Source of the DNA: a virus
Taxonomy: Duplodnaviria; Heunggongvirae; Uroviricota; Caudoviricetes
Reading direction: 5' to 3' (one strand)
Length of the DNA: 9,544 nt
IMG/VR virus record: IMGVR_UViG_2684622619_000007
Of this stretch, positions 1 to 9,544 are shown piece after piece. How positions within the stretch are numbered: position 1 is the stretch's first letter; every line of letters starts with the position of its first letter. The position numbers and the translations under genes were made by a program. The notes under the pieces were generated by a model that saw only the letters and a list, made by a program, of their open reading frames with translations, did not search any database and was not told where the DNA came from.

Positions 1-114
1 ATGATCTGGCAGCCTGAGTTCACAGATAAAACACTCTCCAGGAAACCCGGGGCGGTTCAAACTATGTCCGCAGCCCTGACAGGGAAACTCCTCTGCGGGA
101 GTGTCCGGGAATAA
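1..114 (+). CDS. Possible 3' end of a gene entering from the left edge (partial; reads MIWQPEFTDKTLSRKPGAVQTMSAALTGKLLCGSVRE then stop)
   Basis: Frame 1 is open from the window edge to TAA at 112-114. Composition is ordinary, unlike the AT-rich block downstream. No start context can be judged because the 5' part is outside the window. Not in the ORF track. Confidence 0.25.
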   Translation: MIWQPEFTDKTLSRKPGAVQTMSAALTGKLLCGSVRE

Positions 115-205
115 TTAATAACGATGCACACAGGGTTTAGCGCGTACACGTATTGCATTATGCCAACGCCCCGGTGCTGACACGGAAGAAACCGGACGTG
201 ATGAT

Positions 206-739
206 TTAGCGTGGAAAGATTTGTGTAGTGTTCTGAATGCTCTCAGTAAATAGTAATGAATTATCAAAGGCATAGTAATATCTTTTATGTTCGTGGATAT
301 TTGTAACCCATCGGAAAACTCCTGCTTTAGCAAGATTTTCCCTGTATTGCTGAAATGTGATTTCTCTTGATTTCAACCTATCATAGGACGTTTCTATAAG
401 ATGCGTATTTCTTGAGAATTTAACATTCACAACCTTTTTAAGTCCTTTTATTAACACAGTGTTATCGTTTTCTAACACAATGTGAATATTATCTGTGGCT
501 AGATAGTAAATATAATGTGAGACATTGTGACGTTTTAGTTCAGAATAAAACAATTCACAGTTTAAATCTTTTCGCACTTGATCGAATATTTCTTTAAAAA
601 TGGCAACCTGAGCCATTGGTAAAACCTTCCATGTGATACGAGGGCGCGTAGTTTGCATTATCGTTTTTATCGTTTCAATCTGGTCTGACCTCTTTGTGTT
701 TTGTTGATGATTTATGTCAAATATTAGGAATGTTTTCAA
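206..739 (-). CDS. Hypothetical protein, 177 aa, AT-rich right-arm accessory ORF of unknown function
   Basis: 534-nt ORF on the minus strand. The track's start is a TTG at 737-739 with no obvious Shine-Dalgarno; an AAAGAGGT motif lies further in, 8 nt before an in-frame ATT and about 30 nt before the first in-frame ATG (MQTTRPR...), so the true start is uncertain. I do not recognise a domain. Confidence 0.55.
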
Positions 740-901
740 TTAATAGTATTGGTTGCGTAACAAAGTGCGGTCCTGCTGGCATTCTGGAGGGAAATACAAC
801 CGACAGATGTATGTAAGGCCAACGTGCTCAAATCTTCATACAGAAAGATTTGAAGTAATATTTTAACCGCTAGATGAAGAGCAAGCGCATGGAGCGACAA
901 A

Positions 902-1108
902 ATGAATAAAGAACAATCTGCTGATGATCCCTCCGTGGATCTGATTCGTGTAAAAAATATGCTTAATAGCACCATTTCTATGAGTTACCCTGATGTTGTA
1001 ATTGCATGTATAGAACATAAGGTGTCTCTGGAAGCATTCAGGGCAATTGAGGCAGCGTTGGTGAAGCACGATAATAATATGAAGGATTATTCCCTGGTGG
1101 TTGACTGA
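902..1108 (+). CDS. Small hypothetical protein, 68 aa, divergent from the 177-aa ORF
   Basis: ATG at 902 preceded by GGAG at 891-894 (7-nt spacer). The protein has a balanced, charged composition, whereas the overlapping minus-strand alternatives (736-975, 863-1069) are Cys-rich and implausible. Confidence 0.5.
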
Positions 1109-1272
1109 TCACCATAACTGCTAATCATTCAAACTACTTAACCTGTGACAGAGCCAACACGCAGTCTGTCACTGTCAGGAAAGTGGTAAAACTGCAACTC
1201 AATTACTGCAATGCCCTCGTAATTAAGTGAATTTACAATATCGTCCTGTTCGGAGGGAAGAACGCGGGATGT

Positions 1273-1567
1273 TCATTCTTCATCACTTTTAATTGATGTA
1301 TATGCTCTCTTTTCTGACGTTAGCCTCCGACGGCAGGCTTCAATGACCCAGGCTGAGAAATTTCCGGACCCTTTTTGATCAAGAGCGATGTTAATTTGTT
1401 CAATCATTTGGTTAGGAAAGCGGATGTTGCGGGTTGTNNNNNNNNNNNNNNNNNNNNNNNNNNNNNNNNNNNNNNNNNNNNNNNNNNATGTTAATTTGTT
1501 CAATCATCTGGTTTGGAAATCGGATGTTGCGGGTTGTTGTTCTGCGGGTTCTGTTCTTTGATGACAT
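1273..1567 (-). CDS. Small ribbon-helix-helix (Arc/CopG-like) DNA-binding protein, interrupted by an assembly gap; about 64 aa if the gap and duplicated flank are removed
   Basis: Minus-strand ATG at 1565-1567 reads MSSKNRTRRTTTRNIRFPNQMIEQIN, runs into the N-run, and resumes in frame to TGA at 1273-1275 (...IALDQKGSGNFSAWVIEACRRRLTSEKRAYTSIKSDEE). The N-I-R-F-P ... G-S-G-N-F-S-A-W-V-I-E-A pattern resembles the beta-strand/helix-turn-helix-pair signature of P22 Arc (NLRWPREVLDLVRKVAEENGRSVNSEIYQRV). Confidence 0.55.
1388..1537. repeat. Imperfect 50-bp direct repeat (1388-1437 and 1488-1537; 47/50 identical) flanking a run of 50 N
   Basis: Copy 1: atgttaatttgttcaatcatTtggttAggaaaGcggatgttgcgggttgt. 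Copy 2 is identical except C, T, T at the capitalised positions. The N-run separates them exactly. Confidence 0.9.
1438..1487. other. Run of 50 N: assembly or scaffold gap
   Basis: Fifty consecutive n characters in the sequence. Confidence 0.98.
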
Positions 1568-1766
1568 AATGTTGCCCCATATTCAGTGTTGCTGATTTGT
1601 ATTATCTGAAGTTGCTTTTACGTTAATTTGATGCAGATCAATTAATACGATACCTGCGTCATAATTGATTATTTGACGTGGTTTGATGGCGTAGATGCAC
1701 GTTGTGACATGTAGATGATAATTATTATCATTTTGCGGGTCCTTTCCGGCGATCCGACCGGTTACG

Positions 1767-1778
1767 GGGCGGCGACCT
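1767..1778 (+). other. cosN: cosN cohesive-end sequence (12-nt GGGCGGCGACCT), found in the joined state
   Basis: GGGCGGCGACCT is preceded by ...gatccgaccggttacg and followed by cgcgggttttcgctatttatgaaaattttccgg, which matches the lambda right-end/left-end junction as I recall it. A GATAAT-T-ATTATC palindrome sits at 1717-1729, where the lambda cosQ region would be. Confidence 0.9.
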
Positions 1779-1817
1779 CGCGGGTTTTCGCTATTTATGA
1801 AAATTTTCCGGGGAAAA

Positions 1818-1829
1818 TCATGTCGGTAC
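1818..1829 (+). promoter_or_regulatory. cosB repeat 1 (R3-like position): TCATGTCGGTAC, candidate small-terminase binding site
   Basis: First of three copies of a TCATGTCGG(A/T) motif between cosN and nu1. It lies 52-63 nt from the cos left end, comparable to lambda R3. Confidence 0.55.
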
Positions 1830-1875
1830 TTCTCGAACATAACTATTTGTTTTTTCTAATATCGAATCCGTAAAG

Positions 1876-1886
1876 GTCCGACATGA
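1876..1886 (-). promoter_or_regulatory. cosB repeat 2 (R2-like position, inverted): reverse complement is TCATGTCGGAC
   Basis: GTCCGACATGA on the + strand. Its inverted orientation relative to repeats 1 and 3 mirrors the lambda R3/R2/R1 arrangement. Confidence 0.55.
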
Positions 1887-1917
1887 AAACGCCTGAAAAA
1901 GTCATTTTCGGGCACTT

Positions 1918-1928
1918 TCATGTCGGAC
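1918..1928 (+). promoter_or_regulatory. cosB repeat 3 (R1-like position): TCATGTCGGAC
   Basis: Third copy of the motif, 26 nt upstream of the nu1 ATG. Confidence 0.55.
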
Positions 1929-1953
1929 CCTGTATTTGTTGTGAGACTGTTTC

Positions 1954-2473
1954 ATGAAGGTTAATAAAAAGAAACTTGCCGAAATTTTCAACGTGGATCC
2001 GCGAACGATTGAACGCTGGCAGTCTCAGGGGCTCCCTTGCGTCTCCGGAGGTGGTAAGGGCGTTGAATCTGTATTTGATACCGCCACGGCAATTCAGTGG
2101 TATGCGCAGAGGGAAGCTGATATCGAAAATGAAAAACTCCGTAAAGAGGTTGAGGATTACAGGGCTGCCAGCGAGGCAGATCTCCAGCCTGGGACTATTG
2201 AGTACGAACGCCATCGACTTACGCGTGCGCAGGCTGACGCCCAGGAGCTGAAGAATGCCAGAGACTCCGCAGAAGTGGTGGAAACCGCATTCTGTACTTT
2301 CGTGCTGTCACGGATCGCAGGTGAAATTGCCAGTATTCTTGACGGGATCCCTCTCTCAGTACAGCGGCGTTTTCCGGAACTGGAAAACCGACATGTTGAT
2401 TTCCTGAAACGGGATATTATCAAAGCCATGAACAAAGCAGCCGCGCTGGATGAACTGATACCGGGGTTGCTGA

Positions 2474-2499
<26 letters not shown>
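1954..2499 (+). CDS. nu1: Terminase small subunit (Nu1-like), 181 aa, mosaic: N-terminal third differs from lambda Nu1, remainder lambda-like
   Basis: ATG at 1954, TGA at 2497-2499. The C-terminal two thirds ([54 protein letters not shown]...LSEYIEQS) match lambda Nu1 as I recall it. The N-terminal region ([41 protein letters not shown]...) is related but clearly different; the GGGKG motif is retained. First gene after cos, 3' end overlaps A. Confidence 0.93.
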
Positions 2500-6180
<3,681 letters not shown>

Positions 6181-6200
<20 letters not shown>

Positions 6201-7500
6201 TCTCCCGCATATTGCCAGCATGGCTTTTAATGAGCCGCTGATGCTTGAACCCGCCTATGCGCGGGTTTTCTTTTGTGCGCTTGCAGGCCAGCTTGGGATC
6301 AGCCGCCTGACGGATGCAGTATCCGGCGACAGCCTGACTGCCGGAGAGGCACCCGCGGCGCTGGCGTTATCCGGTGATGATGACGGACCACGACAGGCCC
6401 GGAGTTATCAGGTCATGAACGGCATCGCCGTGCTGCCGGTGTCCGGTACGCTGGTCAGCCGGACGCGGGCGCTGCAGCCGTATTCGGGAATGACCGGTTA
6501 CAACGGCATTATCGCCCGTCTGCAACAGGCTGCCAGCGATCCGATGGTGGACGGCATTCTGCTCGATATGGACACACCGGGCGGGATGGTGGCGGGAGCA
6601 TTTGACTGTGCTGACATCATCGCCCGTGTGCGAGACATAAAACCGGTATGGGCGCTGGCCAACGACATGAACTGCAGTGCAGGTCAGCTGCTTGCCAGCG
6701 CCGCCTCCCGGCGTCTGGTCACGCAGACCGCCCGGACAGGCTCCATCGGCGTCATGATGGCTCACAGTAATTACGGTGCTGCCCTGGAGAAACAGGGCGT
6801 GGAAATCACGCTGATTTACAGCGGCAGCCATAAGGTGGATGGCAACCCCTACAGCCATCTACCGGGTGATGTCCGGGAAACACTGCAGTCCCGGATGGAT
6901 GCAACCCGCCGGATGTTTGCGCAGAAGGTGTCGGCATATACCGGCCTGTCCGTGCAGGCTGTGCTGGATACCGAGGCTGCAGTGTACAGCGGTCAGGAGG
7001 CCATTGATGCCGGACTGGCTGATGAACTTGTCAACAGCACCGATGCGATCACCGTTATGCGTGATGCACTGGATGCACGTAAATCCCGTCTCTCAGGAGG
7101 GCGAATGACCAAAGAGACTCAATCAACAACTGTTTCAGCCACTGCTTCGCAGGCTGACGTTACTGGCGTGGTGCCAGCGACGGAGGGCGAAAACGCCAGC
7201 GCGGCGCAGCCGGACGTGAACGCGCAGATCACCGCTGCGGTTGCGGCAGAAAACAGCCGCATTATGGGGATCCTCAACTGTGAGGAGGCTCACGGACGCG
7301 AAGAACAGGCCCGCGTGCTGGCAGAAACCCCCGGTATGACCGTGGAAACGGCCCGCCGCATTCTGGCCGCAGCACCACAGAGTGCACAGGCGCGCAGTGA
7401 TACTGCGCTGGATCGTCTGATGCAGGGGGCACCGGCACCGCTGGCTGCAGGTAACCCGGCATCTGATGCCGTTAACGATTTGCTGAACACACCAGTGTAA
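6181..7500 (+). CDS. C: Head maturation protease / minor capsid protein gpC (S49-type serine peptidase family), 439 aa
   Basis: GTG at 6181 preceded by GGAGG at 6170-6174 (6-nt spacer), overlapping the B 3' end by 20 nt. Begins (V/M)TAELRNLPHIASMAFNEPLMLEPAYARVFF, matching the lambda gpC N-terminus as I recall it. The track's longer ORF from 6046 is only an upstream in-frame extension. Confidence 0.93.
6895..7500 (+). CDS. nu3: Scaffolding protein Nu3, nested in frame within the 3' third of C (about 201 aa)
   Basis: In lambda, nu3 is translated from an internal in-frame start in C and shares its stop. The in-frame ATG at 6895 (MDATRRMFAQKVSAY...) is at the expected distance from the C start. 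No strong Shine-Dalgarno is visible, so the exact start is uncertain. Confidence 0.6.
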   Translation: MDATRRMFAQKVSAYTGLSVQAVLDTEAAVYSGQEAIDAGLADELVNSTDAITVMRDALDARKSRLSGGRMTKETQSTTVSATASQADVTGVVPATEGENASAAQPDVNAQITAAVAAENSRIMGILNCEEAHGREEQARVLAETPGMTVETARRILAAAPQSAQARSDTALDRLMQGAPAPLAAGNPASDAVNDLLNTPV

Positions 7501-7509
7501 GGGATGTTT

Positions 7510-7842
7510 ATGACGAGCAAAGAAACCTTTACCCATTACCAGCCGCTGGGCAACAGTGACCCGGCTCATACCGCAACCGCGCCCGGCGGATTGAGTGCGA
7601 AAGCGCCTGCAATGACCCCGCTGATGCTGGACACCTCCAGCCGTAAGCTGGTTGCGTGGGATGGCACCACCGACGGTGCTGCCGTTGGCATTCTTGCGGT
7701 TGCTGCTGACCAGACCAGCACCACGCTGACGTTCTACAAGTCCGGCACGTTCCGTTATGAGGATGTGCTCTGGCCGGAGGCTGCCAGCGACGAGACGAAA
7801 AAACGGACCGCGTTTGCCGGAACGGCAATCAGCATCGTTTAA
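7510..7842 (+). CDS. D: Head decoration protein gpD, 110 aa
   Basis: ATG at 7510 preceded by AAGGGA (5-nt spacer). [27 protein letters not shown]... matches lambda gpD as I recall it. The ATG at 7504 used by the track would add two residues and overlaps the Shine-Dalgarno. Confidence 0.95.
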
Positions 7843-7860
7843 CCTGACCCTTCATCACTA

Positions 7861-7884
7861 AAGGCCGCCTGTGCGGCTTTTTTT
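7861..7884 (+). terminator. Terminator-like hairpin in the D-E intergenic region: 8-bp stem (one G-U pair), CUGU loop, then a T-run
   Basis: aaggccgc-ctgt-gcggcttt followed by tttt at 7881-7884, then acgggattttttt and the E start. Located inside the late operon. Confidence 0.4.
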
Positions 7885-7897
7885 ACGGGATTTTTTT

Positions 7898-8923
7898 ATG
7901 TCGATGTACACAACCGCCCAACTGCTGGCGGCAAATGAGCAGAAATTTAAGTTTGATCCGCTGTTTCTGCGTCTCTTTTTCCGTGAGAGCTATCCCTTCA
8001 CCACGGAGAAAGTCTATCTCTCACAAATTCCGGGACTGGTAAACATGGCGCTGTACGTTTCGCCGATTGTTTCTGGTGAGGTTATCCGTTCCCGTGGCGG
8101 CTCCACCTCTGAATTTACGCCGGGATATGTCAAGCCGAAGCATGAAGTGAATCCGCAGATGACCCTGCGTCGCCTGCCGGATGAAGATCCGCAGAATCTG
8201 GCGGACCCGGCTTACCGCCGCCGTCGCATCATCATGCAGAACATGCGTGACGAAGAGCTGGCCATTGCTCAGGTCGAAGAGATGCAGGCAGTTTCTGCCG
8301 TGCTCAAGGGCAAATACACCATGACCGGTGAAGCCTTCGATCCGGTTGAGGTGGATATGGGCCGCAGTGCGGCGAACAACATCACGCAGTCCGGCGGCAC
8401 GGAGTGGAGCAAGCGTGACAAGTCCACGTATGACCCGACCGACGATATCGAAGCCTACGCGCTGAACGCCAGCGGCGTGGTGAATATCATCGTGTTTGAC
8501 CCGAAAGGCTGGGCGCTGTTCCGTTCCTTCAAAGCCGTCAGGGAGAAGCTGGATACCCGTCGCGGCTCTCATTCCGAACTGGAGACAGCGGTAAAAGACC
8601 TGGGCAAAGCGGTGTCTTATAAGGGAATGTATGGCGATGTGGCCATCGTCGTGTATTCCGGACAGTACGTGGAAAACGGCGTCAAAAAGAACTTCCTGCC
8701 GGACAACACGATGGTGCTGGGGAACACTCAGGCACGCGGTCTGCGCACCTATGGCTGCATTCAGGATGCGGACGCACAGCGCGAAGGCATTAACGCCTCT
8801 GCCCGTTACCCGAAAAACTGGGTGACCACCGGCGATCCGGCGCGTGAGTTCACCATGATTCAGTCAGCACCGCTGATGCTGCTGGCTGACCCTGATGAGT
8901 TCGTGTCCGTACAACTGGCGTAA
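7898..8923 (+). CDS. E: Major capsid protein gpE, 341 aa
   Basis: ATG at 7898 (MSMYTTAQLLAANEQKFKFDPLFLRLFF...), 341 aa ending ...DEFVSVQLA, matching lambda gpE as I recall it. The track's GTG at 7871 is an upstream extension lying inside the hairpin. Confidence 0.97.
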   Translation: MSMYTTAQLLAANEQKFKFDPLFLRLFFRESYPFTTEKVYLSQIPGLVNMALYVSPIVSGEVIRSRGGSTSEFTPGYVKPKHEVNPQMTLRRLPDEDPQNLADPAYRRRRIIMQNMRDEELAIAQVEEMQAVSAVLKGKYTMTGEAFDPVEVDMGRSAANNITQSGGTEWSKRDKSTYDPTDDIEAYALNASGVVNIIVFDPKGWALFRSFKAVREKLDTRRGSHSELETAVKDLGKAVSYKGMYGDVAIVVYSGQYVENGVKKNFLPDNTMVLGNTQARGLRTYGCIQDADAQREGINASARYPKNWVTTGDPAREFTMIQSAPLMLLADPDEFVSVQLA

Positions 8924-8925
8924 TC

Positions 8926-8950
8926 ATGGCCCTTCGGGGCCATTGTTTTT
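8926..8950 (+). terminator. Hairpin with a UUCG tetraloop in the E-FI intergenic region: 7-bp stem plus a U-rich tail
   Basis: atggccc-ttcg-gggccat at 8926-8943, followed by tgttttt at 8944-8950, immediately after the E stop. Confidence 0.4.
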
Positions 8951-8964
8951 CTGTGGAGGAGTCC

Positions 8965-9363
8965 ATGACGAAAGATGAACTGATTGCCCGTCTCCGCTCG
9001 CTGGGTGAACAACTGAACCGTGATGTCAGCCTGACGGGGACGAAAGAAGAACTGGCGCTCCGTGTGGCAGAGCTGGAAGAGGAGCTTGATGACACGGATG
9101 AAACTGCCGGTCAGGACACCCCTCTCAGCCGGGAAAATGTGCTGACCGGACATGAAAATGAGGTGGGATCAGCGCAGCCGGATACCGTGATTCTGGATAC
9201 GTCTGAACTGGTCACGGTCGTGGCACTGGTGAAGCTGCATACTGATGCACTTCACGTCACGCGGGATGAACCTGTGGCATTTGTGCTGCCGGGAACGGCG
9301 TTTCGTGTCTCTGCCGGTGTGGCAGCCGAAATGACAGAGCGCGGCCTGGCCAGAATGCAATAA
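8965..9363 (+). CDS. FI: DNA-packaging / head assembly protein gpFI, 132 aa
   Basis: ATG at 8965 preceded by GGAGGAG. MTKDELIARLRSLGEQLNRDVSLTGTKEELALRVAEL... matches lambda gpFI as I recall it. TAA at 9361-9363. Confidence 0.93.
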   Translation: MTKDELIARLRSLGEQLNRDVSLTGTKEELALRVAELEEELDDTDETAGQDTPLSRENVLTGHENEVGSAQPDTVILDTSELVTVVALVKLHTDALHVTRDEPVAFVLPGTAFRVSAGVAAEMTERGLARMQ

Positions 9364-9374
9364 CGGGAGGCGCT

Positions 9375-9544
9375 GTGGCTGATTTCGATAACCTGTTCGA
9401 TGCTGCCATTGCCCGCGCCGATGAAACGATACGCGGGTACATGGGAACGTCAGCCACCATGACATCCGGTGAGCAGTCCGGCGCAGTAATACGTGGTGTT
9501 TTTGATGACCCTGAAAATATCAGCTATGCCGGACAGGGCGTGCG
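9375..9544 (+). CDS. FII: Head-tail connector protein gpFII (5' part only; truncated by the window end)
   Basis: GTG at 9375 preceded by GGGAGG at 9365-9370. Translation (V/M)ADFDNLFDAAIARADETIRGYMGTSATMTSGEQSGAVIRGVFDDPENISYAGQGV matches the lambda gpFII N-terminus as I recall it. Not in the ORF track because it has a GTG start and no stop. Confidence 0.85.
   Translation, partial: MADFDNLFDAAIARADETIRGYMGTSATMTSGEQSGAVIRGVFDDPENISYAGQGV

Follow-up and report, generated by a model that had tools for sequence, protein, structure and literature searches.

The window that we have analysed is a stretch of 9,544 nucleotides from an IMG/VR virus record (IMGVR_UViG_2684622619_000007), and the locus of interest, at positions 206-1108, carries two divergent genes: ybcW, located on the strand of the late operon, and ybcV, which runs against the direction of late transcription. 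The earlier note, made from the letters of the window, had described two open reading frames (ORFs) of unknown function with nothing in the sequence to identify them; in the records of lambda and E. coli, they are annotated as lambdap78/YbcV and lambdap79/YbcW, the former belonging to a Pfam family (DUF1398) with a homologue of solved structure. Window 60-1437 is 98.3% identical to lambda 46898-48273, and many E. coli O157:H7 genomes hold a prophage that is 100% identical to window 1-1437, the annotated locus among these being NZ_CP015020 (PGAP); the annotations of lambda, K-12 and O157 thus already contain this sequence, the two genes and the families to which they are assigned.

The ORF coordinates of the earlier note were exact [206-739, minus strand, 177 aa, TTG start; 902-1108, plus strand, 68 aa, ATG start], and so was its gap of 162 nt (740-901) between the ORFs as first called. 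It had rightly left the start of the 177-aa ORF in doubt: that ORF is an over-extension of a 136-aa ybcV at 206-616, and the true intergenic region therefore measures 285 nt, not 162 nt. The features of the locus are the following:

1-59, plus strand: 3' end of an IS1203/IS629-family (IS3-like) element; its terminal repeat, ...CCGGGGCGGTTCA, ends at 59 (PGAP, NZ_CP015020)
60-62: target-site duplication AAC, 3 bp, from the junction comparison
69-64, minus strand: CGGACA, the -35 half of the bor-upstream promoter annotated in HK630
206-616, minus strand: ybcV = lambdap78, true coding sequence, 136 aa, DUF1398 domain (Pfam, PDB, EcoCyc/PGAP)
617-739, minus strand: spurious N-terminal extension of 41 codons, corresponding to regulatory/intergenic DNA
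625-630, minus strand: Shine-Dalgarno-like GGAAGG, 7-8 nt upstream of the ATG at 616-614, invariant in 7/7 aligned loci
675-695, minus strand: orphan end of a ynfO-type gene, its last 21 nt including the TGA stop (aligned with Qin, ev099 and PhiR70_1)
678-694: PdhR box ATCTGGTCTGACCTCTT
696-1304, plus strand: inserted segment of 609 nt that carries ybcW (pairwise breakpoints, alignments)
702-725: FNR site TGTTGATGATTTATGTCAAATATT
833-861, plus strand: candidate sigma70 promoter
891-894, plus strand: GGAG, the Shine-Dalgarno sequence of ybcW, 7 nt ahead of its ATG, invariant in 6 loci
902-1108, plus strand: ybcW = lambdap79, 68 aa, 100% identical to lambda p79
1109-1254, plus strand: tail of the ybcW cassette, non-coding but conserved (alignment of relatives)
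1273-1437, minus strand: 3' part of ylcI, DUF3950, YlcI/YnfO family (PF13132, E=5e-20; PGAP)
1767-1778, plus strand: cosN cohesive-end sequence GGGCGGCGACCT, exact match

The homology to lambda begins at position 60, directly past the end of the IS element, which separates the -35 half of the bor-upstream promoter from its -10 and, unlike in lambda, separates bor from ybcV in the O157 prophage. In other respects, ybcV shares with lambdap78 its position, strand, neighbours (bor, ybcW, ylcI) and single DUF1398 domain; the protein is 98.5% identical to the lambda and DLP12 copies, with two residue changes relative to lambda (N19D and A115T), and 79% identical to YdfO of Qin. The ybcW gene, which sits here in an O157:H7 prophage and not in laboratory lambda, differs from lambdap79 by one synonymous nucleotide and has the same non-coding flanks on both sides. 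Taken alone, an ORF of 68 codons is within chance at this place, where two further ORFs (68 and 79 aa) overlap it in antisense. At the right side of the locus, the last 10 codons of ylcI (1273-1304) lie within the inserted segment and its 5' end is broken by a run of N (1438-1487); cosN, with the right end of lambda aligned to window 1766, closes the accessory slot on the right.

Base composition and the cargo slot

The compositional break claimed by the earlier note was borne out by sliding-window calculation: the GC content is 36.1% at 206-1108 and 56.8% across the head genes at 1954-9544, where every window of 903 nt contains at least 52.0% GC. The contrast extends to third codon positions, with GC3 values of 0.29 for ybcV and 0.39 for ybcW versus 0.50-0.61 for the terminase genes; in both measures, the two genes are unlike the neighbouring phage genes, as is expected of morons. 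The AT-rich block is broader than the interval first noted, reaching from about 115 to 1953 (39.3% GC) and taking in ylcI and cos, and the region 740-901, which had been called an AT-rich spacer, in fact has the lowest AT content within the interval (42% GC).

The interval is best described as the variable cargo slot that lies between the lysis genes/bor and cos in a lambda-type prophage of O157:H7. Its placement between the lysis region and cos holds for the complete genome only, the lysis genes being absent from the window; the slot between Rz/bor and cos varies across relatives, and both genes in it are accessory and non-essential. The proposal of a horizontally acquired moron stands as regards composition, presence or absence among relatives and sharp junctions, each of the genes being missing from some collinear relatives; as regards flanking promoters and terminators, the hits are weak. 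In the sense of the Hendrix/Juhala concept, ybcV and ybcW resemble the morons bor and lom, which are likewise non-essential, deviant in composition and located in a slot that varies among collinear relatives, and bor adjoins the two genes in the same slot. The resemblance is partial: unlike ybcV and ybcW, bor has a defined promoter, expression in the lysogen and a serum resistance phenotype, and ybcW, unlike the classic moron bor, is oriented with the late operon and made in lytic growth.

Junctions of the ybcW segment

The comparison of relatives has revealed four types of arrangement of the locus. Qin, Shigella, E. albertii, ev099 and PhiR70_1 have a ydfO/ybcV gene but no ybcW, and mEp460, PhiR63_1 and HannyBb have ybcW but no ybcV. 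In the Qin-type loci, the 609-nt segment is absent and 50 nt are found in its place, the breakpoints against Qin, ev099 and PhiR70_1 falling at 695/696 and 1304/1305; the core that is common to phages of the gnsB-ybcW type spans about 743/784-1254, according to the breakpoints against mEp460 and PhiR63_1. Among 5426 complete E. coli genomes, the ybcW cassette is present in 1989 (~37%) and ybcV-like genes are present in 2911; 942 records carry the cassette at an identity of at least 99%, O157:H7 included.

The flanks of the segment are 82-93% identical in DNA to the Qin-type flanks. Adjacent to cos, both Qin and the window have a DUF3950 gene followed by a DUF1398 gene in the same orientation; the tandem of Qin (ynfO→ydfO) is uninterrupted, whereas that of the window is split by the ybcW segment, which has given YlcI a new C-terminus of 10 residues, while 21 nt from the end of the old ynfO persist upstream of ybcV. 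We infer that a ynfO-type gene received the segment in its 3' end and that an older ynfO→ydfO tandem was thereby split; an insertion is preferred to a deletion because of the orphan ynfO 3' end and because the cassette is present elsewhere.

Transcription and regulatory sites

The 285-nt intergenic region is identical to its DLP12 copy at 283 of 285 nt. Its PdhR box is an exact match to the site reported from gSELEX for the ybcV/ybcW genes of DLP12, the mRNAs of which drop ~9-10-fold in a pdhR mutant (PMC7660256), and its FNR site matches exactly the ybcW site of a ChIP-chip study, where it was assigned to ybcW (PMC1802558); the PdhR and FNR data were measured on DLP12 in K-12, and the sites in the window have been matched to them by sequence. 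In addition, Hha binds and induces ybcW, and overexpression of T4 MotB, which alters H-NS-dependent repression, raises DLP12 ybcV/ybcW more than 1000-fold.

The hexamers of the sigma70-like promoter that the earlier note had pointed out are located where it placed them (TCTTCA at 833-838 and TAATAT at 856-861, spaced by 17 nt), and its grading of the promoter as weak was sound: the hexamers match at 7/12 positions, below the threshold of our scan, which returned nothing in 617-901 and whose total number of sites did not exceed that in shuffled sequences. No convincing intrinsic terminators were found flanking ybcV or ybcW. The tail of the cassette contains an invariant 8-bp hairpin (GTGACAGA/TCTGTCAC at 1145-1172) without a U-tract; the RNA fold of 1106-1260 does not rise above shuffles (z=-0.78), and the Rfam search gave only sub-threshold noise from eukaryotic miRNA/snoRNA families, outside 206-1108.

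In lytic growth, ybcW is most likely carried on the Q-antiterminated late transcript from pR'. In a repressed or cryptic prophage, the AT-rich intergenic region that the two genes share would drive low expression of both, controlled by the host through PdhR, FNR and Hha and probably silenced by H-NS. Another possibility is that ybcW is a lysogenic-conversion moron and not a late gene, the sigma70 promoter at 833-861 being the main source of its mRNA in the repressed prophage. The -10 of this promoter (T[AT]ATAT) is conserved; in mEp460-type loci, a TTCA motif resembling the -35 is still found at 17 nt despite an insertion of 8 nt (tandem CTTTCA); the mRNA is detected and regulated in DLP12, without active late transcription; and the spacing of the FNR site from TAGTAT at 744-749 would be plausible for a class II arrangement. 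The -35 is kept loosely: position 833 is C in DLP12, and Tritos has an insertion of 16 nt and CTTTTA at the position of the -35. Together with the 7/12 match, these differences speak against the promoter as the main source of ybcW mRNA, as do two published results: a purely lytic infection by lambda-vir yields enough p79 to fire the Vulcan defence (see below), and a dCas12a roadblock placed in p79 does as much harm as one in essential late genes, which fits the location of p79 within the pR' transcript. We therefore regard expression mainly from the gene's own promoter as possible but rather doubtful; the two modes of expression are not mutually exclusive.

Probable independence of the two genes

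The arrangement of the locus is best explained by two independent, dispensable cassettes, ybcV and ybcW, that are located in the cargo slot of a lambda-type prophage, and we estimate the probability of this explanation as a whole at roughly 0.78. The earlier note had treated the genes as a divergent pair, but as a unit the pair does not hold, since each gene occurs without the other in the Qin-type and mEp460-type loci. A single two-gene module (toxin-antitoxin, defence or regulator-effector) controlled from the shared spacer would agree with the divergent layout over a common control region of 285 nt, with the joint drop of both mRNAs in the pdhR mutant (PMC7660256) and with the IMG/VR loci that carry the lambda allele of YbcW, where both genes occur together at a fixed spacing of 286 nt (80/80) and where a functional link is possible. 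It is nevertheless improbable, given the separate occurrence of each gene in several phages and prophages, the location of ybcW on an insertion with junctions of its own, the viability of lambda without p79 when a ydfO-type gene is kept, and the result of the PADLOC search, in which neither protein was significantly matched by any family. We also considered whether YnfO/YlcI could be an antitoxin of the ribbon-helix-helix type and YdfO its toxin, and rejected this idea: no support was obtained from structure or sequence, and ylcI occurs without ybcV.

Start codon of ybcV

The window, lambda and DLP12 all have an open frame for the 177-aa product (206-739), with its N-terminal extension of 41 residues, and 534 nt are annotated in lambda records. 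We consider it very unlikely that this is the real product: its TTG/GTG start at 739 has no Shine-Dalgarno sequence, whereas the ATG at 616 is preceded by the invariant GGAAGG; a deletion of 1 nt in Tritos shifts the frame of the extension; codons 1-15 fall in the inserted DNA, the homology to Qin-type loci stopping at about 696, and the stretch after codon 15 is the old ynfO stop region in a different frame; and the PdhR and FNR sites fall within the extension. The matches to Pfam, PHROG and 2HH8 start only at aa 37-49 of the long form, and both EcoCyc and PGAP give 136 aa. A remnant of the YnfO C-terminus in the extension at the protein level was rejected, as only DNA is shared, in another frame.

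The YbcV protein

YbcV is a basic (pI 9.2), soluble protein that matches PF07166 over the whole profile (1-119 of 119; E=3.4e-46, 156.6 bits against a cut-off of 22) and the YdfO structure 2HH8 with residues 40-177, in the 177-aa numbering, on chain positions 4-141 (E=4.5e-71); when a profile of 14 homologues was compared with the sequences of the PDB, 2HH8 was the sole match (E=1.9e-80). Across divergent loci, the length of ybcV is invariant, without indels, and dN/dS is 0.08-0.35. No signal peptide, lipobox or transmembrane segment was found by a heuristic search of YbcV, the maximal 19-residue hydropathy being 0.43 versus 1.49 for the Bor control.

The family phrog_413, which YbcV matches with E=2.7e-88, is labelled 'head protein', as is the gene in RefSeq NC_001416, and older records give 'putative envelope protein'; if YbcV were a core structural protein, the island would not be accessory. 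This is hardly credible, since the labels are inherited names and not experiments, the gene is non-essential by CRISPRi and classical genetics, it is not part of the head operon and runs antisense to late genes, it is kept in the cryptic prophages DLP12 and Qin, which both lack head genes, and the protein, unlike Bor, has no signal peptide or membrane segment. The common annotation of lambdap78 as a 177-aa 'head protein' or 'envelope protein' is wrong in both length and name, and the most likely role of YbcV is in the lysogen (stress or physiology) rather than in virion production.

The YbcW protein

YbcW is acidic (pI 4.9) and is predicted to consist of four helices (AlphaFold2, pLDDT 68.8). 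It matches phrog_657 over its full length (1-68 of 68; E=7.5e-48) and no Pfam family. Foldseek comparison of the model with the PDB and BFVD gave nothing below E=3, and the profile search of the PDB sequences gave noise only, so that structure prediction has yielded no functional lead. Across divergent loci, the length of ybcW is invariant, residues 16-56 are nearly invariant, with an invariant core at 29-53, and dN/dS is ~0.41-0.44. In an exhaustive search for distant relatives, which gave 199 clusters, 15 representatives that seemed divergent were inspected: nearly all are frameshifted, noisy copies of the lambda gene, P0241 is a close, Tritos-like variant (88%) and P0318 is the sole distant homologue, a singleton of ~54-60% identity.

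The codon-level comparisons indicate that both ybcV and ybcW are under purifying selection, and this conservation, the structure of the YbcV homologue and the published experiments with lambdap79 together argue that both are real genes. That their frames are open by mere chance, in non-coding, AT-rich sequence close to cos, as the antisense ORFs of similar size and the absence of a Pfam family for YbcW could suggest, has a negligible probability in view of the invariant lengths and dN/dS of 0.08-0.44, the folded and solved homologue of YbcV, the Shine-Dalgarno sequences conserved for both genes and the triggering of Vulcan by lambdap79 expressed alone.

Function and recognition by Vulcan

Both lambdap78 and lambdap79 are non-essential for lambda, according to CRISPRi and classical genetics. 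A 2026 preprint reports that lambdap79 alone activates 'Vulcan', a NIR-HEAT NADase defence, and that lambda escapes by dropping lambdap79 through recombination with Qin. This deletion agrees with the homology arms that we have mapped, and the exact boundaries of the cassette explain the loss of lambdap79 through Qin recombination and hence the escape from Vulcan. YbcW of the window is the same protein as the activator of the preprint, from which the activation itself is taken; as the proteins are identical, it is very unlikely that the O157 allele fails to activate Vulcan.

The earlier note had remarked that such slots often carry lysogenic-conversion or anti-phage functions. No evidence of an anti-phage function was obtained: the defence models of PADLOC scored at best an unconvincing 16.7 bits (REase_II, E=9e-4) and 12.8 bits (E=0.017), and NCBIfam gave no meaningful match. 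The one activity that is defined is of the opposite kind, lambdap79 being the protein that a defence system senses. YbcW is most likely a small, acidic, helical effector that binds a protein partner, a property that the HEAT repeats of Vulcan would detect. A bolder and, in our judgement, unlikely reading is that YbcW is an effector of counter-defence or host takeover that blocks a protein of the host or of a rival phage, Vulcan having evolved to recognise YbcW for this blocking activity, and that the DUF3950-DUF1398 pair (YnfO→YdfO/YbcV) is a module expressed in the lysogen, under metabolic regulation by PdhR/FNR, that alters the physiology of the host; if true, it would assign functions to the last uncharacterised genes of the right end of lambda. 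With the ybcW cassette in ~37% of the complete E. coli genomes, the prophages of these genomes should be visible to sensors of the Vulcan type.

Identity and coding status of the two genes

Window 1-1437 is identical (100%) to a prophage in many E. coli O157:H7 genomes, and window 60-1437 matches phage lambda 46898-48273 at 98.3% identity. In a complete O157 genome, the locus runs from Q through holin, lysozyme, Rz, bor (minus strand), IS1203 (plus), ybcV (minus), ybcW (plus), ylcI (minus) and cos to terminase, portal and further genes. The two open reading frames, for which the earlier note gave no function, are recognised by homology searches as lambdap78 and lambdap79 of lambda, i.e. ybcV and ybcW in the cryptic prophage DLP12 of K-12. 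The larger protein, YbcV, matches Pfam DUF1398 (E=3.4e-46) and 2HH8, the NMR structure of the Qin paralogue YdfO (E=4.5e-71); the smaller protein, YbcW, is 100% identical to the lambda protein, and its sole family match is phrog_657, a family of unknown function. By all the features tested, the proteins belong to DUF1398 and to the YbcW family; the same features reject an obligate pair, a head protein and an envelope protein. The names given to lambdap78, “head protein” (RefSeq NC_001416, apparently from the phrog_413 label of PHROG) and “putative envelope protein” (older records), are unsupported by gene position, strand, dispensability and sequence.

Neither gene varies in length among the aligned loci (136 and 68 codons, zero indels), and the SD sequences of both genes are conserved; dN/dS is 0.08-0.35 for ybcV and approximately 0.41-0.44 for ybcW (versus its two most diverged types), the changes in ybcW falling mostly in residues 1-15 and 57-60. 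2HH8 is the solved structure of a purified YbcV homologue, and lambdap79 produces a defined effect when expressed (Vulcan preprint). Both genes are real, but all the essentials were previously annotated or published; this analysis adds a corrected gene length, the junctions of the cassettes with the orphan ynfO end, and the match of these junctions to a published escape route.

The start codon of ybcV

The 177-aa frame of the earlier note is over-extended, and the actual gene encodes 136 aa (206-616, minus strand): similarity to Pfam, PHROG and 2HH8 starts only at residues 37-49 of the longer frame; the 136-aa product is annotated in both EcoCyc and PGAP; the GGAAGG ahead of ATG 616 is invariant in the aligned loci; in Tritos, the loss of 1 nt between the extension and ATG 616 puts the extension out of frame; Qin-type homology stops at approximately 696, within the extension; and the extension holds the following elements:

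675-695, the final 21 nt, including the stop codon, of an orphan ynfO-type 3' end, in another frame than the long ORF
678-694, published PdhR box, exact match
702-725, published FNR ChIP site, exact match

With the start at ATG 616, the intergenic region is therefore 617-901 (285 nt).

Composition and cassette junctions

On rechecking, the positions claimed for both ORFs, the gap and the two promoter hexamers are exact, and the claimed compositional break is borne out by sliding-window and feature-wise counts (36.1% GC in 206-1108 versus 56.8% in 1954-9544, the lowest 903-nt window of the head genes having 52.0%). The AT-rich interval is real, but it reaches beyond the claimed span: the low-GC block covers approximately 115-1953, through ylcI and cos, with cosN (1767-1778) inside it. 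The spacer 740-901, described as AT-rich, has 42% GC, more than any other part of the interval.

Pairwise breakpoints and alignments show that Qin, ev099 and PhiR70_1 align with the window until 695 and resume at 1305, window 696-1304 (609 nt, with ybcW) being replaced by 50 nt; these loci carry the DUF3950 gene ynfO, 57 nt, and then the DUF1398 gene. In Qin-type loci (Qin itself, L005 4757-5458), the DUF3950 gene precedes the DUF1398 gene on a shared strand, in an operon-like layout. In ylcI, the ynfO homologue of the window, the last 10 codons are new and are encoded in the inserted DNA. In mEp460, PhiR63_1 and HannyBb, ybcW is located downstream of csp-ynfN-gnsB, ybcV is absent, and only approximately 743/784-1254 is shared with the window; Tritos has gnsB, ybcV and ybcW together. 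By the breakpoints and the separate occurrence of each cassette, the “divergent pair” is thus not a unit but two separable cassettes that came to lie side by side secondarily. On a parsimonious reading of the alignments, an insertion would have split ynfO→ydfO, this being the most economical account of the locus. Where the lambda YbcW allele is present, the arrangement is fixed, with a start-to-start distance of 286 nt in 80/80 IMG/VR loci.

Window 206-1108, in the slot between Rz and cos, comprises two accessory cassettes that are independent of each other, dispensable and foreign in composition. Their description as a moron agrees with presence/absence and composition, but so far not with the promoter and terminator expected of one.

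The DUF3950 gene (YlcI/YnfO) adjoins cos in most lambdoid loci that reach that far (window ylcI, 1273-1567); its N-terminus (RNIRFPNQMIEQINIAL) has a ribbon-helix-helix look by eye, to which searches gave no backing.

Expression

The orientation of ybcW is that of S-R-Rz and Nu1-A. In the lambda CRISPRi map, the lambdap79 roadblock scores as “essential”, though the map lists the gene as non-essential on the basis of classical genetics, and the authors document that such roadblocks are strongly polar where antiterminated transcripts are long; the opposite-strand gene lambdap78 scores as non-essential. During lambda-vir infection, p79 is made in amounts sufficient to fire a defence system. From the co-orientation, the polarity and the presence of p79 in infection, we infer that ybcW is transcribed as part of the pR' late transcript.

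The intergenic region of DLP12 is identical to that of the window at 283/285 nt. Published work on DLP12 reports that the ybcV and ybcW mRNAs are both approximately 9-10-fold lower in a pdhR mutant (PMC7660256), that FNR binds upstream of ybcW (PMC1802558), that Hha binds and induces ybcW, and that ybcV and ybcW each rise more than 1000-fold upon overexpression of T4 MotB, a protein that changes H-NS-dependent repression. The promoter proposed at 833-861 is a weak candidate: its -10 is conserved and its -35 partly so, but it scores 7/12, under the scan threshold. The TTCA -35-like motif keeps its 17-nt spacing in mEp460-type loci despite an 8-nt indel, and does not occur in Tritos. Scanning and folding around the genes gave no convincing terminator; an 8-bp hairpin downstream of ybcW (1145-1172) is invariant except for its loop and lacks a U-tract. 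The 146 nt 3' of ybcW (1109-1254) are conserved about as much as the gene, across cassette types. In the output of a published tool, ybcW-ylcI figures as a convergent “excludon” whose transcripts overlap.

Function

According to the Vulcan preprint, co-expression of lambdap79 with this NADase defence system is toxic, and lambdap79 was lost in 7/7 lambda-vir escapers, apparently via recombination with Qin; the arms of homology to Qin that we have mapped (187-695 and 1305 onward, 82-93% identity) are exactly what a double crossover of this kind would require. YbcW is acidic (computed pI 4.9) and is modelled, with moderate confidence, as a small four-helix protein, for which Foldseek found no fold neighbours in the PDB and BFVD. 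YbcV is computed to be basic (pI 9.2) and soluble, sequence computation found no export signal, and its structure model is unusable. A glycogen-excess phenotype has been reported upon YbcV overexpression; for YdfO, one paper cites increased oxidative-stress resistance upon overexpression and itself reports strong induction by an ionic liquid.

An anti-phage role, which the earlier note mentioned as frequent in such slots, finds no backing in PADLOC, where neither protein has a defence-system match. YbcW is probably a late-expressed, weakly lysogen-expressed small effector that binds protein, and the HEAT repeats of Vulcan would recognise it directly; our best guess, of low probability, is that it acts in counter-defence or host takeover. 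YbcV, originally paired with a DUF3950 gene, probably serves the lysogen and would be under the metabolic control of the host.

Prevalence and relatives

Among 5426 complete E. coli genomes, 1989 carry the ybcW cassette and 2911 carry ybcV-like genes; in isolated-phage records, each gene is restricted to approximately 40 lambda-like phages. The genuine hosts among the loci found are Escherichia, Shigella and Citrobacter only.

The lambda right end also occurs, at approximately 99% identity, in assemblies labelled Pseudomonas, Kitasatospora, Flavobacterium, Cohnella and others, and on “plasmids” of Brevibacillus (3552 nt) and Arcanobacterium (3566 nt); hundreds of ENA contigs of approximately 3.5 kb carry it with frameshifted proteins. 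These right ends comprise loci L017-L040, L047-L051 and L054-L055, and proteins P0001-P0120 and P0249-P0297. Their most likely source is lambda DNA used as a control or spike-in, possibly a nanopore control amplicon; such stray DNA inflates the apparent size and diversity of the YbcV/YbcW family. “Campylobacter phage CJLB-4” (MW057783, 48,361 bp), 98.3% identical to window 60-1437, as lambda is, with identical YbcV/YbcW, appears to be essentially lambda; this record and an “unnamed protein” of the plant Dovyalis caffra (P0005), 99% identical to YbcW, are probably contamination or mislabelling.

The sole truly divergent YbcW homologue (P0318, 63 aa, approximately 54-60% identity; L013/L014 273-464) forms a cluster of its own in the protein database, comes from contigs of three sequencing runs only, and has a non-lambdoid neighbourhood of DUF7828/zinc-ribbon genes and a weak REP_ORF2-G2P match. 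In Citrobacter murliniae (L052 2995-3399), a DUF1398 gene (53% identity) occurs without ynfO or ybcW, flanked by an SMR-type transporter gene and, by our own reading of the sequence, a predicted metallophosphatase; this lone copy indicates that the DUF1398 gene can stand by itself.

Assembly join and the rest of the prophage

A run of 50 N (1438-1487) is flanked by 50-nt near-duplicates (1388-1437 and 1488-1537, 47/50 identical). The identity to the prophage of O157 strain 28RC1 is 100% in 1-1437, 95.1% in 1488-1811 and 98.9% in 2098-9544, with no megablast match to that locus in 1812-2097. The run has the appearance of a scaffolding join between two contigs with a 50-nt overlap, which may derive from different prophage copies; the join breaks ylcI and adds approximately 100 artificial bases, and the ybcV/ybcW interval lies wholly on the left contig.

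Window 59 is the last position of an IS1203/IS629-family element, which has duplicated 3 bp of its target (AAC); the junctions of the element were read in window 1-70 and in the O157 locus (L006 7733-7760, 9040-9075). The insertion point lies in the spacer of the HK630-annotated minus-strand promoter upstream of bor, parting the -35 from the -10, so bor expression in the O157 prophage may differ from that in lambda. Between ren and the nin-region genes, the same prophage has a second cargo slot (L006 1033-3136), which holds an EmrE multidrug efflux gene together with a large gene of the recombinase family.

What the first reader, a model, noticed from the sequence alone, without database searches (positions are those of the whole stretch)
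1388..1537. 50-N gap flanked by a near-identical 50-bp direct repeat: likely unmerged contig overlap that adds ~100 nt and breaks a small ORF
The 50 nt before and after the N-run are the same sequence with three substitutions. Removing one copy plus the Ns restores a clean 64-aa minus-strand ORF, so the run looks like a scaffolding artefact in which overlapping contig ends were not collapsed. The three mismatches are notable: they could be low-quality contig ends, or reads from two related prophages in the same genome meeting here.
Basis: seen in the sequence. Interest (0 to 1): 0.4.

Follow-up and report, generated by a model that had tools for sequence, protein, structure and literature searches.

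The report
Scaffold gap joining two prophage copies
The 50-N run is an assembly placeholder inside a small phage gene, and its near-identical flanks are the ends of contigs from two different related prophages of E. coli O157:H7, so it is a draft-assembly artefact and not a biological repeat.

Summary
Positions 1388-1437 and 1488-1537 match at 47 of 50 bases around exactly 50 Ns. Removing one copy plus the Ns gives a 64-aa minus-strand ORF, YlcI (Pfam DUF3950), about 200 nt upstream of a lambda-type cos site.

The flanks do not look like one locus sequenced twice. The left contig (1-1437: IS629 end, ybcV, ybcW, ylcI 3' part) is 100% identical to one O157:H7 prophage ("A"). The right contig starts 100% identical to a different prophage ("B": PerC, 74-aa ylcI, another cosB/nu1). 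In the closed genomes checked, the best matches for the two lie at least 150 kb apart.

The three mismatches are the fixed A and B haplotypes. All three are synonymous third-codon positions, so they are not read errors.

No closed E. coli genome (5,426) or phage record (50,697) holds the collapsed junction. The right contig is itself a mosaic of B and A alleles. The window starts 59 nt inside IS629 and ends one base before an A/B SNP, as expected of a short-read scaffold broken at repeats.

Two rare gap-free draft contigs do carry such a hybrid, so a true recombinant is not excluded (about 10%).

Verdict: artefact, low interest. Do not "repair" it by collapsing the copies.

The parts
1..1437 (.). 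Left contig: A-type lambdoid prophage late region.
   Evidence: 100% identical over its full length to at least 15 closed O157:H7 genomes, e.g. NZ_CP038416.1 3155069-3156505, and to IMG/VR contig L168. In all of these it continues into canonical A-type ylcI/cos/nohD.
1..59 (.). Terminal 59 nt of IS629/IS1203 (ends ...CGGTTCA at 59), inserted between bor and ybcV.
   Evidence: Bases 1-61 are 100% identical to the end of another IS1203 copy (L002). Bases 60-1437 are collinear with L001, which lacks the IS. L003 annotates an IS1203 transposase here.
206..616 (-). ybcV (DUF1398).
   Evidence: Pfam PF07166, E = 3e-46. Annotated ybcV in L003 at the equivalent place.
902..1108 (+). ybcW.
   Evidence: Annotated ybcW in L001 and L003 at the equivalent place.
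1273..1437 (-). ylcI, codons 11-64 plus stop, A-type allele (end of left contig).
   Evidence: Translation. 100% identical to the ylcI annotated in L003.
1388..1437 (.). Copy 1 of the 50-mer: A haplotype (T, A, G at 1408, 1414, 1420).
   Evidence: Exact in 6/6 canonical A loci.
1438..1487 (.). Run of 50 N: gap placeholder, not sequence.
   Evidence: It is the only N-run in the window. The loci aligned or haplotyped across this region each carry a single copy of the 50-mer, with no insert or duplication.
1488..1537 (.). Copy 2 of the 50-mer: B haplotype (C, T, T at 1508, 1514, 1520).
   Evidence: Exact in 17/17 canonical B loci.
1488..1567 (-). ylcI, codons 1-26 plus 2 nt of codon 27, B-type allele (ATG at 1567-1565); start of right contig.
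   Evidence: Translation. 100% identical to the 74-aa YlcI/YnfO gene of L002 and L004.
1488..9544 (.). Right contig: B-type ylcI 5' end, cos, nu1, A, W, B, C, D, E, FI, partial FII. It is a mosaic of B and A alleles.
   Evidence: It differs from the best closed B-type loci compared base by base (L006, L007) at only 4 of 8,057 bases. It carries B alleles at 210 sites (1508-2989), A alleles at 3064/3067, B alleles at 15 sites (3217-4135) and A alleles at 4584, 4824, 5285, 5288 and 9475. The base after 9544 is T in lineage-matched A and C in B.
1767..1778 (+). cosN cohesive-end sequence GGGCGGCGACCT.
   Evidence: Read directly. The identification with the lambda cohesive end rests on my own knowledge of lambda. 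The region matches the lambda right end through cos.
1805..1929 (.). B-type cosB-like region with repeated CATGTCGG-type motifs, including a 25-nt inverted repeat (1875-1899 / 1905-1929).
   Evidence: the repeat finder families D15 and I2. This stretch is only about 70% identical to the A-type, lambda-like cosB.
1954..2499 (+). nu1 (terminase small subunit), B type.
   Evidence: Pfam Phage_Nu1, E = 4e-91. Annotated in L004.
2474..4399 (+). Terminase large subunit (gpA).
   Evidence: 641-aa ORF. Annotated in L004.

Best explanation
The window is most likely a whole short-read scaffold from an E. coli O157:H7 draft genome. It consists of two contigs joined by a fixed 50-N placeholder. Both contigs stop inside ylcI, a small DUF3950 gene next to cos, because this is where several lambdoid prophages of the same genome become near-identical.

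The left contig is the unique late region of prophage A (bor, IS629, ybcV, ybcW, ylcI 3' end). The right contig starts as prophage B (ylcI 5' end, B-type cos, nu1, A). It then runs into head genes shared almost exactly by A, B and other prophages, where the assembler produced one collapsed or mosaic sequence.

The 50-bp 'direct repeat' is therefore codons 11-27 of two paralogous ylcI alleles placed side by side, not a duplication in the DNA. The three mismatches are true paralogue differences.

Shown: the identity of each flank, their separation in closed genomes, the allele pattern, and the repeat-boundary positions of the scaffold ends.

Inferred: the scaffolder linked A-left to this contig through read pairs landing in sequence shared by A and B. 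On this reading the genuine continuation of the left contig is the A-type ylcI/cos/nohD segment, which is absent from the window.
For: (1) Flank identity. Bases 600-1437 have matches of at least 99% in 907 closed records, and 1488-2400 in 322. Within the same genomes the best matches are different prophages, e.g. NZ_CP038416.1 at 3.155 Mb versus 3.001 Mb, and NZ_AP018488.1 at 1.504 Mb (+) versus 2.157 Mb (-).

(2) The collapsed junction (588 + 613 nt) has no full-length match above 95.3% in 5,426 closed E. coli genomes, and no match covering 80% or more in 50,697 phage records.

(3) Copy 1 is the A haplotype and copy 2 the B haplotype in every canonical locus (6/6 and 17/17). The three differences are 6 nt apart, all third-codon and synonymous. 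10 of the 12 A/B differences listed between 1345 and 1461 fall in that codon phase.

(4) A and B are homologous only from about 1333. They are about 70% identical across cosB and the start of nu1, and 100% identical from 4238 on, except at the few sites where the window carries the A allele.

(5) The right contig switches between B and A alleles three times, always within identical stretches of at least 74 nt. No B-type locus examined has its bases at 3064/3067.

(6) The window begins exactly 59 nt inside IS629 and ends one base before an A/B SNP.

(7) In public drafts the head-gene cluster sits mostly on 5-10 kb contigs and B-type ylcI on 2-5 kb contigs.

(8) Every sequence found with the same IS629 junction continues as canonical A (at least 15 closed genomes, read together; L168).

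(9) The literature states that short reads cannot resolve paralogous O157 prophage sequence (PMC5359411; PMC4132626).
Against: Two gap-free draft contigs span such a junction. L017 (ANME01000059.1) equals the 'keep copy 1' collapse at 100% over 60-1711. L014 (AASIDS010000062.1) is A-left plus copy 2 plus B-type sequence. Other natural recombinants around ylcI also exist (L011, L013, L016). A-left joined to B-right is therefore biologically possible.

The exact 50-nt overlap and the equal 50-N length are not explained by any fork in the haplotypes sampled.

No reads are available, so adjacency in the source strain cannot be tested directly. The source record and the assembler are unknown.
Confidence: 0.8

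Rival explanations
1. True overlap at one locus. The source strain, or a subpopulation of the culture, carries a genuine recombinant prophage in which the A-type late region is fused within ylcI to a B-type cos/terminase module. The contigs really do abut. The first 33 nt of the right contig (C-T-T haplotype) come from the other, intact B prophage that shares the downstream repeat.
For: Gap-free public contigs carry exactly such junctions (L017, L014). ylcI is a natural mosaic boundary with many recombinant haplotypes. The distal part of the right contig carries A alleles, as an A prophage with a B patch would. A scaffolder did link the two contigs.
Against: No closed genome of 5,426 and no phage record has the hybrid. 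All sequences with the same lineage-marking IS629 junction are canonical A. The hybrid YlcI protein is seen on 12 contigs, against at least 1,000 contigs (index: 10,167 blocks) for the normal one. The right contig would require an A|B|A|B|A mosaic with four crossovers. L017 and L014 could themselves be assembler chimeras.
Confidence: 0.1
2. A plain unmerged overlap of the same sequence, with the three mismatches being base-calling errors at low-quality contig ends.
For: The geometry fits (a 50-nt overlap with a 50-N filler), and the collapsed ORF is intact.
Against: Each version is an exact, widespread natural haplotype. All three sites are synonymous third positions spaced 6 nt apart. The sequence on either side of the gap belongs to different prophages.
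Confidence: 0.02
3. A genuine tandem duplication of 50 bp within ylcI, separated by about 50 nt of unsequenced DNA.
For: None beyond the layout of the record.
Against: The loci aligned or haplotyped across this region from closed genomes, drafts and IMG/VR each carry a single copy, with no insert or duplication. The two copies carry haplotypes of two different prophages. The N-run is a round number equal to the overlap.
Confidence: 0.01

Closest known systems
False duplications or unmerged overlaps at scaffold gap edges in draft assemblies
   Same: A fixed-length N-run is flanked by the same stretch of sequence twice. It inflates the length by about 100 nt and breaks an ORF. It disappears in finished genomes.
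   Different: The two flanks are not two readings of one locus. They are alleles of two paralogous prophages, so merging them would create a chimera rather than the true sequence.
Collapsed or chimeric lambdoid-prophage repeats in short-read assemblies of E. coli O157:H7 (PMC5359411; PMC4132626)
   Same: Multiple lambda-like prophages share kilobases of near-identical packaging and head genes. Contigs break at IS629 copies and at prophage homology boundaries. The head-gene cluster usually ends up on one 5-10 kb contig.
   Different: Nothing essential differs. This window is a concrete instance in which the break falls inside ylcI and the scaffolder bridged it.
ylcI of the DLP12 prophage and the lambda right end (YlcI/YnfO family, Pfam DUF3950)
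   Same: A 64-aa minus-strand ORF lies between ybcW and cos. There is a Pfam DUF3950 hit, and the same gene order is annotated in closed genomes. The lambda right end matches at 97%.
   Different: In the window the gene is split by the gap and assembled from two alleles. Its function is unknown, and no solved structure is detectable by sequence.

Membership tests
Scaffold gap with unmerged overlap of one locus | An N-run of arbitrary round length lies between two contig ends. | tested here: met
   Exactly 50 N, the only N-run in the window.
Scaffold gap with unmerged overlap of one locus | Both flanks derive from the same genomic locus, so the collapsed sequence should exist in finished relatives. 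| tested here: not met
   The flanks map to different prophages at least 150 kb apart. The collapsed junction is absent from 5,426 closed genomes and 50,697 phage records.
Scaffold gap with unmerged overlap of one locus | Differences between the copies are random errors. | tested here: not met
   All three are fixed paralogue alleles and are synonymous third positions.
Scaffold join across paralogous repeats (chimeric or collapsed) | Each flank is identical to a different repeat copy in finished genomes of the same lineage. | tested here: met
   The left contig is 100% A. The right contig matches B exactly over 1488-2400 and, over all 8,057 bases, differs from the best B loci compared (L006, L007) at 4 bases.
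Scaffold join across paralogous repeats (chimeric or collapsed) | Contig ends coincide with repeat boundaries or forks. | tested here: inconclusive
   The outer ends fit: 59 nt into IS629, and 1 nt before an A/B SNP. The inner ends lie 59 and 61 nt from natural fork sites at 1378 and 1449, but no single k explains both.
Scaffold join across paralogous repeats (chimeric or collapsed) | Read depth is elevated on the repeat contig, and no reads link the two flanks. | not testable with these tools
   No reads are available.
YlcI/YnfO family (Pfam DUF3950) for the broken ORF | Profile match above the curated threshold. | tested here: met
   PF13132, 71.4 bits against a cut-off of 25.
YlcI/YnfO family (Pfam DUF3950) for the broken ORF | Conserved position between the lysis/bor/ybcVW region and cos/nu1 in lambdoid prophages, with a coding-type substitution pattern. 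| tested here: met
   Gene order. 10 of 12 A/B differences are at third codon positions.
Genuine tandem duplication | The duplication is present in gap-free relatives. | tested here: not met
   A single copy in every homologous locus examined.

The most novel reading that the evidence does not exclude
The source strain really carries a recombinant prophage. In it the DLP12/lambda-like late region (bor, ybcV, ybcW, ylcI 3' end) would be fused to a different cos/terminase specificity module, through a crossover in a 31-38 bp identity patch inside ylcI. That would make ylcI a recurrent module-exchange point immediately upstream of cos in O157:H7 prophages.
Probability: 0.1. Interest if true: 0.25.

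Novelty: not a real feature. Interest (0 to 1): 0.07.

Why it matters
The value is mainly data hygiene. The obvious repair, deleting one copy and the Ns, would give a tidy 64-aa ORF. It would also fabricate a prophage that joins the late genes of one element to the cos/terminase module of another, and a YlcI allele that normal O157:H7 strains do not have.

Prophage typing, SNP calling or packaging-specificity inference from this scaffold would be misleading from about 1388 to 4135. Downstream of that, the sequence is a consensus of several prophages.

Two minor biological by-products emerged. ylcI behaves as a real coding gene under purifying selection. It also sits on a mosaic boundary between lambdoid modules.

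Tried and rejected
(1) Looking for the source record. A pattern spanning the gap found nothing in IMG/VR. The IS629/ybcV junction found one contig, L168, which is gap-free and canonical A.

(2) The original EDL933 assembly as source. Its gap is 4,000 N, not 50.

(3) k = 51 de Bruijn overlap (k-1 = 50). Rejected because the overlap is inexact, and none of the haplotypes sampled has a variant at 1387/1388 or 1437/1438. A directed scan for a non-G at 1387 on the B haplotype found none.

(4) A single k of about 60. The start of the left contig and 1437 (= 1378 + 59) fit k-1 = 59, but 1388 (= 1449 - 61) needs 61. It is suggestive only. The 1378C paralogue I could locate is in O26/O103/O111 strains rather than O157. 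The fork-at-1449 paralogue (YlcI plus HNH endonuclease) does occur in some O157:H7 genomes.

(5) B-type paralogues diverging at the contig start. Rejected: five B-type loci from five closed genomes are identical for about 1.4 kb to the left of it.

(6) Treating the absence of the hybrid in closed genomes as proof. This was tempered after an exact-protein look-up found rare gap-free hybrids in drafts.

(7) A structure-by-sequence lead for YlcI. There was no meaningful PDB hit.

(8) Enumerating all paralogues of one closed O157 genome, to simulate the assembly graph and test majority-rule consensus at the mosaic sites. Not done, because the tools list only one place per record.

Full report
**1. 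Observation.**
The window has a single N-run, 1438-1487, of exactly 50 N. The 50 bases before it (1388-1437) and after it (1488-1537) match at 47/50. They differ at 1408/1508 (T/C), 1414/1514 (A/T) and 1420/1520 (G/T). With up to 3 mismatches the 50-mer occurs only at these two places, and none of 200 shuffles produced a match.

Deleting either copy plus the Ns gives the same 64-aa minus-strand ORF. That ORF hits Pfam DUF3950, the YlcI/YnfO family, at E = 5e-20.

**2. Context.**
The window is the late-gene, cos and head region of a lambda-like prophage of E. coli O157:H7. Its features, in order, are:
- the last 59 nt of an IS629/IS1203 copy (1-59)
- ybcV (206-616, minus strand)
- ybcW (902-1108, plus strand)
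- ylcI (1273-1567, minus strand, interrupted by the gap)
- the cohesive-end sequence GGGCGGCGACCT (1767-1778)
- nu1 (1954-2499), terminase A (2474-4399), W, portal B, C, D, E, FI and the start of FII

These assignments rest. The lambda right end matches bases 800-1811 at 97%.

**3. The two flanks belong to different prophages.**
- Bases 600-1437 match 907 closed E. coli records at 99% or better. Bases 1488-2400 match 322.
- Within the same genomes the best matches are far apart. In NZ_AP018488.1 they lie at 1.504 Mb (+) and 2.157 Mb (-). In NZ_CP038416.1 they lie at 3,155,069-3,156,505 and 2,993,107-3,001,163. The distance is about 151-156 kb in several other strains.
- Prophage "A" has bor, (IS629), ybcV, ybcW, a 64-aa ylcI, and lambda-like cosB/nohD.
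- Prophage "B" has an antirepressor, lysis genes, PerC, a 74-aa ylcI, and a different cosB/nu1.
- A and B are unrelated to the left of about 1333. They are 90-95% identical across ylcI and cos, about 70% identical over cosB and the start of nu1, and essentially identical from about 4238 onward.
- The collapsed junction (588 nt of left flank plus 613 nt of right flank) has no full-length match better than 95.3% in 5,426 closed genomes. It has no match covering 80% or more in 50,697 phage records.
- Every sequence I found with the same IS629/ybcV junction continues with canonical A sequence. That is at least 15 closed genomes and one IMG/VR contig.

**4. The three mismatches are paralogue alleles.**
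Copy 1 (T-A-G) is exact in 6/6 canonical A loci. Copy 2 (C-T-T) is exact in 17/17 canonical B loci. Both haplotypes are widespread in IMG/VR.

The three sites are 6 nt apart, and all are synonymous third-codon positions of ylcI. 10 of the 12 A/B differences listed between 1345 and 1461 fall in that codon phase. This is the signature of two diverged, selected alleles, not of read errors.

The protein obtained by collapsing has Ser3. The normal O157 A-type YlcI has Thr3. The Ser3 version is on 12 contigs in the protein collection, against at least 1,000 contigs (index: 10,167 blocks) for the normal one.

**5. The right contig is itself a repeat product.**
Relative to lineage-matched A (L003) and B (L004), it carries:
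- B alleles at 210 sites (1508-2989)
- A alleles at 3064/3067
- B alleles at 15 sites (3217-4135)
- A alleles at 4584, 4824, 5285, 5288 and 9475

No B-type locus examined has its bases at 3064/3067. The switches fall in A/B-identical stretches of 74, 149 and 448 nt.

The window ends at 9544. The next base is T in lineage-matched A and C in B. The window begins exactly 59 nt inside IS629. Both ends are what a de Bruijn-graph contig looks like at a repeat, so the 9,544-nt window is probably an entire scaffold.

In public drafts the head-gene cluster lies mostly on 5-10 kb contigs (24,988 index blocks) and B-type ylcI on 2-5 kb contigs. The literature says the same in general terms (PMC5359411; PMC4132626).

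**6. Most likely explanation (about 0.8).**
Two short-read contigs end inside ylcI, where several prophages converge. A scaffolder linked the unique A-left contig to the B/collapsed head contig. I infer that it did so through read pairs landing in shared sequence, and then wrote 50 N. The apparent direct repeat is codons 11-27 of two ylcI alleles set side by side. The true continuation of the left contig (A-type ylcI 5' end, cosA, nohD) is not in the window.

**7. Rivals.**
(a) A genuine recombinant (about 0.1).
- For it: an exact-protein look-up found gap-free draft contigs with hybrid junctions. L017 equals the 'keep copy 1' collapse at 100% over 60-1711. L014 is A-left plus copy 2 plus pure B. 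Other natural recombinant haplotypes exist around ylcI.
- Against it: the hybrid is absent from all closed genomes, the lineage-matched sequences are canonical A, and the window would need a four-crossover mosaic.

(b) Sequencing errors at contig ends (about 0.02). Contradicted by section 4.

(c) A real tandem duplication (about 0.01). No homologous locus examined shows one.

**8. Unexplained.**
I cannot say why the overlap is exactly 50 nt, or why it equals the length of the N-run. No variant exists at 1387/1388 or 1437/1438 in the haplotypes sampled.

Natural forks do exist at 1378 (the lambda-type allele) and at 1449 (a YlcI plus HNH-endonuclease paralogue present in some O157:H7 genomes). 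These give 1437 = 1378 + 59 and 1388 = 1449 - 61. That suggests k of about 60, but no single k fits both. The assembler and the source record remain unknown.

**9. Verdict.**
This is an assembly artefact and has no biological novelty. The proposed repair, collapsing the copies, should not be applied without read-level phasing.

Noticed in passing
window 1-59 (and L003 8804-10060): The window starts exactly 59 nt inside the end of an IS629/IS1203 copy inserted between bor and ybcV. This insertion is shared by a subset of closed O157:H7 genomes, so it marks the lineage of the source strain.
   Followed up: partly
window 9544 and the following base in L003, L004 and L001: The window ends one base before a site where the lineage-matched A prophage has T and the B prophages have C. 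This suggests that the window end is a contig end at an assembly-graph fork, and that both variants exist in the source.
   Followed up: partly
window 1488-9544: The right contig is a mosaic of B-type and A-type alleles (B, A, B, A along its length). Its bases at 3064/3067 occur in no B-type copy examined. This is consistent with a collapsed or majority consensus of several prophages, or with gene conversion.
   Followed up: partly
window about 1333 (inside ylcI): Homology between the two prophage types begins inside the 3' third of ylcI. The result is a 64-aa and a 74-aa YlcI with unrelated C-termini. Many recombinant haplotypes occur around this point, so ylcI sits on a mosaic module boundary next to cos.
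   Followed up: partly
window 1805-1929: The B-type region between cosN and nu1 carries three CATGTCGG-type motifs, including a 25-nt inverted repeat (1875-1899 / 1905-1929). It is only about 70% identical to the lambda-like cosB of prophage A. The two prophages probably have different terminase-binding (packaging specificity) modules.
   Followed up: no
L017 (ANME01000059.1) and L014 (AASIDS010000062.1): Two public draft contigs span the ylcI junction without a gap, as A-left/B-right hybrids with different crossover points. They are either rare real recombinants in O157-like strains or assembler chimeras.
   Followed up: partly
L085, L070 and L083; closed genomes: A third ylcI paralogue type is followed by an HNH endonuclease (a different packaging module). 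It shares the B haplotype over equivalent positions 1381-1448 and then diverges at 1449. It is present at 100% identity in some O157:H7, O103 and O111 genomes.
   Followed up: partly

Follow-up and report, generated by a model that had tools for sequence, protein, structure and literature searches.

What is encoded by the small open reading frame that lies directly beside cos at the right end of a lambda-like prophage, and what might its product do? The question is raised by a window of 9,544 nucleotides (the whole stretch of DNA that was analysed, from IMG/VR record IMGVR_UViG_2684622619_000007), which contains the right end, the cos site and the left end of such a prophage. A sequence-only reading of this DNA had placed a small frame directly by cos and opposite to the late operon, and this placement is correct. 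The gene, which is of the ylcI type (DUF3950, YlcI/YnfO), occupies 1273-1567 on the minus strand, with its ATG at 1565-1567 and its stop at 1273-1275. A distance of 199 nt separates the ATG from the cohesive-end 12-mer of cosN (GGGCGGCGACCT, 1767-1778, plus strand), and the gene is on the strand opposite nu1 and A. The 12-mer was recognized by its sequence, which is that of the lambda left end, and in DE3 records a cos site is annotated where they match. Across cos, and divergent from ylcI, is nu1, which encodes the terminase small subunit (1954-2499, plus strand; Phage_Nu1, E = 4e-91) and is followed by the large terminase gene. On the other side of ylcI, a ybcW-like gene for a 68-aa product (902-1108, plus strand) is convergent with it, and beyond this is a ybcV-like DUF1398 gene (206-616, minus strand; PF07166, E = 3e-46) that is called ybcV by PGAP. 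The start at 616 is that of PGAP; the mechanical open reading frame reaches 739. A Pfam search of the ybcW-like product found no family. In a finished E. coli O157:H7 prophage, the gene order according to PGAP is bor-ybcV-ybcW-ylcI-nohD, and the window shares 98.2% identity with phage lambda over 1100-1437 (lambda 47936-48273). Downstream of ylcI, where it converges with ybcW, is an imperfect hairpin (1142-1179; -19 kcal/mol), one of the two palindromes named in the earlier reading. Its predicted stability is no greater than that of shuffled sequence (z = -0.30), and it is more plausibly a terminator-type hairpin, possibly a bidirectional one for the two genes, than a target of the protein. 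In an RNA-seq survey of K-12, ybcW-ylcI is listed as a convergent overlapping transcript pair (PMC12288877), and so the DLP12 copy of ylcI is transcribed.

Before the gene product can be considered, a defect in the assembly has to be dealt with. A run of 50 N at 1438-1487, a scaffold gap, interrupts the ylcI frame. On either side of it, 1388-1437 and 1488-1537 carry the same 50 nt with mismatches only at 1408, 1414 and 1420, which indicates that the gap is an unmerged overlap of two contig ends. All three mismatches are synonymous, and the same 64-aa product, MSSKNRTRRTTTRNIRFPNQMIEQINIALDQKGSGNFSAWVIEACRRRLTSEKRAYTSIKSDEE, is obtained whichever flank copy is used for the collapse; the earlier reading, too, had given a gap-corrected product of 64 aa. 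In the finished E. coli O157:H7 genome, ylcI is an unbroken CDS of 195 nt, and this validates the gap correction. The two contigs are not equal in origin. The left contig (200-1437) matches one O157:H7 prophage at 100% identity, whereas the right contig, from which ylcI codons 1-26 are taken, departs from that prophage from 1508 onward, so the two sides probably derive from different lambdoid prophage copies. The window is thus probably a chimeric join of two such copies from one multi-prophage genome. The 64-aa frame itself is confirmed as real, with the caveat that the allele of its first 26 codons may be another one. Its N-terminus is basic, as had been claimed, with K4, R6, R8, R9 and R13.

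The gene can be assigned to a known family with confidence. The 64-aa protein matches Pfam PF13132 (DUF3950) at 71.4 bits against a cut-off of 25 (E = 5e-20), NCBIfam NF041551 (YlcI_YnfO_N) at 36.6 against a cut-off of 30, and phrog_949 at E = 5.7e-35. PGAP uses the name ylcI for the family gene in complete E. coli genomes, including the O157 copy that is 100% identical to the left-contig DNA. Some 70% of complete E. coli genomes (3,878 of 5,426) carry ylcI/ynfO, with up to 11 copies per genome, the latter in Shiga-toxin strains. In E. coli K-12, the family is represented by YlcI of DLP12 and YnfO of Qin, whose first 49 residues are almost identical to those of the window protein. These genes hold the same position, between ybcV/ybcW (or ydfO) and the nu1 homolog nohD/nohA, and on the opposite strand to the latter. 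Nothing essential differs between them and the window gene; the core is fixed and the C-terminal tail is allele-specific, with a 64-aa YlcI form in the window and a 77-aa YnfO form in the Qin-type loci L035-L040. The family extends to many Enterobacterales genera and to a Pasteurella element at 38 to 50% identity, and it counts 109 representatives at E <= 1e-3 among 1.84 billion; by sequence it is narrow, yet spread over two bacterial orders. The earlier reading knew of no assigned function for a frame at this position. This is right insofar as no study of the function of YlcI, YnfO or DUF3950 turned up in our literature searches, but the gene itself was already catalogued under these names. 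Few genomes have been studied as thoroughly as that of lambda, and still its RefSeq record carries no annotation for the equivalent of this conserved frame 200 bp from cos (complement 48109-48303, by count). Newer phage records label the lambda-type frame "YlcI/YnfO family protein".

Variation among alleles gives further insight into whether the frame is a gene. Eight lambdoid alleles were compared over codons 1-49: of 12 variable sites, 10 fall on third codon positions, and eight of 10 variable codons are synonymous. Among the copies of the DUF3950 gene found in satellites, dN/dS is ~0.2. The motifs I-R-F and N-F-S-x-W-V-x-x-A-C are invariant in an alignment of 75 sequences (A3), and the window protein has every one of them. 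Together, the Pfam match, the third-position bias and the invariant residues make the frame more than a product of chance, and this comparison of alleles shows ylcI to be a real gene under purifying selection.

Care must be taken with database entries when the diversity of this family is judged. Lambda DNA with the ylcI frame is found in assemblies of such unrelated organisms as Algoriphagus, Streptomyces, Enterococcus and Cohnella, and under the label 'Staphylococcus aureus YlcI/YnfO'. Hundreds of frameshifted versions of the frame are found on contigs of ~3.5 kb. Such copies (among loci L004-L034, L041, L042 and L044 and proteins P0001-P0120 and P0121-P0226) have the look of lambda control DNA that got into the assemblies during sequencing, and they make the family appear more diverse than it is. 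Frameshifted copies of this kind made up most hits of the first homolog search and of the representative search and were left out.

The product had also been said to follow the pattern of Arc, Mnt and CopG, which are ribbon-helix-helix (RHH) repressors, and a Pfam search for an RHH profile had been proposed as a check. As a direct profile match, this resemblance fails: no RHH model matches the 64-aa protein. Specifically, no RHH family in Pfam was found for the window protein at E <= 10, and among 75 family members just RHH_1 (one member, E = 0.24) and HicB_lk_antitox (five members, best E = 0.016) appeared. Searches of PDB sequences with phmmer and hmmsearch returned nothing significant, as did Foldseek searches of PDB and BFVD. 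A PDB sequence search with a small profile gave a CopG protein at E = 0.38, which was gone with a larger profile. A direct comparison of Arc with the family by hhalign was weak (P = 0.011). When the sequences of Arc, Mnt and CopG were aligned to the family, all three fell into one register, with the NLRWP of Arc on NIRFP, and lambda Cro gave no alignment in the same comparison; the probabilities were low, and the result serves as corroboration only.

The pattern is supported indirectly by the predicted structure and by a profile link through a sister group. The protomer, predicted as a monomer from the exact 54-aa fragment in the window, has the topology of a verified RHH control, consisting of a short N-terminal strand, helix A, a tight turn and helix B. 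The beta-alpha-alpha fold, for which the earlier reading had suggested looking, is thus present in the predicted monomer. Its best structural matches are ParD2 of Vibrio cholerae (7b22) and a CopG/Arc/MetJ-family antidote (5ceg). The sister group (A4) consists of 63-aa proteins of enterobacterial PICI-like islands, one of which replaces the DUF3950 gene in the same slot of some E. coli islands, with the orientation, size and basic tail of the satellite DUF3950 copies. Their identity to DUF3950 is only ~25%, and the 63-aa protein passes Pfam HicB, which DUF3950 does not; it also touches NikA-like and TacA1, all of which are RHH families. NCBI names within the group include YlcI/YnfO, HicB antitoxin, RHH CopG and repressor. 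A DUF3950 profile aligned with the single 63-aa protein at a probability of ~75% (E ~2.5e-5) from the strand through helix B, and the A3 profile (75 sequences) aligned with the A4 profile (43 sequences) at 74% (E = 2.8e-5) over 44 columns, again from strand to helix B. The A4 profile, in turn, reached the Arc repressor in PDB at E = 0.007 over 48 residues and MazE7 at E = 0.077. These profile comparisons show homology of DUF3950 to verified RHH proteins in a transitive manner, via A4, and not directly. Taking them together with the predicted fold, we conclude, on this indirect support, that the YlcI/DUF3950 family is a diverged Arc-type RHH family. The structural idea of the earlier reading was thus right, although the simple Pfam check fails and deeper comparison was required. 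The Pfam DUF3950 model begins at helix A and omits the strand, and this may be why the RHH kinship has not been obvious. The likeness to P22 Arc and Mnt includes the small size, the N-terminal tail, a strand of the form x-hydrophobic-R-aromatic-P, helix A, a G-x-S/N turn and helix B. Differences are that direct similarity is weak and that the candidate operators in the window are unlike those of Arc and Mnt. No ant (antirepressor) gene was found nearby in the window.

Further context for the family comes from outside the lambdoid phages. Most family members outside Escherichia lie not in lambdoid prophages but in islands with the order integrase-AlpA-AntA-...-primase, which are PICI- or P4-like satellites. 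In these, antA is followed by DUF3950 on the opposite strand and then by a divergent operon of an icd-like gene, a hypothetical gene and primase. The ~130 nt upstream of the DUF3950 start were compared in loci L046-L077, L081 and L084, and they hold a fixed array of 12-bp palindromes of the form GTG-N6-CAC at about -99, -76 and -30, with 43 occurrences in 23 loci against 0.74 expected. The -76 site adjoins a conserved ACGTCAA, which on the other strand is the -35 element of a good promoter toward icd (TTGACG-17-TATAGT in L060), and the -30 site overlaps the TATGGT/TATAGT box of the DUF3950 gene itself. The centers of the palindromes are the same within a locus and different between loci. A divergent YlcI-like protein pairs with GTGGA-N-TCCAC at the same positions, and the HicB-type RHH protein in the slot (L082) pairs with a different upstream palindrome, ACGTACGTAC; this co-variation of palindrome and protein is to be read with the caveat that these loci are not alike in other island genes either. 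The arrangement recurs in the Pasteurella satellite Pmp7, where the DUF3950 gene lacks an annotation. From its sequence, the satellite array looks like a repressor gene with its cognate operators in an immI-like neighborhood. It is in the satellites alone that this likeness to P22 immI extends to the antA and icd neighbors and to candidate operators over divergent promoters.

Phages P1 (c4-icd-ant) and P4 (CI RNA in the Bro-family gene eta) offer another comparison. The satellite DUF3950 gene lies exactly between AntA/Bro-type and icd-like genes, and P4-type immunity RNAs lie in this zone of satellites. In contrast to these systems, the satellite zone holds a protein gene with palindromic sites, and an Rfam search next to the satellite copies found no C4, CI-type or isrK RNA. 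The window has no such context at all.

One possible artifact was considered for the satellites, namely that the DUF3950 matches are the antisense shadow of a long minus-strand frame, "C0". This was rejected on three grounds: DNA conservation is highest in the DUF3950 gene, PGAP annotates just a short Icd-like gene there, and all of the PHROG signal of C0 is in its C-terminal, Icd-like part. The dN/dS values (0.20 and 0.23) do not discriminate because the wobble positions of the two frames coincide. C0 is a short Icd-like gene whose frame runs open upstream. The Icd-like frame stays open for 220 to 500 codons upstream, crossing the DUF3950 gene on the opposite strand and continuing past it (minus-strand frames at 3598-4572 in L060, 3577-5082 in L076 and 4435-5109 in L084), and in Pasteurella phage Pmp7 this long frame is annotated as 'transcriptional repressor'. 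A conserved GC-rich hairpin with a T-rich tail (e.g., GCCCGGTTAGTGCTGGTAACACTGCCGGGCTTCGCT) is also found between the icd-like start and the operator array, at ~3800-3840 in L060 and at equivalent places in L052, L058, L072, L081 and L082. Its loop carries GTG-N7-CAC. For this hairpin, both a small RNA and a leader element are conceivable; a search of Rfam gave no match.

Returning to the window, the region between ylcI and cos can be searched for sites at which the protein might act. On the minus strand, a Shine-Dalgarno-like GGGG (1575-1578) is found 7 nt upstream of the ATG, and a possible -10 box, GATAAT (1601-1606), lies at -39 to -34. The latter, which resembles in position a conserved TATGGT/TATAGT box in the satellites, has no recognizable -35, and a consensus scan of the minus strand found no full sigma-70 promoter for ylcI. 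Further upstream are an inverted repeat, ATCAATTAATACG / CGTCATAATTGAT, at 1637-1669 (13-nt arms at -70 to -82 and -90 to -102, 85% complementary), the palindrome ATAAT-TG-ATTAT at 1661-1672 (-94 to -105), and a perfect 17-bp palindrome, ATGATAATTATTATCAT, at 1715-1731, which had been pointed out before and whose core, ATAAT-T-ATTAT, is at 1718-1728. The ATAAT/ATTAT pattern has two matches in the window against 0.01 expected, a count that concerns a pattern chosen post hoc, and the palindrome at 1661-1672 is present in all lambdoid loci. Since the pattern was chosen after it had been sighted, and the region is AT-rich and constrained by packaging, the palindromes are candidates and not findings; those at 1661-1672 and 1718-1728 are the best candidate operators in the window. 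The GTG-N6-CAC array of the satellites was not found in the lambdoid copies. The 17-bp palindrome overlaps a promoter-like GTGACA-16-TATCAT on the plus strand (1704-1731; 10 of 12 matches), which is immediately upstream of cosQ and aimed into cos and nu1; we know of no promoter at the equivalent place in lambda. The cosQ heptamer, GGGTCCT (1737-1743, plus strand), was recognized by sequence and agrees with the distance to the lambda right end, and we take it to correspond to lambda bp 48473-48479.

The reading that we favor, with moderate confidence, is that the ylcI product is a dimeric, Arc-like RHH protein that represses transcription of at least its own leftward unit, mainly in lysogens. 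By analogy with RHH proteins generally, YlcI would dimerize via the N-terminal strand T-R-N-I-R-F-P, and the resulting two-stranded ribbon would enter the major groove of short palindromic operators, with the basic tail (residues 1-13) adding backbone contacts. Its most likely job would be transcriptional repression, its own leftward transcript included. This transcript is antisense to the late operon and would for that reason be made mainly in the lysogen, as for bor. The operators in the window would be the two ATAAT-N1/2-ATTAT sites, 1661-1672 and 1718-1728, between the gene and cosQ. Dimerization, DNA binding, repression, the identity of the lambdoid operators and expression of YlcI in lysogens are what we infer for this model.

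The satellite data suggest a bolder proposal, to which we give tentative credence and which we regard as rather doubtful. DUF3950/YlcI and the HicB-like sister group could be the missing repressors of Gram-negative PICI-like satellites, acting as swappable repressor-operator immunity cassettes that were captured beside cos. In the satellites, the Arc/Mnt-like RHH protein would bind the three allele-specific palindromes and thereby silence its own gene as well as the divergent icd-primase (replication) operon. Helper-type phages would have captured this cassette, giving rise to the lambdoid copy beside cos, which could cross-talk with satellites or govern a promoter not recognized before that fires into cos and nu1, at the promoter-like site 1704-1731 under the 17-bp palindrome.

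Several of the same observations can be explained in other ways. The protein may be an antitoxin-like partner of the DUF1398 protein (YbcV/YdfO), with the RHH part autoregulating the pair and the variable C-terminal tail neutralizing DUF1398. A DUF1398 gene is a conserved same-strand neighbor of YlcI/YnfO family genes in lambdoid prophages. For instance, in Qin-type loci (L035-L040, ~4195-4660), the 77-aa YnfO gene is followed on the same strand by a DUF1398 gene that begins 55 nt after the ynfO stop and has its own Shine-Dalgarno sequence, and database entry P0140 (177 aa) is a fused DUF3950-DUF1398 frame. The kinship with RHH antitoxins points the same way: antitoxin ParD2 is the best structural match, weak profile matches are to HicB-like models (the HicB C-terminal domain being RHH), and the tails vary among alleles around a fixed core. 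Nevertheless, we consider this partnership unlikely. A gap of 55 nt and a separate Shine-Dalgarno sequence are unlike the usual overlapping toxin-antitoxin genes, and in the window the two genes are held apart by ~650 nt and the convergent ybcW. Satellite copies stand alone, without a DUF1398 neighbor, PADLOC recognizes neither YlcI nor the DUF1398 protein, and no report of DUF1398 toxicity was found. The statement of the sequence-only reading that no partner toxin gene is evident agrees with what the neighborhood shows, the next gene being ybcW.

The position beside cos invites the thought that the protein serves packaging and not transcription, as an accessory factor that would sit on DNA near cosQ/cosN and influence either terminase action or how packaging terminates. 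The lambdoid gene is always ~200 nt from cosN and divergent from nu1, and the candidate palindromes are 6 to 75 nt from cosQ. Protein P0189 (129 aa) carries, besides a DUF3950 core, positions 1-51 of Pfam Terminase_2, which correspond to the DNA-binding N-terminus of a small terminase subunit; both matches are above threshold. It is a single case, for which a genuine fusion, a frameshift and an incomplete gene call are all possible sources. Lambda packaging has been reconstituted with terminase, IHF and gpFI, and small cos fragments suffice in cosmids. With the gene antisense to late transcription, and so badly placed for expression during packaging, and with the satellite homologs located between the Bro/AntA zone and the replication genes, where the palindromes lie over promoters and away from packaging genes, a packaging role is quite improbable. 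The last alternative, that the frame is a conserved but non-functional or non-coding relic, that the conservation reflects cis-acting DNA by cos, or that the window copy is a chimera with no intact gene, is very hard to sustain. It would account for the frame being unannotated in lambda RefSeq, for the lack of a consensus promoter, for a window copy with a gap in it and with contigs of probably different prophages on its two sides, and for conservation of a surrounding region that serves packaging. Against it are the third-position and synonymous bias of the lambdoid alleles, the dN/dS of the satellite copies, an intact gene in a finished genome, the transcription of ylcI in K-12, and motifs that stay invariant at 40% identity over two bacterial orders, in loci with no cos nearby.

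If YlcI is indeed a repressor, a lysogen-expressed regulator would be added to the lambdoid right end, and PICI-like satellites, in which the mechanism of repression in Gram-negative bacteria is poorly understood, would gain a candidate immunity switch. The placement among RHH proteins gives DUF3950, until now a domain of unknown function, a role as DNA-binding regulator that can be put to the test, and the satellites offer concrete candidate operators and a target operon. The gene was known before as ylcI/ynfO and DUF3950; what is added here is the RHH assignment and the operator-like architecture of the satellite relatives.

A separate observation concerns the other side of cosN. The stretch at 1805-1930, between cosN and nu1, is unlike the cosB of lambda and is skipped by megablast alignments to lambda-type phages. 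It contains three copies of a CATGTCGGAC-like motif, two of which form a 25-nt inverted repeat (1875-1899 and 1905-1929), and there is a further arm at 1818-1831. Judging by their sequence, these motifs are probably the Nu1-binding R sites of this type of cosB.

Follow-up and report, generated by a model that had tools for sequence, protein, structure and literature searches.

A phage 21-like cosB and DNA-binding-domain cassette in the packaging module of a lambda-like Escherichia coli prophage

How does a prophage whose packaging genes look like those of lambda come to carry cosB repeats and a small terminase N terminus that do not, and what does this combination mean for packaging specificity? 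A sequence-only reading of this locus had proposed that the DNA-recognition part of the small terminase (Nu1, or TerS) was exchanged together with the sites that it reads, while the interface between Nu1 and gpA was kept. We followed up this proposal in the window, by which we mean the whole 9,544-nucleotide stretch that was analysed. Based on the ORF listing and database comparison, the window is the start of the late operon of a lambda-like E. coli prophage, with the gene order ybcV/ybcW/ylcI-like, cos, Nu1, gpA, W, B, C/Nu3, D, E, FI. It is 95 to 100% identical to lambda nearly throughout, the exceptions being ~1417-1516 (a scaffold gap), ~1812-2165 and a short patch at 2490-2540. Both cosQ and cosN are common to lambda and phage 21, and mutual packaging is >1000-fold poorer (PMC4669245). 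We consider it highly probable that this interval serves as the packaging-initiation module of a lambda-like prophage, in which a ~350-bp phage-21-like block confers the initiation specificity of phage 21.

Layout of the cos region and the exchanged block

The phage 21 features (R4/cosQ, cosN, I2, R3, I1, R2, R1 and gene 1) were mapped onto the window from the annotation of M81255 by four-way alignment, which gave the following layout together with the terminase genes.

1736-1747 (+): cosQ region ("R4" in M81255), CGGGTCCTTTCC, shared without differences by the window, phage 21 and lambda
1750-1796: cosN region, as the M81255 annotation maps onto the window
1767-1778 (+): cosN cohesive-end 12-mer, GGGCGGCGACCT, an exact match to the lambda and phage 21 ends
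1796-1810 (+): I2, between cosN and cosB, lambda-type, TATGAAAATTTTCCG, equal to lambda and with 2 differences from phage 21
~1812-2165 (+): exchanged phage-21-like cassette, comprising cosB (R3-I1-R2-R1) and Nu1 codons 1 to ~63-72
1816-1831 (+): R3 box, AATCATGTCGGTACTT, bp 50-65, aligning with M81255 R3 at 15/16 positions
1838-1852 (-): I1, putative IHF site between R3 and R2, aligning with M81255 I1
1873-1888 (-): R2 box, inverted, reverse complement TTTCATGTCGGACCTT, bp 107-122, 16/16 against phage 21 R2
1916-1931 (+): R1 box, TTTCATGTCGGACCCT, bp 150-165, 14/16 against phage 21 R1
1954-2499 (+): Nu1/TerS, whole gene, 181 amino acids
1954-2142 (+): Nu1 codons 1-63, winged helix-turn-helix DNA-binding domain, 21-type, 56/63 residues as in phage 21 gp1 and 38/63 as in lambda
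2143-2169 (+): junction, Nu1 codons 64-72 (EVEDYRAAS), DNA identity 61% with phage 21 and 57% with lambda, so that neither parent fits well
2170-2499 (+): Nu1 codons 73-181, lambda-type oligomerisation and gpA-binding part, 107/109 residues as in lambda and 54/109 as in phage 21
2474-4399 (+): gpA/TerL, lambda-type, with a GTG start that overlaps the end of Nu1, 98.1% identical to lambda gpA

The left side of the locus is lambda-type. Base pair 1 of the mature left end is window position 1767, and at the informative sites, defined as positions where lambda and phage 21 differ, identity to lambda runs from cosN to bp 44-45 (window 1810), in agreement with the earlier description of cosN and the first ~45 nt as lambda-type. 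The cosQ element upstream is required for packaging termination (PMC4669245, PMC9026076).

Within cosB, three repeats had been described in forward, inverted and forward orientation. A search of the 9544-bp window for the 9-nucleotide sequence TCATGTCGG gave exactly three matches, which lie at 1818-1826 (+), 1878-1886 (-) and 1918-1926 (+) and have T, A and A, respectively, as the tenth base. By chance 0.12 matches would be expected, and a count of 3 was reached in 0 of 200 shuffles. A repeat finder recovered the same repeat relations and placed R2 and R1 within a longer imperfect palindrome with 25-nt arms. Given that the repeats coincide with R3, R2 and R1 of M81255, they are the R boxes of a phage-21-type cosB. 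The order R3-I1-R2-R1, the inversion of R2, the spacing and the positions relative to the left cohesive end are all those of phage 21. The boxes depart from those of phage 21 at one position of R3 (bp 54, where G is replaced by A) and at two positions of R1. The change at bp 54 brings R3 into agreement with phage 21's own R2 and R1, and the R1 of the window is found without differences in the prophages F11 and 52F4 and in phage IdasGreatGrand. The repeat motif had also been called unlike the lambda R site; this goes slightly too far, given that the 16-bp box is homologous to the lambda R site and matches it at ~9/16 positions. The putative I1 contains AAACAAATAGTTA at 1840-1852 (-), one mismatch from the IHF consensus WATCAANNNNTTR, a degree of similarity that is reached 6 times in the window versus 6.2 times expected.

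The full-length Nu1 protein belongs to the Pfam family PF07471 (Phage_Nu1; 303 bits against a cut-off of 30) and matches the structures 6HN7, 7LWR and 1J9I with E-values from 1e-42 to 1e-23. Roughly 75 N-terminal residues had been reported to differ from lambda at many positions, and we found 46/75 of residues 1-75 to be identical. Identity to the solved DNA-binding domain of phage 21 TerS (PDB 7LWR, residues 1-54) is 48/54, or 89%, and the recognition helix at residues 17-24, RTIERWQS, is the same as in phage 21 gp1. Compared with phage 21, residues 1-63 carry seven substitutions: R7K, A30V, K32G, S34G, I37V, M45T and T55A. Three of these, at residues 32, 34 and 37, fall within the DNA-contacting wing or next to it and make the wing lambda-like (GGGKG; SGGGKG versus SKGSKG), and K35, the minor-groove contact residue, is conserved. 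The wing of TerS is described as contacting the minor groove (PMC9026076). A literature search for papers on PDB 7LWR, 7LXS and 7LW0 returned nothing relevant.

Downstream of the junction, the 107/109 residues shared with lambda Nu1 and the 98.1% identity of gpA agree with the proposal that the C-terminal two thirds of Nu1 and all of gpA are lambda-type. The gpA protein carries the Pfam domains GpA_ATPase and GpA_nuclease. A small additional mosaic patch at gpA residues 8-21 accounts for 6/12 of its differences from lambda.

The extent of the foreign block follows from the informative sites, which are lambda-type up to 1810, 21-type from 1812 to ~2145, mixed from 2148 to 2165 and lambda-type again from 2169. 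Sliding identities concur, given that the flanks are 95 to 100% lambda-like and ~1812-2165 just 53 to 62%. At the DNA level, cosB (1813-1953) is 81% identical to phage 21 and 53% to lambda, and Nu1 codons 1-63 are 92% identical to phage 21 and 62% to lambda. The abrupt switch in identity argues that the block, which holds both the R sites and the DNA-binding domain, differs in ancestry from its flanks. The proposed exchange of a recognition domain with its sites is thus visible as a single 21-type block, from 1812 to ~2145-2165, between lambda-type flanks. Given that the N terminus of Nu1 is identical to lambda at 46/75 residues rather than at 95% or more and that cosB 1813-1953 is only 53% lambda-like, the covariation argument made from the sequence alone stands.

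Since bp 18 and 24 are polymorphic among lambda-type prophages too, the left junction can be assigned to the conserved cosQ-cosN-I2 block but no more finely. The right junction comes after a conserved stretch encoding IENEKLR and falls at Nu1 residues 64-72, where the solved DNA-binding domain ends (the lambda domain in PDB 1J9I covers residues 1-68) and upstream of the oligomerisation and gpA-binding parts, which is where the sequence-only reading had drawn the boundary between DNA binding and gpA interaction. Codons 64-72 are 100% identical in F11, EC4115 and IdasGreatGrand, that is, in every mosaic copy examined. The sharing of a stretch that matches neither reference suggests a single ancestral recombination event whose partner was a 21-like relative and not phage 21 itself. 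The cassette most likely entered via homologous recombination in the conserved sequences that flank it, cosN-I2 upstream and the IENEKLR-coding stretch downstream. A donor search for a 21-type prophage near-identical to the cassette found no 21-type relative above ~92% identity. The prophages 52F4 and W13-16, which have a 21-type C terminus and window-like R boxes, were rejected as donors given that their DNA identity is only 79 to 91%, and F11 turned out to be the same mosaic.

Discriminating positions and natural distribution

The discrimination between lambda and phage 21 has been ascribed to the recognition helix and the R sites, specifically to bp 56 and 59 of R3 and to residues 20 and 24 of TerS (cited in PMC4669245), and Glu24 of lambda clashes with the G:C pair at bp 56 of phage 21 R3 (PMC4669245). 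The window compares as follows at these positions.

R3 bp 56: G in the window (1822), G in phage 21, T in lambda
R3 bp 59: G in the window (1825), G in phage 21, C in lambda
TerS residue 20: E in the window, E in phage 21, Q in lambda
TerS residue 24: S in the window, S in phage 21, E in lambda
Helix residues 17-24: RTIERWQS in the window, RTIERWQS in phage 21, RTIQNWQE in lambda

The discriminating base pairs (G:C at bp 56 and 59, where lambda has T:A and C:G) and the helix residues are therefore all 21-type. We collected further TerS variants and read the DNA upstream of each for R cores, which gave three pairings.

Helix RTIQNWQE/D with R core CGTTTCC: lambda, an O157 nohD-type prophage, a Citrobacter prophage
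Helix RTIERWQS with R core TGTCGG: phage 21, the window, F11, IdasGreatGrand, 52F4, W13-16, an Enterobacter roggenkampii prophage
Helix RTITTWQS with R core AGATCC: Enterobacter sp. PTB and one metagenomic contig (Gifsy-1-like cohesive end)

At all loci collected, each helix type lies beside its own R core, and the type of the C terminus assorts independently. The 21-type domain is joined to a 21-type C terminus in phage 21 and 52F4 and to a lambda-type C terminus in the window, F11, IdasGreatGrand and the E. roggenkampii prophage. This constant pairing of helix and R core, together with the independent C terminus, confirms the cassette argument on independent natural examples. Sp4 and Sp14 of O157 Sakai, whose cos/Nu1 regions have been aligned to lambda (PMC2669165, Fig. 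S8), were rejected as instances of the mosaic and have a fourth N-terminal type.

The mosaic is widespread. In a megablast search of window 1700-2500 against phage records, M81255 was the only named classical phage to cover the divergent part, and one full-length near-identical record was found, that of phage IdasGreatGrand, which is 98.8% identical and has the same mosaic with the same junction. IdasGreatGrand is an isolated, plaque-forming phage from swamp mud, and the combination therefore supports a viable phage. Among complete E. coli genomes, window 1700-2500 is present in 557 of 5426 (~10%) at a coverage of at least 80%, and 392 records are at least 99% identical to it. The carriers are mostly O157:H7 and O121 and also include the uropathogenic F11; in closed genomes, for example, EC4115 and TW14359, the interval is 100% identical. 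The Nu1 protein falls in an 837-member cluster that includes RefSeq entries labelled just "terminase small subunit". The complete phage 21 version, with cosB and all of gene 1, is present in 650 of the 5426 genomes.

Alternative readings of the locus

The window comes from a draft scaffold with 50 Ns at 1438-1487, which are flanked by a 48-nt near-duplicate. To the left of this gap, an O157:H7 prophage with a lambda-type cosB and nohD matches the sequence at 100%, and to the right, as far as ~3000, the 100% match is to the mosaic prophage of EC4115. The whole window was found contiguous in no complete genome, which suggests that the scaffold may join two different O157 prophages. Both prophage types are present at different loci in the same O157:H7 chromosomes, with A to FI ~99 to 100% identical.

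The gap, with sides that match different O157 prophages, could indicate that the mosaic itself is an assembly artefact in which reads of two co-resident prophages were merged into a chimeric contig. However, the gap lies to the left of the entire cassette, 1700-2500 is 100% identical in the closed EC4115 and TW14359 genomes, and an independently sequenced phage isolate matches it at 98.8%. We rejected this explanation, which we regard as extremely improbable, because hundreds of complete genomes have identical junctions. Divergence in place, by fast co-evolution of the domain and its sites within the lambda lineage, would not require any exchange and would fit both the codons 64-72 that resemble neither parent and the failure to find a close donor. 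It would have to account for a fall in lambda identity at each edge, from 95-100% to 53-62% over no more than a few bases, synonymous sites included, for a rise over the same interval to 81 to 92% identity with phage 21, and for the occurrence of the same block of domain and R sites with 21-type C termini in 52F4 and phage 21. We therefore consider in-place divergence very unlikely and favor the acquisition of a 21-like block.

Given an acquired block, the cassette might still set a packaging specificity that is distinct from those of both lambda and phage 21, or broader, through its lambda-like wing and R boxes that are uniform at CATGTCGG. Phage 21 has other residues at wing positions 32, 34 and 37, in a part of the protein that contacts the minor groove (PMC9026076), bp 54 of R3 differs as well, and the cassette DNA is just 81 to 92% identical to phage 21. 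Nevertheless, the recognition helix at residues 17-24 is that of phage 21 and K35 is kept, the genetically defined bp 56 and 59 are 21-type, R2 matches at 16/16 positions, and the change at bp 54 only makes R3 resemble phage 21's R2 and R1, all of which makes a specificity other than that of phage 21 improbable in our view. It is similarly improbable that the module is an inert relic here, intact in sequence but part of a defective element, so that its specificity would be without effect today. Most lambdoid prophages of O157 have a defect in one function or another (PMC2669165), and the regulatory and tail regions of this one lie outside the window. In contrast, the ORFs from Nu1 to FI are all intact and 98 to 100% identical to functional lambda genes, a plaque-forming phage has the same module, and defective O157 prophages are still packaged in trans (PMC2669165).

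We also considered that the cassette could amount to more than another phage 21 allele, by way of packaging insulation, mixed-TerS interference or a shifted or broadened specificity, which we judge to be rather unlikely. Co-resident O157:H7 prophages have virtually the same TerL, TerS C-terminal domain and head genes, and their cassettes are lambda-type versus 21-type. The swap of a cassette may have been selected to insulate the packaging of such prophages from each other. Mixed TerS oligomers are possible because the oligomerisation domains are 98% identical, and they could cause interference between prophages, by analogy with Rpp-TerS hijacking.

Predicted packaging behaviour and relation to known systems

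At the sequence level, the locus is a mosaic with 21-type R boxes, a 21-type recognition helix and a lambda-type TerS C terminus and TerL. Its cassette is predicted to be of the phage 21 specificity class, a packaging specificity that we read from these features and from the precedent of a laboratory hybrid. Extrapolating from published work on lambda and phage 21, 21-type winged-helix dimers would bind the TGTCGG-core R boxes, and an IHF-induced bend at I1 would unite R3 and R2 (PMC9026076, PMC4669245). The lambda-type C-terminal part of TerS would bind gpA and hold this lambda-type protein over cosN, 47 bp away, and the anchored gpA would nick cosN and start packaging and translocation. Termination would need just cosQ, cosN and I2, irrespective of the type of cosB, and would be expected to work at any cosQ-cosN. 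The resulting phage would have lambda heads and a lambda TerL with the initiation specificity of phage 21; it would package its own DNA, and packaging by or of a lambda-type cosB would be expected in neither direction.

A natural 21-type cassette in a lambda backbone is thus real, but it is also ordinary, common and already understood, and its significance for basic biology is small. The difference between the cosB and TerS of lambda and phage 21, the N-terminal location of specificity and the ability of a chimeric TerS to work have reportedly been known since the 1980s and were refined up to 2015-2022. No paper explicitly describing a natural lambda/21 TerS chimera was found in our literature search. 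The natural mosaic adds modest points, one of them being the frequency of the module, which ~10% of complete E. coli genomes carry, with an enrichment in O157:H7 and O121. Enterohemorrhagic E. coli (EHEC) chromosomes contain prophages that have near-identical head and TerL genes and are predicted to differ in packaging specificity, and such differences bear on which defective prophages get packaged in trans and, hence, on the movement of virulence genes between strains. For annotation, the type of cosB could be called from the R core and the recognition helix, a procedure that would be easily automated.

Compared with lambda (1J9I, 6HN7), the module has the same architecture, spacing, fold and Pfam family, and the C-terminal two thirds of Nu1 and gpA are essentially those of lambda; the R core CGTTTCC and the helix RTIQNWQE of lambda are what set it apart. 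N15, the hybrid lambda-N15 hy4 and Gifsy-1-type cosB are further cases in which cosB and the N-terminal domain of a lambda-like TerS change together. N15 also has a lambda-like C-terminal part, but it differs in its single R site and unrelated N-terminal sequence. The Enterobacter class with RTITTWQS and AGATCC is unlike the window in both its R core and its cohesive end. Phage 21 (M81255; 7LWR) shares the layout of the R boxes, their distances from cosN, the TGTCGG core, G56 and G59, the helix and 56/63 domain residues. It differs at 7 domain residues and 3 R-box bases, and the C-terminal 109 residues of Nu1, gpA and the cosN-I2 segment of the window are lambda-type.

The closest counterpart is the hybrid lambda-21 hy51, which is said to originate from Frackman, Siegele and Feiss in 1985. 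In this hybrid, as in the window, the phage 21 cosB and the 5' part of gene 1 are fused in frame to the 3' part of Nu1 and accompanied by lambda gpA. Lambda-21 hy51, whose chimeric gene takes its 5' half from gene 1 and its 3' half from Nu1, is viable and 21-specific and serves as a standard 21-specific helper (PMC4669245, PMC9026076). The earlier suspicion that the locus represents a described variant class is borne out by this shared architecture and by the phage 21 specificity class (PMC4669245, PMC9026076). Unlike the window, hy51 is the product of a cross in the laboratory, and its phage 21 left-end DNA amounts to ~600 bp, including about half of the gene. The cassette in the window is shorter, ends at codons 64-72, leaves the sequence lambda-type through bp 45 and derives from a 21-like relative. 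The natural mosaic therefore represents the same cut as the laboratory hybrid, made more tightly, where the DNA-binding domain ends in the solved structure.

Two cosB types beside one head-gene module

Each of three E. coli O157:H7 chromosomes (NZ_CP015020.1, NZ_CP022050.2 and NZ_CP038416.1) harbours two prophages at different loci, one with lambda-type cosB/nohD and one of the 21-type mosaic kind. The A-W-B-C-D-E-FI genes of these co-resident prophages are ~99-100% identical between both types; their TerS proteins share 98% identity over the C-terminal part. One shared head and TerL module would thus bear two packaging specificities in these chromosomes. Yet another Nu1 N-terminus, MATQTEVARHLSLTDRQLRRLQ..., has been reported next to a conserved cosQ-cosN in the O157 Sakai prophages Sp4 and Sp14 (PMC2669165 Figure S8), and thus at least three TerS DNA-binding-domain types are found within a single EHEC genome.

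The window itself contains a scaffold gap, a run of 50 N at 1438-1487 with a 48-nt near-duplicate on both sides (flanks 1390-1437 and 1488-1537). The part left of the gap matches an O157:H7 prophage carrying lambda-type cosB/nohD (L010) at 100% identity, and the part from the gap rightwards to ~3000 matches the mosaic prophage of EC4115 (L004), again at 100%. The entire window was found in one contiguous piece in no complete E. coli genome, so two lambdoid prophages may have been mis-joined in the scaffold.

We also observed a third, small mosaic patch at window 2495-2536, covering gpA residues 8-21 and Nu1 residue 181. The gpA patch reads IDILRRD..A in the window versus VNRLRHF..S in lambda and the co-resident nohD-type prophage, and the last Nu1 residue (181) is D instead of G. 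This patch is common to EC4115 and phage IdasGreatGrand and is absent from strain F11 despite the same 21-type cassette. The gpA N-terminal region in which it lies has been reported to bind TerS.

Other combinations of recognition helix and cohesive end

The helix RTITTWQS represents a third recognition-helix class. Its partner R boxes, three in number, have the core AGATCC (L012:1317-1503; in L014, the DNA preceding the gene that starts at 1501). These loci, from Enterobacter sp. PTB and a metagenomic contig, have the Gifsy-1-like cohesive end GGGCGGCAGCGG, and their DNA-binding domain is fused to a lambda-type TerS C-terminus (86-89% identity).

The R boxes, DNA-binding domain and C-terminus are all 21-type in the prophages of E. 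coli 52F4 and O139:H1 W13-16 (L007:250-560 and L008:250-560). Both retain cosQ (GGGTCCTTTCC) and have GGGTCATAGCACGCGC in place of the lambda cosN 12-mer, which would fit a cos that has decayed or one with another cohesive end.

Reading frames and palindrome at cos

Three mechanical ORFs lie over cosQ-cosN-cosB in the window:
1715-1873, plus strand, mechanical ORF
1583-1840, minus strand, mechanical ORF
1918-2214, minus strand, mechanical ORF

The IdasGreatGrand record has one ORF across cosQ-cosN-cosB labelled 'hypothetical protein' (L002:8862-9140); the cos site has probably been miscalled there as a gene.

R2 and R1 are contained in an imperfect palindrome (window 1875-1929) that reaches far past the 16-bp boxes themselves. 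Its 25-nt arms show 88% complementarity and have a 5-nt spacer between them. An analogous arrangement is present in lambda at the same position.
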